A DNA stretch of 62,831 nt from a virus (lineage: Duplodnaviria; Caudoviricetes): the IMG/VR virus record IMGVR_UViG_3300025598_000039, positions 1 to 62,831 of that record; one strand, given 5' to 3'. Positions within the stretch are counted from its first letter, which is position 1; every line of letters starts with the position of its first letter. A model generated the notes under the pieces. The model ran no database searches. It had not been told where the DNA came from and saw only the letters and a list, made by a program, of their open reading frames with translations. Shown here one piece after another: positions 1 to 62,831 of this stretch. The translations under genes and the position numbers were made by a program.

Positions 1-374
1 AAGCACGAGACACAACTTGGTTTAACAACGGTCAAAATGTTTTCTGTGCTGGCAACCATACCTCTTCTGGTTATACAGACGTTGCTCAAAATGTTGGCAC
101 AGAAGCACTTAATACGTGGTATTATGTGAGTGTAACATTCGATACAGGACTTGGATGGAAAATATACGTAAATGGTGCGCTAGTTGGTGCAAGTGCTACA
201 CTAAATGTTGGACAAAATCCTACTACTCCTGTAATTGCTGCTACACAAACATCGCCAGCATTTTATGGCGATATTGCAGCAGCACATTGTTATACAAGAG
301 CATTATCACAATTAGAACATTATCAAAACGCAAGTTATTGGCTAACTAGATATAATGGTTCTATCCCAACATAA
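1..374 (+). CDS. LamG/ConA-like lectin domain virion protein, 5' truncated by window edge
   Basis: Frame open from position 3; motifs WYYVSVTFD..WKIYVNG..YTRALS; paralogous to 1106..1819. Confidence 0.75.
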   Translation, partial: ARDTTWFNNGQNVFCAGNHTSSGYTDVAQNVGTEALNTWYYVSVTFDTGLGWKIYVNGALVGASATLNVGQNPTTPVIAATQTSPAFYGDIAAAHCYTRALSQLEHYQNASYWLTRYNGSIPT

Positions 375-383
375 GGATTTACA

Positions 384-1106
384 ATGCCAAATTTTAACAT
401 TGAAGGTGGATGGACAGTAGGAAACGGTTGGGGATTACAGAGTTATAGTGGTGGAAATCCTGTTACTGCTGGGCTTGTTATGAACCTTGATGCCGCTACC
501 CTTTCAGCAAATCCAACAACTTGGACAGATAGCGTAAGTAATTTAGCATTTACTCTTTATGGCTCACCAACTTATAGTAGTGCCAATGGCGGTGTGTTGC
601 AATTTGCCACTGCCAGCAGTCAGTACGCACAAAGCCCCAATCCAAGTTTTGGCACCTTGACAACATTCACTGTGGAAGTCTGGCATTATTACACAGGTAC
701 CAACACAGGAAGTTCGCCTTGCATAATTACAGAAGTTTTTACAGGCGGCAGCATCAATTACTTCCTAGGCAGCGGCACCACCACGGGTGTGCAGGCTGGA
801 TTCTTCAATGGCCAGTTTCACGCCACTAGTGGCTATGCACCCACTGCTAGCAACTGGTATCAATTGGTGGACACATATGATGGTGCCACAGTCAAATTGT
901 ATGTGAATGGTACACTCACATACTCAACATCTTACACAGGCACACCATCCAGTGGAGGCAGTGGTGTGCGACTCATGCGCCGTTGGGATAATGCTGAATA
1001 TTGGGGCGGAAGTTTAGGTATAGTTCGTATCTATAATGGTGCGTTAACGCCAACGCAAATAGCAACAAACTATAATGCTAATAAAACAAGATTTGGTTTA
1101 ACTTAA
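384..1106 (+). CDS. LamG/ConA-like lectin domain virion protein
   Basis: GLVMNLDA..TWTD, WYQLVDTYDGATVKLYVNG, RIYNGALTPTQIATNY. Confidence 0.8.
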   Translation: MPNFNIEGGWTVGNGWGLQSYSGGNPVTAGLVMNLDAATLSANPTTWTDSVSNLAFTLYGSPTYSSANGGVLQFATASSQYAQSPNPSFGTLTTFTVEVWHYYTGTNTGSSPCIITEVFTGGSINYFLGSGTTTGVQAGFFNGQFHATSGYAPTASNWYQLVDTYDGATVKLYVNGTLTYSTSYTGTPSSGGSGVRLMRRWDNAEYWGGSLGIVRIYNGALTPTQIATNYNANKTRFGLT

Positions 1107-1819
1107 TGGTAGCGTTTGTTATAGGCAGCGGTTATTCTATCGGAAGTGGATGGTCAATATCACCGCCTTTAAGTTTAATTACTAACGGATTGTTGTTTAA
1201 TGTTGATATGCAAAACTATACAAGCGGAACTACTTGGCTTGATAATAGTGGTAACAATAATAATTTTACATTTTCTGCAACACCAACCGTTACTAACTTA
1301 GGAACTACAACTGCCTATTTTACTGCTGGCAGTGTTTTTGCCACTGCAACGGGCGGCACAATATTTGGTGCAGTTGCAAATTATAGTAAAGGTATTGTTA
1401 TTCGTGGCAATGGATCAAGTTTTGGAACAGGCAATCTTATAAGCAGTACTGGCAACGAAGCATGGTATTTTAACGGTAGTAATGTACTTTATGGCGGAAA
1501 TAATAATGGTGATGGTGTTGCATCAACTGTCCAAACTAGTGGTAGTGAAGCCTTTAATGTTTGGTATTATTTAAGTATGACATTTATTACAGGGACAGGT
1601 TGGCAATTCTATGTAAATGGCAGTCCAGTTACTACTTCTAGTGGTTCAACAGTTGGGAAAGTAGCAAGCACTCCGCAAATTGGAGCATTTGCTAGTGGTT
1701 ATAACTTTGCAGGAAGCATAGCAGTAGCACACGTTTATACTCGTGCACTGAGTGCAGCAGAACATTTATCAAATTATAACTATTATAACACAAGATATAG
1801 TGGTTCTACTCCTGCTTAA
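1106..1819 (+). CDS. LamG/ConA-like lectin domain virion protein
   Basis: GLLFNVD..TWLDNSG, WYYLSMTF, FYVNG, VYTRALS; TAATG coupling to the previous gene. Confidence 0.8.
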   Translation: MVAFVIGSGYSIGSGWSISPPLSLITNGLLFNVDMQNYTSGTTWLDNSGNNNNFTFSATPTVTNLGTTTAYFTAGSVFATATGGTIFGAVANYSKGIVIRGNGSSFGTGNLISSTGNEAWYFNGSNVLYGGNNNGDGVASTVQTSGSEAFNVWYYLSMTFITGTGWQFYVNGSPVTTSSGSTVGKVASTPQIGAFASGYNFAGSIAVAHVYTRALSAAEHLSNYNYYNTRYSGSTPA

Positions 1820-1891
1820 CATAAATACTCTTGTCGTTTAAGACTACGGTCTAGCCAGCCGTGACCTAGAACGTCGCACAAGGAGAATAAA
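1820..1891 (+). promoter_or_regulatory. Late-type promoter (CATAAATA) followed by a structured 5' leader that pairs with the RBS
   Basis: ATAAATA at 1821; CTCTTGT/ACAAGGAG, CGTT/AACG and TACGG/CCGTG complementarity. Confidence 0.55.
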
Positions 1892-2710
1892 ATGGCAAAG
1901 TTTAAGATTGAAAAAACAAATACAGTTAACGAATATTTTGATGCAACAAACGTAGTAGGCGGAACAGGTGGTTTGTTCAATACCCTAACACCTACAGTTG
2001 TAAGCCCTAACGTTTATCTGCAAGGTGGCACAAAAGGTGCTGCTGGATCAATCATTCGCAGCAAGGGTCGTGGTAAGTTTCAAGTTGTTGATAGCACAAA
2101 CGTATACCCAAATGCTATGACTGGCGGTAATGCATATGCAATTATTACTGCTGGCAATACAAATTATTCAAAATTCACAAGTAGTTACATAAGTTATAGT
2201 CAAGGTGATATTTTTAATGTTATCAACGCAAGTGCAACTGATGTATCAACTGGAATCGTAAATCTTGTTGGTGTTGCAACATTAACAAACGTACCTGGTC
2301 AAAATTTAACAACAGGTCAAGCAAGTCTTCCAATTTATCTTAATGCATTTACTGCAAACGTAGGTAATCTTGGTGCAAGTGGTGCTACAACATTTATTAG
2401 CGTAATTTTTGCTAATGCTAACGTTGTTGGTGTATCAAAGCCAACTATTGGCAGCAGTTTTGCTAACCTCGCTCTTGGTATTGTTGGTAATGCAACTGTT
2501 ACAAGTATTGCCGCATATGGCACAAACGGTTCAAATGTTAACGTTGCTATCAGTTCCCAAACTGTTGCAAACGTAGCAAGTGCAACTATTAATACTACAG
2601 TATATGCAGCACGTTTAACTAATAAGACTGCAACAGACTTTAGTAATAACAAATATCTATGGACATTTAATACCCCAACTGCAACAACTGTTCAGTTGCA
2701 AGGTAACTAA
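1892..2710 (+). CDS. Virion structural protein, unknown function
   Basis: 272-aa ORF with strong SD AAGGAG; G/T/N/A-rich; own terminator. Confidence 0.6.
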   Translation: MAKFKIEKTNTVNEYFDATNVVGGTGGLFNTLTPTVVSPNVYLQGGTKGAAGSIIRSKGRGKFQVVDSTNVYPNAMTGGNAYAIITAGNTNYSKFTSSYISYSQGDIFNVINASATDVSTGIVNLVGVATLTNVPGQNLTTGQASLPIYLNAFTANVGNLGASGATTFISVIFANANVVGVSKPTIGSSFANLALGIVGNATVTSIAAYGTNGSNVNVAISSQTVANVASATINTTVYAARLTNKTATDFSNNKYLWTFNTPTATTVQLQGN

Positions 2711-2733
2711 AATCTATCCAAATAACCAATATA

Positions 2734-2762
2734 ATAGCAGCCTACGGGCTGCTATTTTTTTA
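2734..2762 (+). terminator. Rho-independent terminator
   Basis: ATAGCAGCC-TACG-GGCTGCTAT followed by a T run. Confidence 0.9.
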
Positions 2763-2776
2763 TAAAATGCCCTTCG

Positions 2777-2784
2777 TATAAATA
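2777..2784 (+). promoter_or_regulatory. T4-type late promoter
   Basis: Exact TATAAATA in intergenic position; related copies at 4316, 8957, 14851, 36398, 36665, 41166. Confidence 0.75.
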
Positions 2785-2804
2785 TTATCGTAGGATTTTA
2801 TTAA

Positions 2805-3569
2805 ATGGCAACTGTTAAAAGAGTAGTTGGTGCAAACGGTCTTTATGCTCCCTGGGACATTTATAGTAACGTTGTAACTATTCATGGCAACTTAAATATC
2901 GTTGGTAATACTGAATACCTAAACAGCACAGTAACACAAATTGGTAACGCATACGTGTATCTTAATACAGGTGATGTTGGACCTGGTGTAACTGCTGGCA
3001 ATAGTGGCGTTATTATTAATCGTGGTACTAGCAACGGTTTTGCTAATGGTAGTGTCGTTGGCAATGCTTATTGGGTATGGAATGAACCAACACTAAGTTT
3101 TCGTGGAACAGCAAATGGTGCTGTTACAAAAGTTCAGGGCGCAAATGCATCAAGTGGCTATGATCTAATTAATTATTATACTTTATCAGGCACACCATCT
3201 AGTGCTGGTGGTGCTAATGCGCAAGTTCAGTATAATATTAACGGTGCATTAACTGGTAACTTTAATTTTACTTTTAATAATGGTAATTTGAGTGTTTATG
3301 GAACTAATATAGGCAACGGCAACGTTACTGCAACAGGTGTAAGCCAAGATTTAACACTAGTTGCGCCAAATGGTAAAGTTTATGTTAATAGTGTATTGAA
3401 ACTAAGTTATCAAGCAACTGCACCTAGTAATGTTGCAAGCACTACGCAATTGTTTGCTAACACGGTTGGTGGCGGCGGAACTGGACTATACGTAGTAAAT
3501 AGTGGAACAGGTGACGAACTGATAACTAAAACAAAAGCAACAGTTCTTGCTCTAATTTTTGGATACTAA
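2805..3569 (+). CDS. Virion/tail structural protein
   Basis: GNLNIVG, GVIINRG and GGANAQVQYN motifs shared with the fibre genes. Confidence 0.6.
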   Translation: MATVKRVVGANGLYAPWDIYSNVVTIHGNLNIVGNTEYLNSTVTQIGNAYVYLNTGDVGPGVTAGNSGVIINRGTSNGFANGSVVGNAYWVWNEPTLSFRGTANGAVTKVQGANASSGYDLINYYTLSGTPSSAGGANAQVQYNINGALTGNFNFTFNNGNLSVYGTNIGNGNVTATGVSQDLTLVAPNGKVYVNSVLKLSYQATAPSNVASTTQLFANTVGGGGTGLYVVNSGTGDELITKTKATVLALIFGY

Positions 3570-3578
3570 GGATAAATT

Positions 3579-3893
3579 ATGTCAGTTATAAATGCAAATT
3601 TAACAACAGGTGCTCAGGCAATTTACACAAGCACAAACAATACGGTTGTTACACTTCTTTATTTTTGCAACGTTAGTGGTTCACCTAAGACAGTTAATCT
3701 TTATGTTGTGCCAAGCAGCCAAAGCAGTGTTGGTGCACAAACTTATAATCAAATTTATAGTAACTATGCAATCACAACTAGTGATACATTAGTTGTCAAT
3801 ACAGAAAAGTTTATTTTAAGTAATGGTGATGCACTTTATGCAAACGCAAATGCAAGCGGTATTACAACAACAGTAGGATATATTACTCTCTAA
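3579..3893 (+). CDS. Small beta-rich virion protein
   Basis: 104 aa in late operon; YFCN..VNLYVVP..KFILSNGD pattern. Confidence 0.55.
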   Translation: MSVINANLTTGAQAIYTSTNNTVVTLLYFCNVSGSPKTVNLYVVPSSQSSVGAQTYNQIYSNYAITTSDTLVVNTEKFILSNGDALYANANASGITTTVGYITL

Positions 3894-4297
3894 TGGCACG
3901 CTCACTTAAAAATCCTGGTATTGGTGGTAGCGCAGCCGTAGTCCTACCAAGTGGAACTACTGCTGATCGTCCGCAAAATCCAGTTAATGGTCAAATTCGT
4001 TATAATAGTGACACACAACGCTTTGAAATATACTATAATGCTTGGCAAAGTATTGCTATTTTAGGAAATGTAACTATTCAAAAAGATACATTTACTGGTG
4101 ACGGTGTTACTTCTTCATTTACTCTTTCTTATATTCCACCAAGCCCTAATTCAATTCTTGTTTTTGTTGGTAACGTAGCACAAAATCCTAATGATGCTTT
4201 TACACTTAGTGGTTCAACAATTACTTTTGCAAATCCACCACCAGCAACTCATACTGTAGTAGTATTTCATAAATTTAATAGCACAGATGCTAACTAA
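3893..4297 (+). CDS. Tail/baseplate-associated protein
   Basis: LPSGTTADRP..GQIRYN and FTGDGVTSSFTL..QNP..FTLSG..ITF modules, also found in the fibre genes. Confidence 0.65.
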   Translation: MARSLKNPGIGGSAAVVLPSGTTADRPQNPVNGQIRYNSDTQRFEIYYNAWQSIAILGNVTIQKDTFTGDGVTSSFTLSYIPPSPNSILVFVGNVAQNPNDAFTLSGSTITFANPPPATHTVVVFHKFNSTDAN

Positions 4298-4340
4298 TAG
4301 CCAAAGTTAATATACCATAAATATTAGATAGGTTTATTAA

Positions 4341-6338
4341 ATGGCGATTCTAGGTAAAGTTTCAGGTTCTATGTTGCAGAGCAATCTTCTACGTTATAAC
4401 GTAGATTTGATTGTTGATGGCAATTTAATGTATTTTGATACAAACAATCGTCGTGTTGGTATTAATAATAATTTACCTGGAAATTCATTAAGTGTCAACG
4501 GCACTGTAACACTTGGAAATATATTCATAAGTGGCAATACTATTGCTGCAACAACTGGTAATTTATTTTTATATAGTTATGCTGGAAATATTGATGCTAG
4601 TAACCAACGTATTGGTAATTTAGCAACACCAATTTATAGCGCAGATGCTGCTACAAAATCATATGTTGATAATGCCATTTCATCTGATTTATTTGGTAAT
4701 TTAATAGTTTTAGGTTCTAATACAACTGGACAGTTAGTTTCTAACGCAGTTTCATTAACAACAACTACATATGTTACCGATGGTATTGCAAGATTAAACC
4801 AAGTTTTAGGTAAACTTGTGCCGCCAGCGCCAGGCAATTTTCCAAATAGCGGTGCTCTAAGTTTAAGTGGGTTGTCTACAATTGGTCGTATGACAAACTT
4901 TACACAAACTGATAACAGCGGTTGGGGTAACTTAAGTGTAACTGCTGGAACAAGCATTACAAATGGTATTAGAACTAATACTATGACTACCAATACTTTT
5001 ACACGTCAAGGACCAGGTGATAGTGGTAACGTGCAAGTTATAGTAAACGGTGTTGCTACAGGTTATCATGTTATGTCGCCAGGCAACAATAACAACGGAA
5101 CTTATGGCCAACTAATTATTACATCTAACCAAGATTATAGTGTGCTAAGTGGTGGTAGTGGTGGATTCTGGAGTAGTTTTAGTGCGCAAGGCAGTGGTGC
5201 TAATGCTGCGGCTGGTTGGAATCAAGTTTATTTGACTGATAGTGCAGGCGCAAACACAAGTGCTGTTAGTTGGTATTATGATAATAACAATCCTGGTGCG
5301 CCTGTTTGGAGTAATTCAAATATAGCATTAACTACAAATAGTGCTACATTTAGTTCTACAGTTCCGCATCTTAATAGTAGTAGTGTATGGCGTTTAGCAG
5401 CAAATATAGCAAAACTTAGTGGCGATACATATTATAGCAGCGACACATTTATTGTTGGTAGTGCTGGTGGTGCTATTTCTACACCAAGTAGCGTTACATA
5501 TACGCAAGCAGGTGTTACAACACCACTTACACGTAATGCTTATGTAAGCAGTGGAAGCGCATATTTTACAACAACTGCAAGTGGAATCTCTGGTTTTGGC
5601 AGCAGCAGCGGTAGTCCAAGTTTAACTGCGTATAACAGTTATAGTAGTGCCGCTCAAACATTTTCAACAGGCGTTACTGTTCTTTATAAAACTGGAACGT
5701 CAACACAGATTGAAGAAACAAGTTTAACAAATGCACTTAGTGGTGCGCCAAGCACATTCCGTATTGTAAATCCTGATAGTGGAAGCGCAAGTGATACGCC
5801 ATCATTTACTGGTAGTGAAAGTGCATTTAACAGCCAAACTGGACCATTTTATACAACTGATGCTACGGTTGTTGCTGCTGTATTAAAGTTTGATCAAACA
5901 AATTATAGCAGCGGTTATCAACCAGTTGGTCCTAATTTGAGTGGTCAAGGCAGCGCACAGTATTTTACATTTAAGTTTGCTAAAAGCGCACTTGCTAAGT
6001 TTAATATTCAGTATAGTGGCACTATTGCTGGTCTTTGGGTCGCGCTTCCTGGCATATCTCCAACTTACAGCACTCTAAATGGTTGGTATAGTATGAGTAG
6101 TGCTTATGCTGGTAGTGGTATACCTGGTGCTGGACCTGGTGGTAATGGCAGTAATGGTTGCGCAGTTGGTGGTAATGCTGTCTTAAATAGTTTTGTATCA
6201 AATGGCAGTTATACTTGCACATTTGGAACAGTCAATACTAGTAGTGCTGGCAATTTAGGAAACGAAGTTTATGTTCGTGTAAAACTTACCAGCGGTCAAA
6301 GTTTGACTGCGTTGAGCATACAGGTGGCAACTAACTAA
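4341..6338 (+). CDS. Tail fibre/virion structural protein
   Basis: 665 aa, S/G/T/N-rich; DAATKSYVD and RVGINN fibre motifs. Confidence 0.65.
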   Translation: MAILGKVSGSMLQSNLLRYNVDLIVDGNLMYFDTNNRRVGINNNLPGNSLSVNGTVTLGNIFISGNTIAATTGNLFLYSYAGNIDASNQRIGNLATPIYSADAATKSYVDNAISSDLFGNLIVLGSNTTGQLVSNAVSLTTTTYVTDGIARLNQVLGKLVPPAPGNFPNSGALSLSGLSTIGRMTNFTQTDNSGWGNLSVTAGTSITNGIRTNTMTTNTFTRQGPGDSGNVQVIVNGVATGYHVMSPGNNNNGTYGQLIITSNQDYSVLSGGSGGFWSSFSAQGSGANAAAGWNQVYLTDSAGANTSAVSWYYDNNNPGAPVWSNSNIALTTNSATFSSTVPHLNSSSVWRLAANIAKLSGDTYYSSDTFIVGSAGGAISTPSSVTYTQAGVTTPLTRNAYVSSGSAYFTTTASGISGFGSSSGSPSLTAYNSYSSAAQTFSTGVTVLYKTGTSTQIEETSLTNALSGAPSTFRIVNPDSGSASDTPSFTGSESAFNSQTGPFYTTDATVVAAVLKFDQTNYSSGYQPVGPNLSGQGSAQYFTFKFAKSALAKFNIQYSGTIAGLWVALPGISPTYSTLNGWYSMSSAYAGSGIPGAGPGGNGSNGCAVGGNAVLNSFVSNGSYTCTFGTVNTSSAGNLGNEVYVRVKLTSGQSLTALSIQVATN

Positions 6339-8614
6339 TGGCTATTTCACAAACACAAATTGTTGATTATTTGCTGAAAAAAGTTGGTTATGGCGTTGCC
6401 AAGACCGATGTTAGCACAGCCAAAAGTCCAAGTAATGAAAGTAATGCAAGTCCACTGCTTAGTCCTGGCTCTACTATTTGGCAGCAAGATTATTTAATTC
6501 CTAGTGTTACCACACTACCAAGTGCCAACAATGCAGTAGTTACTGTTTATCGTGATAGTTTATCAACAACTGTTCAAAGTGTAAATCTTGCAGAAAGCAC
6601 TACAAACCAAACATGGGCAACTAATTTAACAAATTGGATTCCAACACAATATGGTGCTGGTTATCAATTGCAAGTTTATGCTGCTCCAAGTGGTAATAGC
6701 GCACCGCAAACATATGGCGTTTCTTTGCCACAAGCAGGTAGTGGTAATAATGATAGTTGGTATTTTGACTACCAATCAGGTCTTTTAAATTTTGCTGATA
6801 CAAACGTTCCAACTTCTGTTACATGGAATGGCTCAACTGGTAACGTAGTATATGTTGTTGGTGCTCGTTATACAGGTCAAAGCGGAATAACAAATTTTGC
6901 ATCGCCTATTACTTTTAGTAATACAATTACCTTTGGTGCTAATATACAAGCAAATGCTAATTTAATTATCAGTAATAATTTAACTGTTAATGGAAACATT
7001 ACAACTGGTAATTTATCAACAGTTGGAAATGTTACTGCTTATAGATTTTATGGTGATGGTAGTCAATTAACTGGTATTACTAGTTATAGTAATGCTAATG
7101 TTGCAGCATATTTGCCAATTTATAGTGGAAATATTGGTGCAAATTGGGTCAACGCAAACTATATTAATGGAAATGTTATTACAAGTAATATAAGTGCAAG
7201 CACAGCGAATGCAAATATTACAATTACGCCAGGCTCAAATGGTTATGTGAGTGTTAATACAAATAGTGCTTTCCAAGTTCCAGTAGGAACTTCATTACAG
7301 TATCCAATTATAAATCGTGTTGGTATGTTGCGTTGGAATACCGATTATAGTTATCTTGAAATATTTACTGGTGCTACATGGGAGGCTGTTGGTATTGAAG
7401 GAACTCACCTAGTTGTAAGTGATATTTTTAGTGGTGATGGCAGCACAACTGCTTTTACTTTAAGTCAAAATAGCACGACTACTGGTACCTTAGTGAGTGT
7501 TAACGGTGTTATTCAGATTCCCAGTTTGTCATATACAATAAATGGTAATTCACTTGTATTTGTTGAAGCACCAGTAAGCACAGACGTTATTGAAGCGCGT
7601 GGAACTACAGTATCAAAACAAACTACTGCGCTATTGGGCGGAAATGCTGCACTTTCTATTGTAAATGTTAACGGTGTTGATACTCTACAATTTGTAGATA
7701 ATAGCCAATTAAAATTTACTTGGGATACTGCAAACGCAAATATTTATACGCCAATTTACAGTTCAAATAATATAAGCACAACAGCAAACATTTATGCTAA
7801 TAATTTTATAACGCTTACTGGTGGACAACATATTGGTTATATTACTGGTGCAATAGGTGCAAATGGTGCAAACAGTGGTGCATTTACTACTGTTAGCACA
7901 TCAGGTAATTTAACTGTTGGTGCTAATACTAATGTCAGTGGTAACATTATTCCATCCTCAAATGTTACATATGATTTAGGATCATCTACTAATCGTTTTA
8001 GAACACTTTATCTAGCAAATAGCACTATTGACATGGGTGGTGTACTAATTGGAACAGCAAATGGAAAACTAACAGTAGGTGGTAATAGTGGTCAGTTAAT
8101 TCCTGCTGGCACTATTATGACTTTTCAACAGTCATCAGCACCAACAGGATTTACAAAAGTAACAACTTATAATGACTATGCTATGCGTATTGTTAGTGGT
8201 TCAGCAGGAAGTGGCGGTAGTGTAGCATTTAGCACGGCATTTACTTCACAGTCTGTCAGCGGAACTGTTGGCGCAACTACACTAACAACATCACAAATAC
8301 CACCTGCCTCTGTTAGTGTTAGTGTAACTGATCCTGGTCATACTCACTGGATAAGTGGTGCTTCTTTTGATGACGGCAATTTTTCTGGTCATGGTGGCAA
8401 TACACAAGATTGGGGTCTGTATGCTGATGCTAGCAGTTACAGTTCAAGTGATCCTAATCACAGTTATGGTCGTTATAGTTTAAGTGGAACAACTGGTATT
8501 ACTGCAAGTGGAACAGTAAGCGGCGGTAATGGTTCGCATACTCACTCATTTACTGGAACTAATATAAATCTGAATGTAAATTATTTGGATTTTATATTGG
8601 CTCAGGCTAATTAA
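6338..8614 (+). CDS. Tail fibre protein with C-terminal collar/tip-like domain
   Basis: YSNANVAAYLP repeat; IPAGTIMTFQQSSAPTGF collar-like motif; GHTH and HTH His motifs. Confidence 0.75.
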   Translation: MAISQTQIVDYLLKKVGYGVAKTDVSTAKSPSNESNASPLLSPGSTIWQQDYLIPSVTTLPSANNAVVTVYRDSLSTTVQSVNLAESTTNQTWATNLTNWIPTQYGAGYQLQVYAAPSGNSAPQTYGVSLPQAGSGNNDSWYFDYQSGLLNFADTNVPTSVTWNGSTGNVVYVVGARYTGQSGITNFASPITFSNTITFGANIQANANLIISNNLTVNGNITTGNLSTVGNVTAYRFYGDGSQLTGITSYSNANVAAYLPIYSGNIGANWVNANYINGNVITSNISASTANANITITPGSNGYVSVNTNSAFQVPVGTSLQYPIINRVGMLRWNTDYSYLEIFTGATWEAVGIEGTHLVVSDIFSGDGSTTAFTLSQNSTTTGTLVSVNGVIQIPSLSYTINGNSLVFVEAPVSTDVIEARGTTVSKQTTALLGGNAALSIVNVNGVDTLQFVDNSQLKFTWDTANANIYTPIYSSNNISTTANIYANNFITLTGGQHIGYITGAIGANGANSGAFTTVSTSGNLTVGANTNVSGNIIPSSNVTYDLGSSTNRFRTLYLANSTIDMGGVLIGTANGKLTVGGNSGQLIPAGTIMTFQQSSAPTGFTKVTTYNDYAMRIVSGSAGSGGSVAFSTAFTSQSVSGTVGATTLTTSQIPPASVSVSVTDPGHTHWISGASFDDGNFSGHGGNTQDWGLYADASSYSSSDPNHSYGRYSLSGTTGITASGTVSGGNGSHTHSFTGTNINLNVNYLDFILAQAN

Positions 8615-8618
8615 GTGT

Positions 8619-8942
8619 ATGGAACTTAAACCAGGAACATTTTGTCCATTACTAAAGAAAGACTGTATTCAATTACAGTGTAGTTGGTTTATACAAGTTC
8701 GAGGTAAAAATCCAAATACTGGAAAAGATGTAGATGAGTGGGGATGTTCAATTGCTTGGCTACCACATTTGCTAATTGAAAATGCTAATCAAACTCGTCA
8801 GGTTGGTGCAGCAACTGAAAGTTTCAGAAATGAAATGGTAAAGGCTAGCGAAAACTCAATACGTGCTATGGTTGCTATAACACAGAGTGATGTGCCGCTA
8901 AGAATTGTCGGTAGCACGTCTGAAAATGATCAGCAGCAATAA
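8619..8942 (+). CDS. Small Cys-rich protein, probably tail-fibre associated
   Basis: CPLLKKDCIQLQC..WGC followed by a helical C-terminus; directly after a fibre gene. Confidence 0.55.
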   Translation: MELKPGTFCPLLKKDCIQLQCSWFIQVRGKNPNTGKDVDEWGCSIAWLPHLLIENANQTRQVGAATESFRNEMVKASENSIRAMVAITQSDVPLRIVGSTSENDQQQ

Positions 8943-8984
8943 CAATCATTATATTGCATAAATATTCCTAACGGAGTCCAATTT

Positions 8985-10844
8985 ATGTCATATACCATTA
9001 CACATGCAAATGGTGCAAATTCCATCGTTATTGCTGATGGAACTGTAGATAACAGCACAAGTATTACACTTGTTGGTAAAAATACAGCAAATTATGGTCA
9101 ATATCTTGATCAAAACTTTCTAAACATGTTGGAAAATTTTGCTAACGGCAATTCACCAGCAAATCCTATTGTGGGTCAAATTTGGTATAATTCAACTAAA
9201 GGTGCTCTACAAGTTTATAATGGTGCAATTTTCAAAAATATTGCAAGTGCTACTGCTAGCGCAACACCACCAAGTGGTGCTGTGGTTGGAGATTTATGGT
9301 TTGATACAGCAAATCAACAATTAGATGTTTATAGTGGAACTGGGTGGGTTATTGTAGGACCGCTTGGTGGTGCAGGTCAAGTTGTTAGTGAAAATATTAC
9401 TGATACAGGCAGCGTAAGTCATGCCGTAATTAGTATGAAAATTAGTAATACACGTTATGCTATTCTTAGTAAAGATGCTGCATTTACACCTAGCAGCACT
9501 ATTTCTGGTTTTAGCACAATTAATCCTGGTTTTAATATTGCCTCAACTGCATTTGTTAGCAATAACAAATTCTGGGGTCAGTCAAGTGATAGTGCTGCAC
9601 TAAATGGTGTTAGCGGCAGTTCATTTATGCGTAATGACCAAAACACAGGCACTATTGGTATTCTAAGTGTTACAAACAACAGCGGTATTTCTCTTGGCAC
9701 AAGTGGACAAGGTTCGTTTAACATTTATAGTAATGAAATGCGTGTTGAAAATACTGTGAATAATGGTATTATTAGATTGCGCACACGCAATAGCAGCGGT
9801 GGTGTTGCTGATGCAATTGATATTTTAGCAAATGCAGACGTGCAAGTTAATGGTAATCTTTTTGTTTTGGGTAATTTAGATGTTACTACTAGCAACGAAA
9901 CAAGTATAGTAAGTGGAACTCAAGCAGCCTACAATACTACTACTGGCGCTTTCCAAGTTGTTGGTGGGGTAGGTATTGGCGGTAATGTTATTGTTGGCGG
10001 ACCAAACAGCGTTTTCACGGGTAATGTTTATATTGCTAATTTAGTTGCTAATGGCAGCACAAATAATGGACAAATTAGCGCAGCAACTATTACTGCTGGC
10101 ACTATCGGTAATAGCGGTGCTACTCTTACTGGAACTATTAGCCAAGCAAGCCAAACTAATATTACAACACTAGGAACACTAACATCACTTGCAGTAAGTG
10201 GTGCGGCAGGTTTTACAGGTGGAACAGTTACTTTCAATCCTACATCAAGTTATAAACTTATTTTAGGTAATATTGGTAATGTTCAAATTAGTGGTGGTAG
10301 TAGCGGTCAAGCACTTACTACTGATGGTAGTGGTAATTTAAGTTGGTATACAATTCCAACACCAGTGGGTAGTGGCGCAGCACAATATCAAGTAGCAGTT
10401 TATAGTAGTAGCACAAACATCGGTGGTGCAAGTGGTCTAACTTATAATGGTAGCACACTTGCAGTTAGTGGTGCTATTACAGCAACTGGCGATATTACTG
10501 CTTTTTACTCTGACCAACGATTAAAAACAAATATTGCTGAAATACCTAATGCACTTGACAAAATTAAATCTATCAGCGGTATCACATACAATTCTAATGA
10601 ACTAGCAGCAAGTCTTGGTATCGGTGATGACCGTGAGCATGTTGGTGTTATTGCACAACAAGTTCAGGAAGTTCTACCACAAGTTGTTGTGCCAGCACCA
10701 TTTGATATTGATCCAGTTTTACTTGGTAGTAAGAGTGGTGAAAATTACCTAACAGTTCAATATGATAAACTTGTTCCACTACTAATTCAAGCTATTAAAG
10801 AACTTAGTGCAGAGGTAGAGGTTCTTAAAGCGCGAGGTAATTAA
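8985..10844 (+). CDS. Tail fibre protein with C-terminal intramolecular chaperone (peptidase S74-type)
   Basis: SDQRLKTNI..GVIAQQVQEVLP..YDKLVPLLIQAIKEL. Confidence 0.85.
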   Translation: MSYTITHANGANSIVIADGTVDNSTSITLVGKNTANYGQYLDQNFLNMLENFANGNSPANPIVGQIWYNSTKGALQVYNGAIFKNIASATASATPPSGAVVGDLWFDTANQQLDVYSGTGWVIVGPLGGAGQVVSENITDTGSVSHAVISMKISNTRYAILSKDAAFTPSSTISGFSTINPGFNIASTAFVSNNKFWGQSSDSAALNGVSGSSFMRNDQNTGTIGILSVTNNSGISLGTSGQGSFNIYSNEMRVENTVNNGIIRLRTRNSSGGVADAIDILANADVQVNGNLFVLGNLDVTTSNETSIVSGTQAAYNTTTGAFQVVGGVGIGGNVIVGGPNSVFTGNVYIANLVANGSTNNGQISAATITAGTIGNSGATLTGTISQASQTNITTLGTLTSLAVSGAAGFTGGTVTFNPTSSYKLILGNIGNVQISGGSSGQALTTDGSGNLSWYTIPTPVGSGAAQYQVAVYSSSTNIGGASGLTYNGSTLAVSGAITATGDITAFYSDQRLKTNIAEIPNALDKIKSISGITYNSNELAASLGIGDDREHVGVIAQQVQEVLPQVVVPAPFDIDPVLLGSKSGENYLTVQYDKLVPLLIQAIKELSAEVEVLKARGN

Positions 10845-10846
10845 AC

Positions 10847-11470
10847 ATGCCATCAGTAGCAGGTGTGCCAGGAAATGCTTTACCTATTAGTGGTGCACTA
10901 GATTTGGCTACTATTAACGCTGAGTTTGGATTAGGCACAGACCTTACACTTTATCATGGTGCTAGATGGTATTATGATGGCAATCTTACAACTGGTGTTT
11001 TTAATAGCAGCACACTTAAAGTAAGTGATTTTTACGGCAAACGTGCTACTGATCCTGCTAATAATGGTTCATATTTTTCTAGTGCTGCTGGCAGCGGAAC
11101 ATTTACTGTTCCACTTTATCGCAACACAATTACAATTGAGTTTTGGGGTGCAGGCGGCGGTGGTGGCGGTAACGGTAGCAGCGGCGGTTATGGTGGCGAT
11201 AGTAATATGTTAGGTATAACTGCTGGCGGTGGTCAAGGCGGTGGCGCAGGTCACGTTGATTTGCCTGGTCCACCATTAGATGTGTCTGTTAGTGGTCATG
11301 GTGGAAGTTACACTTATACCGATACATCATATACATCACAGACTCTAAATGCTTACGCAGGAAACAAAGATGGAGTATGGTCAGAATCACAAAATAATGC
11401 AACAGGACAAGGTTCAAATCCAACAGCATCTCAACCTAATCCAAATGTTGTAGGTACGATATCGGCTTAA
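10847..11470 (+). CDS. Gly-rich fibre-tip/adhesin-like protein, N-terminal part
   Basis: LPISGALDLATINAEFG..VSDFYGK start; WGAGGGGGG motif. Confidence 0.6.
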   Translation: MPSVAGVPGNALPISGALDLATINAEFGLGTDLTLYHGARWYYDGNLTTGVFNSSTLKVSDFYGKRATDPANNGSYFSSAAGSGTFTVPLYRNTITIEFWGAGGGGGGNGSSGGYGGDSNMLGITAGGGQGGGAGHVDLPGPPLDVSVSGHGGSYTYTDTSYTSQTLNAYAGNKDGVWSESQNNATGQGSNPTASQPNPNVVGTISA

Positions 11471-11483
11471 AAAGGAATTAAAA

Positions 11484-11816
11484 ATGTCAAACGGTAGTGG
11501 TGGAAGTGGTGGAACAATAAATGCAAGTCCAAAACCAAATATAGCAAATCCAGCTGTGTTTGTGTTTTTAAATGGCAATAGTGGTACAACAGGTTCAACT
11601 AGTTCTACACCAAGTGCAACAAATGCTAACGTTGGCGTAGGAGGTGCTGGTAGTAGTACTGGAGGCGCAACAGGTGGTTCGGGTGGTTCTGGTGCTTATG
11701 TAAAAGTTATATATAATGGTGGGTTAGTAAATTATACAAGTAACCTTGCTTACACTATTGGTAGTGCAGGCAGTTCAAATGGTGCAAATGGCGGTGTAAG
11801 GATTACATGGACTTAA
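11484..11816 (+). CDS. Gly-rich protein resembling the C-terminal half of a Gly-rich domain
   Basis: GGSGGSGAYVK..YTIGSAG..GANGGVRITW; own SD AAGGA. Confidence 0.55.
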   Translation: MSNGSGGSGGTINASPKPNIANPAVFVFLNGNSGTTGSTSSTPSATNANVGVGGAGSSTGGATGGSGGSGAYVKVIYNGGLVNYTSNLAYTIGSAGSSNGANGGVRITWT

Positions 11817-11817
11817 A

Positions 11818-12648
11818 ATGACGATTCCTAGCAGTGGTTCAGTAGATTTAGTAGCAATTAATAACGAGTTTGGTTTGGGACTAAACATCGGTGTTATGCG
11901 TGGTGTTGCATATTATCAAACAATAACATCTACTTTAGGTAATTTTAGCAATACTAATTTGGATTTTGGAGCTTTTCGTGGAGCTGCTGGCAAAATAACA
12001 AAAAACATTACCTATAGTAGTGACCAACAAAATATTACAATTAATACATCAAATGTGCCAGGTTATGTAGCTAATTTTTCCAGAGTTAATATTACTATTA
12101 ATAATGGAGTTTATATAGGTAGTAATTCTACGGGTTCATATGCGCTGACTATCAGTGGATTTTCTAGTGGGGATTCAATTAACCTAATTAATAATGGAAC
12201 TATAATTGGTGCTGGCGGTCGTGGTGGAGATCATGATAGCAACGGTTCGCCTGGTGGTCCAGCACTTTTATTAAATTGTGCTGTTAATATTACTAATAAT
12301 GGCACAATTGCTGGTGGAGGCGGTGGTGGCGGTGGAGCCGCTAGTGGTTCAACTTACGGTAGTTGTTTAGGCGGAGGCGGCAGTTATACAGGTAGTGGCG
12401 GCGGTGGCGGCGCAGGCTATGATCCAGGTGGCGGCGGCAGCGGTGATGGTAATGGTAATGGTGGCAGCAGAACTAATGGTGGCAGCGGAAGCGGCAATCA
12501 AGGACAAGGCGGTAATGGCGGTGATCCAGGCAACGCTGGCGGTGATAGTAATAATAGCGGACATGGCGCAGCCGCTGGTAATGCTATAACTAATATTGGA
12601 AATGCTAATTTTATTACAGTAGGAACAATATTAGGACCAACTTCTTAA
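11818..12648 (+). CDS. Gly-rich adhesin-like protein (T-even gp38-like architecture)
   Basis: LINNGTIIGAGGRGG, ITNNGTIAGGGGGGG and GAAAGNAI polyglycine motifs. Confidence 0.65.
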   Translation: MTIPSSGSVDLVAINNEFGLGLNIGVMRGVAYYQTITSTLGNFSNTNLDFGAFRGAAGKITKNITYSSDQQNITINTSNVPGYVANFSRVNITINNGVYIGSNSTGSYALTISGFSSGDSINLINNGTIIGAGGRGGDHDSNGSPGGPALLLNCAVNITNNGTIAGGGGGGGGAASGSTYGSCLGGGGSYTGSGGGGGAGYDPGGGGSGDGNGNGGSRTNGGSGSGNQGQGGNGGDPGNAGGDSNNSGHGAAAGNAITNIGNANFITVGTILGPTS

Positions 12649-12657
12649 GGATAAAAA

Positions 12658-13020
12658 ATGGATACTTTAACACTAAAAATACATGAATACGATGAAAAAA
12701 CACACAGTTTGATTGTAAGTTTTACAACTGATGCTAGTGATCAGAATGTTGATGAAAGCGATAGATTTTCATTCAATATTCACAATTACAATCCTCATGA
12801 TTTAAGTGATACGCTTTCACAAATTGCAAAACAAGGCGCATCTATTGCTCATCAGAGATATCTAAAAGAACAAGCACTTAAAAATCAAACTGTTGTCGAT
12901 GCTGCAAAAGCAGAAATAGGTAAGGTTTATAACTTTCCTATTACTGATCTCATTAGTATTAAAACTTATTCGCCACCAGAAGGAAACGATGGTAGCACAA
13001 CAGGTGTAAATATTCTATGA
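12658..13020 (+). CDS. Hypothetical protein (possible fibre chaperone)
   Basis: ORF with SD directly after the adhesin gene. Confidence 0.5.
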   Translation: MDTLTLKIHEYDEKTHSLIVSFTTDASDQNVDESDRFSFNIHNYNPHDLSDTLSQIAKQGASIAHQRYLKEQALKNQTVVDAAKAEIGKVYNFPITDLISIKTYSPPEGNDGSTTGVNIL

Positions 13021-13607
13021 GTGTTGTAACTGCTAATACTGTTCATATTGAAAACTTCCCTATGCAAATTGCGTTAGTAACTTTTACTAATGCTGGCGAT
13101 AGTTTGAATGAAACACTTGATCAACGTGGTATTAGCAAAGACAATTATATTTGTAGACATGTGTTAAAAAGTGGATGGTTTGCGATTGATGGTTATCTAG
13201 ATGGTGAAAAAGTTGGAACAGAGTTTCCAGAATCACCTTTTATTACAAAACTTCGTTATGGCGTTATTGTTACTCCACTTGATACATTTGATATTGATAG
13301 TTGGACTATTACAGCAGTAGAAGATAATTCTAGTTTTTATTGTATTCATCCTGTTACACAACGTGAATTAAAAAATAATTCTATGAATGATCTTGTGCGA
13401 GATAAAGTGTGGCGTATTCCATCTAATGCGCCCTTCAGTTTCAAAATTGGTAGATATTATATCTCTAATGTAGATTTGACTATAAATGGCGTAGTCAAAA
13501 AAGCATACGAACCGATTGCGTGCGTTTTTAGAGAAGTTGATGTAATGCCAGAAGTAGATGCTGCTATTGCTGAGTTCTGGGTAGAAAAAGTTAATATATC
13601 AAAATAA
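13017..13607 (+). CDS. Hypothetical protein
   Basis: 196-aa ORF, ATGA overlap. Confidence 0.55.
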   Translation: MSVVTANTVHIENFPMQIALVTFTNAGDSLNETLDQRGISKDNYICRHVLKSGWFAIDGYLDGEKVGTEFPESPFITKLRYGVIVTPLDTFDIDSWTITAVEDNSSFYCIHPVTQRELKNNSMNDLVRDKVWRIPSNAPFSFKIGRYYISNVDLTINGVVKKAYEPIACVFREVDVMPEVDAAIAEFWVEKVNISK

Positions 13608-13625
13608 TAAAAATTAAATATTCCC

Positions 13626-14828
13626 ATGCAAAACGATATAGTTGTTAGTGGAATGGGGTGCATTACTGCATGTGGTATTGGAGTAAGCGCGCTTTGGAAC
13701 ACTATTTTAGCAAATAAAAGCGGCGTTAAAAGTTTTCAACATCCTTATAATGTTGGAAATAAAGTAAGTTTTGCTGGAAAAATTACAGACTTTGTGCATA
13801 CAGATTATTTTAGCAGACAAACACGAATAGATTTATTTGCAGCATATGCAGCACTTGCTGCTAGAGAAGCTATTGCAGAAAGTAAATTATCGCAAGAAGA
13901 AATAAGTGATTCACGCACAGGTGTGGTATTAGGTAATGGTTTGCCAGGTGCCGAATCAATTTATAGTTTTATAGCAAAACTTATTAGTGGCAGTCATACA
14001 AATGATATTTTTGCTGTGCCTCGTGCTATGACTAATGCTGCTATAAGTTATATTTGTATTGAAAATAAAATCTATGGACCAAGCTATCCTATTGGTGCAG
14101 GTTGTGCTGCTGGTAATCAAGCAATAGGATTGGCACTACAACTTATTCGTGCAAATATAATTGACCGTGCAATTGTTGGTGGAACTGAAGCAACTGTGCA
14201 ACCGCATGTAATGCGTGCATGGGAATATATGGGTGCGCTAAGCCAAACTGCCAATAGACCATTTACTATTGATCGTGATGGTATTGTGCTTGGTGAAGGC
14301 AGTGGCGTGCTGATATTAGAAAGAGAAAGTGATGTTCTTGCACGAGGTGTTACCCCACACGCAAGAGTTTTGGGATATGGCACATCAAATGATGCGTTCA
14401 ATCTCGTCCAACCTGATAGCGAAGGTTTAATTAAGTCAATTAGTTCTGCAATTACAGATAGTGGATTGTCACTTGGTGATATTGATTATGTAAATGCTCA
14501 TGGAACAGGTACAAAACTTAATGACAAAAACGAAGTGCAAGGGTTGCGACGAGTATTTGGCAGATATGCAGATAGTTTACCAATTTCATCTACTAAACCG
14601 ATACACGGTCATATGATTGCTGCAACGGGTGCAGTAGAATCTATTATCACAATCAAAGCATTACAAAATAATTATGCACCGCCTACACTTAACTTTACAG
14701 TTGCTGACCCAGAATGTGATATGGATGTAATTCCAAACTGTGGAAAATCTATGAAAATAGATTATGCTTTAACTAACAACTTTGCATTTGGTGGCATTAA
14801 TGCTACGCTTGTTTTTGGTAAATACTGA
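13626..14828 (+). CDS. fabF: Beta-ketoacyl-ACP synthase (FabF/NodE-like)
   Basis: Catalytic Cys in GAGCAAG; His in NAHGTGT and KPIHGH; C-terminal NNFAFGGINA. Confidence 0.92.
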   Translation: MQNDIVVSGMGCITACGIGVSALWNTILANKSGVKSFQHPYNVGNKVSFAGKITDFVHTDYFSRQTRIDLFAAYAALAAREAIAESKLSQEEISDSRTGVVLGNGLPGAESIYSFIAKLISGSHTNDIFAVPRAMTNAAISYICIENKIYGPSYPIGAGCAAGNQAIGLALQLIRANIIDRAIVGGTEATVQPHVMRAWEYMGALSQTANRPFTIDRDGIVLGEGSGVLILERESDVLARGVTPHARVLGYGTSNDAFNLVQPDSEGLIKSISSAITDSGLSLGDIDYVNAHGTGTKLNDKNEVQGLRRVFGRYADSLPISSTKPIHGHMIAATGAVESIITIKALQNNYAPPTLNFTVADPECDMDVIPNCGKSMKIDYALTNNFAFGGINATLVFGKY

Positions 14829-14875
14829 CCTTTGAATTTGTAGACCAACCTATAAATAATAGGTGGGAGTAGATT

Positions 14876-17800
14876 ATGGCGATTACACGTATTCGCAATA
14901 ACCAAGTTTATAACAGTGACATAAATGCTCAGTACAAACTGCAGCCTTATAGCGTAACTGGCGGTTTATTAGCAAATAATTTTACATATACAGGCAACTT
15001 AACGGTTGGAAATCTTATCGTTAATGGCTTAACAACAACAATTGATACTACAAACTTAGTTATTGCTGATCCGTTATTTGCAATCAATAGAAACCAAAGT
15101 GGCTCACCAAGTTATGATCTTGGTTTTGTTATGGGTCGTGGTAATCAAACAAACGTTGCTATGATTTGGGAAGAAAATTCCCAACAATTCCAACTGCAAT
15201 ATACTACAGAATCTACTGCTGCTACTACTTTTGGGACCATTAATAATAGTGGCTTTGCTAATTTACAAGCATATGGTATTAAAGTCAATAATGCAACAAT
15301 TGGCACAAGTAATGTAACTAACTTTGTTGGTAGTAATGTTGCAATTACTGGTGGCACAATCAATAATACTACTATTGGTGCAACAACTCCCAATAGCGGT
15401 GTTTTTACTAGCGTAACTACTGCATCTGGCGGCCAACTTACAGGTTATTTGACTGGCGCAATTGGTGCAAATACACCCAATACTGCTGTCTTCACAACCG
15501 TAACTACTAGTGGTAATATAACTGCGCAAACTGCAAATGTTTATGCAGCCTATGTAGTTGCAAATACGGCTACATATGGTGCGCAGTATTATTGGACAAA
15601 TGGTGCTACTCTTGCTTCTACTATTACAGGCACATATTCTAATAGTAACGTGGCTTCATACCTACCAACTTATAATGGTAGTGTTGGAAACCTTTCAACT
15701 GGTAATTTGCTTCCACTTGCTAATACATCTTATTATCTTGGGAATAGCACACTTTATTGGGCTAACGTTTATGCAAATTATTTTGTTACCGCTACTGAAA
15801 TTGTAACTCCAAAGGTTTATTTTCCACTTGGTGGTTCAACAATAACTGAAGATAACTCACTTGATTTATTGATACAAGGTCCATATCAAGTCAGTATTAA
15901 ACCAAATGGTTCATATCAATACACATTTGGAAATGATGGAAGAATTACTGGACCTGGTGGAACATTTGTATATGCAAATGGTGCATTATACGGCAATCTT
16001 ATTGGAACTGGTGCTTACTGGTCAAATGGCGTTTCGCTTGCATCTACCATTACAGGAACATATAGTAACAGTAATGTTGCTTCTTATTTGCCAACTTACA
16101 GCGGAAACCTTTCTGCTGGTAATTTGAATATTACTAATGGTGGTCAAGTTGTAGGATATCTTAATGGTACAATTGGTGCTAATGCACCTAACAGCGGCGC
16201 ATTCACTACTGTTACAACAAGTGGAAGTATCACAAGCGGTAACCAAGTAATTGGTTACATTAACGGTGCATTTGGTGCTAATGCGCCCAATACTGTCGTT
16301 GCGACAAGTGTTACAACTACAAATGGCGGACAACACAGCGGTTATTTAACAGGTGCTATTGGTGCAAATACACCAAATAGTGGTGCTTTTACCTCTCTAA
16401 CTACAAGCGGAACAATAGTATCACAAGGAACTATTACTGGTGCAGGTCAAATAATTGGTTACTTAAATGGTTCACTAGGTGCTAATACACCTAACACTGT
16501 TGTAGCAACAAGTGTAACAACAAGCAATGGTGGACAACTCAGCGGTTATTTAACAGGTGCTATTGGTGCAAATATACCAAATAGTGGTGTATTCACTAGT
16601 ATAACCACTAGTGGAAGTATTACAAGCGGCAATCAGGTAGTTGGTTATCTTAATGGTATAATTGGTGCTAATAGTGCCAATAGTGCTACGTTCACTACCG
16701 TAACTTCAAGTGGCAATATTACTGCTCAAACTGCAAACATATATGCAAACTATTTTGTAGCAAACACAGGTTATGTTGGTCTTGTTCTTACAAATACGCA
16801 ACCTTATATTACTAGTGTTGGAACACTGACATCACTTAGCGTTAGTGGTTCTACTACATTCAATACAATCGCAGCAAATAGTATAAGTGCTGGTTTTATT
16901 GGCAATAGTGGTTCACAACTATATGGTGCAAATATTGCTATTACTGGTAATGCACTTATACTAAATGGTCTTGCGCTAAACAGCAATGCAACTATTTTAA
17001 GTGATCAAACAACAGCAAATATTTTTAATACAACTACTACTACACTTAATATTGGTAATGCAGCAACCACTATCAATCTTGCCAAAAATGACGGCACTAG
17101 TGTTGTAAAAGTAAATGGAACTGCAAATAGTTATGGTAGTGGTCAAGGTGCGCTACAAATTAGCGGTGGTTTCTATGCTGGCGGCGATAGTTATATTGCA
17201 GGTAATTTGTCAGTAACAGGTAACCTGACATCTGTTGGATATAACGAACTTATTGCTAATGCTCCACTACTCTATCTATCAGTGGGTAGCATCTCAACTT
17301 ACAATTATGAGTTAGGTTTTTATAGTCACAAGTATGATGCTGTCGAAGGATATAATCATACTGGTTTTGTAAGAAACCATGTTGATAATGCTTGGTTCCT
17401 GTTCAGTAACATTCGAACAGAACCAACTAACACAGTTGATCTTGCAAACGCAAGTATAATTTATGATACATTAAAACTTGGTAACATTATTGCATATAGT
17501 GGCAACACTTCAACTTCAACCACAACTGGTGCTGCTGTAATTTATGGTGGTATGGGTGTTGGTGGTAACATTTATGCTGCTGCAATTCAAGGCACACCAA
17601 TTGGTAATGGTGTAGCATCAACTGGTGCATTTACAACCTTAACTGCAACTACGAATATCACTGCTCAAACATCAAATGTCTATGCTGCTAATTTAGTAGG
17701 TAATACTGCTGTATATAGTGGTCAATATTATTGGACTAATGGCGCAACGCTATCATCTACTATTACAGGCACTTATAGCAATAGTAATGTTGCTTCTTAT

Positions 17801-20125
17801 TTGCCAACTTACACAGGTGCACTTACTGCTAGTAGTATAACTACTGTTAACGGTGGACAGATTGCTGGATATTTAACAGGTCCAATTGGTGCAAATAGTG
17901 CAAATAGTGGTGTATTTACCACATTAATTGCAAGTAGTAATATCACGGCACAGACTGCTAACGTATATGCTGCTTATTTGATTTCAAATACTGCAACCTA
18001 TAGCGCACAGTATTATTGGACTAATGGTGCTACTCTTGCATCAACTATTACAGGAACTTATAGCAATAGTAATGTTGCTGCTTACTTACCAGTTTATAAC
18101 GGCAACCTATCTGCTGGCAATATAACAACTGTGAGTGGCGGTCAAATAAGTGGTTACTTTACTGGTGCTATTGGTTCTAATATTGCTAATAGTGGTGCAT
18201 TTACTAATGTTACTGCAACAGGCACAATAATTGCGCAAGGCAATATTACAAGTGCAAACCAAATTATTGGTTACCTTAACGGTGCAATTGGTGCTAATAG
18301 CCCAAATACTGCTACATTTACTACTGTAGTTACAAGTGGTAATATAACTGCACAAACTGCTAATGTATATGCAGCTTATGTTGTAGCAAATACAGGCTCA
18401 TATAGCACACAATATTACTGGACAAACGGTGCTACTCTTGCATCAACTATTACTGGTACATATAGCAATAGTAACGTAGCAAGTTATCTTCCAACTTACA
18501 CTGGCACGTTATCTCCAAGTAGTTTAACTACCAATAGTGGTGGGCAAGTTAATGCATATCTTAATGGTGCGATTGGTGCTAACACACCTAATAGTGGTGT
18601 GTTTACTACTATTGTATCTAGCGGCAATATTACTGCCCAAACAGCAAACGTTTATGCTGCATATGTTGTATCTAACAGCGGTTTAAACGGCACACTTATA
18701 ACAAATGCGCAACCATATATTACTAGTGTTGGAACTCTTGCAAATCTTACAACAAGTGGGAATATCACAGCACAAACTGCAAACATATATGCAAGCAATA
18801 TTATTGCTAATACCGCAATTTATGGTGGCAGTTATTTTTACTCAAACGGTTTTCCATTTGCACCAACTGCTGCTGGTTCAAATACATTTGTTCAGTTTAA
18901 CAATAATGGTGTATTTGGTGGCGCAAATTATTTACAATACAATTTAACAAGCGGTAATTTAGTAAGCAATAGCACTAGTAATTCAACCTCAACAACTACT
19001 GGTGCAATAGTAGTGGCTGGTGGTGTTGGTGTTGGTGGTAACATTTATAGTGGAGCAAATATAGTAGCATCTTCTGCAGTTATTGCTCCGACTATGTATA
19101 ACAGTAACATTTATCCCATAATTGGTAGCGATCTTTATAAAAATACTGGTCCAAATGGTAACCTTTGGATTAATTATAATGGATATACTGCTAATGTTAT
19201 TATTAATGGTAATACAACTTCAGGTTATGGCAATTTATTTGTAGTTAATGGTTTAACTGGACAAGTGGGAATTAAAGTAGGCACTAGTGCTATTGTGCCA
19301 AATGCATCCTTGATGGTTAATTCAACTGATAGTATCTTAGTTCCAGTTGGTTCAACATCGCAGCGTCCTTCATCTAGCGTTGCTGGTATGATTCGCTACA
19401 ATAATCAAAGTAATCAATTAGAATTTTATAATGGAACAAGTTGGCAAGGCACGGGCAGTTCATTTACTACTGTCACAGCACAGCAATTTACAGGTGATGG
19501 AACTACTACTGTTTTCACATTAAGCCAAAGTGCTACTACTGCATCAACAATCGTAAGTATCAACGGTGTTCTACAAATACCAACAACAGCTTACACTGTA
19601 AGTGGAACAACTCTAACATTTACAGAAGCACCATTATCTACTGATATCATAGACGCACGTATAGTTGTCACTACATCAATTGCTGGCAGTATTGGCGATC
19701 AACTTGGTAACACAGTAGTAGCAAATAGTAATGGTATTACAGTAACAACTAATTACAAAACTACACTAATTTCAAACGTAGGTGGAAATTATATTAACGG
19801 TGGTTTCTCGGCATTAACACCAAATATTGCGCTAACACAAAATACACCAACTATTATTGATAGTTTCTCAACAAGTTTTTATCGTGTAGCAAAATATGTT
19901 ATAAAAGTAACAGATGGCACAAATAATGTTTATTGTGGCGCAGAAGTTATTGTTGCACATAATGGCACTACAGCAACAAGTCAAGTTTATGGTGTAGTTA
20001 ATACAGGTGGTAATGCGCTTGCTACATTTAGTTCAACAGTAAGTGGCGGTAACGTAAATGTTACTGCAAATACATGGAGCAGCACGGCATCTGCTACTGT
20101 ATTCCCAACATATATGCCAATATAA
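14876..20125 (+). CDS. Long repeat-built tail fibre protein (1749 aa)
   Basis: Repeats ITGTYSNSNVASYLPTY, GYLTGAIGANTPNSGAFTT and SGNITAQTANVYAA; late promoter at 14851. Confidence 0.8.
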   Translation: MAITRIRNNQVYNSDINAQYKLQPYSVTGGLLANNFTYTGNLTVGNLIVNGLTTTIDTTNLVIADPLFAINRNQSGSPSYDLGFVMGRGNQTNVAMIWEENSQQFQLQYTTESTAATTFGTINNSGFANLQAYGIKVNNATIGTSNVTNFVGSNVAITGGTINNTTIGATTPNSGVFTSVTTASGGQLTGYLTGAIGANTPNTAVFTTVTTSGNITAQTANVYAAYVVANTATYGAQYYWTNGATLASTITGTYSNSNVASYLPTYNGSVGNLSTGNLLPLANTSYYLGNSTLYWANVYANYFVTATEIVTPKVYFPLGGSTITEDNSLDLLIQGPYQVSIKPNGSYQYTFGNDGRITGPGGTFVYANGALYGNLIGTGAYWSNGVSLASTITGTYSNSNVASYLPTYSGNLSAGNLNITNGGQVVGYLNGTIGANAPNSGAFTTVTTSGSITSGNQVIGYINGAFGANAPNTVVATSVTTTNGGQHSGYLTGAIGANTPNSGAFTSLTTSGTIVSQGTITGAGQIIGYLNGSLGANTPNTVVATSVTTSNGGQLSGYLTGAIGANIPNSGVFTSITTSGSITSGNQVVGYLNGIIGANSANSATFTTVTSSGNITAQTANIYANYFVANTGYVGLVLTNTQPYITSVGTLTSLSVSGSTTFNTIAANSISAGFIGNSGSQLYGANIAITGNALILNGLALNSNATILSDQTTANIFNTTTTTLNIGNAATTINLAKNDGTSVVKVNGTANSYGSGQGALQISGGFYAGGDSYIAGNLSVTGNLTSVGYNELIANAPLLYLSVGSISTYNYELGFYSHKYDAVEGYNHTGFVRNHVDNAWFLFSNIRTEPTNTVDLANASIIYDTLKLGNIIAYSGNTSTSTTTGAAVIYGGMGVGGNIYAAAIQGTPIGNGVASTGAFTTLTATTNITAQTSNVYAANLVGNTAVYSGQYYWTNGATLSSTITGTYSNSNVASYLPTYTGALTASSITTVNGGQIAGYLTGPIGANSANSGVFTTLIASSNITAQTANVYAAYLISNTATYSAQYYWTNGATLASTITGTYSNSNVAAYLPVYNGNLSAGNITTVSGGQISGYFTGAIGSNIANSGAFTNVTATGTIIAQGNITSANQIIGYLNGAIGANSPNTATFTTVVTSGNITAQTANVYAAYVVANTGSYSTQYYWTNGATLASTITGTYSNSNVASYLPTYTGTLSPSSLTTNSGGQVNAYLNGAIGANTPNSGVFTTIVSSGNITAQTANVYAAYVVSNSGLNGTLITNAQPYITSVGTLANLTTSGNITAQTANIYASNIIANTAIYGGSYFYSNGFPFAPTAAGSNTFVQFNNNGVFGGANYLQYNLTSGNLVSNSTSNSTSTTTGAIVVAGGVGVGGNIYSGANIVASSAVIAPTMYNSNIYPIIGSDLYKNTGPNGNLWINYNGYTANVIINGNTTSGYGNLFVVNGLTGQVGIKVGTSAIVPNASLMVNSTDSILVPVGSTSQRPSSSVAGMIRYNNQSNQLEFYNGTSWQGTGSSFTTVTAQQFTGDGTTTVFTLSQSATTASTIVSINGVLQIPTTAYTVSGTTLTFTEAPLSTDIIDARIVVTTSIAGSIGDQLGNTVVANSNGITVTTNYKTTLISNVGGNYINGGFSALTPNIALTQNTPTIIDSFSTSFYRVAKYVIKVTDGTNNVYCGAEVIVAHNGTTATSQVYGVVNTGGNALATFSSTVSGGNVNVTANTWSSTASATVFPTYMPI

Positions 20126-20149
20126 AAGCCAGCAGGGAGATATGGAACT

Positions 20150-21631
20150 ATGGCTAATACGAATTTTACGGTACACAATGGTCTTACCGTAGGACCAACC
20201 ACAATTGATGCCGCAAGCGGTAATATAACACTTGGTGGTTCAATAATAACTACTGGTTCATCTGGTTTTCCAGTTACAGCACCTGCTGGTGGTAATGGTT
20301 ATGGCACAATATATGCCAATAATTATGCAGGCAATATTTCTGCTTATGTTGTTGCTGATAACACTTTTGTTCACATAGGTAGTTTAACTAATACACAATT
20401 AAATTTAAAAGTAAATGGAACTACGCCTGCATTTATTGGAACTAGTGGTAATCTTGTTGTAACAACTGCTACAACATCAACAAATACTACAACTGGTGCT
20501 ATTGTTGCACCTAGTATTGGTATTATTGGCAACGTAAATGCTAATGCTTATTATAGTAACTATTATCTTTATAGCAATGGTAATCCAATTACCACACCTG
20601 CTGGTGGTGCCAATACTATGGTTCAATTTAATGATGGATCAAATTTTAATGGCGCAACTTACCTACAGTATAATAAAACAAGCGGCAATCTAGTTAGCAA
20701 CAGTTTAACTAATAGCACAAGTAGCACTACTGGTGCTCTGGTAATTGCAGGTGGTATTGGTGTTGCACAAGATTTATATATTGGTGGTAAACTTTATGTA
20801 GGTGGTAACACCACATTTGTTAATACAACTATAATTAATACCACTGATACGATTTCGGCACCAACTATTAATGCTGGCACAATTGGTAATAGCGGTGCTA
20901 CACTTTATGGAACACTTAATAGTAGTAGTGCATCGCAAACTAATATTACTGCTGTAGGCACTCTTGGATCATTAACAGTAAGTGGAACTACTAACTTACA
21001 AGGCACAACAAATGGTGCCACAATCAACGCCAGTAGTTTATTAGCAACTACAATTGGCAATTCTGCTAGTAGTATAACAGGAACACTACAAACTGCATCA
21101 CAGACAAACATTACAAGTGTTGGAACATTAAGTAGTCTTACAGTTGGTGGTGCAATTGTTCCAAGTAGTAATGCAAGTATTAATCTTGGTGGAACAAGTT
21201 CTCAATATTTTAACAACGTATATGCAGTTAACTTCCTTGGAACTTCAACTACTGCAAAATATGCTGACTTGGCAGAACGTTACACAAGCAATGCTGATTA
21301 TGAACCAGGCACAGTTGTTGATTTTGGTGGTGAATATGAAGTCACACTAAGTGATATTAACGGTAGTCAATATGTGGCTGGTGTAGTTTCAACAAATCCT
21401 GCTTACCTAATGAATGGTGGATTAGAATCAGGATATGTTACTGTTGCACTTACTGGTCGTGTTCCAACAAAAGTTACAGGACCAATAGAGAAAGGTGCTA
21501 TGGTAGTTAGTAACGGAGATGGGACTGCACGCATGGAAAGAAATCCAAAAATTGGTAGCGTAATCGGCAAGGCTCTTGAATCAATTGGTGATAAAATTGG
21601 TGTCATAGAGGTCGTAGTTGGTCGTCTCTAA
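20150..21631 (+). CDS. Tail fibre protein with C-terminal autocleaving chaperone-like domain
   Basis: AKYADLAERY..GVVSTNPAYLMN..VALTGRVP..IGKALE. Confidence 0.8.
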   Translation: MANTNFTVHNGLTVGPTTIDAASGNITLGGSIITTGSSGFPVTAPAGGNGYGTIYANNYAGNISAYVVADNTFVHIGSLTNTQLNLKVNGTTPAFIGTSGNLVVTTATTSTNTTTGAIVAPSIGIIGNVNANAYYSNYYLYSNGNPITTPAGGANTMVQFNDGSNFNGATYLQYNKTSGNLVSNSLTNSTSSTTGALVIAGGIGVAQDLYIGGKLYVGGNTTFVNTTIINTTDTISAPTINAGTIGNSGATLYGTLNSSSASQTNITAVGTLGSLTVSGTTNLQGTTNGATINASSLLATTIGNSASSITGTLQTASQTNITSVGTLSSLTVGGAIVPSSNASINLGGTSSQYFNNVYAVNFLGTSTTAKYADLAERYTSNADYEPGTVVDFGGEYEVTLSDINGSQYVAGVVSTNPAYLMNGGLESGYVTVALTGRVPTKVTGPIEKGAMVVSNGDGTARMERNPKIGSVIGKALESIGDKIGVIEVVVGRL

Positions 21632-21660
21632 TTGGTTAAATACTGTATTAGAGAATATAA

Positions 21661-24600
21661 ATGGCATTAACACGTGCAGTAAGTGATTTTAAAGACAGCG
21701 TTAAGGCAGCAACAACTGGTGCAAATATCAATCTTGCAGCAGCCCCAAATACACTTGACGGCGTAACACTTTCTACTAATGATCGTGTTCTTGTAAAAGA
21801 TCAAAGCCCAAGTTCACTAAACGGCATTTATCGTGTTACCACTCTGGGAACAGGTAGTAACGGTAGTTGGACACGTGCAAGCGATTTTAATGATTACCGT
21901 CAAATCAGCAGCGGCGCACTTACTTTCGTTGAACAAGGTGCTATTAACGGTAATATATTTTACTATATTCCAGGCGGCGAACCAAATGTTCAAATTGGCA
22001 CAACTGCTATCACATTTGCCAACTTATATTCTTTTATTGATGCTACTGCATCACAAAACTTACAAAGTGTAACGAACTTTGGTAATACTACTACGGCTAA
22101 TATAACTGCTTCAAACTTTATTGCTAATAGCGGCGGGCAGTTTACAGGATATTTTAACGGTGCTATCGGTGCAAATGGCGCGAATAGCGGTGCATTTTCA
22201 ACTGTATCAACAACAGGAAACTTAACAGTTGGAGGAAACATCACTATTACTGGTAATATTTTACCTAGTGTTAGTAATGTTTACACTCTCGGTTCAAACA
22301 CATTAAGGTTTGCAAACTTATTTCTAAAAGGAAATACAATTGTTTTAGGAAGTTTGCAGATTACTGATACTGGTCTTGGCAGTCTAAGTGTTACCGATCT
22401 GAATAATAACACGCTTCCAATAGTAATGAGTGCTATCAATAACACTCCTATCGGAAACGCTACTCCAAGCACAGGTGCATTTACAACTCTTAGTGCATCT
22501 AATAATATAACTGCTCAAACTTCAAACATTTACGCATCTAATATTGTAGGCAATTCAGCAATTTACAGTCCAATTTATTATTGGGCAAACGGTATTTCAC
22601 TTGCTAATAGTATAACTGGTTTGTACAGTAATAGTAATGTTGCTGCTTACCTTGTAAATTATAATGGCAATATTGGATTATCTAATATTAACAGTAGTGG
22701 CACGTCTACTATAAATGCAATTATTGCAAATGGTGGAGCAACAAGTACGAGCACTACAACAGGTGCACTTATTGTTCAAGGTGGTGCTGGTATAAGTGGT
22801 AACCTTTATGTTGGTGGTAATTTATCAATATCTGGTAACACTACATTTATCAACACAACAGTAATAACAACTACAGATACTATTTCTGCTCCTACAATTA
22901 ATGCAAACGTTGTAGGCAATACTGGTGCATCATTATATGGAACTATTGCTAGTAATGTTCAACCATTTATTACTAGTGTTGGGACGCTAACTTCACTAAA
23001 TTCTACTGGAACAATAAGTGCGAATCAAGTTCAAGCAGGTGTTCTTGGTAATAGTGGTGCATTAATTACAGGTTCATTAACAACTGCGTCTCAGGCTAAC
23101 ATTACAAGTGTTGGTACATTAACTAATTTAACAACAAGTGGCAATATTGCTGCACAGACTGCTAACATATATGCTGCAAATATTATTGGCAATACTGCTG
23201 TTTATGCAGCACAACTTTATTGGAGTAACGGTGCTACTCTTGCTTCCACTATAACAGGAACATACAGCAATAGCAACGTTAACAGTTACCTACCAACTTA
23301 CAGTGGAACACTTTCACCTAGTAGTTTAACAACTAATAGCGGCGGACAAGTAACTGGTTATTTAACAGGTGCAATTGGTGCAAATACTGCTAACACAGGT
23401 AACTTTACATCTATTACAACTAGCGGCAGTGGTGGTAATATCACAGGAACAAACACTGGTTATATCGTAAGCGGTTATCTAGTTTCAAATAATAATGTTT
23501 ATGGTAATTCTTATCTTTGGTATAACAATAATGCTCCGTTGGCTACTACTATTACAGGAACATACAGCAATAGTAATGTTAATAGTTACCTACCAACTTA
23601 TAGCGGAACTCTTTCACCTAGCAGTTTAACAACTAATAATGGTGGACAAGTAACTGGTTATTTGACAGGTGCAATTGGTGCCAACACTGCAAATAGTGGT
23701 GTGTTTACAACAGTCACAGCAAGTGGTAATATTACAGCACAAACTGCAAACGTATATGGCGCTAACTTTGTTGCAAATACCGCAAGTTATAGCCCTGTTT
23801 ATTATTATGCAAACGGGGTGAACATTCTTAATGCTATTACTGCAAGCGCATATAGCAACGCAAATGCTGCTTCTTATCTGCCAACGTATAACGGAAACAT
23901 TGGCAATCTCGCAACTGGTAATCTGATACCTCTTGCTAACACATCATATTATCTTGGTAATAGCACCAATTATTATGCAAATGCTTATGCTAATAACTTT
24001 AATGCTATCACACAACTTGCGACACCAAAGATTCAATTTACAGTTGGTGGAGCGTCAATTCTTGAAGACAATCCACTTGACTTGGCAATCGTTGCACCAT
24101 ATCAAATTGCTATTAAACCTGCCGCATATCAGTATACATTTAACAATAACGGAAGTTTAAGTGGTCCTGGTGGAACATTTGTTTATGCTAACGGCGCTGT
24201 ATATGGCAACATTACTGCAACTGGCGCATATTGGGCAAACGGCGTTTCATTCGCATCAACAATTACTGGTACATATAGCAATAGTAATGTCAACTCATAT
24301 CTTCCAACTTATACTGGGACACTAACACCAAGTAGCCTAACCACAAATAGTGGTGGTCAGGTAAGTGGTTATCTAACAGGTGCAATTGGTGCTAATACTG
24401 CAAATAGCGGTGCATTTACAACTGTTACTGCAAGCGGTGCACTAACAGCACAGGGAACTATCACTAGCGGTGGTCAGGTTGTTGGTTACTTTAATGGTGC
24501 AATTGGTGCTAACACACCAAATAGTGCTATATTCACTAATGTAACTACAAGCGGTAATATTACAGCACAAACTGCAAATGTTTATGCAGCAAATTTTGTA

Positions 24601-27600
24601 GGAAATACAGCAAGTTATAGTCCTGTATATTATTACTCTAATGGTTTGAATATTTTGACACCTATTGTCAACGCGGCTTATAGCAATACAAATGCTGCTG
24701 CTTATTTGACAACATATAATGGTGCTTTATCTGCTGCTAATATTACGACTAGTGGTAATATCACTGCGCAAACAGCAAATTTGTATGCTTCTAATGTTAT
24801 TGCGAATACGGCATTATATGGTGCACAATATTATTGGAGTAATGGTGCTGCTATTGCGGCTACAATCACAGGAACTTATAGTAATAGTAATGTTGCTTCT
24901 TACTTACCAATTTATAGCGGAACTCTTTCACCAAGTAGTTTAACAACTAATAGCGGCGGTCAAGTAACTGGTTATCTTACTGGTGCAATTGGTGCAAATA
25001 CACCCAACAACGCAACATTTACAACAACAAGCATTACTAATGCAACTAACACAAGTGGTCTTGGCACAGGTGCTCTTATTGTTACGCAAGGCGGCGCAGC
25101 AATCCAACAAGATTTGTATGTTGGTGGTAACATTTATGCTTCAAATATTATTTCTCAAACATCACAACAACTTGTTGTAAGTGATCCACTTATATACTTG
25201 AGCGCAAATTCTGGATCATACAATTATGAAATAGGTTTTTATAGTCACTTTGTTGGTGGTAACGTTCCACAATATGCACATACTGGTTTTACTCGCAATC
25301 ATGTAGATAATCAGTGGTATTTGTTTTCTAACTTACCAGAGCCAAGTGGTGGGGTAATTAATCTATCAAGTAGTAATATTGTTTATGATACACTTAAACT
25401 TGGTGCAGCACTAATTCAAAATACTACAATTGCTACTAGCACTACAAGTGGTGCGTTACAAGTAGCAGGTGGTGCTGGTATAAGTGGTGCAGTATATGCA
25501 AATAATTTTAGTGGCGTATCGTTATATGCTGGCACTATAGGTAATACAGGTTCTATATTAACTGGAACCTTATCAACTGCTGCCCAACCTAATATTACAA
25601 GTGTTGGAACATTAAGTTCATTAACTGTAAGTGGAACAACTAACTTACAAGGCACAACAAATGGTGCTACGGTTAATGCAGTTAACTTATATGCTACAAC
25701 AATAGGTAATACTGCAACTGCAATCAGCGGCAATTTAGTAAATGCAAGCGCAATTTATGCTGGCACAATTGGTAATACTGGAACAGCACTTGTTGGAACT
25801 CTCTCTACTAATTCACAACCTTATATAACAAGTGTTGGACAATTAACTAGTCTTAATGTTACGGGCACAACTACAACTAATCAGTTACAAGCAGGTTTGA
25901 TTGGTAACAGCGGTTCGTTATTACAAGGTACTTTAATTACTGCGGCACAAGGTAACATTACTTCGGTTGGTGTACTAACTTCTCTTACTTCAACTGGTAC
26001 TATTGCTGCAAATCAGGTACAAGCAGGCGTTTTAGGTAATAGTGGAGCACTTATAACAGGAACGCTTACAACTTCTTCTCAAGGTAATATTACAAGTGTT
26101 GGACAATTAACTGCACTTAATGTCACTGGTACTACCACGACCAACCAATTGCAGGCAGGATTAATCGGTAATAGTGGCTCGTTGCTACAAGGCACACTAA
26201 TTACCGCAGCACAAGGTAACATTACAAGTGTTGGCACCTTAACTTCTCTTACTTCAACTGGTACCATTGCTGCAAACCAAATACAGGCAGGCGTATTAGG
26301 AAACAGTGGTGCGCTACTTACTGGTACCTTAACTACTGCTGCACAAGGTAATATCACAAGCACAGGTGCGCTAACAAGTCCAAGTTTCACTACAAGTGGT
26401 GGTGGACAGTTAAATGGTTATCACACTGGTGCTATTGGTGCAAATACACCAAATAGCGGTGCATTCACTACCCTCACTGCAAGTGGCACTATAACTGGTA
26501 CTGGTCAAATAATTGGTTACTTTAACGGTGCGATTGGTGCTAATACTGCTAATAGCGGTGCATTTACAACTGTTACCGCAAGTAGTATTAGCAGTAGTGG
26601 CAATATTACTGCTCAAACTGCAAACGTATATGCTGCTAACGTAATCGGCAACACTGCGCTTTATGGTGGTCAGTTCTATTGGAGCAACGGTGCTTCACTT
26701 ACAAGCACTATCACTGGTCTGTACAGCAATAGTAACGTTGCTACATATCTTCCAACTTATACTGGAACATTAAGCCCAAGCAGTTTAACAACTAATAGTG
26801 GTGGTCAAGTAACTGCATACCTAACTGGTGCAATTGGTGCTAACGTAGCAAATAGCGGTGCATTTACAACTGTTACAGCTACAAGCACAATCGTTGCACA
26901 AGGAACTATTACTAGTGCTAGTCAAATAGTGGGTTACTTTAATGGTGCCATTGGTGCAAATACTGCTAATAGCGGTTCATTTACTACACTCGCTGCAAGC
27001 AGCAATATAAGTGCTTATAGTAGCCTGAACGTAGTTGGTAATATTGGTGCTGGTAATTTTGTTGCCAATACTGCAACATATAGTCCAAATTTCTACTGGG
27101 CAAATGGTGTTTCACTTGCAAATAGTATCACAGGTACATACAGCAATAGTAATGTTGCTTCATATCTACCAACTTATACAGGTGCACTTACTGCTGGTAA
27201 CGTAACTACAGTAAATGGCGGACAGATAGTTGGTTACCTAACTGGTGCAATTGGTGCTAATACACCAAATAGCGGTGCATTTACTACGCTAACTGCAAGT
27301 GGAAATACCACACTAAACAATTATGCAAACATTTATATTGCAACTGGTAGCACCGCACAAACAAGTGCACTTACAGTTGTTGGTAATGTTTATGGTCAAG
27401 GTGGCACAGGATATCTTGATTTTCTAAAATTACAAAACACCTATAGTGCTGCAACAAACCCAAACAAATATTTCCGTATAGATAATGCTGGTTCATTCCA
27501 AGTAATTAATAGTGCATATACTAATAATATTTTCAACTTGACTGATGCTGGTGCACTTACTGTTCCAAGTGTTGCGACAGTTGGAAATCTTGTTACTACA

Positions 27601-29172
27601 AGTGGCGTATATTGGTCAAACGGTGCAGCATATAGTAGTGGTGGTGGCGGAAGTGGAACACCTGGTGGTAGCAATACTATGGTGCAGTTTAATAACAGCG
27701 GAACATTTACTGGTGCAACATACCTACAATATAATCTAACAAGTGGTAATCTTGTATCCAATAGTACAACTCAAAGCACATCAACTTCAACTGGTGCGTT
27801 AGTTCTTGCTGGTGGTTTAGGCGTTGGTGGTAACATTTATGCTGCTAATATTTTAATTGGTTCAACTACTACACTTACGGGTGTGCAAAATATTGGATTG
27901 ATACCTGGTAGTAGTGCATATCTTACTATTATGGGCGCACGTCTTGGCGATACTGGTTCTCAGGTTACTGGCGTTGGTGCACTTGAAATACAAGGCAGTA
28001 GCGGTAGCGGTAGCGGTATCCAAAGCAAAATTGACTTTGTTGATAAAATTCCAGGTGGTAATAGTCTTGTTAATAGCGCACGTATTAGTGTAACAAATAG
28101 TGCAACTGCAACAAACGTTGGACAGTTAGTGTTTAGCACTTATAATGGCTCTTCACTTGTTGAAGCCATGCGCATTTATGAAAATGGCAATATCATTACA
28201 CCAAGCACTACTACAATTACTTACGGAACTCTATCTGCAGTTACAGTTAATGGTAATACTATAGGTAATACAGGTAGCACAATTATTGGAATTATTGCTA
28301 CTAACGCACAACCATATATTACAAGCATTGGTACCTTAACAGGATTAACATCAAGTGGTAATATAACTGCGCAAACTGCTAACGTATATGCTGCAAATCA
28401 TATTGCTAATACTGCAACTTATAGTGGTGCATATTATTATTCTAATGGAAGCACACTTAAAACTGGTGCAAACTTTACAACAAGCAACACAGCACCATCA
28501 GGCGCTAGTGTTGGTGATTTCTGGTATAAAGGTAATAGCGATGTTCTTTACGAATATGTGCAAGATGCCGCAAGTAATAAATTTTGGCTAGATTTAAGTA
28601 GTACCACAAATAACTTTTCTAACCTTACCGCTTCTACAGCAACAATAACAAGTGCAGCAATCTCCAATATAACCCAAACATTTGTTCCAAGCTCAAATGC
28701 TTCTATTAATATAGGTAGTGCAAGTGGTGGTTATTTTAACGCCATCTATGCTGTTACATTTAGTGGAACATCAACCACAGCAAAATATGCTGACTTGGCA
28801 GAAATGTATCATAGTGATGATTATTATGCACCAGGCACAGTTATGATTTTTGGTGGCGATTTTGATGTTACAATATCAAATCAAAGTCACGATACACGTA
28901 TTGCTGGTGTTGTATCAACAAATCCTGCCTATCTTATGAATGATAATTTTGAAACAGATAATTGGTTGCCTATTGCACTAACTGGTCGTGTTCCTTGTTT
29001 AGTTCGTGGACCCGTAAATAAAGGTACTGTTTTAGTAAGTAGCGAAGAAACTGGTATTGCTTGTGCATTAAATAATTTAAAATATGAAGTTGGATGTGTA
29101 ATAGGCAAAAGCATGGACATAATAACAGATAGCAGCGTTCGTAAAATTGAAATAGCGGTAGGTAGATACTAA
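21661..29172 (+). CDS. Very long repeat-built tail fibre protein (2503 aa)
   Basis: N-terminal DGVTLSTNDRVLVKDQ..NGIY..WTRASD module; shared repeats; C-terminal YADLAEMY chaperone-like domain. Confidence 0.82.
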   Translation: MALTRAVSDFKDSVKAATTGANINLAAAPNTLDGVTLSTNDRVLVKDQSPSSLNGIYRVTTLGTGSNGSWTRASDFNDYRQISSGALTFVEQGAINGNIFYYIPGGEPNVQIGTTAITFANLYSFIDATASQNLQSVTNFGNTTTANITASNFIANSGGQFTGYFNGAIGANGANSGAFSTVSTTGNLTVGGNITITGNILPSVSNVYTLGSNTLRFANLFLKGNTIVLGSLQITDTGLGSLSVTDLNNNTLPIVMSAINNTPIGNATPSTGAFTTLSASNNITAQTSNIYASNIVGNSAIYSPIYYWANGISLANSITGLYSNSNVAAYLVNYNGNIGLSNINSSGTSTINAIIANGGATSTSTTTGALIVQGGAGISGNLYVGGNLSISGNTTFINTTVITTTDTISAPTINANVVGNTGASLYGTIASNVQPFITSVGTLTSLNSTGTISANQVQAGVLGNSGALITGSLTTASQANITSVGTLTNLTTSGNIAAQTANIYAANIIGNTAVYAAQLYWSNGATLASTITGTYSNSNVNSYLPTYSGTLSPSSLTTNSGGQVTGYLTGAIGANTANTGNFTSITTSGSGGNITGTNTGYIVSGYLVSNNNVYGNSYLWYNNNAPLATTITGTYSNSNVNSYLPTYSGTLSPSSLTTNNGGQVTGYLTGAIGANTANSGVFTTVTASGNITAQTANVYGANFVANTASYSPVYYYANGVNILNAITASAYSNANAASYLPTYNGNIGNLATGNLIPLANTSYYLGNSTNYYANAYANNFNAITQLATPKIQFTVGGASILEDNPLDLAIVAPYQIAIKPAAYQYTFNNNGSLSGPGGTFVYANGAVYGNITATGAYWANGVSFASTITGTYSNSNVNSYLPTYTGTLTPSSLTTNSGGQVSGYLTGAIGANTANSGAFTTVTASGALTAQGTITSGGQVVGYFNGAIGANTPNSAIFTNVTTSGNITAQTANVYAANFVGNTASYSPVYYYSNGLNILTPIVNAAYSNTNAAAYLTTYNGALSAANITTSGNITAQTANLYASNVIANTALYGAQYYWSNGAAIAATITGTYSNSNVASYLPIYSGTLSPSSLTTNSGGQVTGYLTGAIGANTPNNATFTTTSITNATNTSGLGTGALIVTQGGAAIQQDLYVGGNIYASNIISQTSQQLVVSDPLIYLSANSGSYNYEIGFYSHFVGGNVPQYAHTGFTRNHVDNQWYLFSNLPEPSGGVINLSSSNIVYDTLKLGAALIQNTTIATSTTSGALQVAGGAGISGAVYANNFSGVSLYAGTIGNTGSILTGTLSTAAQPNITSVGTLSSLTVSGTTNLQGTTNGATVNAVNLYATTIGNTATAISGNLVNASAIYAGTIGNTGTALVGTLSTNSQPYITSVGQLTSLNVTGTTTTNQLQAGLIGNSGSLLQGTLITAAQGNITSVGVLTSLTSTGTIAANQVQAGVLGNSGALITGTLTTSSQGNITSVGQLTALNVTGTTTTNQLQAGLIGNSGSLLQGTLITAAQGNITSVGTLTSLTSTGTIAANQIQAGVLGNSGALLTGTLTTAAQGNITSTGALTSPSFTTSGGGQLNGYHTGAIGANTPNSGAFTTLTASGTITGTGQIIGYFNGAIGANTANSGAFTTVTASSISSSGNITAQTANVYAANVIGNTALYGGQFYWSNGASLTSTITGLYSNSNVATYLPTYTGTLSPSSLTTNSGGQVTAYLTGAIGANVANSGAFTTVTATSTIVAQGTITSASQIVGYFNGAIGANTANSGSFTTLAASSNISAYSSLNVVGNIGAGNFVANTATYSPNFYWANGVSLANSITGTYSNSNVASYLPTYTGALTAGNVTTVNGGQIVGYLTGAIGANTPNSGAFTTLTASGNTTLNNYANIYIATGSTAQTSALTVVGNVYGQGGTGYLDFLKLQNTYSAATNPNKYFRIDNAGSFQVINSAYTNNIFNLTDAGALTVPSVATVGNLVTTSGVYWSNGAAYSSGGGGSGTPGGSNTMVQFNNSGTFTGATYLQYNLTSGNLVSNSTTQSTSTSTGALVLAGGLGVGGNIYAANILIGSTTTLTGVQNIGLIPGSSAYLTIMGARLGDTGSQVTGVGALEIQGSSGSGSGIQSKIDFVDKIPGGNSLVNSARISVTNSATATNVGQLVFSTYNGSSLVEAMRIYENGNIITPSTTTITYGTLSAVTVNGNTIGNTGSTIIGIIATNAQPYITSIGTLTGLTSSGNITAQTANVYAANHIANTATYSGAYYYSNGSTLKTGANFTTSNTAPSGASVGDFWYKGNSDVLYEYVQDAASNKFWLDLSSTTNNFSNLTASTATITSAAISNITQTFVPSSNASINIGSASGGYFNAIYAVTFSGTSTTAKYADLAEMYHSDDYYAPGTVMIFGGDFDVTISNQSHDTRIAGVVSTNPAYLMNDNFETDNWLPIALTGRVPCLVRGPVNKGTVLVSSEETGIACALNNLKYEVGCVIGKSMDIITDSSVRKIEIAVGRY
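25828..26355 (+). repeat. Intragenic tandem duplication, 264-nt unit (88 aa) x2
   Basis: ACAAGTGTTGGACAATTAACT at 25828 and 26092; near-identical protein repeats. Confidence 0.8.
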
Positions 29173-29906
29173 TGTCATTTCCAACTAGTCCAAGTGATGG
29201 TCAAACAACAACAATAAATGGTGTAGTTTATACCTATAGTGCTGCACTAGGAAGTTGGACAAAATCAACAAGTGGAAGTGGAACTATTGGCAGTAGTGTA
29301 AGTGGAACATTAAGTGTTACTGGTGGAACTACACTAAGCTCTACACTTGGTGTCACTGGTGCAACTACACTTAGTTCAACTTTAGGTGTAAGCGGTGCTA
29401 CTACACTAAGCAGCACTCTATCTGTTAGTGGTACTACAAGTTTGAGTAGTGCAACTACAATAAGTGCAAGTTTGCAAGCAACAAGTATAGGTGTAGGTAC
29501 AACTCCAAATTCAACTACTGGACAAATTACTTGCACAAATAGTATAACTGCTTTTTATAGTGATTTAAGATTAAAAGAAAATTTTGAACCAATTACCCAA
29601 GCATTAATGAAGACTGAAAAACTTAGAGGAATGTTTTATACTCAAAACAAATTTGCAGAAAATTTTGGTTATCAAGATTATAGTCGTCAAGTTGGTGTTA
29701 TTGCACAAGATGTCGAAGCTGTGCTGCCAGAAATCGTAAAGATTGCGCCGTTTGACATGGATGGTATAGGCGGAAGTCGTACTGGTGAGCGTTATCTTAC
29801 TATCCAATATGAAAAACTTACTCCACTGCTTGTAGAAGCAATCAAAGAACTAAGTGCTAAAGTAAATAATCTGCAAGAGGAAGTAGATAAGTTGAAGGGT
29901 CTGTAA
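29172..29906 (+). CDS. Short fibre protein with S74-type chaperone
   Basis: GATTLSSTLGVT repeats; SDLRLKEN..GVIAQDVEAVLPE..YEKLTPLLVEAIKEL. Confidence 0.82.
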   Translation: MSFPTSPSDGQTTTINGVVYTYSAALGSWTKSTSGSGTIGSSVSGTLSVTGGTTLSSTLGVTGATTLSSTLGVSGATTLSSTLSVSGTTSLSSATTISASLQATSIGVGTTPNSTTGQITCTNSITAFYSDLRLKENFEPITQALMKTEKLRGMFYTQNKFAENFGYQDYSRQVGVIAQDVEAVLPEIVKIAPFDMDGIGGSRTGERYLTIQYEKLTPLLVEAIKELSAKVNNLQEEVDKLKGL

Positions 29907-31154
29907 ATGACTGTAGCATTAGGTGGAGCATTACCTACGAATGGTTTAGTTTGTTATGTTGATGCAAAATCTTATTCAAGTGGCACAACTTGGACAGATT
30001 TAAGTGGTAACGGTAACAACTTAACGCTTGTCAATAGTCCAACAAAAAGTGGCAATGTTTTACAATTTAATGGCTCAAACCAATATGCTTATAACACTTT
30101 AAATTTAAGCAGTGGAACATCAACAATAATTGGAAAAAGTAGATATAGTGGAGCAACAAGAGGCAGAGTTATTACTGCCTACAGTAATAATTGGTTATTG
30201 GGACACTGGAACGGCACTGCAAATGCTTTTTATGCATTGGGTTGGATAACGTCACCTGGTATAGGACCAAGCGATCAACTTTTCAAAACTTATGTAGGAA
30301 CATCTGATACTGCTGGTGCCAACTATTCTTTCTATACTGATGGTGTTTTAGAAGTTAGCAATAGTAGTGGAACTGCTGGACCAAACGGTCTTTGCATTGG
30401 GTGTTGGGCAGGATCATCTGAATTTAGCACATGTGAAGTAGAATATGTATTGGCTTATAACCGTGTTTTAAGCTATGGTGAAATGCTGCAAGCAATTGCA
30501 TATGCAGAACAAGCTATGGTGTATGGTGATGCAACCTCACAATCTACAAGTGGTTACGCTGCTGATCATGGATTGCTTATAGGTATAACTTCTTTTACTT
30601 CAAGTGGAACTTATACAGTGCCTACTGGTACTAATCAACTATATGTAAAGTTAGTTGGCGGTGGTGGAGGCAGTGCAGGCTATTGTGAAGCTGGTGGTGC
30701 TGGTGGATATGCAGAGGGATATGTAAATGATGTTAGTGGTGGTCAAACTATAAGTGTAACTGTTGGTAGTGGTGGCGGCGGTGTAAATTATTATGCTGCG
30801 GGCGGTGCAGGCGGCTCATCAAGTTTTGGTTCCTACTTAAGTGCAAGCGGCGGAAATGGTTCTAATAGCAGTTATAGTCATACTGGAGGCCATGGTGGTG
30901 CTGGCAGTGGTGGCGTATTTCAAGCATATGGTGGTGGTGGAACAGGACACGGAAACCATCATGGAAGTGGACCCGCTGGTCGAGGTGGGTTAAGTTATTT
31001 TGGTGGTGCAGCAAGTCGACGTCACAGCAGTGGAGACCATATAGGAACTGGAGCACCAGGCACAGGTGGAACTCCGCATAATTCAGATGGTGCTGGTGGT
31101 TCAACTGGTGGAGGTGGATATGGTGGAATTGTTATTGTATATGCATACAAATAA
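29907..31154 (+). CDS. LamG plus Gly-rich domain virion protein
   Basis: TWTDLSGNGN..AYNRVLS, then FTSSGTYTVP..LVGGGGG. Confidence 0.75.
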   Translation: MTVALGGALPTNGLVCYVDAKSYSSGTTWTDLSGNGNNLTLVNSPTKSGNVLQFNGSNQYAYNTLNLSSGTSTIIGKSRYSGATRGRVITAYSNNWLLGHWNGTANAFYALGWITSPGIGPSDQLFKTYVGTSDTAGANYSFYTDGVLEVSNSSGTAGPNGLCIGCWAGSSEFSTCEVEYVLAYNRVLSYGEMLQAIAYAEQAMVYGDATSQSTSGYAADHGLLIGITSFTSSGTYTVPTGTNQLYVKLVGGGGGSAGYCEAGGAGGYAEGYVNDVSGGQTISVTVGSGGGGVNYYAAGGAGGSSSFGSYLSASGGNGSNSSYSHTGGHGGAGSGGVFQAYGGGGTGHGNHHGSGPAGRGGLSYFGGAASRRHSSGDHIGTGAPGTGGTPHNSDGAGGSTGGGGYGGIVIVYAYK

Positions 31155-31163
31155 GGAATTAGA

Positions 31164-31820
31164 ATGGCAATAACTATTACAAGCACGGGTATAACATATG
31201 GTGATGGTAGTAGTGATAGTTCGCAAACTACCAATAAAGGTGCTCTTATAAACATAACAACTTTTACATCAAGCGGAACATACACAGTTCCAGCAAATTG
31301 CAGCAATGTTTATGTTCAGCTTGTTGGCGGAGGTGGCGGTAGTGCTGGTTATTGTGAAAGTGGAGGTGGCGGAGGATATGGTGAGGGATTATTTTCAGTT
31401 ACCGCAGGATCAACTATAAGTGTAACAATTGGCGGCGGTGGAGGTGGCGTAACTTATTATAATGTTGCTAGCACAGGAGGAACTACGAGTTTTGGTTCAT
31501 ATTTGAGTGCGACGGGTGGTTATGGAGCAAACCAAAATATTCAACATGGGGGTGGTGCTGGAGGTATTGGTAGCGGAGGCAGTATTCAATTATATGGAGG
31601 CACAGGGTGTGGTCATTTGAATCATGGAAGCCATAGTCAAACAGGTTATGGTGGAGCAACTTTTTTTGGTGGCGGCGGTGGCGTAAAAAGACATCAAAAT
31701 AATTCTCATAACATAAGTCAAGCACCAGGTAGTGGAGCATGTGGTAATGAATGTGATGGTGATGGAACTGTTGGAACAACAGGTTCAAGTGGTTTGTGTA
31801 TAGTTTACGCTTATAAGTAG
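31164..31820 (+). CDS. Gly-rich domain virion protein
   Basis: FTSSGTYTVP..LVGGGGGSAGYCESGG; paralogue of its neighbours. Confidence 0.72.
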   Translation: MAITITSTGITYGDGSSDSSQTTNKGALINITTFTSSGTYTVPANCSNVYVQLVGGGGGSAGYCESGGGGGYGEGLFSVTAGSTISVTIGGGGGGVTYYNVASTGGTTSFGSYLSATGGYGANQNIQHGGGAGGIGSGGSIQLYGGTGCGHLNHGSHSQTGYGGATFFGGGGGVKRHQNNSHNISQAPGSGACGNECDGDGTVGTTGSSGLCIVYAYK

Positions 31821-31828
31821 GATAAAAA

Positions 31829-32518
31829 ATGTCAGTAACATTAACTGAAAATAGTATAATTTACAGCGATGGAACAGCACAAAATACAAGTTTTCGTGCA
31901 GGAAAAGACACAGGCCGATTATTAAATGTTCAAACTTTTACAAGCAGTGGAACATGGACTAAGCCAACAGGTGCTACCAAAGCTGTAGTAAAGTTGGTGG
32001 GAGGAGGAGGCGGTGGCGCAGGTTATTGCGAAAGCGGTGCTGCTGGCGGTTATTGTGAGGGAGTGCTTGATGTAACTTCTCTAACATCTGTTTCTGTTAC
32101 TATTGGTAGCGGAGGTGGTGGTGTAAACTATTATGCTGGTGGAGGCAGTGGAGGAACTACAAGTTTTGGTAGTTATTTTACAGCATCAGGTGGCGGCGGT
32201 GCTAACACATATTATCAACATAGCGGTGGTCATGGTGGTATTGGTAGTGGAGGCGCAGTAAATATATTGGGTGGCGCAGGCACAGGACATACAAATAGCG
32301 TGGGACATTTTCCTGGTGGAAAAGGTGGCGGTAGTTATTTTGGAAGTGGTAGTATTTTTATTAGAAATCACAGTAATTTAAGTAGTAGTTATATGGGAAA
32401 ACCATATAACGGTGCAGCAGGCGCAGGTGGGCCTGGTGGATTAGCAAATGGAACACAAGGCAGTAATACTGGTTACAACGGCGAAAACGGTGTAGTTATA
32501 GTTTATTCATATCAATAG
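31829..32518 (+). CDS. Gly-rich domain virion protein
   Basis: FTSSGTWTKP..LVGGGGGGAGYCESGA. Confidence 0.72.
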   Translation: MSVTLTENSIIYSDGTAQNTSFRAGKDTGRLLNVQTFTSSGTWTKPTGATKAVVKLVGGGGGGAGYCESGAAGGYCEGVLDVTSLTSVSVTIGSGGGGVNYYAGGGSGGTTSFGSYFTASGGGGANTYYQHSGGHGGIGSGGAVNILGGAGTGHTNSVGHFPGGKGGGSYFGSGSIFIRNHSNLSSSYMGKPYNGAAGAGGPGGLANGTQGSNTGYNGENGVVIVYSYQ

Positions 32519-32528
32519 GAGAATACAA

Positions 32529-32945
32529 ATGTTAAAAGCATTATTACACAATCAAGAACCAGGTCGTATCTGTGAAGTAGTGCAACCAGGTCAAGAATTT
32601 GAAGTTCATTCAAATTTTCAGTGGGTAGATGTTCCTGATGGAACAACACATATGGATATTTGGGATACAGAAAATAACATAGTTATAAAATATGATCCAC
32701 TTTCTGTTCCAGGTTTTGCTCAGAATGCTTATCGTGTTGCTCGTGGAATAGCGTATAAATCACCTGGTGATCAGCTTGATATGCTTTATCATGAATTAGT
32801 GGCAAATGGCAGTATTTCAACTGATGGTGCGTGGTTTCAACATATAACTGGTGTAAAAAGCGCAATTCCAAAAGATGATCCAGCAAAGGTTCATCAGTGG
32901 AACTTAGACTATGCAGCCATGATGTCAAATTCTTCACCTCAATAA
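32529..32945 (+). CDS. Probable tail fibre assembly/chaperone protein
   Basis: YRVAR..AY...GDQLDMLYH..W..HI..VK..PK pattern. Confidence 0.5.
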   Translation: MLKALLHNQEPGRICEVVQPGQEFEVHSNFQWVDVPDGTTHMDIWDTENNIVIKYDPLSVPGFAQNAYRVARGIAYKSPGDQLDMLYHELVANGSISTDGAWFQHITGVKSAIPKDDPAKVHQWNLDYAAMMSNSSPQ

Positions 32946-32963
32946 TTGTGCCATAAGTAAAAT

Positions 32964-34193
32964 ATGAATTTTAATCGTCGCTTTAGTATAGGTCATTATG
33001 ATAGGTTTCATGGTGTGTATGCATCTATGTTTTATAATTTGATGCGAAATGCTTCACCAAAGTTTTTAGAAAATATACATGACATTTATTTTGGAAAATA
33101 TTTTTGTTATGAATATAATGGTCAATCAAAACGTTGTGGAAACCCTATGGGTGTTGAAGCAAGTGATGAGCAAGTTGATTATTTGTTTAAGTTACAAGAA
33201 GAAACTGGCGTAGAAATAAGTTTAACGTTTAATACAGTTGAAGTTCCGCACGAAGTTGCTTTTGATCCAACAATAACACAACAATTCGTTGAATGGATTG
33301 GAAGTTATTATGATCGTGGGCTACGTAGTTGCACTATGAGTAGCGAACATATAATGAGAAGTGGTTGGTTACAAGAACGTTGTCCTGAAATGCGTTGGAA
33401 AAGCACTGTGAATCAAATTGTAAGTGATGCTCAGCAATTTGTAGATTATGCATATCTTGGATATAATACAATATTACTTGATCGCAGTTTAAATCGTAAT
33501 ATTAAAGAACTTAAAAAAATACGTAAGGCGCAAAATTATCTTAATTCACTTAACCCTAAAAAGAAATTACTTACAAGTTTGTTAGTAAGTGAAGGCTGCA
33601 TTTACCATTGTCCTTTTAAAAAAGAACATGATAGCGTTGGTGAAGTTATAAGCACAGAATACTTTAGCGGACCAGCACATTTAACATGTCATGGTTGGCG
33701 AGGAAAGGTTGAATTTGCTGAACTGCCAAGATCAGGAATTAATATTATTAGTAATAATAGCGATACGTTCTTAAAATTTGCTGATTTAGTAGATATTTTT
33801 AAATTTAGTGGTAGACTAACTAAACCTATGCAGAAACCAGAGGATGCGCAATATATTCGTGCAGTATGGTATTATGATAACAGAACAAAATTTGGGCAGC
33901 GAGTTAGTTACAAAGATGAAACAGTATATGCTGACAGTTTTGAGGAAATTATAGAAAACAATTTGGCTCCTATCCATGATTGGATACCTGGTTGGATTGA
34001 TATTAGACATACAGAAAATAATTGGGAAAAATCTTACAAAACTTATACTGGTATTTGGAGCACAGAAAACGGAAATCGTTTAGAAAAGATTTTAACAAGT
34101 TGTAAAAACCAATGTTGGGACTGTCATGAATGTGAGAGGACTTTTGGTATGCAAGATATAGATAGCGCACTACAATTACGAAAGGTTTTTTAA
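32964..34193 (+). CDS. Peptidase U32-family-like Fe-S protein
   Basis: LLDRSLNRN..LLVSEGCIYHCPF...H, DIFKFSGR, C-terminal CKNQCWDCHEC. Confidence 0.7.
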   Translation: MNFNRRFSIGHYDRFHGVYASMFYNLMRNASPKFLENIHDIYFGKYFCYEYNGQSKRCGNPMGVEASDEQVDYLFKLQEETGVEISLTFNTVEVPHEVAFDPTITQQFVEWIGSYYDRGLRSCTMSSEHIMRSGWLQERCPEMRWKSTVNQIVSDAQQFVDYAYLGYNTILLDRSLNRNIKELKKIRKAQNYLNSLNPKKKLLTSLLVSEGCIYHCPFKKEHDSVGEVISTEYFSGPAHLTCHGWRGKVEFAELPRSGINIISNNSDTFLKFADLVDIFKFSGRLTKPMQKPEDAQYIRAVWYYDNRTKFGQRVSYKDETVYADSFEEIIENNLAPIHDWIPGWIDIRHTENNWEKSYKTYTGIWSTENGNRLEKILTSCKNQCWDCHECERTFGMQDIDSALQLRKVF

Positions 34194-34777
34194 TGGATGA
34201 TATTTTAATCGTAGATAATTTGTTACCAGATGGATATGCAAATGACCTTGAACTTGATATTGTAAGAAAAGGGTTTACTTGGGCTTATGTAGACGATGTA
34301 ACTTATGGTGATACAGATGGAACACCTGGTTTAACGCATGTTTTGTATGACATGGAAAATAGAATTACTAGTGAATTTTATCCATTTTTTAAACCAATAG
34401 TTTATAGTATAGAAAAAGCAAGTGGAAAAGCAATTAATACCTTATTACGTATGAGAATTGGTCTAATAAACAGAGTTGATAAAACAACATCTATCATCAA
34501 CGAACCACATGTTGATTTCTTTTATCAACATGTAACAGCATGTTATTATATTTGTGATGCAGATGGCGATACAGTGTGTTATGATCAAACGTGGTCAGAG
34601 GATATTGGTTTCGATCATAGAAAGACATTAGAAACTACTAATTTTACGATTGCAGAACGTTGCACTCCAAAGAAAAATAGATTATTTGTATTTGATGGTA
34701 AATATTACCACAGCAGTAGCACTCCTACAACTTATAATAAAAGAATAGTTTTAACAGTTAACTATATACCAGTATGA
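34193..34777 (+). CDS. 2OG-Fe(II) oxygenase
   Basis: PHVD..YYHSS..RIVLTVN facial triad and 2OG-binding Arg. Confidence 0.8.
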   Translation: MDDILIVDNLLPDGYANDLELDIVRKGFTWAYVDDVTYGDTDGTPGLTHVLYDMENRITSEFYPFFKPIVYSIEKASGKAINTLLRMRIGLINRVDKTTSIINEPHVDFFYQHVTACYYICDADGDTVCYDQTWSEDIGFDHRKTLETTNFTIAERCTPKKNRLFVFDGKYYHSSSTPTTYNKRIVLTVNYIPV

Positions 34778-36387
34778 GCAGACATATCAAATCAATTTGT
34801 ATTGTAGGTGGTGGAAGCAGCGGTTGGATGACCGCAGCAGCAATTGCTAAGCAACTTCCAAATATTAAATTAACTCTTGTAGAATCTCCAAACATTTCAA
34901 CGATTGGTGTTGGTGAATCGACACTTGGGCATATAAATCAGTATTTTCATTTTATTGGTTTAAAAGATGAAGATTGGATGCCTCACTGTAATGCAACATA
35001 CAAAACAAGTATAAAATTTATAGATTTTCGTGAAAATCCAACTAAAAAACCACATATGTTCCATTACCCATTTGGTATATTTGATGTTAGTGAAAAACCT
35101 CGTGGATTAATGGATTGGTTTTTAATTCGTGCAAATAATCCAAATATTGATCCAAGCAACTTTGCTGAATTTTTTCATGATAGTATTTTAATGACTGATA
35201 AAACTAAAATGACTAAAAACGAAAATGGAAAAATTCGTGGATTTCGTCACTGGTTAGATACTGCATATCATATGGATGCAACTGCATTCGGAATATATCT
35301 GCGTGATCACGTATGTTTGCCAAGCGGCATGACACATATTAAAGATAACGTAACTGGATTTTCTAAAACTGATGATGGTGATATAAGTGCAATTCAAACC
35401 GAAAATAGCGGTGATTTAATTGCAGATTTGTATATTGATTGCACAGGTTTTAAGAGCATGCTGCTTGAAAACGCAATGGGCGTAGAGTTTCAAAGTTTTG
35501 GTGATACTCTTTTTAACGACCGTGCTATTGCAACAATTATTCCTTATATTGATAAAGATAAGGAAATGGAAAATTATACCAGTTGCACAGCAATTGAATG
35601 TGGGTGGGTATGGAATATTCCACTGTTTAACCGAATTGGAACTGGTTATGTTTATAGTAGCAAGTATGCAACTGAAGCAGAAGCCGAAGCACAGTTTCGT
35701 AAACATTTAGCAAGTAACCGTATGGTTTATCCAGAAGCAAAACGTGCCGAACAAGCAGAACTTAGACATATTAAAATTCGTCATGGTGTGCATGCTCGTG
35801 CATGGGAACGAAACGTTGTTGGTATTGGTTTATCAAATGGATTTATTGAACCACTTGAGTCAACAGGTTTAATGCTTACTCACGAAGCCATTATTAAAAT
35901 GGTAAACGCATTAAAACAGCGTAATGGTGTTGTTAGTAAATTTGATGTTGATATGTTTAATCATGCACTTCAAGAACAGATTACAGGATTTAAAGATTTT
36001 GTCAGTGAACATTATGCTTTAAGTATGCGTGATGATACACCATATTGGAAAGCAGTAACAAGCAATAGTTTTAGTCCCGAAATGAATAAAATGGAACCAA
36101 AACTTTACAATGGTTATATTGAACTTGCACTACAAACTCATCGTGAACGTAGAATGCAGACTACTGGTATTGGTGGAATAGTTTATATCTATGCGGGTAT
36201 GGGGTTAAATCCAATTGATTCAACTCATAGTGATTTCTTAGATAGACAATATGGCGAACCATTGAATTATCGCGAAGATGTTTATAACAAGTGGTTAGAA
36301 CATCGTGATGAAGTGTTGGCATATATTGAAACATTACCAACGCATTACAAATATCTTAAAGATAATATACATATCGGTAGAAAGTAA
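34774..36387 (+). CDS. Flavin-dependent halogenase (tryptophan halogenase family)
   Basis: GGGSSG FAD motif, IGVGEST, Lys in ATYKTSIKF, WVWNIP, FIEPLESTG. Confidence 0.9.
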   Translation: MSRHIKSICIVGGGSSGWMTAAAIAKQLPNIKLTLVESPNISTIGVGESTLGHINQYFHFIGLKDEDWMPHCNATYKTSIKFIDFRENPTKKPHMFHYPFGIFDVSEKPRGLMDWFLIRANNPNIDPSNFAEFFHDSILMTDKTKMTKNENGKIRGFRHWLDTAYHMDATAFGIYLRDHVCLPSGMTHIKDNVTGFSKTDDGDISAIQTENSGDLIADLYIDCTGFKSMLLENAMGVEFQSFGDTLFNDRAIATIIPYIDKDKEMENYTSCTAIECGWVWNIPLFNRIGTGYVYSSKYATEAEAEAQFRKHLASNRMVYPEAKRAEQAELRHIKIRHGVHARAWERNVVGIGLSNGFIEPLESTGLMLTHEAIIKMVNALKQRNGVVSKFDVDMFNHALQEQITGFKDFVSEHYALSMRDDTPYWKAVTSNSFSPEMNKMEPKLYNGYIELALQTHRERRMQTTGIGGIVYIYAGMGLNPIDSTHSDFLDRQYGEPLNYREDVYNKWLEHRDEVLAYIETLPTHYKYLKDNIHIGRK

Positions 36388-36423
36388 TATTTTTTCCTAT
36401 AAATATTTTTATCGGAGTAATAA

Positions 36424-36669
36424 ATGACAAAATATACATTAACTTGGCATGGAACACTCATAGATAATGAAAACGGATGGCATATTCCACAAGATGTGCA
36501 TAATCGTCATTTCGTAGAATATGCAACTTGGAAGGCAAGTGGTAATTATCCAGATTTTGAACTTGAAAACTATGAACTTGATGCAGAAAGCAATCGTTAT
36601 GTTTCAACACAACTTAGCCAAGAAAAATATAATCTTGCAGACTTCCCAAGCGAAATCCCAATACTATAA
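36424..36669 (+). CDS. Small phage protein
   Basis: Late promoter and SD; IP.D..NR.F.EY..W...GN pattern. Confidence 0.55.
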   Translation: MTKYTLTWHGTLIDNENGWHIPQDVHNRHFVEYATWKASGNYPDFELENYELDAESNRYVSTQLSQEKYNLADFPSEIPIL

Positions 36670-36677
36670 ATAATTGT

Positions 36678-37382
36678 ATGCCGCTATTACAAAAACCGAT
36701 TTACCGTAGAAATTATACAGGCGAACCTGTTACATATGTGCAAGATGAGCAATTACAATCATTACTTGTGAAACCTAGAGATTTTCCATTTGATCGTGAT
36801 GTAAGTAGTGCTATCGTATTAGGAAATGGTATCAGTCGCTTAGAACCTGATGTGCAGTTATTATTAAATCAAAATAATATTAGAGTTGCAGAAGGTTATA
36901 AAACAACCTATGCCTGTAACGCTGCTTATCGTGACACGCCTGCTGATTATTACATATGGAAAACCAATATTTTCTTTGCAGATAGCGCGCCAATAGATTA
37001 TACAAAAGTTTTTTTACCAAATGATTTATGGTTAGCATATCGCAATTGTAACTTAATTCCTAACATTTGGTATATGGATAGTGGCAGCACTGCTGCTTAC
37101 TTGGCAGCATTTGATGGCGCAAAAAAGGTATTTTTATTTGGTTTTGATGGCAGCGATGATGCGCATTTCAACATTTATAACGGCACTCTTGGCTATGAAA
37201 CTAATGATTTTGGATTTCAAAAACACATAGCACATTTAACAAATGTAGTTTACACATACAGTAATGTGCAGTTTTATAGAGTACGTAATTTACACACGTA
37301 TGACTTTAGTCAAGAACTTTACAATTTACCAAACTTTCATGAAATAAGTGTGCGTGGTGCAATACTAGAAGGCGATTTCTAA
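36678..37382 (+). CDS. Glycosyltransferase-like (sialyltransferase/Maf-like fold) protein
   Basis: AIVLGNGISR..YACN..DSGSTAAYLA..VFLFGFD. Confidence 0.55.
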   Translation: MPLLQKPIYRRNYTGEPVTYVQDEQLQSLLVKPRDFPFDRDVSSAIVLGNGISRLEPDVQLLLNQNNIRVAEGYKTTYACNAAYRDTPADYYIWKTNIFFADSAPIDYTKVFLPNDLWLAYRNCNLIPNIWYMDSGSTAAYLAAFDGAKKVFLFGFDGSDDAHFNIYNGTLGYETNDFGFQKHIAHLTNVVYTYSNVQFYRVRNLHTYDFSQELYNLPNFHEISVRGAILEGDF

Positions 37383-37841
37383 TATATTTTTTATAGTAGA
37401 TAGTTTGTCTTTTATTACTTTATTTTGCAAACTACGATATAAACCAGGATGCAGCGGTTTTGGTGGATTATCTAATTTACACCACGCAAATCCTTTATGT
37501 TCTTTTGAAAGTGTTGGTATAAATTCAGTTGGAACAATTACAGCAAATGTATGATAATTAAAATGTCCATCGGGTGATTGAAAATATTCTATAGGCAAAA
37601 CTTTTAAGATTGTAGGTTCAAAACCTATTTCCTCTTTAATTTCTCTAATCAACCCACCATAGAGTGTTTCGTTTGACTCAAGTTTACCACCAACAAGTGA
37701 CCAAGTGTTACTATATGTATCTTGATCACGTAATAAAAAAAGTGCACACTCGCTACTAACACTTATAAAGAGTGCGCCTACTGCTGTTAAATCACGGTTT
37801 ATAACTGTCTTTTTATTTTTCATACAAGTAGAATAACACAC
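37365..37841 (-). CDS. NUDIX hydrolase (true start probably near 37823)
   Basis: GGKLESNETLYGGLIREIKEEIG Nudix box. Confidence 0.88.
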   Translation of the reverse strand: MCYSTCMKNKKTVINRDLTAVGALFISVSSECALFLLRDQDTYSNTWSLVGGKLESNETLYGGLIREIKEEIGFEPTILKVLPIEYFQSPDGHFNYHTFAVIVPTEFIPTLSKEHKGFAWCKLDNPPKPLHPGLYRSLQNKVIKDKLSTIKNILEIAF

Positions 37842-37854
37842 AAGTTGTGCACAA

Positions 37855-39243
37855 TCAAATTACTATTGACCAAAAACCACCACTATATGAACCTTCCCAA
37901 CTTTTTACCCAACTGCTGCCATTCCATGCATATTGGTGTGAACTAAACGTGTTAGTAACATAACTTGCATTACTTATTGCGTTAGGACGATATGAAACTA
38001 TCCAAGCATTACCTGTATATTGAATGATATCATTTGGTTGTGCTTGCGTAATAGATGTATTTGCATTCTGCCAAGCAGCAGCACCGTTGCCTAGTGTCGC
38101 GCCGCCAAGTGAATTTACTACCAAATAACGCTGACCAATTGATGCTGCTGGCAATCCTATGCCTGGTCCATTTACTCTAGGATCAACAATAGCATTTACA
38201 CTAGGAAGTATATTTGTTGGTATTGTTGCTGAATCAACAGTAAATTTTAAATTATATTCGTTTGTAGGATCATAAGCAACAGTTCCAGTTACTAAACGTT
38301 CTGTTGTACTATTTGTCAAATACATCATGCTATAATTGTTAGCAATATTTCCAAATAAGTTTATTACTGGTGCCCAAGCAATTGCATTAGCATTTGTTGA
38401 TGGTATATTATAGTTTGTATTGTTTAATAGTGGTCCACCTTGTGGATACAAACTTACATTACTGCCATTAACAATTACACCATAACCAGTCGGTGTAAAA
38501 TATTGTCGTGTTCCTATTTGGTTTATGGCTTCTTCTAGTGCTAATTGTGGATTACCTTGCGCATCATATGTTGTAGCAACTATACTAGAAATACTAGCAA
38601 GACGTTGAATTTTTGCTGGCGTGCTCATCCATATAGGCATTTCAAAAGTAAGGGTTGCTACATCAATAGGATCATCTGCACCAATAGGAATATCACGTGT
38701 TGTCCATTTTGTATTTGTTAATATAACATAACTTAAACTAGTCCAATCAAAGTAATTGCTCGTGCTTTGTAATTCCATGTCAGGATTGAACATACAAGTA
38801 ATTTGTTCCCATAGCGATGCTTTTTGATCAAAATTACTAGTCCATAATTCCATGACAACAGTTAAGCGATAAGGTGCTGGCATTAGTCTTTGTAGTGTAT
38901 AGTTTTGTCCTTGTTGAGTAGTAACATTACCAGTTAATGGATCAACTGCACGTGTTCGCACACTTTTACTATCAACAAATTTTGGTTCTTGTATGCGTTG
39001 TCTATCATAATCAACTTCTTTAATATAACATACCATCATGGGAACATTAAGAGTTGTTACATCGCTGTTGTTTTTAAGTATGCTACTAACCACACGATTT
39101 GTATCAGCATAACGAACAGGAACACGTTTTAATATAGGATTTCCCGTAGTATCTTTACCAAATTCAACATACATTTCATCAAATATTCTTATGAATTGAT
39201 TTAAGAATCTGCGAATTTGCTTATCGTAAAAATATTGACCCAC
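37855..39243 (-). CDS. Tail sheath stabiliser/terminator (T4 gp15-like) with C-terminal extension
   Basis: YFYDKQIRRF..RVPVRY..MPAPY..EQI..FNP. Confidence 0.75.
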   Translation of the reverse strand: MGQYFYDKQIRRFLNQFIRIFDEMYVEFGKDTTGNPILKRVPVRYADTNRVVSSILKNNSDVTTLNVPMMVCYIKEVDYDRQRIQEPKFVDSKSVRTRAVDPLTGNVTTQQGQNYTLQRLMPAPYRLTVVMELWTSNFDQKASLWEQITCMFNPDMELQSTSNYFDWTSLSYVILTNTKWTTRDIPIGADDPIDVATLTFEMPIWMSTPAKIQRLASISSIVATTYDAQGNPQLALEEAINQIGTRQYFTPTGYGVIVNGSNVSLYPQGGPLLNNTNYNIPSTNANAIAWAPVINLFGNIANNYSMMYLTNSTTERLVTGTVAYDPTNEYNLKFTVDSATIPTNILPSVNAIVDPRVNGPGIGLPAASIGQRYLVVNSLGGATLGNGAAAWQNANTSITQAQPNDIIQYTGNAWIVSYRPNAISNASYVTNTFSSHQYAWNGSSWVKSWEGSYSGGFWSIVI

Positions 39244-39247
39244 GTTA

Positions 39248-40342
39248 TTATCCTAGATTATCAGGCGTTAAATTGAATAGATTACTTAGTGTTTGACTAC
39301 TAGGTATAGCAAAGCCGTTTGCAAGTTTTACAGTTGCGCTATTATTAATAAATGTTCCAAGTTGTGTATTACTATTTGCACCAGTAATATTTGCACGTTG
39401 AACATCTTGTATCGCTTTCCATACTACACCATCATAACGAAACAATCTTGATGGTACATAATCTGTGCGTAACACATATTGACCTACTTGTGGGTTAAGT
39501 GGAAAAGCAGTATCAACTGTGACAGGCAATCCATTTGGTGCTTGACCGTCTCCTGTTAGATAACCAGCAATAACAGTTACTGGACTAATTCCGTCAGCAG
39601 TTGGTAGTATATAAAGTGAATTTACACTATATCCACTTGTAGGTACATCGCTTTGTGCTTGTGCAATAATTGCATTATTAATATCAATATTTTTATTATA
39701 ACCACTTAAGAAATCAGCAAGTGTATTGCCAGTTGGTGTGCCATCAGCACGATATTGTTCTTCGTTAAGAATATCACTATATTCTTGGCTATCAACCATG
39801 GGCACAACTTTACAACGCCATAAATGTGGCCACCAAGTAGGACCGTAACCTTCACTACCACGTGTTGTTTCTTGAACTACATAAAATTTCTTAAGTGCAA
39901 CAGGTATAGTTGTATCAAGTGGATTGTAATCACGCAAGTGTGGCAACTCAAAAACATCGCCAGCCATAATTTTACGACCAAGACGCTCACTCATATCATT
40001 AATGTGAAATGTAATATACAACGTGTCGTTAGTAACCATCAAACCAAATTGACTCAAGTTAAAGTCATTATCTTGAATAGTATAATGTCCACGTAATGCA
40101 TAAACGTTTTTTTCATATGCACGGTCACGATTTTCCAAAAATAATAAGTCTTGAATATTTTTTTCGCTTACGGAACTATATTGTGGTTGAGTATAATCGT
40201 TTGATTGACCTTGATCTTTTGGACCAAGATATTTGTGTACATTAATACCTACACCACCAGCAGTAAAAACTTCACGAATACGATTATCCTGAAATTTAAA
40301 ATCGTTGCTATGATTTTCACGGTATAAACTAAGTCTTGGCAT
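39248..40342 (-). CDS. Neck/head-closure protein (T4 gp14-like)
   Basis: LSQFGL..D.LYITF..GDVFELP; adjacent to the gp15-like gene. Confidence 0.65.
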   Translation of the reverse strand: MPRLSLYRENHSNDFKFQDNRIREVFTAGGVGINVHKYLGPKDQGQSNDYTQPQYSSVSEKNIQDLLFLENRDRAYEKNVYALRGHYTIQDNDFNLSQFGLMVTNDTLYITFHINDMSERLGRKIMAGDVFELPHLRDYNPLDTTIPVALKKFYVVQETTRGSEGYGPTWWPHLWRCKVVPMVDSQEYSDILNEEQYRADGTPTGNTLADFLSGYNKNIDINNAIIAQAQSDVPTSGYSVNSLYILPTADGISPVTVIAGYLTGDGQAPNGLPVTVDTAFPLNPQVGQYVLRTDYVPSRLFRYDGVVWKAIQDVQRANITGANSNTQLGTFINNSATVKLANGFAIPSSQTLSNLFNLTPDNLG

Positions 40343-40343
40343 A

Positions 40344-40379
40344 ATAATCCCTACAAGATATTTATTGTAGGGAATTATT
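40344..40379 (-). promoter_or_regulatory. Late promoter inside an RBS-sequestering hairpin
   Basis: Minus strand: TCCCTACAA-TAAATATC-TTGTAGGGA-TTATT-ATG. Confidence 0.7.
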
Positions 40380-40380
40380 G

Positions 40381-41127
40381 TTACTTTTTAGGTTTGTGAA
40401 ATACAAAGTAAAATCTGTCGCCGTTGTCTTGTTTCCAAGTCTCTAGCGTGACATTATTTTCCTCTGCAATCTTAACCGCACTAGCAAAGTCCCAATTAAA
40501 TACTTCAATCCATTCACGTGGTGGAGTATTAAATGGATTACCACGACAAAATGCACGTCCGCCTGGTGCCAACAATTCAAAACATTTTTTAAATCGTGAT
40601 GCTACCCAATCGTAATCATAAAAGTTTAGACTACCAAAGATAATCATAGCATCAAAACTTTCAGGTTTTGCAACAAAATCTAAAATATCTACCATATAGT
40701 CTGCATTAGGATTATAAGGATCAATACCAATTAAGTTTTTAATATGTGGTTTGAATTGATTAAAACCGCATCCAACATCTAGCACAGCGCGTGGATTAAG
40801 GTCATTAATTTCTTTCACAATGTTCCAACCTGTAAAACGATAGATTTCTGTGCGTGGTTTCCACATCTCACCACCCCATACACGAGTGCGATATTTTGCA
40901 TCTATATCATTTGTAAGTTCACTAATCGTGCCTTTGAACTCTAAATCAATACTATGAAAGTGCTGTGAAATTTCTTGAATAAACTTTTCATACTTTTTTG
41001 GTGTCCAAGGTAAGTCACCAAGAACTGTGTTTTGGTTGATGCTTTCACGAATCTTCTCATATTTTGGTAATTTGAAAGCATCTTTTAGATTTTTTACTAG
41101 TAGATTATAAATTTTCTGGTTCATCAT
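40381..41127 (-). CDS. Class I SAM-dependent methyltransferase with N-terminal helical (ACP-like) domain
   Basis: VLDVGCG..IGIDP..SFDA..LLAPGG. Confidence 0.8.
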   Translation of the reverse strand: MMNQKIYNLLVKNLKDAFKLPKYEKIRESINQNTVLGDLPWTPKKYEKFIQEISQHFHSIDLEFKGTISELTNDIDAKYRTRVWGGEMWKPRTEIYRFTGWNIVKEINDLNPRAVLDVGCGFNQFKPHIKNLIGIDPYNPNADYMVDILDFVAKPESFDAMIIFGSLNFYDYDWVASRFKKCFELLAPGGRAFCRGNPFNTPPREWIEVFNWDFASAVKIAEENNVTLETWKQDNGDRFYFVFHKPKK

Positions 41128-41142
41128 TTATTTATCCTAATA

Positions 41143-41173
41143 TTGACTGATTTTTTAAAACCTGTTATAAATA
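41143..41173 (+). promoter_or_regulatory. Sigma70-like promoter overlapping a late promoter
   Basis: TTGACT-N17-TATAAA, continuing as TATAAATA. Confidence 0.65.
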
Positions 41174-41257
41174 ATATTACTAACTTCTGAAAAATTTTTC
41201 AAATTCAAAAATTTTTCTAAGTAATATAAGAAAAAAAATAAAAAAAGGAAATTTTTT

Positions 41258-41995
41258 GTGAGTTCAGTCAAAAAAAATAAAAAAATCTTACTTTTAGTTG
41301 GTCCTCAAGGCAGCGGTAACCATTTATGGAGCAAAGTCTTTGCGCTACACAAGGATGTTAATGGTTGGGAAGAACTGCTAGACGAAAGTGATCCCGAAAA
41401 TTATTTGATACCACATTACCGTGAACCACATATCCATATTTGGGAAGATATTCCTGCTATTACAGAAGAAATTATGGGTGACAAAGATTATCTTGTAGTA
41501 AGTGCAAGTTTGCCATATTGGAAGAGCAATAAACTTTCAATTCCTGATATTGATGGTTTTGCAGAACATGTTCAAAAGTTAGGCATAGAAGTTATCGTTG
41601 GTGTAATTGGGCGTGATCGTAATATTCTAACTAAGCAACAAACTCGTCTGCGTGGGTCGCCTAGTTTTGGTGTTATGACACAAGTTGTGCATAGACTACT
41701 AACTGCTACACCATTTTTCTTAAGCACAGAACTGCTATATCTTTATCGCCAAAGTTATCTTGAATCACTATCCAAGTGGTTAGACTTTCCTATTGATTAT
41801 GAAAATCCACACGTAGAACACATTTTGCGTGAAGATGCAAATGCAAAATATGTAACTCACGCTGAAAATCCATTTGTAGATGCTATTGTACGTTCTCGTG
41901 GAAATAAATTGCGTGATGAAAAGAATAAAAACAATATTATAAAACTCGTAACAAATGAAAGTGTTACAGTGCAAGAAGGTAAATCAAATGAATAA
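41258..41995 (+). CDS. Sulfotransferase-like P-loop protein
   Basis: LLVGPQGSGNHLWSKVFALH (5'-PSB-like loop); VIGRD. Confidence 0.55.
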   Translation: MSSVKKNKKILLLVGPQGSGNHLWSKVFALHKDVNGWEELLDESDPENYLIPHYREPHIHIWEDIPAITEEIMGDKDYLVVSASLPYWKSNKLSIPDIDGFAEHVQKLGIEVIVGVIGRDRNILTKQQTRLRGSPSFGVMTQVVHRLLTATPFFLSTELLYLYRQSYLESLSKWLDFPIDYENPHVEHILREDANAKYVTHAENPFVDAIVRSRGNKLRDEKNKNNIIKLVTNESVTVQEGKSNE

Positions 41996-42104
41996 TTTTA
42001 TTATGCCAAGTTGTGGTAGCGGGTTTATGGACAAGGCATACTATACTTGTCCATCTCCCACCAAAAAAGCCAAGTCCATGGACTCGCTTCCTCAACTTGT
42101 ATAA
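41988..42104 (+). CDS. 38-aa peptide MNNFIMPSCGSGFMDKAYYTCPSPTKKAKSMDSLPQLV
   Basis: AAGAAGGT SD; start overlaps the upstream stop; fills the intergenic gap. Confidence 0.45.
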   Translation: MNNFIMPSCGSGFMDKAYYTCPSPTKKAKSMDSLPQLV

Positions 42105-42130
42105 GTTGAAAACAAGTATAGGAGTAAAAA

Positions 42131-42847
42131 ATGTTAGATAAAAATGAGTTTGAAAAAGTGCCAAGTGCGTGGCAATATGGCAAAGATAATAGCGTTTATC
42201 ACTATGATACTACAATTCGTGATATGCGATGGGATACAGTCGTTGGTCTAGGAAAATTTGGTGGTGATTGGACTGATGAATTAAATGAAGCTATTTCTGC
42301 TGCTAAGCCAGTCAATATTACTAATCGTCGAGAAGACTGGGCATATCGTGGAGATCGTAACCCATATAGTGGTCAAGTAAAGTTCAATAATGCAGAACGT
42401 AATGATTTTGCAGCAGTTGGTGCCGATCCAGAAATGACAATCTTTAGAGTAAATGCTAATCTTTCACCTACATTTGCCAAGATGGTTGATATGATTGGTT
42501 TAGGAGATAGCGAAAGCAGATTACATATTCAATTTACAGGCGAAGCATTTATTGGTCATGTTGATAGATTTGAACATAATTGGCCAGATCATGATTTAGA
42601 TGATTTGATACGTATCGGTGTTATGCTTAAAGACTATGAGCAAGGACAATTTTTTCAATTTGGTAACCACTGTTATCAGTTTTGGAGAGCAGGTGATATC
42701 CATACTTTTTCAAATAAACATGTGCCGCATTATACAGCAAACAGTGGACTATCACCACGAGTAACATTATTCACAACTGGTGTCATTACTGATAAAACAC
42801 GTGCATTTTTGAAAAAAGCAAAACATACGGCAGAAATCTTGATTTGA
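42131..42847 (+). CDS. 2OG-Fe(II) oxygenase (Asp/Asn beta-hydroxylase-like)
   Basis: GHVD..VPHYTAN..PRVTL. Confidence 0.75.
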   Translation: MLDKNEFEKVPSAWQYGKDNSVYHYDTTIRDMRWDTVVGLGKFGGDWTDELNEAISAAKPVNITNRREDWAYRGDRNPYSGQVKFNNAERNDFAAVGADPEMTIFRVNANLSPTFAKMVDMIGLGDSESRLHIQFTGEAFIGHVDRFEHNWPDHDLDDLIRIGVMLKDYEQGQFFQFGNHCYQFWRAGDIHTFSNKHVPHYTANSGLSPRVTLFTTGVITDKTRAFLKKAKHTAEILI

Positions 42848-42867
42848 GAAAAGAAAGAAGTAACTAG

Positions 42868-43353
42868 ATGGCAATTATCAACAAAAAAATTCTAATCATG
42901 GGATTACCAGGTTCGGGTAAAACGACTTTGGCTCGTGATCTTGCTAAAAAACTAAAGGCTGTCCACTGGAATGCAGATGCAGTGCGTGCTAGATTGAATA
43001 GTCATTTAGGATTTAGTGAGGCTGATCGTATAGAACAAGCCCGTAGAATGGGTTGGTTATGTGATCAAATTGTGGCAGCAGGTTCGTGGGCAGTTGCAGA
43101 TTTTATATGTCCCACACCAGCTACTCGTGCGGCCTTCGGGCCTGCTACCACAATTTGGGTTGATACAATTACTACTGGTAGATTTGAAGATACAAATAAA
43201 ATGTTTGTGCCGCCTGAAAATTATAACTGGCGAGTTGATACACAAAACTCAGAATTTTGGTCAAAAGTTATCGCAGAAGAGCTTGATTTAGATGAAAAAC
43301 CCAGTTGGTTTAAAGCATTATTTTGGGGAGAACGAAATTTTGTGGGAAAATAA
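42868..43353 (+). CDS. cysC: Adenylyl-sulfate (APS) kinase-like protein
   Basis: GLPGSGKTTLA, NADAVR, LGFSEADRIEQARR, FICP. Confidence 0.8.
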   Translation: MAIINKKILIMGLPGSGKTTLARDLAKKLKAVHWNADAVRARLNSHLGFSEADRIEQARRMGWLCDQIVAAGSWAVADFICPTPATRAAFGPATTIWVDTITTGRFEDTNKMFVPPENYNWRVDTQNSEFWSKVIAEELDLDEKPSWFKALFWGERNFVGK

Positions 43354-43699
43354 AAAACCAACTGTGCAAATGCTAGGACGTTGGCAACCATGGCATGATG
43401 GTCATCTTGCGTTATTTAAGAGAGCGCATTCTAAGACGGGTCAAGTAATGATCATGGTTCGTGATGTTGGCGGAACAGATAATAATCCTTTTGATTACAA
43501 CTTTGTCAAAGAACGCATCATTAAAGAGTTAGAATTGCAAGGATATAAATTTAAACACGATTTTATAGTTGAACTTGTTCCAAATATTGTTAACATTACA
43601 TATGGTCGTGATGTTGGGTACAAAATTGAGCAAGAAGTATTTGATGCGGAAACACATGCAATAAGTGCAACTAAAATTAGAAAAGAGATGGGATTATGA
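43340..43699 (+). CDS. HxGH nucleotidyltransferase (cytidylyltransferase/ATP sulfurylase-like)
   Basis: GRWQPWHDGH..ISATKIR; probable TTG start 9 nt after GGAG. Confidence 0.75.
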   Translation: MWENKKPTVQMLGRWQPWHDGHLALFKRAHSKTGQVMIMVRDVGGTDNNPFDYNFVKERIIKELELQGYKFKHDFIVELVPNIVNITYGRDVGYKIEQEVFDAETHAISATKIRKEMGL

Positions 43700-45153
43700 C
43701 TTTAGACCCACAAATATTACTGCTTACGTTATATGGCACTCTTTTTGGTTTTATATTTGGTATTATACCTATTGCTGGCGCAACAACCGCACTAATTACA
43801 CTTTATGGCTTTTTAAATTATTTTCAAGGTCATGCATATAATTTATTAGCATTTACAACTGCTATAGTTGTAAGTTGCACAGTTGGTGATCTTTTTGCAA
43901 GCATCGTTATGAATATACCGGGCGGTGGTGGTAGTGCTGCCACTATGGTTGATGGTTTTCCTTTAAGTAAACAAGGACAAGCAGCACGTGCGCTAAGTGC
44001 AGCAATTTTTAGTAGTTGTGGTATGGGGTTTGTATGGGGTGTTCTTGTATTTGTATTTTTGCCATATTACAGCAAAGTTGTGATGCTATTTGGTATTCCT
44101 GAACTTTGGGCATTTGTGTTGATGGCACTAGCATGTATTTGTTTTGTTAATAACAAATATTGGGTTCGTGGTATCATAGGTTTATTATTAGGAACTTTTT
44201 TAGGCTTAGTTGGTACTAATCCAGTTACAAATAGTTTAAGATTTACTGGTGGATGGATGTATCTCGGAGAAGGTATACAACTTTTACCTTTAATGGCAGG
44301 TGTTTTGGCTATGCCAGAAATATTAGAAGCAATTAATTTTCGTGGTAATTTTATTGCTCAGGGAAATGACCAGTGGAGTCAAATTAAACAAGGTTATTTA
44401 GATTTTTGGAATAACAAATGGATAGCAGTTCGTGGTAGCATAGTTGGTGGAATAGTTGGCTTGTTACCTGGAATAGGTGGACCTATTGTTGATTGGTTAG
44501 CCTATAGTAATGTTGTTGCTAGTAACAAAAACGAGCAAATACCTTTTGGTCAAGGTAATATAAAAGGTGTAATAGGACCAGAAAGCAGCGTTCTAGCACA
44601 AAAAAGCACAGCATATATACCAACTGTTTTATTTGGCATACCAGCGGCACCTTTTGAAGCTATTATCATGTCACTTCTTTATGGTGTTGGTTTAGATTTA
44701 GGTAGCAGAAGAATTCTTACTGATACGGCATTTTTTAGCACCTTGACTACAAGTTATATGTTAAGTCTGCTATTAACATTTTTTATTTCTATAATTTTTA
44801 TTCGGTATGCTGTTAATATCAACAAAATTCCATTCAAGTATTGGGCAATACCACTGCTTGGAGTTATAACTTGGAGTTGTGTTCAGTACACTGGTGGTTG
44901 GGAAGACTATGCTATGCTAGCTATGTGTTGCACGCTTGGCATAGTTTTAAAATACTTGAAAATTAGTCGAGCGAGTTTTATAATAGGTTTTGTAATGGCA
45001 CCAAGAGTAGAAGCACTTACTAGACAATATATAGCAATTTATGACTGGATTGATTTATTAAAACACCCTATCGCATTAATGCTCTTAGGATGCGGTATTG
45101 TGGCCATACTGTATGGTATGATTTACTCTAAGAGCACTATCGAATATGTATAA
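43696..45153 (+). CDS. tctA: Tripartite tricarboxylate transporter large permease, copy 1
   Basis: NIPGGGGSAATMVDGFPL, GLLPGIGG, GVIGPES, IPTVLFGIP; multiple TM segments. Confidence 0.88.
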   Translation: MTLDPQILLLTLYGTLFGFIFGIIPIAGATTALITLYGFLNYFQGHAYNLLAFTTAIVVSCTVGDLFASIVMNIPGGGGSAATMVDGFPLSKQGQAARALSAAIFSSCGMGFVWGVLVFVFLPYYSKVVMLFGIPELWAFVLMALACICFVNNKYWVRGIIGLLLGTFLGLVGTNPVTNSLRFTGGWMYLGEGIQLLPLMAGVLAMPEILEAINFRGNFIAQGNDQWSQIKQGYLDFWNNKWIAVRGSIVGGIVGLLPGIGGPIVDWLAYSNVVASNKNEQIPFGQGNIKGVIGPESSVLAQKSTAYIPTVLFGIPAAPFEAIIMSLLYGVGLDLGSRRILTDTAFFSTLTTSYMLSLLLTFFISIIFIRYAVNINKIPFKYWAIPLLGVITWSCVQYTGGWEDYAMLAMCCTLGIVLKYLKISRASFIIGFVMAPRVEALTRQYIAIYDWIDLLKHPIALMLLGCGIVAILYGMIYSKSTIEYV

Positions 45154-45164
45154 AGGAGAATTAA

Positions 45165-46229
45165 ATGTTTGATATTAAAAAATCAATTCTAGCATCTGCT
45201 ATTGCACTAGGTTTTGTTACTTCTGCAAAAGCTGATTATAGAATTATTATTCCACAACAACCAATCCAACCATGGATTGAAACTATTGCACCAGAATGGA
45301 GCAAAAAGTTAGGCGAAACTATTGTTATTGACTATCAACCAGGTGCTATGAGTGTGCCAGGTGTTGTAAAGTTTGATAAGACTGATCGTTTTGATAACAA
45401 AGTAATTTTACAGTTTTTGAATGGGTCAGCAGAAGCACTTCTCACACAAGGTAATGCAGACTTTGATATTAGCCATTGGGCACCGCTTGGTTTAAACCAC
45501 GTTACAAATACGGTTGGTTACAATAAGACAATTGATCCTTACAAAGAAAAAATTCGTATGCCATATAGTCCATCACCAGCAACAAATGCTGATGCAATTG
45601 GTGTAGTTCTACAAATATGCGGACCAGATAAAACATTTGAACAATATCTTGAATGTTACAAAGAACGCATGAAGTATGTAACAAGCATGCAAACAAATGA
45701 AGCAAATCTAGCCTACCAAAAAGGCGAGTTGAATGTAAATGCTAATGGTAATGCTGGCTATCGACAACAATTGCTTCCGATGGAAATCAACACTACCTGG
45801 TATACAAGCAATCAAATGGATTTAAAGACAGGAAAAGATTCAGAAAAAAGTGTAGAAACATTCCCTGTTTATAACGACGTCTATAAAGCAAAATGGGGCA
45901 AACTTCCTAATAACGATCTTTGGGAAGGTTATGAATTGCTAAGAAATTATCGAGATGTATTACAAAAGAGTCTTTGGGTCAATAAAGATAATCCAAACCG
46001 TCAAAAACTAATTGATAGTTTAAAAGCAACGTTAAATGATCCAGATGTTCGTAAAAAAATTGAAGAAAAAATTGGACCATTTCCGTGGATTTATGGTGAT
46101 GATGTTTATAAAGCAATTGACAGATTGCACGAACAAACTACGGAACGTGCTTTAAAAACAGTAGTTCGTTGGAATCATGAAGCATTTGGTTTTGATACTG
46201 TGTTCAAGGCAGAGTTAGTAAAGAAGTGA
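45165..46229 (+). CDS. Periplasmic solute-binding protein, TctC/Bug-like, copy 1
   Basis: Signal peptide (AKA-D); RIIIPQ..KKLGE.IVIDYQPGA; follows tctA. Confidence 0.7.
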   Translation: MFDIKKSILASAIALGFVTSAKADYRIIIPQQPIQPWIETIAPEWSKKLGETIVIDYQPGAMSVPGVVKFDKTDRFDNKVILQFLNGSAEALLTQGNADFDISHWAPLGLNHVTNTVGYNKTIDPYKEKIRMPYSPSPATNADAIGVVLQICGPDKTFEQYLECYKERMKYVTSMQTNEANLAYQKGELNVNANGNAGYRQQLLPMEINTTWYTSNQMDLKTGKDSEKSVETFPVYNDVYKAKWGKLPNNDLWEGYELLRNYRDVLQKSLWVNKDNPNRQKLIDSLKATLNDPDVRKKIEEKIGPFPWIYGDDVYKAIDRLHEQTTERALKTVVRWNHEAFGFDTVFKAELVKK

Positions 46230-46234
46230 AAAAT

Positions 46235-46265
46235 TTATTGCATGAGTTTGAAACTCATGCAATAA
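46235..46265. repeat. Perfect 15-bp inverted repeat
   Basis: TTATTGCATGAGTTT-G-AAACTCATGCAATAA. Confidence 0.85.
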
Positions 46266-46296
46266 TTGCAACTAAAATTAGAAGAGAAATAGGATT

Positions 46297-47751
46297 ATGA
46301 ACTACGAACATCTAGCACTTATGTGTATCTTTGGAACTATGTACGGTTTTATATTTGGTATCATACCAATTGCAGGTGCTGGTGTAGCACTTCTTACCAT
46401 ATATTCTTTTTTAGATTTGTTTCGTGGTGATGCCTATGGTTTAGTAGTTTTTACAACCAGTATTGTTGTGAGTTGCACAATAGGTGATCTTTTTGCTAGT
46501 ATTGTTATGAATATACCTGGTGGTGGTGGAAGTGCAGCTACTATGGTTGATGGGTTTCCACTTTCTATGCAAGGAAAAGCAAGTCGTGCACTAGGTGCTG
46601 CTGTTTTTAGTAGTTGCAGTATGGGAATATTGTGGGGAGTTTTAGTATTTTTCTTTCTGCCTTATTATGGTAGTTTTGTAAAATATTTTGGCATTCCTGA
46701 AATGTGGTCATTTGTAATGCTCAGTATATCTTGCATATGCTTTGTAAACAACAAATATTGGCTACGTGGTATTTTTGCATTAGGATTAGGTATATTTTTT
46801 GGCATGGTAGGCACAAATCCACTTACTGCTAGTCCTAGATTTACTTTTGATTGGCTATACCTACAAGATGGAATTCAAATGGCACCACTGATGGCTGGCA
46901 CAATGGCTATTCCAGAAATATTATTTGTATTATGGAAAACGGGAAGCACAGCGCCAGGTAGCAAAGACAACTGGAAACAAATCCTTGAGGGATTTTGGGA
47001 TACTTGGCATAACCGCTGGATAGTATTTCGTTGCGGAGTCATCGGTGGTGTTATTGGATTATTACCTGGTATTGGTGGTCCAATTGTAGATTGGTTAAGT
47101 TATAGCAGTGTTGTTGCTAGTAACAAAAACGAAACAATACCTTTTGGCAAAGGCAACATCAAAGGTGTAATTGGTCCTGAAAGTAGTGTGTTGGCACAAA
47201 AAAGCACAGCATATATTCCAACCGTCTTGCTAGGTATACCAGCAGCACCTTTTGAAGCCGTTATCATGTCACTTTTTATTTCAGTTGGACTTGATTTGGG
47301 TAGCACAAGAATATTGACAGACTGGAAATTTTTTGATAGTTTAAGTTTTGGTTATATGGGTAGTTTGTTTATTACTATATTCTTAGCATTATGGTTTATT
47401 CGTTATGCTGTTTATATTAACAAGATACCTTTTAAGTATTGGGTTATTCCGCTGCTTATGCTGATTGTATGGAGCAGTGTGCAATATACTCGTGGGTGGG
47501 AAGATTATGTAGTTTTGTTATTCTTTGCAGTTCTTGGAATAGTAATGAAAGTTCTAAAATTAAGTCGTGCTAGTTTTATAATTGGCTATGTTTTAGCAGC
47601 TAGACTAGAATCGCTTACGGTAACATTTTTACAAATGTATAAGCCTGTTGAATTATTATATCATCCAATAGCAGTATTTTTGTTATTGAGCGGAGTTGTG
47701 GCAATAGGTTATGGAATGTTTTTTGGTAAAACGCAATTAGAATATCATTAA
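46297..47751 (+). CDS. tctA: Tripartite tricarboxylate transporter large permease, copy 2
   Basis: Same motifs as copy 1, with long identical stretches. Confidence 0.88.
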   Translation: MNYEHLALMCIFGTMYGFIFGIIPIAGAGVALLTIYSFLDLFRGDAYGLVVFTTSIVVSCTIGDLFASIVMNIPGGGGSAATMVDGFPLSMQGKASRALGAAVFSSCSMGILWGVLVFFFLPYYGSFVKYFGIPEMWSFVMLSISCICFVNNKYWLRGIFALGLGIFFGMVGTNPLTASPRFTFDWLYLQDGIQMAPLMAGTMAIPEILFVLWKTGSTAPGSKDNWKQILEGFWDTWHNRWIVFRCGVIGGVIGLLPGIGGPIVDWLSYSSVVASNKNETIPFGKGNIKGVIGPESSVLAQKSTAYIPTVLLGIPAAPFEAVIMSLFISVGLDLGSTRILTDWKFFDSLSFGYMGSLFITIFLALWFIRYAVYINKIPFKYWVIPLLMLIVWSSVQYTRGWEDYVVLLFFAVLGIVMKVLKLSRASFIIGYVLAARLESLTVTFLQMYKPVELLYHPIAVFLLLSGVVAIGYGMFFGKTQLEYH

Positions 47752-47765
47752 GAAAGGAAAAAAAT

Positions 47766-48836
47766 ATGCGCAAGTTACTACTCGGATTAACTTTGGCAAT
47801 CGGTCTTACTACACAGGCTCTTGCTGATTTCAGAATTATCACTCCACAGAATCCACCACAGGATTGGATGGAATCACTTATTCCACTTTGGAAACAAAAA
47901 TTAGGTGAAAACCTATTAATTGACTATCAACCAGGTGCATGGAACCTACCAGGTCTTAACAAGTTTCAGGCTAGTGATCGTTTTGATAATAACGTTATGG
48001 CTGAAATTATTAATAGTGCAGCAGAAGCATATCTAACACAAAAGGCTGGCACCTATGATTTCCATGATTGGTCACTTGTTGGCATGCAACAATATACTAA
48101 TTGGGTAGAAATCCACGCGGGTTTTGATCCATATAATAGTCATATTAAAATTAGCCATAAGATGGGTGCTGGCAGTAATGCTGATGCTATGGCAATTGCA
48201 CTACTAGTATGCGGTCCTAAGAAGACTAAGGAAGAATATAAGACTTGCTTTGATCAAAAAGTTACTTATATTAAAGGAATGCCAGATCAGGACAGCGGTC
48301 TTGCATTTAATAATGGTGAATTAGATGCTACTAGCGGTGGTCTTGCAAACTGGTTTGTTAAATGGAAGTTTGATGAAGGTAAAGGCAAGTTCACAACTTG
48401 GTTCATTCATGACCTTCTTGATATGAAGACTGGTAAGGACGAAGAAAAAAGTATTCTTGGTGTCCCAACTGTAAATCAGTTGTACAAGCAACGTTGGGGA
48501 GTAGAACCAAGTGGTGAGTTTTATGATGCTTATCGACTAGTTCGCACATATCGTGATGTTCTACAAAAAAGTATTTGGGTAAACAAGGGTAACCCAAATC
48601 TTGAAAAACTTCAAACAGCATGGAGAGCAGTTCTAAGCGATCCAGAAACTCGTGCTAAGTTAGAAGAACGTAATGGTGCATTGCCGATTTTTATCGGTGA
48701 AAAGGAAGCAGCAGTTGCTTACAAAACGCTAGAATCAATCACTACAGAAAAGGCATACAAAGACCTTATCTGGGTTGAAATTAATATGCTGGGTATGCCA
48801 GATAGCGTCTACAAACCACAACTAGTCAAGAAATAA
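47766..48836 (+). CDS. Periplasmic solute-binding protein, TctC/Bug-like, copy 2
   Basis: Signal peptide (ALA-D); shares IDYQPGA, DRFDN and YRDVLQKS.WVNK with copy 1. Confidence 0.7.
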   Translation: MRKLLLGLTLAIGLTTQALADFRIITPQNPPQDWMESLIPLWKQKLGENLLIDYQPGAWNLPGLNKFQASDRFDNNVMAEIINSAAEAYLTQKAGTYDFHDWSLVGMQQYTNWVEIHAGFDPYNSHIKISHKMGAGSNADAMAIALLVCGPKKTKEEYKTCFDQKVTYIKGMPDQDSGLAFNNGELDATSGGLANWFVKWKFDEGKGKFTTWFIHDLLDMKTGKDEEKSILGVPTVNQLYKQRWGVEPSGEFYDAYRLVRTYRDVLQKSIWVNKGNPNLEKLQTAWRAVLSDPETRAKLEERNGALPIFIGEKEAAVAYKTLESITTEKAYKDLIWVEINMLGMPDSVYKPQLVKK

Positions 48837-48843
48837 TTAATAA

Positions 48844-48879
48844 GAAGGAGTTGCTACAAACAACTCCTTCATTCTTTTA
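48844..48879 (+). terminator. Terminator-like hairpin
   Basis: GAAGGAGTTG-N7-CAACTCCTTC-ATTCTTTT. Confidence 0.65.
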
Positions 48880-48935
48880 TTGTGGTCATTATAAAATAAA
48901 AAAAATAACTAATTTAATATTAGTTGGAGAAAATT

Positions 48936-49715
48936 ATGAAAGTTATAACTGAAACAGAAACACTAGAAAAAATGGAGAAATGGGTCTCTAATTCAAATAA
49001 TGTAGAGATAGCAACACCTGAAAATACATCGAACTGGGATCATGAGTTTTCGGCTTGGGAAAGCCGCAAAGCAACAAGTAGCTACCATTTTTCAACAAAA
49101 GTTCAAGATTACCGTTGGGATACTGTAATTGGTCTAGGTCATATTACACCTACCTGGCAAACCGAATTACAAGAAGCAATCGAAAGTGCTCAACAAGTAA
49201 CTGCTTGGTCTAGAAACGGAACTGGTCCTAAACCAGGTAAAAAATATCATATAGGTGAATATAATGATATGATTAATATGGGAGTTGATCCAAGTAAGCA
49301 AATATTCTTGCGAGTAGAAAGAAATATTGCGCCTGTGTTTCAACGTGTTGCCGATGCTTTCGGTTTGACAGATATGGGCGAAGTTCGACTTCATATTCAA
49401 CACGCTGGCGAAGCATTCTTAGGACATGTTGATGGATTCCATCATAATTGGCCAGGTGTTGACCTTGATGATTTAGTAAGAATCCTAGTCTGTCTAAATG
49501 ATTATGAACAAGGTCAATTTTTTCAATTTGGAAATCATATGTGGCAGAACTGGCGTGCTGGCGATGTAGTCACATTCAGTAACTTGCATGTTCCGCACTA
49601 TACAGCAAACTGCTGCATGACTCCTCGTTGCCAATTATTATTGACAGGCGTTAAAACTGAAAAGACAAATGCTTTTCTTAAAAAATTACGCCATAGTAAA
49701 ACAGTTGAAGTATAA
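48936..49715 (+). CDS. 2OG-Fe(II) oxygenase, paralogue of 42131..42847
   Basis: GHVD..VPHYTAN..PR; shared DYEQGQFFQFGNH; ATG after GGAG. Confidence 0.75.
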   Translation: MKVITETETLEKMEKWVSNSNNVEIATPENTSNWDHEFSAWESRKATSSYHFSTKVQDYRWDTVIGLGHITPTWQTELQEAIESAQQVTAWSRNGTGPKPGKKYHIGEYNDMINMGVDPSKQIFLRVERNIAPVFQRVADAFGLTDMGEVRLHIQHAGEAFLGHVDGFHHNWPGVDLDDLVRILVCLNDYEQGQFFQFGNHMWQNWRAGDVVTFSNLHVPHYTANCCMTPRCQLLLTGVKTEKTNAFLKKLRHSKTVEV

Positions 49716-49728
49716 CTTAGTCAAAGTA

Positions 49729-49757
49729 GTAGAGTTGGGAAATCAACTCTACTTTTA
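49729..49757 (+). terminator. Terminator-like hairpin
   Basis: GTAGAGTTG-GGAAAT-CAACTCTAC-TTTT. Confidence 0.65.
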
Positions 49758-49772
49758 AAAAGGAAATTAAAA

Positions 49773-50408
49773 ATGAAGTATATCTTTCTTACAGGTGCGC
49801 CAGGTTCTAAAGCAAGTAGTGTTGCTAGAAATATCTATTTTTCAAGCAATATTGATCAAAGCGATTTTAAACGTGAATATGATTACTATAAAACAATTCG
49901 TGGCAAAACTCAATTAGCACATTTTGGCGTTTATTTTGATCCTACGCTTGAATATGGAACGCACTTTGATAAGTTCGAAACATTTACCAAAGATGAATTA
50001 GAAGCAGAGTTCGACAGACCATTTACTGGACGTGGCATTAAACTTATTAAAGGTCATAGTTTATGCCATCACTTAGATTTTATCAGGAAAAACTGGCCTG
50101 ATTGTCCGATTGTTATGTGTGATCGCAGTGATGACAGTTGTTTTGGATGGTGGTTGCGTTGTGGTGGTTTCAATATTGCTTATCCAAGTTTTGACAGATT
50201 CCCTACACAAGATGATGTTGTAAAAGCAATTGATGAACAAAATGCTGATATGAGAAAGTTTATTAAGTCAAGTGGCGCTCTTCGTATTCATGATAATATG
50301 GATTTGTGTGAAAAAATAGGTATTACAAGACCACCTATGACGCCGCATAACTCAACATTATTACAAAATTATAGTGCCAACGATGTTGAAGTTTATGTGA
50401 GTTTATGA
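49773..50408 (+). CDS. Sulfotransferase-like P-loop protein
   Basis: FLTGAPGSK, LIKGH, WW..GGF.I.YP. Confidence 0.55.
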   Translation: MKYIFLTGAPGSKASSVARNIYFSSNIDQSDFKREYDYYKTIRGKTQLAHFGVYFDPTLEYGTHFDKFETFTKDELEAEFDRPFTGRGIKLIKGHSLCHHLDFIRKNWPDCPIVMCDRSDDSCFGWWLRCGGFNIAYPSFDRFPTQDDVVKAIDEQNADMRKFIKSSGALRIHDNMDLCEKIGITRPPMTPHNSTLLQNYSANDVEVYVSL

Positions 50409-50409
50409 T

Positions 50410-51132
50410 ATGAAATATGTTTTTATAACTGGGGTAGCTGGTAGTTGTTGGGGGTGGCCTGTAACATATTTGCAGGTAGCAAGCAATATTATAGATTGCA
50501 GCAATAAAAAACCATGGCGAGCAAATACTAATATTCCTTGTGCAGCTACTCATAGAGATAATGTTTATGCTGGTCCTTATAATGAAATTGGTGAAATGTT
50601 TGACCAATTGTCTTTGTATTATAAAAAACAACATATATTTGATGAAATTGATCGTGCATACGAACCAACAACCGAACATAAATTAAGAATAGTAAATTGT
50701 CACTGGTTTTCTTATCAATTAGATTGGATAGCAGAGAATTTACCAGAAGTAGATATTATATTAAATTTACGAAATCCAGAAATGGCAAATAATGGTTGGT
50801 TAAAAAGTGGTGGTTGGAATATTGAATATCCTAGTTATAAGTGGTATAATAATACACAAAATTTGTGTAGACAATCACAAATTGAACACAAACTTATGCA
50901 GCAATTTGTTAAAAAACATAATCTTGCAGTGAACTCAGGTTGGAACGCTGATTGGTTTGATATAAACTGGCCAGAAGTAGCACCATTTATAGATAAAAGC
51001 AAGTTTCAAGAAAAAATAAGTTCTACAGTAGGACAACCAGGCGCTCCACCTATTCATGTAGGATATGAAAGTTTGAATTGGGCATTTTATAAAGGAAAAA
51101 AGAGCACACCTATAGAAAGTGAAAAAAAATGA
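50410..51132 (+). CDS. Sulfotransferase-like P-loop protein (divergent paralogue)
   Basis: FITGVAGS, LRNPE, GGWNIEYPSY. Confidence 0.5.
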   Translation: MKYVFITGVAGSCWGWPVTYLQVASNIIDCSNKKPWRANTNIPCAATHRDNVYAGPYNEIGEMFDQLSLYYKKQHIFDEIDRAYEPTTEHKLRIVNCHWFSYQLDWIAENLPEVDIILNLRNPEMANNGWLKSGGWNIEYPSYKWYNNTQNLCRQSQIEHKLMQQFVKKHNLAVNSGWNADWFDINWPEVAPFIDKSKFQEKISSTVGQPGAPPIHVGYESLNWAFYKGKKSTPIESEKK

Positions 51133-51758
51133 AATATTGTTTTTTAACTGGTGCACCAGGTAGTAAATGGAGTAGTGTTGCTAAAAATATCTATTGGTCA
51201 GATGATTTTGACCATAGCGATTATAGCGATGCAAGAACATATTATAATAATGTAGATAATAAAACAAACTTGTTGCATTTTGGTTCTTACTTTGATCCAC
51301 AAATGGAGTTTGGAAGTTTTTTTGATAAAATTAGTGAATATTCTATAGAAGAGATTGAAGAAGAACTACAAAAACCTTTTACTAACGGTAATATTAAACT
51401 TATTAAAAGTCATATGTTATCTCTAAACCTTAACTTTATATCACAAAATTTTAGTAACAGTGCAATAGTATGTGTACTACGCAACGAACAGTTATGTCTA
51501 AATTGGTGGATGAAAGCAGGTGGATTTGATATAACATACCCAAATTATTCATTTTATAAAAATAGTGATATTATGTATAATTGGATTAATTTGCAAAATC
51601 GTGCAATTAAAGAATTTGTTGCAAATAATAATTGCACAGAAGTAAAAAACAATTATGAATTGTGTGATAAGTTAGGAATAAGTTATCCACCAATTGAGCA
51701 TAAACAAAATTATGTAGAAGATGCTATTACTGTTTATGTTCACCAAAACGCAGCATAA
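51129..51758 (+). CDS. Sulfotransferase-like P-loop protein
   Basis: FLTGAPGSKWSSV, LIKSH, WWMKAGGFDITYP. Confidence 0.55.
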   Translation: MKYCFLTGAPGSKWSSVAKNIYWSDDFDHSDYSDARTYYNNVDNKTNLLHFGSYFDPQMEFGSFFDKISEYSIEEIEEELQKPFTNGNIKLIKSHMLSLNLNFISQNFSNSAIVCVLRNEQLCLNWWMKAGGFDITYPNYSFYKNSDIMYNWINLQNRAIKEFVANNNCTEVKNNYELCDKLGISYPPIEHKQNYVEDAITVYVHQNAA

Positions 51759-52023
51759 AAATATTAAAATCACTAGTATCACTTAGAAATAATGACCAAT
51801 ATGGGTCGCCATCATTATATCTATAAATTAAACTATAGGATGGTGATAAAAATTCATTACACCAATTTTTAAGAGGATTTTGAATATATTTTTTAAGAAA
51901 TTCGCTTGTGAGTGGTGGATAAAATGGAAAACCAAATCTTGGACAAATCTTAATTATTGTTTTTTCTGGTGCTAAACTTATCGTAGAAGTTATTTCAATA
52001 TCATCAAGCGTAGGAAAATTCAT
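51727..52023 (-). CDS. Hypothetical protein
   Basis: 98-aa ORF ending F.LRFG. Confidence 0.55.
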   Translation of the reverse strand: MNFPTLDDIEITSTISLAPEKTIIKICPRFGFPFYPPLTSEFLKKYIQNPLKNWCNEFLSPSYSLIYRYNDGDPYWSLFLSDTSDFNIFMLRFGEHKQ

Positions 52024-52178
52024 TTGTATTCCGAACGTATCTGTGAAATACGTTCATTTAAATAATCAATAATAATTTGTCTAGATGATTCTGGCATGCT
52101 TGTTTTGTTTATTAGTAATTCATTCGAAAGCAAATAAGAAAGCGCGAACTCAATCATTTTTGCAATAGAATATCCCAT
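52020..52178 (-). CDS. Hypothetical 52-aa protein, leaderless
   Basis: TATAAATA-ttgc-ATG; stop overlaps the next start. Confidence 0.45.
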   Translation of the reverse strand: MGYSIAKMIEFALSYLLSNELLINKTSMPESSRQIIIDYLNERISQIRSEYK

Positions 52179-52216
52179 GCAATATTTATAACGGTTTTAT
52201 GAAGGTAGGAAAATTT

Positions 52217-52290
52217 TGGAGCGGACTAGGGGAATCGAACCCCTCGCTGCAGCTTGGAAGGCTGCGGTATTACCACTATACGAAATCCGC
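52217..52290 (-). tRNA. tRNA-Gly(TCC)
   Basis: GCAGC-CT-TCC-AA-GCTGC, GTTCGATT, CCA. Confidence 0.93.
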
Positions 52291-52410
52291 TTATTTTATA
52301 AGGTCAGTAATATTTACGTCAGAAAATAACCACTTGCAAAGAAGTGCAAACCAAAGTACTTTTGTAACAAAATCAAAAATTTTTTCAAACATTCTAAACA
52401 TCTTATACAT
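52291..52410 (-). CDS. Small hydrophobic peptide (about 33-39 aa)
   Basis: MFEKIFDFVTKVLWFALLCKWLFSD.. fills the gap between tRNAs. Confidence 0.35.
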   Translation of the reverse strand: MYKMFRMFEKIFDFVTKVLWFALLCKWLFSDVNITDLIK

Positions 52411-52428
52411 CTTTGCTACTTTCTAAAA

Positions 52429-52512
52429 TGGCGGAGGTACAAGGAATCGAACCATCAACCTTGCGGTGGCAGAGTTTTCAAGACTCTTTGAGCACCTTGC
52501 TCGCATACCTCC
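52429..52512 (-). tRNA. tRNA-Ser(TGA), atypical (8/4-like fold)
   Basis: AGAGT-CT-TGA-AA-ACTCT, long variable arm, G73, CCA. Confidence 0.8.
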
Positions 52513-52516
52513 ATAA

Positions 52517-52592
52517 TGGTGCCGCTTATCTGATTCGAACAGATCACCTATGAATTACTAGTTCATTGCTCTACCAAATGAGCTAAAGCGGC
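52517..52592 (-). tRNA. tRNA-Thr(AGT)
   Basis: ATGAA-CT-AGT-AA-TTCAT; canonical D and T arms; CCA. Confidence 0.9.
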
Positions 52593-52601
52593 ATATTTGA
52601 T

Positions 52602-52678
52602 TGGTGCCCCAGGAGAGATTTGAACTCCCAACATTCGGAACCTAAATCCGACGCCTCTACCAATTGGACTACTGGGGC
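52602..52678 (-). tRNA. tRNA-Leu(TAG), short variable arm
   Basis: TCGGA-TT-TAG-GT-TCCGA; 77 nt. Confidence 0.88.
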
Positions 52679-52699
52679 ATTATTAGTAATATATATCAA

Positions 52700-53161
52700 T
52701 TATACATTCTTGTCAATCTTTTTCTTTTTGCTTTTTCCAGCATGTGTCTCTGTCTGTGCATGACAATTAGGGCAAATAATTCTTAAATTTTTAATATCAT
52801 TATTATAGTGATTACCATCAATATGATCTAATTCTAATGGCGCAGGTTTCCCATTCCATTCAGTTATGCTACATATTTCACAACGATAATCTTTAATTTT
52901 ATCTTTAAGTAATTTTAATCTCAATTTGTGAGCAGAAACATAATCTTTTTTGGCATATGTAAGAGCATCAATATATTTTGGGTCTGATTTTTTGCCTTTG
53001 CTTCCTTGATTACCAGAATAATTGATATTTAACTTTTTAAGATAGGTTTCAAGTGTAGAAGTTTTACATTTTAATTGTTTACAAATGTATGCTTTTGGTT
53101 CATTATTAGTAATCCAATTCAGTATTTCTTCTTTTCTTTCTAGAATATCTAATCTTTGCAT
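52700..53161 (-). CDS. HNH homing endonuclease
   Basis: CEIC..LELDHIDGNHYNN..NLRIICPNCH. Confidence 0.9.
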   Translation of the reverse strand: MQRLDILERKEEILNWITNNEPKAYICKQLKCKTSTLETYLKKLNINYSGNQGSKGKKSDPKYIDALTYAKKDYVSAHKLRLKLLKDKIKDYRCEICSITEWNGKPAPLELDHIDGNHYNNDIKNLRIICPNCHAQTETHAGKSKKKKIDKNV

Positions 53162-53249
53162 TATATTTCCTTAAATGGTAGACTTGCTATTATAGTATTT
53201 AGCGTGTATACCAATTTATATTATTTTTTAAAAAAATAAATAGTTATGC

Positions 53250-53351
53250 ATGTCAAGCGAAAAGTATATAGATTATCTACTTTATTCATTTATTTTAGCC
53301 CATACTTTCTTGGGATGCACAATCATAGCACAAACATTAGCAAAGTTTTAA
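53250..53351 (+). CDS. Small hydrophobic peptide (33 aa)
   Basis: MSSEKYIDYLLYSFILAHTFLGCTIIAQTLAKF after TAAATA; abuts the next gene. Confidence 0.35.
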   Translation: MSSEKYIDYLLYSFILAHTFLGCTIIAQTLAKF

Positions 53352-53352
53352 C

Positions 53353-53976
53353 ATGGACCTTAAACAAATTCAAGGATTATTAGACATGGTTATGAAAGAT
53401 AAAAACGGTAAAGTTCTAAGTCGTAGCGAAGGTGAGGCAGTTCTTAAAGGTCTTGCTTCTATTACAATCACAATCTTTGCCGCACTTCTTGCAATCACAT
53501 CTTGGCTTGGTGGGCAAGTAAGTGGTAGAATTATGGCTGATAATATTGAACTTGGCGATGTATGGAGTTTCTATCAAGCCAAATCTATTAAACAAAACAT
53601 GTATCAAATAAACCTTGAAGATTTAAAAGTCCAAATTGCTGATCCACAAACAGATGCAAGTTTGAAACCAGCATTACAAGCACGTGTTGACAATTACCAA
53701 AAGTATATTGACGTTCTTGAAAGTGATCCAAAGGGTGAAGGCAAAAAAGAAATTATGGCACGTGGTCGTGCACTAGAAGCAGACCGTGATAGTGCTAAAA
53801 AACGTAGTCCGTTTTTTGGTATGGCAGGCACAGTAATTCAAATTGCTATTATCTTTTCAACCACTGCTATCCTTGCCGTTAGTATGGCACTGTGGTATAG
53901 CAGCATTGCGGTTGGTATTATTGGTTTGATTGTTCTAGCAGATGGTATCTGGTATTTCTTTCCACTGCCGTTTTAA
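53353..53976 (+). CDS. Membrane protein, DUF4337-like
   Basis: TM helix, WSFYQAKSIKQ motif, coiled coil, two C-terminal TM helices. Confidence 0.7.
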   Translation: MDLKQIQGLLDMVMKDKNGKVLSRSEGEAVLKGLASITITIFAALLAITSWLGGQVSGRIMADNIELGDVWSFYQAKSIKQNMYQINLEDLKVQIADPQTDASLKPALQARVDNYQKYIDVLESDPKGEGKKEIMARGRALEADRDSAKKRSPFFGMAGTVIQIAIIFSTTAILAVSMALWYSSIAVGIIGLIVLADGIWYFFPLPF

Positions 53977-54602
53977 TTATTTTGCTGTACCAACTTTTTT
54001 AATGCTCTGGTCTTAGCCAAAGATTCTCTTATTTTTTGTTTTTGTTCTTCCGTCTTTGGTTTACCATATTGAGAATTTTTTTCACCTGTCTGGCGAGTAT
54101 GACCTTTTAACTTTTGTTTTGTTTCTTCTGTATGTTTTTTGTTTTTCCATATACCTTCAGGATACTTTTCTTTTTGTTTTATTACTGCATCTAAAGATTT
54201 ATTTTTCATCATGTCTTTAAATTTTTTATTGTAATCAGGATTATTTTCACGTCTTTTCTTTATTGTTTCCTGTGCGTTTTTTGCTGATAACTTTCCATGA
54301 TTTTCATAAATGTTTTTACCAGTGCTGTTTATATAACTGAATCCACCTTTTCCGCCTTCACATAAATTATAAGTTTCTTCGGATATTATAACTAATTTTT
54401 TTTCTGCGGTATTCATATCTTTTTCATTATCAAATATATATAAAATTTCTTTTATAAAGTTTTCTAAACCGTGCTTTTCAATTGCTCTTTTAAGCAACTT
54501 GCCACTACCCATATAACCATCATTAAGGTCTTTGGTTTGATGTTTTCCGATATAATATTTACCGTTTAATTTGTTTGTAATTTTATAAATTGTATAAAAC
54601 AT
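53973..54602 (-). CDS. GIY-YIG homing endonuclease (Seg-like) with NUMOD3-like motifs
   Basis: TIYKITNKLNGKYYIGKH..YMGSG..YNL; KHTEETKQKL. Confidence 0.9.
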   Translation of the reverse strand: MFYTIYKITNKLNGKYYIGKHQTKDLNDGYMGSGKLLKRAIEKHGLENFIKEILYIFDNEKDMNTAEKKLVIISEETYNLCEGGKGGFSYINSTGKNIYENHGKLSAKNAQETIKKRRENNPDYNKKFKDMMKNKSLDAVIKQKEKYPEGIWKNKKHTEETKQKLKGHTRQTGEKNSQYGKPKTEEQKQKIRESLAKTRALKKLVQQNN

Positions 54603-54607
54603 TAAAT

Positions 54608-54660
54608 GTGCCCTTGTTGTAAAATAGTCTTACCTATTGCTATTTATACAACAAGGGCAC
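54608..54660 (-). promoter_or_regulatory. RBS-sequestering hairpin containing a late promoter
   Basis: GTGCCCTTGTTGTA..TACAACAAGGGCAC, 14-bp perfect stem with TATAAATA inside. Confidence 0.85.
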
Positions 54661-54665
54661 TTGTG

Positions 54666-54738
54666 CTGCTCAGGCTGGACTCGAACCAGCAACCCTTCGC
54701 TTAACAGGCGAACGCAACTGCCATTGTGCTACTGAGCA
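54666..54738 (-). tRNA. tRNA-Asn(GTT), CCA not encoded
   Basis: TTCGC-CT-GTT-AA-GCGAA; G73. Confidence 0.88.
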
Positions 54739-54792
54739 TAACTTATATTCTTAATATATATCAACTTTGCAATTCTGTAAAGTATTATTTTT

Positions 54793-54869
54793 TGGAGCCT
54801 ACGAAGGGACTCGAACCCCTAACCCTTGCGTTCGAAGCGCAATATTCTGATCCATTGAACTACGTAGGC
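54793..54869 (-). tRNA. tRNA-Arg(TCG)
   Basis: TTGCG-CT-TCG-AA-CGCAA; CCA. Confidence 0.9.
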
Positions 54870-54880
54870 TTAAATATTGT

Positions 54881-55492
54881 ATGAGTGATAATCCAACATG
54901 GCCATTTGTGCCACTAGAAAATCAACACAATAAAGTTTTAGATAGTAATCCTGCAATTATATTATATTATCCATTAACAGGCGGTGAGTTTTTAGCAAAA
55001 ATTTTGAGTTGTAGTCGCAGTTTGTATGGTGATGATTATATAGAATATCTTAAATCTTACTATGTGCCAAAAGGTAGTGATTGGCTTGATACCTATGAAG
55101 ATGGTCATCATCCAAAATTATATCCAGCACATGCTCGTTACTTTACATTTAATGAGTGGTTGCAATTCGATAAAATAGTTTACATAAATTATGAATTAAC
55201 TGAACGTGAAACAAAGTGGTTGTTATATAGAAAAAACTTTATTGTTAATAGTGTTAGTAATGATTTATTAGCCGATCTACAAATAAAATATGAAAAAGAA
55301 TTAATTAGTTTTTTAGATAATAAAAAAACTTATTATAATTTTCAACTTACTACTTTTTTAAACTCACAAGATTTTGTTACAAATGTTAATAATTGCTTGC
55401 AGTTTTTAGAATATGAAACAATAAACGAAAATGATATTGCTGCATTATATAAAACTTATATGCAGTTAAATTTCAAAATAGGTGGTTGGTGA
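54881..55492 (+). CDS. Sulfotransferase-like hypothetical protein
   Basis: YYPLTGGEFLAKILS motif shared with 57232 and 58033. Confidence 0.45.
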   Translation: MSDNPTWPFVPLENQHNKVLDSNPAIILYYPLTGGEFLAKILSCSRSLYGDDYIEYLKSYYVPKGSDWLDTYEDGHHPKLYPAHARYFTFNEWLQFDKIVYINYELTERETKWLLYRKNFIVNSVSNDLLADLQIKYEKELISFLDNKKTYYNFQLTTFLNSQDFVTNVNNCLQFLEYETINENDIAALYKTYMQLNFKIGGW

Positions 55493-55506
55493 ACGCTGTG
55501 GGGTTC
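55487..55506 (-). pseudogene. 3' remnant of a tRNA
   Basis: GAACCCCAC-AGCGTTC-A-CCA abutting the HNH stop codon. Confidence 0.6.
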
Positions 55507-55934
55507 TATTTTATAAGACCAGAATATCTATGGCTTTCTTTATTTCCATTTCCTTTGTTTAATGCTTTCCATGTTGGCGTTAAAGAATGACAATTTGGAC
55601 AAAGAACTCTTAGATTTTCTTCTTTATTGTTAGAACAATCTCCATCAATATGATCTATTTCTAATGGTGACTTTCCTGTTTTGGGGTTTACTTTATTCCA
55701 TCCACATTCGGAGCAACTATAATTATTTTTTTCTAACAAATAATTTCGTAAAGCAGGTTTAATTCTAAATCCTACTTTATACCCTTTATCTGTTCCATTA
55801 AACCAATCTTCTAATACTTTTTTAGTTTTTGACTCACCGTTACATTTATTACTACAAAATATTCCGTATGAACTTTTTCCATGTGTAAAATTAACGCCGC
55901 AATTTTTACAAACACTTTTTATTTTACTTGGCAT
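55506..55934 (-). CDS. HNH homing endonuclease
   Basis: CKNC..FCSNKC, CSEC..LEIDHIDG..N..NLRVLCPNCH. Confidence 0.9.
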   Translation of the reverse strand: MPSKIKSVCKNCGVNFTHGKSSYGIFCSNKCNGESKTKKVLEDWFNGTDKGYKVGFRIKPALRNYLLEKNNYSCSECGWNKVNPKTGKSPLEIDHIDGDCSNNKEENLRVLCPNCHSLTPTWKALNKGNGNKESHRYSGLIK

Positions 55935-55979
55935 AGGTAGAGTTTCCTTTTATTATATTTATACTCTACCCATATTTTT

Positions 55980-56063
55980 TGGAGGATCGGATGGGACTCG
56001 AACCCATGATGTTTGTATACTAGGTTAAAAGCCTAGGCCGTTCGCCACTACGGTAACCGATCC
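55980..56063 (-). tRNA. tRNA-Lys(TTT), atypical (12-nt variable region, U73)
   Basis: CTAGG-CT-TTT-AA-CCTAG; perfect acceptor and T stems. Confidence 0.8.
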
Positions 56064-56075
56064 AAAAATTCATAA

Positions 56076-56156
56076 GTCAGTGTGCAGCCCCCATCTTTCG
56101 CCCACACCGTGACACATCCCATCGCCATTGCGGATTGTTTACTGTGCCTTACCGTC
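56076..56156 (-). ncRNA. Candidate structured RNA between tRNAs
   Basis: GC-rich island; GGCACA/TGTGTC, ATCC/GGAT, GTCA/TGAC and GTGTG/CACAC pairings. Confidence 0.4.
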
Positions 56157-56164
56157 TTTTATAT

Positions 56165-56240
56165 TGGTCTCCGTGTCTGGCGCTGCCCCAGATTCACCGC
56201 AGTCCAAGTGCGGTATTAATCTTACCCTAACTCCACAGAG
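56165..56240 (-). tRNA. tRNA-Pro(TGG)-like with non-canonical D and T loops
   Basis: CCGCA-CT-TGG-AC-TGCGG; C1:G72, A73, CCA; T loop GGCAGCG. Confidence 0.7.
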
Positions 56241-56246
56241 GTATTT

Positions 56247-56323
56247 TGGAAGCGGCGGGGTGAATTGCACACCCTATCTCCAACTTATGAGGATGGTGAG
56301 ATTTCTGGTTCTCTACAGCCGCA
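56247..56323 (-). tRNA. tRNA-Met(CAT)-like, atypical
   Basis: CT-CAT-AA loop; unpaired 1:72; T loop TGCAATT; CCA. Confidence 0.65.
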
Positions 56324-56331
56324 ATAAACTT

Positions 56332-56419
56332 TGGTGGGACGGGTTGGATTCGAACCAACTCCGTTTCTATGTGTCGGATTTACAGTCCGATGCCCATCCG
56401 CCGTCTGAGCAGCCGTCCC
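56332..56419 (-). tRNA. tRNA-Tyr(GTA)
   Basis: TCGGA-CT-GTA-AA-TCCGA; long variable arm. Confidence 0.88.
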
Positions 56420-56428
56420 AATATCTTT

Positions 56429-56456
56429 ACATTACCACATTTAAATTATTTGTCAA
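56429..56456 (-). promoter_or_regulatory. Internal sigma70-like promoter of the tRNA array
   Basis: TTGACA-N11-TGTGG-TAATGT; further internal promoters at about 52688-52716, 54753-54781 and 60817-60845. Confidence 0.6.
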
Positions 56457-56466
56457 GAGGAAAGTT

Positions 56467-56540
56467 TGGAGCGGGTAGCCAGAATCGAACTGGCGAGTTC
56501 ACCTTGGCAAGGTGACAGGTTACCTCTACATCATACCCGC
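56467..56540 (-). tRNA. tRNA-Gly(GCC)
   Basis: TCACC-TT-GCC-AA-GGTGA; CCA. Confidence 0.92.
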
Positions 56541-56561
56541 ACATAACTATCTATCATTTTT

Positions 56562-57176
56562 TCACATATCAATATAAAAACCAATACGCTTATATTCACG
56601 ATCCTCTACAAATTGTAGTTTTGTAAAATCTACATTTGGATAGAAATCATGAATATTGTATTTTGGCCACACTGGATATGCTACCGTATTGCCATATTTA
56701 AAATCTGGATTTTGACGAAAGTGTATTTCTATAACCTTGCCGCCAATATATTCAATATTAATATATTCATATCTATCAATTAATTCTTTGAATATTTCTG
56801 GCAGCGGTAGTTCATCACTAACACGTTCCCACTTACAAAACTGCCATAATGGTCCGCTATCACGAAAACCTTCAACTGCTAGTATTTGTTTGCCGTTTTT
56901 ATAATCAACGCTCAAATGTCTGCCACTAAATATCTCGCACCAAAAATGTCCAGTAGGCAAATGATGTGTCTTTTTTCGTAAAAATCTAAAACGAGCACCA
57001 CGACTCATACCTGGTATGTTCACGCATGGTCTAGTAATATACAAGGCTGGTTGTGGCACATCTACGCCAGCAGGTCCGCAAGTATAACCTAACTTACGCG
57101 CAACGATAAGTTTATCAAAAACCCACAAATCATTTGTATTTGAATTGCGCCAAGAAGTTGCTTCAATATCTTCCAC
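56562..57176 (-). CDS. ATP-grasp-like hypothetical protein (probable GTG start)
   Basis: DKL..RP..N..GMSRGA..WCE..GRHLSVD..INIEYIG.KVIEIHFR. Confidence 0.55.
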   Translation of the reverse strand: MEDIEATSWRNSNTNDLWVFDKLIVARKLGYTCGPAGVDVPQPALYITRPCVNIPGMSRGARFRFLRKKTHHLPTGHFWCEIFSGRHLSVDYKNGKQILAVEGFRDSGPLWQFCKWERVSDELPLPEIFKELIDRYEYINIEYIGGKVIEIHFRQNPDFKYGNTVAYPVWPKYNIHDFYPNVDFTKLQFVEDREYKRIGFYIDM

Positions 57177-57231
57177 ACTATATTTACTTGCAAAAATATT
57201 AACACAATTTGTTTGGGTTCTAAGTAAATGT

Positions 57232-58032
57232 ATGAGTGATATTGACAATCCTTTTTATAAATTCTACAAATTTATGTCTACAAAGGTAGAAGGGATACAT
57301 GGTTTACGAGAATTTGATCATCATATTGTTTCTTGGTATGGAACTCAGGAATCAAAGATGTCAATTATAGAATCATTCCCTATGGGAAAAAGTGAACTTA
57401 TACCACCAAATTATGAAGATAAAATAATTGGTGTAAATCATGTTGCTGGCACAGGCGGCACTTTTATTTGTCAAGTTATAAGCGCAAGTCCATCTTTATC
57501 TGGTGCTGAATATAGTGAAAAAATGCTTAAAAGCAAAGAAAAGGATACTGTTCGTTGGTTTTTAGCATTTATTGATCGTTGGCATCCAAGAGTTTTTCGT
57601 ATGCATACAGATGATGTTGATATTGAAGATTTACACCTATGGCATAAATTTGTTCATATTTCTTTTGATATGACTCCTGATGAGATAAAGTTATTAACGC
57701 ATAGGCTTTATCATATTACTAATACAAGATTTAATCAAGCTGGTAGAAAATACACTAATGCTGTGATTAGATATCATAAAATATTGCAAAATCATTTACG
57801 AACTGAATATAAAAAACATTTTGAGTTTCCATTTTTGCATTTTTATAACAAAGATAAATTTATTAATACTGCTTTGGCTATGTTTGAATATCTTGAAATT
57901 GAACCAGTTGACAGAGAAATATTAAAAAAAATGTATTTGTCTTGGCAAGATTTAAACCTTAGACACTTTAAAAATTTCCAAGAGGCTGCAAAACAAATTT
58001 ATGCAGACCAAGACACTAAAGATTTGACATAA
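57232..58032 (+). CDS. Sulfotransferase-like hypothetical protein
   Basis: GVNHVAGTGGTFICQVIS; tandem paralogue of the next gene; TAAGTA-N5-ATG. Confidence 0.45.
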   Translation: MSDIDNPFYKFYKFMSTKVEGIHGLREFDHHIVSWYGTQESKMSIIESFPMGKSELIPPNYEDKIIGVNHVAGTGGTFICQVISASPSLSGAEYSEKMLKSKEKDTVRWFLAFIDRWHPRVFRMHTDDVDIEDLHLWHKFVHISFDMTPDEIKLLTHRLYHITNTRFNQAGRKYTNAVIRYHKILQNHLRTEYKKHFEFPFLHFYNKDKFINTALAMFEYLEIEPVDREILKKMYLSWQDLNLRHFKNFQEAAKQIYADQDTKDLT

Positions 58033-58827
58033 ATGACTAATGAATTTTTGAAGTTTTTTAATTTTTTAACTTCTCATAACGATGTTGAAATTACTAAATT
58101 TGATGGTTATCAAAGAATTGTTATGGAACAGCGATTAGATGATAATGTAGGAGTTCTAGAAAAATTTCCTACAGGTGATTCTGATTATGTTCAACCAGAT
58201 TTTAGTCAAAATATTATTGGCGTAAATCATCTAAGCGGAACTGGTGGGTCTTTTTTGTGTCAAGTATTAAGTATAAGTCCTGATTTATCAGAGCAAGATT
58301 ACATAGATAAAATCTGTGAGCAAAAGAATATTAATAGTTATCGTTGGATGCCATACGTAGATTTATGGCATAGCAGAATTTATAGATTACACAGCGATGA
58401 TGTAATTATAACGGATATATCAAAATTTCATAAATTTGTTCATATTTCATTTGACTTTACCGAACCTGAAATTAAAATGATTCAACGGCGTCTTAAACAT
58501 ATACCAAATACTCGTTTAACTGTGCACAGAGGATATGCTGCATTAATTTGTAGATTGCATAAACAATTACAAAACTATTTAAGAATAGAATATAAAAAAC
58601 ATTTTGAATTTCCATTTTTGGCTTTTTATAAACAAAGTTATTTTGTTGATACGTGCAACAAAATGTTTGAGTATTGTGAATTACAAAAACCAAGTGAAGA
58701 TTCGCTAATACGAGTATATAATGCTTGGCATAAAGCAAATATTAGACATCACATGGCTGCTATGCAAGCATTTATTGAGATAGACAAGTTGGCGCACTCT
58801 GAAGGAGTCGAACCTCCGACCTCTTGA
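58033..58827 (+). CDS. Sulfotransferase-like hypothetical protein
   Basis: GVNHLSGTGGSFLCQVLS; shared HKFVHISFD and EYKKHFEFPFL; 3' end runs antisense into tRNA-Arg. Confidence 0.45.
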   Translation: MTNEFLKFFNFLTSHNDVEITKFDGYQRIVMEQRLDDNVGVLEKFPTGDSDYVQPDFSQNIIGVNHLSGTGGSFLCQVLSISPDLSEQDYIDKICEQKNINSYRWMPYVDLWHSRIYRLHSDDVIITDISKFHKFVHISFDFTEPEIKMIQRRLKHIPNTRLTVHRGYAALICRLHKQLQNYLRIEYKKHFEFPFLAFYKQSYFVDTCNKMFEYCELQKPSEDSLIRVYNAWHKANIRHHMAAMQAFIEIDKLAHSEGVEPPTS

Positions 58828-58866
58828 TTCGTAGTCAAGCGTTCTGTCCAGCTGAACTAAGAGTGC
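58790..58866 (-). tRNA. tRNA-Arg(ACG)
   Basis: CTTGA-CT-ACG-AA-TCAAG; CCA. Confidence 0.93.
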
Positions 58867-58871
58867 AACGA

Positions 58872-58949
58872 TGGTAGACCATGTAGGATTCGAACCTACG
58901 TTGACGGAGATTAAGAGTCTCCCGCTAAAACCAACTCAGCTAACGGTCC
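58872..58949 (-). tRNA. tRNA-Lys(CTT)
   Basis: GGAGA-CT-CTT-AA-TCTCC; CCA. Confidence 0.9.
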
Positions 58950-58960
58950 ATGATTTGTAT

Positions 58961-59035
58961 TGGTACCGTCTACTGGTATCGATCCAGTTCTACGAGTGCC
59001 ACAAACTCGTGTGCAACCTTTAACACTTAGACGGC
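58961..59035 (-). tRNA. tRNA-His(GTG), alphaproteobacterial type
   Basis: CGAGT-TT-GTG-GC-ACTCG; G1:U72, A73, no G-1. Confidence 0.85.
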
Positions 59036-59039
59036 ATTA

Positions 59040-59116
59040 TGGTGCTGCTGACTGCACTCGAAGCAGTTTTGTCCACCTTATGAGAGTGGTTCGATGTCCA
59101 CCACCGACCCAGCAGC
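59040..59116 (-). tRNA. tRNA(CAT), Met or Ile2, atypical D arm
   Basis: CCACT-CT-CAT-AA-GGTGG; perfect acceptor and T stems. Confidence 0.75.
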
Positions 59117-59121
59117 ATTAT

Positions 59122-59196
59122 TGGTTGGCACAGTTGGATTTGAACCAACGACCTAACGCTTATCAAGCGTTTGCTCTACCGCTGAGCTATGCGCCA
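59122..59196 (-). tRNA. tRNA-Ile(GAT)
   Basis: AACGC-TT-GAT-AA-GCGTT; CCA. Confidence 0.93.
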
Positions 59197-59202
59197 GTAA
59201 TT

Positions 59203-59279
59203 TGGTGCTCCCTATGGGATTCGAACCCATGATCTCCGCCGTGAAAGGGCGTTATCCTTGGCCGCTAGACGAAGGGAGC
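59203..59279 (-). tRNA. tRNA-Glu(TTC)
   Basis: CGCC-CT-TTC-AC-GGCG; CCA. Confidence 0.92.
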
Positions 59280-59284
59280 ATAAT

Positions 59285-59347
59285 TGGAGCGGGGGTGGGG
59301 AATCGAACCCCATGGCTGTTAGTTAAAGCACCCATGCAAACCCCAGC
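59285..59347 (-). ncRNA. 63-nt tRNA-like RNA lacking a normal D/anticodon region
   Basis: GCTGGGG..TGGGG-TTCGATT-CCCCA-CCCCCGC-T-CCA. Confidence 0.55.
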
Positions 59348-59354
59348 ATGATAT

Positions 59355-59428
59355 TGTCGCGGTGTGGGGAATCGAACCCCTATCCCCTGATAGACAGTCA
59401 AGGATAATAACCATTATAAGATGGAGCC
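59355..59428 (-). pseudogene. Pseudo-tRNA-Asp(GTC) with unpaired acceptor stem
   Basis: CTTGA-CT-GTC-TA-TCAGG and T arm present; 5' GGCTCCA cannot pair with 3' CACCGCG; no CCA. Confidence 0.7.
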
Positions 59429-59673
59429 TTTTGTTTTTATTTCAATAAAGTAGCTTCGTTTATCATAGTATAGACCATCGGGTTCGTCTTTTACTTCTTT
59501 AAAGAACCACCAATTATGCAAATCGGGCAACCGATAATACGCATCTTCTGAATATATGGTGTATGTCTTTGTTAAAGTATGCAGACCACCTATTACATAA
59601 ACAGTAATATCGATGCGTCCATCTTTTCCTTCCAGATACAGTCCTGTTTCACTTGCTTTTTCCTTTTATTAAA

Positions 59674-59750
59674 TGGTGCCCAAAGTCAGACTCGAACTGA
59701 CAACATTTCGATTTTGAGTCGAACGCCTCTACCAATTGGACTATTCGGGC
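59674..59750 (-). tRNA. tRNA-Leu(CAA), short variable arm
   Basis: TTCGA-CT-CAA-AA-TCGAA; 77 nt. Confidence 0.88.
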
Positions 59751-59755
59751 AGTAA

Positions 59756-59831
59756 TGGTGCAAAGTCTTGGGATCGAACCAAGTTGGCTGGATTTTCAGT
59801 CCAGTGCAATGACCACATTTGCTAACTTTGC
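59756..59831 (-). tRNA. tRNA-Phe(GAA)
   Basis: CTGGA-CT-GAA-AA-TCCAG; CCA. Confidence 0.9.
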
Positions 59832-59840
59832 ATTAAAATT

Positions 59841-59918
59841 TGGAGGGGAAGATGGGACTTGAACCCACATAAAAAGGTTTTGCAGACCTTGGCGTAACCA
59901 TTCCGCGCACACTTCCCC
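59841..59918 (-). tRNA. tRNA-Cys(GCA)
   Basis: AAGGT-CT-GCA-AA-ACCTT; U73, CCA. Confidence 0.88.
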
Positions 59919-59920
59919 GT

Positions 59921-60568
59921 TTAACGTTTCATTAATTCATCAACAAAATCACGCAATAATTCATGGTTGCGTTCTTTGCCAATATATTTTGGCTTCATCC
60001 AAGTATATTCATCATACCAATGCTGCTCTGCTTCTGGATGTGAACCAATAAGTCCAATACGGTCTTGATAGCCTGCCATAATATCGCCATTAGCATAGGT
60101 AGCAACAACATCAAACTTGCCACGACCTGTAATAGCACAGCCATCATACCAGAATATATTTTCACTGCTGCCTTTCCACGTGACTTCTAGGTCTTTTGCA
60201 TGTGGACGGCGTGTATCTGTTTTGGGACGGCGCATATATTGAACGCAATCCCGTCCTTTTAGAATATTAAGATATTCACTACCAGCCCAATAAGCACCCA
60301 TACAGATACCAAGATATCGTCCACCATTAGCAACAAAATCTTTTATTTTACTTTTATGATGCGCCATAACACGATTAAATGTATCACTATCACCTATGCC
60401 GCCTGGTATGGCTATAATATCAATATCATCAAAAAAGTTTTTTTGTAATGTATTATGACGTGTAAAGATGTTAAATTGGTAGTCAGATGATAAAACATTC
60501 ATTAAACCATTCACACCATGAACACTCACGCGTGGATGATCTAAAAATATTGCTATCTTTCCCTTCAT
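59921..60568 (-). CDS. Class I glutamine amidotransferase-like protein (BPL_N-like)
   Basis: IAIPGG..FVANGGRYLGICMGAY..GSHPE (Cys-His-Glu). Confidence 0.8.
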   Translation of the reverse strand: MKGKIAIFLDHPRVSVHGVNGLMNVLSSDYQFNIFTRHNTLQKNFFDDIDIIAIPGGIGDSDTFNRVMAHHKSKIKDFVANGGRYLGICMGAYWAGSEYLNILKGRDCVQYMRRPKTDTRRPHAKDLEVTWKGSSENIFWYDGCAITGRGKFDVVATYANGDIMAGYQDRIGLIGSHPEAEQHWYDEYTWMKPKYIGKERNHELLRDFVDELMKR

Positions 60569-60810
60569 ACATCACCTTTATTCTTACAGCGTTCATACCA
60601 AAACTTACCACTTAAGCGAAGTTTTTGATTACTTTCTCGAACATATTCTAACAGTGCTTTGGCTAATGTTGCTTGTTCATTACGCCAAGTAGCATTATCT
60701 TGTTCTGCAATCTTGTCAATTATTTCTTGAACCATGTCAATATATGGACATGTATCTTCGGGAACTACGGGTTTATTTTTGACTATACGTGGTGTAGTTG
60801 ATCTTGCCAT
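60565..60810 (-). CDS. Hypothetical protein, probably leaderless
   Basis: TTGACA-N17-TATACT-N6-ATG; P.VPEDTCPYID motif. Confidence 0.6.
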   Translation of the reverse strand: MARSTTPRIVKNKPVVPEDTCPYIDMVQEIIDKIAEQDNATWRNEQATLAKALLEYVRESNQKLRLSGKFWYERCKNKGDV

Positions 60811-60854
60811 TTGTATAGTATATTTAGATTTGCTGTATTTGTCAATGTCATAAT

Positions 60855-60928
60855 TGGCATCCCGTGTAGGAGTCGAACCCACGCCTAGACTTTTGGAGAG
60901 TCCCGTGCTACCGTAACACTTACGAGAT
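60855..60928 (-). tRNA. tRNA-Trp(CCA)
   Basis: GGACT-CT-CCA-AA-AGTCT; G73, CCA. Confidence 0.88.
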
Positions 60929-60940
60929 ATAACAACTTAA

Positions 60941-60965
60941 GGGGGCGGATTTAAAATCCGCCCCC
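60941..60965. repeat. GC-rich perfect hairpin
   Basis: GGGGGCGGATTT-A-AAATCCGCCCCC. Confidence 0.8.
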
Positions 60966-60983
60966 ACCCACGAAGAAAAAATC

Positions 60984-61137
60984 TGGCATTTGTTGCGTTA
61001 GATGATACCTCATCTGCTTCCCTACCATCTCCGTAGGTGCTTCACAAGCAGTGCCATACTGCTACAATCTTGTCACTACAAAGATACATCGCTTATCACT
61101 ATGCCTAGAGCCTCACGATGTATCCGTGTAGGGACAA
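60984..61137 (-). ncRNA. Candidate structured RNA (long hairpin plus multi-way junction)
   Basis: TTGTC/GACAA, CTACA/TGTAG, GATACATCG/CGATGTATC; TGGCA/TGCCA closing TGCTT/AAGCA, CCTAC/GTAGG and AGATGA/TCATCT. Confidence 0.55.
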
Positions 61138-61162
61138 AAATGTGGGGCGAAACCGCCCCACA
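61136..61162 (-). terminator. Rho-independent terminator after the HTH gene
   Basis: TGTGGGGCG-GTTT-CGCCCCACA-TTTTT. Confidence 0.8.
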
Positions 61163-61198
61163 CATTATATAATATAATTTCGTTATGAAATTAGAGTA

Positions 61199-61471
61199 TT
61201 AGAAGCGAACGCCTTGATCCATGAGCGCACGGATACCAGCGGCAACCATTTCACGGGTAGGATTGCCAAGACGATACTTCTTGGAAACTTCACCTTTTGC
61301 ATTCTTGTGTTCATTCAAGTAGATTGCATAGCCCTTCAAGCGAAGTGAAGAGATTGCAGCGGCAGGATTGGCGACGCCAAAACGAGCCGTAATCTGCTTA
61401 GCAGTAAGCTGCTCTCCAGCCTTAAGAACTTCAAGAACACGATCAGTATTAGAAACGGTAACAGTCTTCAT
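61199..61471 (-). CDS. Small winged-helix/HTH DNA-binding protein (90 aa)
   Basis: RVLEVLKAGEQLTAKQITARFGVANPAAAISSLRLKGYAI; SD AGGAGA; GC-richer codon usage. Confidence 0.75.
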   Translation of the reverse strand: MKTVTVSNTDRVLEVLKAGEQLTAKQITARFGVANPAAAISSLRLKGYAIYLNEHKNAKGEVSKKYRLGNPTREMVAAGIRALMDQGVRF

Positions 61472-61522
61472 TTGTCTTTCTCCTGTAAAAGCGAGGAACA
61501 CCATGTCCTCATCAACATATAC

Positions 61523-61550
61523 ATAATAGCACAACTGCATTATAAGTCAA
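61523..61550 (-). promoter_or_regulatory. Sigma70-like promoter of the HTH gene
   Basis: TTGACT-N11-TGTGC-TATTAT. Confidence 0.65.
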
Positions 61551-61733
61551 GAGAAAAATTAAGAAAAATCAAAAAAATTTGCACAAATTTTGTGCAATTT
61601 TATGGGCAAAAGTGTCAAAAAATTGACATTCACCCCATTTTACACCGCCGAAACCACCTATTCAGCCATTTGGCCCAAGTACTGGTCGATGGGTAGCCAT
61701 ATGCTTAGGGGCTACCAGCCTGCCATACCAAAT

Positions 61734-61765
61734 AAAAAAACCCCCGAAACTTTCGCTTCGGGGGC
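61734..61765 (-). terminator. Attenuator terminator
   Basis: CCCCCGAAGC-GAAA-GTTTCGGGGG followed by T7. Confidence 0.9.
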
Positions 61766-61793
61766 TAAGTGCATACTCTAATGTGCGTTCACA

Positions 61794-61874
61794 TTAGGCA
61801 CACGCCCCCACCATCCAGAAACCTTCTGGCATGCGGCAAATGATATAATCGTAATGTTTAGGCGTGTTGTTCAT
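61794..61874 (-). CDS. Leader peptide MNNTPKHYDYIICRMPEGFWMVGACA (26 aa)
   Basis: Promoter, purine-rich AGAGAG, ATG, 26 codons and TAA about 30 nt before the terminator; 3' codons complementary to the terminator arm. Confidence 0.75.
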   Translation of the reverse strand: MNNTPKHYDYIICRMPEGFWMVGACA

Positions 61875-61895
61875 AATCACTCTCTGTTGTAGGTT

Positions 61896-61925
61896 TATTT
61901 ATACCACAAAAAAATAGTTTGTCAA
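61896..61925 (-). promoter_or_regulatory. Dual sigma70/late promoter for the leader
   Basis: TTGACA-N11-TGTGG-TATAAATA. Confidence 0.75.
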
Positions 61926-61934
61926 TAACTTTTT

Positions 61935-62153
61935 TTATGCAATATTTAGGGTAGTTTTTGCGCTGCTTACGGCATCTGCAATATTAGTTGCACTGCCGTC
62001 TAAACTTGCAAGTAAATTTGTCAAAACTGTAATTTCTGCGTTAAGTGCAGCAAGTTCATTTTGCTTACTTGCTAGTTCTAATGTAATAGAAGCAATAGAT
62101 GCTTTAATATTATCACTAATACTTTGGATATTTGCAATTTCATCAGTAGTCAT
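61935..62153 (-). CDS. Small coiled-coil protein
   Basis: Heptad pattern; SD GGAG; TAAATA upstream. Confidence 0.55.
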   Translation of the reverse strand: MTTDEIANIQSISDNIKASIASITLELASKQNELAALNAEITVLTNLLASLDGSATNIADAVSSAKTTLNIA

Positions 62154-62203
62154 TAGTATAACTCCATAAGTTGATATTAAACCTATTTAACTTTCATAAT
62201 GTG

Positions 62204-62566
62204 TCATATTTGTAAAATTATCCAATTCCCGCTACAATATTCCATATCACCAACAATCGTCCAATCTATTTTAGACATACGAAGTTTTAGTGGCGTGTAA
62301 TTAAAAGTTAAATTGACAGGCACATCTGCAAATAACGGATTAACAAATTTACAATCCATCTTGACAGTCATGCTATCTACAAGTAATTGTGGAAAATTGC
62401 CATCAACTTTTGCTAATGCAAACCACTGCGGTAACATACTTAAAATTAAACCACTTTGTACAACACCGTGTTCAGTATGTAATGCAATATTATCACCAGT
62501 TAAATTAGCAAAATCTAACACTTGTTGTTTGGTAACTGTAATTTGGATTGTATGTGAAAGCATCAT
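62204..62566 (-). CDS. MaoC-like (hot-dog fold) dehydratase
   Basis: ITVT..VLDFANLTGDNIALH..VVQSGL..KFVNPLF. Confidence 0.7.
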   Translation of the reverse strand: MMLSHTIQITVTKQQVLDFANLTGDNIALHTEHGVVQSGLILSMLPQWFALAKVDGNFPQLLVDSMTVKMDCKFVNPLFADVPVNLTFNYTPLKLRMSKIDWTIVGDMEYCSGNWIILQI

Positions 62567-62831
62567 TCAATTATAAACAAATTGCCATCTAACCGCTGGT
62601 CTGGTGGGTCAATCCTATTTTCTGCAATATTAATATATTGTGGATTAAGTTCAATAAGCGTAGCATTACGTCCTAACTTATCACTAACATATCCAGTAGT
62701 TCCGCTGCCACCAAATGGATCAAGCACCATTCCATCTTTTGGACAACCTGCTAGAATACAAGGTTCAATCAATTCTGTTGGAAATGTGGCAAAGTGTGCT
62801 TCTTTGTATGGTTTTGTATTAACTGTCCATA
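62563..62831 (-). CDS. DNA N4/N6 methyltransferase, C-terminal part (start outside window)
   Basis: HFATFPTELIEPCILAG..VLDPFGGSGTT..IELNPQY. Confidence 0.88.
   Translation of the reverse strand, partial: WTVNTKPYKEAHFATFPTELIEPCILAGCPKDGMVLDPFGGSGTTGYVSDKLGRNATLIELNPQYINIAENRIDPPDQRLDGNLFIIE

What the first reader, a model, noticed from the sequence alone, without database searches (positions are those of the whole stretch)
61734..61925. Phage ribosome-dependent attenuator whose leader peptide samples most amino acids, upstream of the tRNA region
Seen (minus strand): promoter TTGACA-N11-TGTGG-TATAAATA, then a 26-codon ORF MNNTPKHYDYIICRMPEGFWMVGACA, then a 10-bp GAAA-loop terminator with T7. 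GGGGGC in the Val-Gly-Ala codons (61804-61809) is complementary to the terminator left arm GCCCCC (61760-61765). The two are brought together by a perfect inner stem CTAATGTG/CACATTAG, which would form an antiterminator. An upstream hairpin CCAGAA/TTCTGG can extend into the G run as a protector. Established: this is trp/his/thr-type attenuator geometry, but those leaders repeat one or two amino acids. Here 17 different amino acids occur in 26 codons. The first 21 codons use 15 amino acids, all represented in the downstream array (Asp only as a pseudo-tRNA). Val and Ala, which have no tRNA in this window, occur only in the antiterminator segment. Inference: a general sensor of charged-tRNA shortage (starvation, or host anticodon nucleases such as PrrC or PARIS) that turns on phage tRNA supply or the adjacent HTH regulator. 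Caveat: an HTH gene with its own promoter and terminator lies in between, and the array has internal promoters, so the direct target is uncertain.
Basis: partly seen in the sequence, partly recalled or inferred. Interest (0 to 1): 0.92.

Follow-up and report, generated by a model that had tools for sequence, protein, structure and literature searches.

The report
Phage tRNA-array leader-peptide attenuator
A tiny translated leader followed by mutually exclusive RNA hairpins and a terminator heads the tRNA gene array of a group of uncultured freshwater giant phages, and it probably lets ribosome speed decide whether a downstream structured RNA and the first tRNA are transcribed.

Summary
On the minus strand there is a TTGACA-N16-TATAAA promoter, a GAGAG Shine-Dalgarno, a 26-codon ORF (61874-61794) and a 12-pair GAAA-loop terminator with T7. 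A 50-nt hairpin joins the G run in codons 22-24 to the terminator's left arm (-26.7 versus -21.4 kcal/mol for the terminator). I found 19 distinct variants in viral and metagenome contigs. All keep the promoter, the ATG and an ORF of 26-28 codons. Gaps inside the ORF add up to whole codons. The stretch from codon 16 to the T run is 90-98% identical, while flanking genes are 63-76% identical. Two pairs covary. The unit always lies at the upstream end of a co-oriented tRNA array. It is always followed by a covarying ~75-nt structured RNA. In many relatives tRNA-Trp follows that RNA directly, with no recognisable promoter in between. The HTH gene is absent from those relatives and has its own promoter. 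My best reading, at about 0.6, is a ribosome-mediated transcription attenuator that gates this RNA and the head of the tRNA array. The proposed role as a sensor of general tRNA shortage or anticodon nucleases is untested. No expression data exist, and all evidence is computational.

The parts
61898..61925 (-). Sigma-70-like promoter: TTGACA (61925-61920), 16-nt spacer, TATAAA (61903-61898)
   Evidence: Read. The -35 and -10 are kept in all 19 aligned variants. The simple scan does not call it because the -10 ends in A.
61794..61884 (-). Leader: SD GAGAG (61884-61880) and 26-codon ORF (ATG 61874, TAA 61796-61794)
   Evidence: ATG and an in-frame stop are present in 19 of 19 variants. Gaps inside the ORF add up to whole codons. 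Synonymous changes occur at codons 5, 7, 8, 10 and 17.
61861..61867 (-). Segment 1 (ACACGCC, codons 3-5), which pairs with GGCGTGT of segment 2 as the anti-antiterminator
   Evidence: MFE fold and RNAalifold. Of the 7 pairs, 5 are invariant in all 19 variants, one is C-G in 16 and U-G in 3, and one is C-G in 17 and unpaired in 2.
61845..61859 (-). Codons 6-10 (K-H-Y-D-Y; Y/N at codon 8): unpaired stretch conserved at the amino-acid level but not the nucleotide level; candidate stall window
   Evidence: Codon table of 16 variants. A ribosome stalled at codon 9 allows the antiterminator in 19 of 19 variants.
61815..61829 (-). Hairpin CCAGAA-GGT-TTCTGG in codons 16-20; possible pause or timing hairpin (inferred)
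   Evidence: Six pairs, 100% paired in 19 variants. The loop changes GGT to TAT in the L084 group while the stem is kept.
61760..61809 (-). Antiterminator hairpin (segments 2:3): GGGGGC/GCCCCC, GTGC/GCAC and the inner stem CTAATGTG/CACATTAG
   Evidence: -26.7 kcal/mol, z = -5.0. The outer pair is G-C in 16, G-U in 2 and A-U in 1 variant. One inner pair is A-U in 12 and G-C in 7.
61734..61766 (-). Intrinsic terminator (segments 3:4): 12-pair stem, GAAA loop, T7
   Evidence: -21.4 kcal/mol. 100% paired in 19 variants.
61643..61716 (-). Structured RNA 'A2': a 7-pair hairpin with an 11-nt loop, directly followed by a long irregular hairpin; function unknown
   Evidence: RNAalifold on 18 variants gives 22 pairs, 9 with compensatory changes, and G-U pairs on this strand only. 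It is found after 41 of 44 leader copies; the other 3 run off their contig. It is single-copy per locus.
61572..61636 (-). Two palindromic hairpins after A2: one around GTCAA-N6-TTGAC, and TTGCACAAA/TTTGTGCAA followed by a T run (terminator-like). Seen only in relatives where the gene that follows A2 aligns with the HTH gene.
61199..61550 (-). Winged-HTH gene (61471-61199) with its own promoter (61550-61523); variable insert, not the conserved target
   Evidence: Pfam HTH_39, E = 1.5e-6. Promoter. In several relatives tRNA-Trp follows A2 directly instead of this gene.
60855..60928 (-). tRNA-Trp, the first tRNA of the co-oriented array

Best explanation
This is a ribosome-mediated (leader-peptide) transcription attenuator that heads the phage's tRNA gene array.

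Proposed mechanism:
- A strong promoter starts a transcript whose first 81 nt of coding sequence encode a 26-codon leader.
- If the lead ribosome keeps up and reaches about codon 20 or the stop codon, it covers the G run (segment 2). The C-rich segment 3 then pairs with segment 4 and RNA polymerase terminates at the T7 tract.
- If the ribosome is held up anywhere in about codons 2-17, segment 2 is free and segment 1 is covered. The more stable 2:3 hairpin forms first, the terminator cannot form, and transcription runs on.
- Read-through transcribes a conserved ~75-nt structured RNA (A2). In relatives without the HTH insert it continues into tRNA-Trp.
- So slow translation switches on this RNA and the head of the tRNA array.

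Shown: the anatomy, its conservation, the energetics and the synteny.
Inferred: translation of the ORF, termination and read-through themselves, and what slows the ribosome.
For: 1. Anatomy and energies. The antiterminator folds at -25.0 to -26.7 kcal/mol against -19.2 to -21.4 for the terminator in 19 of 19 variants. In transcripts cut before segment 4, the antiterminator forms with a ribosome masked at codon 9 in 19 of 19. It forms in 0 of 19 with the ribosome at the stop codon.

2. Selection on the RNA. Codon 16 to the T run is 90-98% identical in 12 relatives whose flanking protein genes are 63-88% identical, and 63-76% in 11 of the 12.

3. Covariation.
- The first G of the G run is A only in the variant where the last C of the C run is T (G-C 16, G-U 2, A-U 1).
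- One inner-stem pair is A-U in 12 and G-C in 7.
- 98.5% of cells are paired, against 29-54% when partners are slid by 1-3 columns.

4. The ORF behaves as coding.
- ATG, SD and an in-frame stop are present in 19 of 19 variants.
- Gaps inside the ORF add up to whole codons, while the inner-stem loop just beyond the TAA stop differs by 1 and 2 nt.
- Where TAA is lost, the frame runs two more codons to a TGA.
- Codons 5, 7, 8, 10 and 17 carry synonymous changes.

5. Downstream elements need read-through.
- A2 starts about 10 nt after the T run.
- In L113, tRNA-Trp starts 8 nt after the stretch aligned as A2 with its flanks, which ends at 937.
- No sigma-70-like site is found between the leader promoter and the next promoter.
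- In 13 of 41 copies a 52-aa gene with its own SD starts directly after the T run.

6. Position. In 12 of 12 loci examined all tRNAs lie downstream on the same strand.

7. Linkage. Two independent scans for A2 found 20 of 20 hits in contigs that also hold the leader; in one of them the leader is cut by the contig end.
Against: - There are no expression data at all. No RNA run holds the stretch.
- Covariation is thin: 2 informative pairs, and the A-U case is one lineage. Most positions never vary.
- My search patterns fixed parts of segments 2 and 3, so the set is biased towards conservation.
- There is no run of a regulatory codon, which is the hallmark of the classical amino-acid attenuators.
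- Without any ribosome, the truncated transcript's MFE is already the antiterminator in 16 of 19 variants. Termination in the untranslated state would therefore depend on kinetic trapping by the 1:2 pairing.
- The fully transcribed leader always has the terminator in its MFE, wherever the ribosome is masked.
- The peptide is conserved (N3, P5-H7, D9, Y10, C13, R14), so it could have a function of its own.
- A large phage may use promoters that a sigma-70 scan cannot see, so 'no promoter downstream' is weak.
- The -10 hexamer lacks the usual final T.
- The host is unknown.
Confidence: 0.6

Rival explanations
1. Stand-alone micro-gene or dual-function small RNA. The promoter, 26-aa ORF and terminator make a short monocistronic transcript whose peptide and/or RNA acts in trans. 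The terminator is constitutive. A2 and the tRNAs are transcribed from promoters of a kind not recognised here.
For: - The strong promoter and strong terminator bracket about 155 nt.
- The peptide is conserved at many positions, with synonymous changes.
- Terminated attenuator RNAs and leader peptides acting in trans are known, for example rnTrpL and peTrpL in Sinorhizobium (abstracts seen in the listings).
- The phage may use non-sigma-70 promoters.
Against: - It does not explain why a hairpin more stable than the terminator overlaps the terminator's left arm in 19 of 19 variants, or why that pairing covaries.
- It does not explain why A2, or a 52-aa gene with its own SD, begins within about 10 nt of the T run.
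- It does not explain why the unit is never found away from A2.
Confidence: 0.2
2. RNA switch that does not use the ribosome. The choice between the 2:3 and 3:4 hairpins is set by a protein, a tRNA or a small ligand that binds the leader RNA. The ORF is secondary.
For: - The RNA from codon 16 onwards is conserved at the nucleotide level far beyond coding needs.
- The thermodynamic default without a ribosome is already the antiterminator in 16 of 19 variants. A factor that destabilises it could be the regulator.
Against: - SD, ATG and the frame are kept in 19 of 19 variants, gaps add up to whole codons, and there are synonymous changes.
- Segments 1 and 2 both lie inside the ORF, and the stop codon sits in the inner stem, as expected if ribosome position matters.
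- No Rfam riboswitch or leader family reaches its threshold.
Confidence: 0.1
3. Arrest-peptide sensor. The conserved nascent peptide (for example ...CRMPEGFW...) stalls the ribosome in response to a specific small molecule or exit-tunnel ligand, as TnaC or the antibiotic-sensing leaders do. That stall sets the RNA fold.
For: Peptide positions are conserved at the amino-acid level, with synonymous changes. There is no codon run.
Against: - Conservation of P16-W20 and G23-A26 is fully explained by the RNA stems they encode.
- The L084 group has a quite different peptide in codons 4-15 but the same RNA.
- A stall at codon 20 or later would cover segment 2 and favour termination.
- I recognise no known arrest motif; this is from recall and was not tested.
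Confidence: 0.05

Closest known systems
Classical leader-peptide attenuators of amino-acid operons (trp, his, thr, ilv, pheA) of enterobacteria
   Same: Promoter-proximal short ORF with an SD. Four segments form 1:2, 2:3 and 3:4 hairpins. The terminator lies directly before the regulated genes. The stop codon sits next to segment 2. The terminator is less stable than the antiterminator plus anti-antiterminator logic requires. The Rfam His_leader model gives its weak best hit here: 23 bits in the window and 22 bits in L113, against a threshold of 49.
   Different: There is no run of regulatory codons. The element is carried by a phage. The downstream cargo is a structured RNA and tRNAs, not biosynthetic enzymes. 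There is no sequence relationship, since the hits are below the Rfam threshold.
Leader peptides that sense general ribosome trouble, such as the P. aeruginosa PA5471.1 leader before armZ/MexXY and antibiotic-responsive leaders in Bacillus
   Same: A short leader ORF without a codon run. Any slowing of the ribosome on it relieves an attenuator. I saw only the abstracts in the listing (PMC13041342, PMC13689557). The mechanism details are recalled.
   Different: Those leaders control resistance or efflux genes of bacteria. Here the cargo is phage RNA genes. No homology was tested or is expected.
rnTrpL/peTrpL of Sinorhizobium meliloti (an attenuator whose terminated RNA and leader peptide act in trans)
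   Same: A terminated leader transcript of similar size that also encodes a conserved small peptide (abstracts in the listings).
   Different: No evidence here for any trans target. The leader here is always linked in cis to A2.
HK022 put RNA (for the downstream A2 RNA only)
   Same: About 70 nt, two adjacent stem-loops, downstream of an early phage promoter, ahead of genes separated by terminator-like structures (passages of PMC9378689).
   Different: No sequence or three-dimensional comparison was possible. A2 lies after, not before, the terminator in question. The resemblance is only in size and two-hairpin layout.
Stable small RNAs and ornate RNAs in or beside phage tRNA clusters (T4 species 1 and 2 RNAs, recalled; GOLLD and ROOL, abstract of PMC12286853 in the listing)
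   Same: A structured non-coding RNA of unknown function associated with phage tRNA genes.
   Different: A2 is much smaller than GOLLD or ROOL. No Rfam family reached its curated score on it: the only match overlapping A2 was manA-II at 15.6 bits against a cut-off of 100, E = 4.1.

Membership tests
Ribosome-mediated (leader-peptide) transcription attenuator | Short ORF with ribosome-binding site close to the transcription start | tested here: met
   SD GAGAG lies 5 nt before the ATG, about 16 nt after the predicted start. All are kept in 19 of 19 variants.
Ribosome-mediated (leader-peptide) transcription attenuator | Intrinsic terminator between the leader ORF and the downstream genes | tested here: met
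   12-pair stem plus T7, conserved in 19 of 19 variants.
Ribosome-mediated (leader-peptide) transcription attenuator | Antiterminator hairpin mutually exclusive with the terminator, its 5' strand within reach of a ribosome finishing the ORF | tested here: met
   The 2:3 hairpin folds at -25 to -26.7 kcal/mol in 19 of 19 variants. It is blocked by a ribosome at the stop codon in 19 of 19. One covarying pair lies in the competing helix.
Ribosome-mediated (leader-peptide) transcription attenuator | Anti-antiterminator (1:2) pairing whose 5' strand lies in the ORF | tested here: inconclusive
   ACAYGCC pairs with GGCGTGT in all 19 variants. However, without a ribosome the truncated MFE prefers 2:3 in 16 of 19. 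There is no compensatory change.
Ribosome-mediated (leader-peptide) transcription attenuator | Run of regulatory codons cognate to the pathway's end product | tested here: not met
   17 different amino acids in 26 codons. The nearest thing is H-(Y/N)-D-Y at codons 7-10, absent in the L084 group. The chance of such a run in a 26-aa peptide is about 0.025 (post hoc).
Ribosome-mediated (leader-peptide) transcription attenuator | Leader is translated and read-through rises when translation of it slows | not testable with these tools
   No RNA holder is listed and only contigs were laid.
Rfam RF00514 His_leader | Score at or above the curated gathering threshold (49 bits) | tested here: not met
   23 bits, E = 0.13, in the window. 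22 bits, E = 0.2, in L113.
HK022 put-type antiterminator RNA (for A2) | About 70-nt RNA with two stem-loops that binds RNA polymerase and suppresses downstream termination | not testable with these tools
   Size and the two adjacent hairpins fit. No model or sequence of put was compared. Function is untestable here.

The most novel reading that the evidence does not exclude
The leader is a phage-borne gauge of the host's decoding capacity.
- Ribosomes stall at the conserved Lys and His/Tyr/Asn/Asp codons 6-10 when those tRNAs are depleted. As I recall, these are the tRNAs cut by the known anticodon nucleases.
- Depletion could come from a host defence nuclease or from starvation.
- Only then does transcription pass the terminator into the A2 RNA and the tRNA array.
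- A2 could then act as a put-like element that carries RNA polymerase through the array.
- This would be an inducible counter-defence circuit built from an attenuator.
Probability: 0.12. Interest if true: 0.85.

Novelty: new variant of a known kind. Interest (0 to 1): 0.62.

Why it matters
Phage tRNA arrays are now seen as countermeasures to tRNA-cleaving defences as well as codon-supply devices, but how their expression is controlled is largely unknown. Three full-text searches turned up no paper describing a leader-peptide attenuator at the head of a phage tRNA array. If it works as proposed, the phage couples expression of a structured RNA and its tRNAs to the state of the host's translation machinery, using a mechanism known almost only from bacterial amino-acid operons. 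It also delivers a new covarying ~75-nt RNA of unknown function that is strictly linked to the attenuator. The whole module is small (about 290 nt) and can be tested directly in reporter constructs.

Tried and rejected
- **GenBank phages.** No DNA match to the region (only two 34-nt chance hits). No peptide match (one chance hit inside a ligase gene, E = 2). The upstream 72-aa protein has no match. The HTH protein has only distant hits.
- **Rfam.** Nothing reaches threshold for the leader or for A2.
- **HTH-anchored search.** Of 75 loci with an HTH homologue, only 4 carry the element by blastn. The HTH gene is therefore not a good anchor.
- **81-aa-protein anchor.** 13 further loci from more distant phages have no tRNA-Trp upstream, no leader and no A2.
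- **Covariance model R1 of A2.** It found only the known copy in 8 sources and nothing in the other 35 sources searched.
- **Pattern scans.**
  - One search used a pattern that was off by one base. It gave a single unrelated GC-rich hit (L099).
  - One search gave 5 chance hits (L100-L104).
  - The genome-contig scan for A2 gave 2 chance hits in coding DNA (L126, L127). It gave one contig of the same phage type binned in a Gammaproteobacteria MAG (L128).
- **Expression.** No RNA holder is listed. The one run labelled 'RNA?' is probably DNA and only contigs were laid, so nothing can be said about starts, ends or read-through.
- **Equilibrium folding.** Folding the complete leader with ribosome masks always keeps the terminator. 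The switch can only be kinetic, so I analysed truncated transcripts instead.
- **Trp sensing rejected.** I considered the single Trp codon 20 as a sensor for the downstream tRNA-Trp. A ribosome stalled there covers the G run and would favour termination.
- **A2 as tRNA rejected.** ARAGORN does not call it a tRNA or tRNA-like gene.
- **Opposite-strand ORFs rejected.** Plus-strand ORFs over the region do not explain the conservation, because relatives differ by 1-2-nt gaps in A2 and in the inner loop.
- **The 52-aa gene.** The gene inserted after the terminator in some relatives has no family match.
- **Limits.** Supplementary files of papers were not consulted.

Full report
**Context.** The window is a 62.8-kb IMG/VR viral contig that CheckV rates as 19% complete, so it is a fragment of a very large phage. 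It carries tail-sheath and tail-fibre genes and 19 ARAGORN tRNA genes, all on the minus strand between 52217 and 60928. The finding lies just upstream of that array in the direction of transcription.

On the minus strand I read the following:
- TTGACA at 61925-61920, a 16-nt spacer, and TATAAA at 61903-61898;
- GAGAG at 61884-61880;
- ATG at 61874, 26 codons (MNNTPKHYDYIICRMPEGFWMVGACA), and TAA at 61796-61794;
- a 12-pair terminator with a GAAA loop (61766-61739) and seven T.

The 164-nt leader folds at -59.9 kcal/mol with z = -4.9. In that fold the G-rich stretch in codons 22-25 pairs with ACACGCC in codons 3-5, the CTAATGTG/CACATTAG stem forms, and the terminator forms. The alternative 50-nt hairpin joins GGGGGC to GCCCCC, GTGC to GCAC, and includes the inner stem. 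It folds at -26.7 kcal/mol with z = -5.0, which is more stable than the terminator at -21.4.

**Relatives.** GenBank phages hold nothing like it. Pattern scans of IMG/VR and of JGI metagenome contigs gave 44 copies, window included. These collapse to 19 distinct sequences from the -10 to the T run. Several viral and metagenome records are clearly the same contig, so I count distinct sequences rather than rows. The patterns fixed parts of segments 2 and 3, which biases the set towards conservation of those bases.

**What is conserved.**
- All 19 variants keep the promoter hexamers, the SD, the ATG and an ORF of 26 to 28 codons.
- Gaps inside the ORF add up to whole codons: one extra codon in L119 and a net extra codon in the L084 group.
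- The inner-stem loop just beyond the TAA stop differs by 1 and 2 nt.
- In 7 variants a 1-nt insertion destroys the TAA and the frame runs two more codons (…GACALM) to a TGA inside the inner stem.
- Codons 5, 7, 8, 10 and 17 show synonymous changes. Codons 2, 21 and 22 are free to vary.
- Codon 8 is Tyr or Asn. Codon 11 is Ile, Asn or Met.
- Two variants (the L084 group) have an unrelated peptide in codons 4-15. They keep the same segment-1 complementarity (ACATGCACCCC) and the same 3' half.
- From codon 16 to the T run, relatives are 90-98% identical to the window. Their 81-aa and 215-aa genes are 63-76% identical in 11 of 12 loci and 88% in the closest.

That level of conservation is typical of RNA genes. 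It is not explained by coding for a 26-aa peptide.

**Covariation.** It is sparse but points the right way.
- In the helix that competes with the terminator, the pair between the first G of the G run and the last C of the C run is G-C in 16 variants, G-U in 2 and A-U in 1.
- That G is the third base of codon 22, which encodes V, E, T, M or G in different variants yet ends in G in all but the A-U variant.
- One inner-stem pair is A-U in 12 variants and G-C in 7.
- Overall 98.5% of cells are paired, against 29-54% when partners are slid by 1-3 columns.
- This control is generous, because the structure was derived from one of these sequences. The shuffle control does not account for relatedness.

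**Energetics of the switch.** With the whole leader transcribed, the terminator is in the MFE wherever a ribosome is masked, so any switch must be kinetic, as in the classical systems. I therefore folded transcripts cut before segment 4 emerges.
- The antiterminator forms when a 27-nt ribosome mask sits at codons 7-17.
- It does not form at codon 20 or at the stop codon.
- This holds in 19 of 19 variants for codon 9 against the stop codon.
- Against a neat trp-like picture, without any ribosome the truncated MFE is the antiterminator in 16 of 19 variants and the 1:2 state in 3 of 19.
- Termination of untranslated transcripts would thus rely on the 1:2 helix forming first and persisting.

**What lies downstream changes the reading.**
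- After 41 of 44 copies there is a conserved RNA, here called A2 (window 61716-61643). The other 3 copies run off their contig.
- Its CCAAATGG motif lies 53-62 nt after the terminator in 28 copies. It lies 234-238 nt after it in 13 copies, where a 52-aa gene with its own SD is inserted directly after the T run.
- RNAalifold on 18 A2 variants predicts 22 pairs, 9 with compensatory changes. Its G-U pairs fit only this strand.
- Two independent scans for A2 motifs in IMG/VR returned 20 of 20 hits in contigs that also hold the leader; in one of them the leader is cut by the contig end.
- A covariance model finds one copy per locus and none in 35 other sources.
- No Rfam family reaches its threshold on A2.
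- In the relatives L078, L107, L111/L113 and L114, tRNA-Trp follows A2 directly. L092 shows the same layout in the alignment, though ARAGORN does not call the tRNA there.
- In L113 the T run ends at 848, the stretch aligned as A2 with its flanks runs to 937, and tRNA-Trp starts at 945. The next sigma-70-like promoter is at 1027.
- The winged-HTH gene of the window, with its own promoter, two palindromes and a terminator, is absent from those relatives.
- In 12 of 12 loci examined every tRNA lies downstream on the same strand. Trp is first in 9, second in 2, and uncalled in 1.

**Interpretation.** A strong promoter is followed within 160 nt by a strong terminator. Functional RNA genes and, in some phages, a protein gene follow it with no room for a promoter. 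This is what a regulated terminator looks like. Segments 1 and 2 lie inside a conserved translated frame, and the stop codon sits in the inner stem. The most economical mechanism is therefore ribosome-mediated attenuation: fast translation leads to termination, and slowed translation in about codons 2-17 leads to read-through into A2 and the first tRNA. I put this at about 0.6.

That gene is a variable insert and not the conserved target.

That claim is that amino-acid diversity makes the leader a general sensor of tRNA shortage or of anticodon nucleases. Any leader without a codon run is diverse. The one suggestive detail is that the unpaired, amino-acid-conserved codons 6-10 are Lys followed by four NAY codons. 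A ribosome stalled there would cover segment 1. The chance of such a run in a 26-aa peptide of this phage is about 0.025. That figure is post hoc, and the L084 group lacks the run.

**Rivals.** I considered three: a stand-alone micro-gene or small RNA with a constitutive terminator; a factor- or ligand-driven RNA switch; and an arrest peptide. Each explains part of the data, but none explains the combination of coding signature, overlapping helices and promoter-less downstream genes.

**Literature.** Three full-text searches listed no paper describing attenuation at a phage tRNA array. I read only listings and abstracts, plus passages of PMC9378689 on put RNA. Supplements were not available.

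**Limits.** All evidence is computational and comes from a narrow group of closely related freshwater phages.

Noticed in passing
window 61643-61716 (-); L113 848-937 (+): A ~75-nt structured RNA (A2) with 9 of 22 pairs covarying. No Rfam family reaches its threshold on it. It is strictly linked to the leader and lies directly before tRNA-Trp in several relatives. Function unknown. Its two-hairpin layout recalls put RNA.
   Followed up: partly
runs X18, X23, X17 at window 61645-61688 (tables 7 and 8): Contigs in other freshwater runs match only the 44-nt core of A2. They continue into a different first hairpin with the same GCATAAG loop and a covarying stem. More distant A2 relatives therefore exist that my exact-pattern scans could not fetch. 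Whether they carry a leader is unknown.
   Followed up: no
window 61604-61636 and 61572-61597 (-): Two palindromes lie between A2 and the HTH promoter: GTCAA-N6-TTGAC inside a long hairpin, and TTGCACAAA/TTTGTGCAA plus a T run. They are seen only in relatives where the gene that follows A2 aligns with the HTH gene. They are candidate operator or terminator sites for that gene.
   Followed up: no
L077 2667-2825 (+) and 12 other copies: A 52-aa lysine-rich ORF with its own SD is inserted between the terminator and A2 in 13 of 41 copies. It has no Pfam or PHROG family.
   Followed up: partly
L120 3620 and 9095 (+): One metagenome contig holds the whole unit plus nine tRNAs twice, 5475 nt apart. 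This is either a tandem duplication or an assembly artefact.
   Followed up: no
window 60935-60975 (-): A perfect 10-pair hairpin (GGGGGCGGAT/ATCCGCCCCC) lies just upstream of tRNA-Trp in the window, without a clear T run. No sigma-70-like promoter was found for tRNA-Trp in the window.
   Followed up: no
window 55506-55934 (-); L094 about 1950-2560 (-): Homing-endonuclease-type ORFs are scattered in the tRNA array. One is an HNH ORF in the window. One is a GIY-YIG-like ORF between A2 and tRNA-Trp in L094; that label comes from my reading of its first residues and was not searched.
   Followed up: partly
L128 (GTDB genome contigs, contig RGPR01000083.1): An 8.4-kb contig of the same phage type is binned in a Gammaproteobacteria MAG. 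This is either a host hint or a binning artefact.
   Followed up: no
window 34774-36387 (+): A 537-aa ORF matches a PHROG annotated as tryptophan halogenase (E = 5e-149), which is unusual cargo next to tail genes.
   Followed up: no
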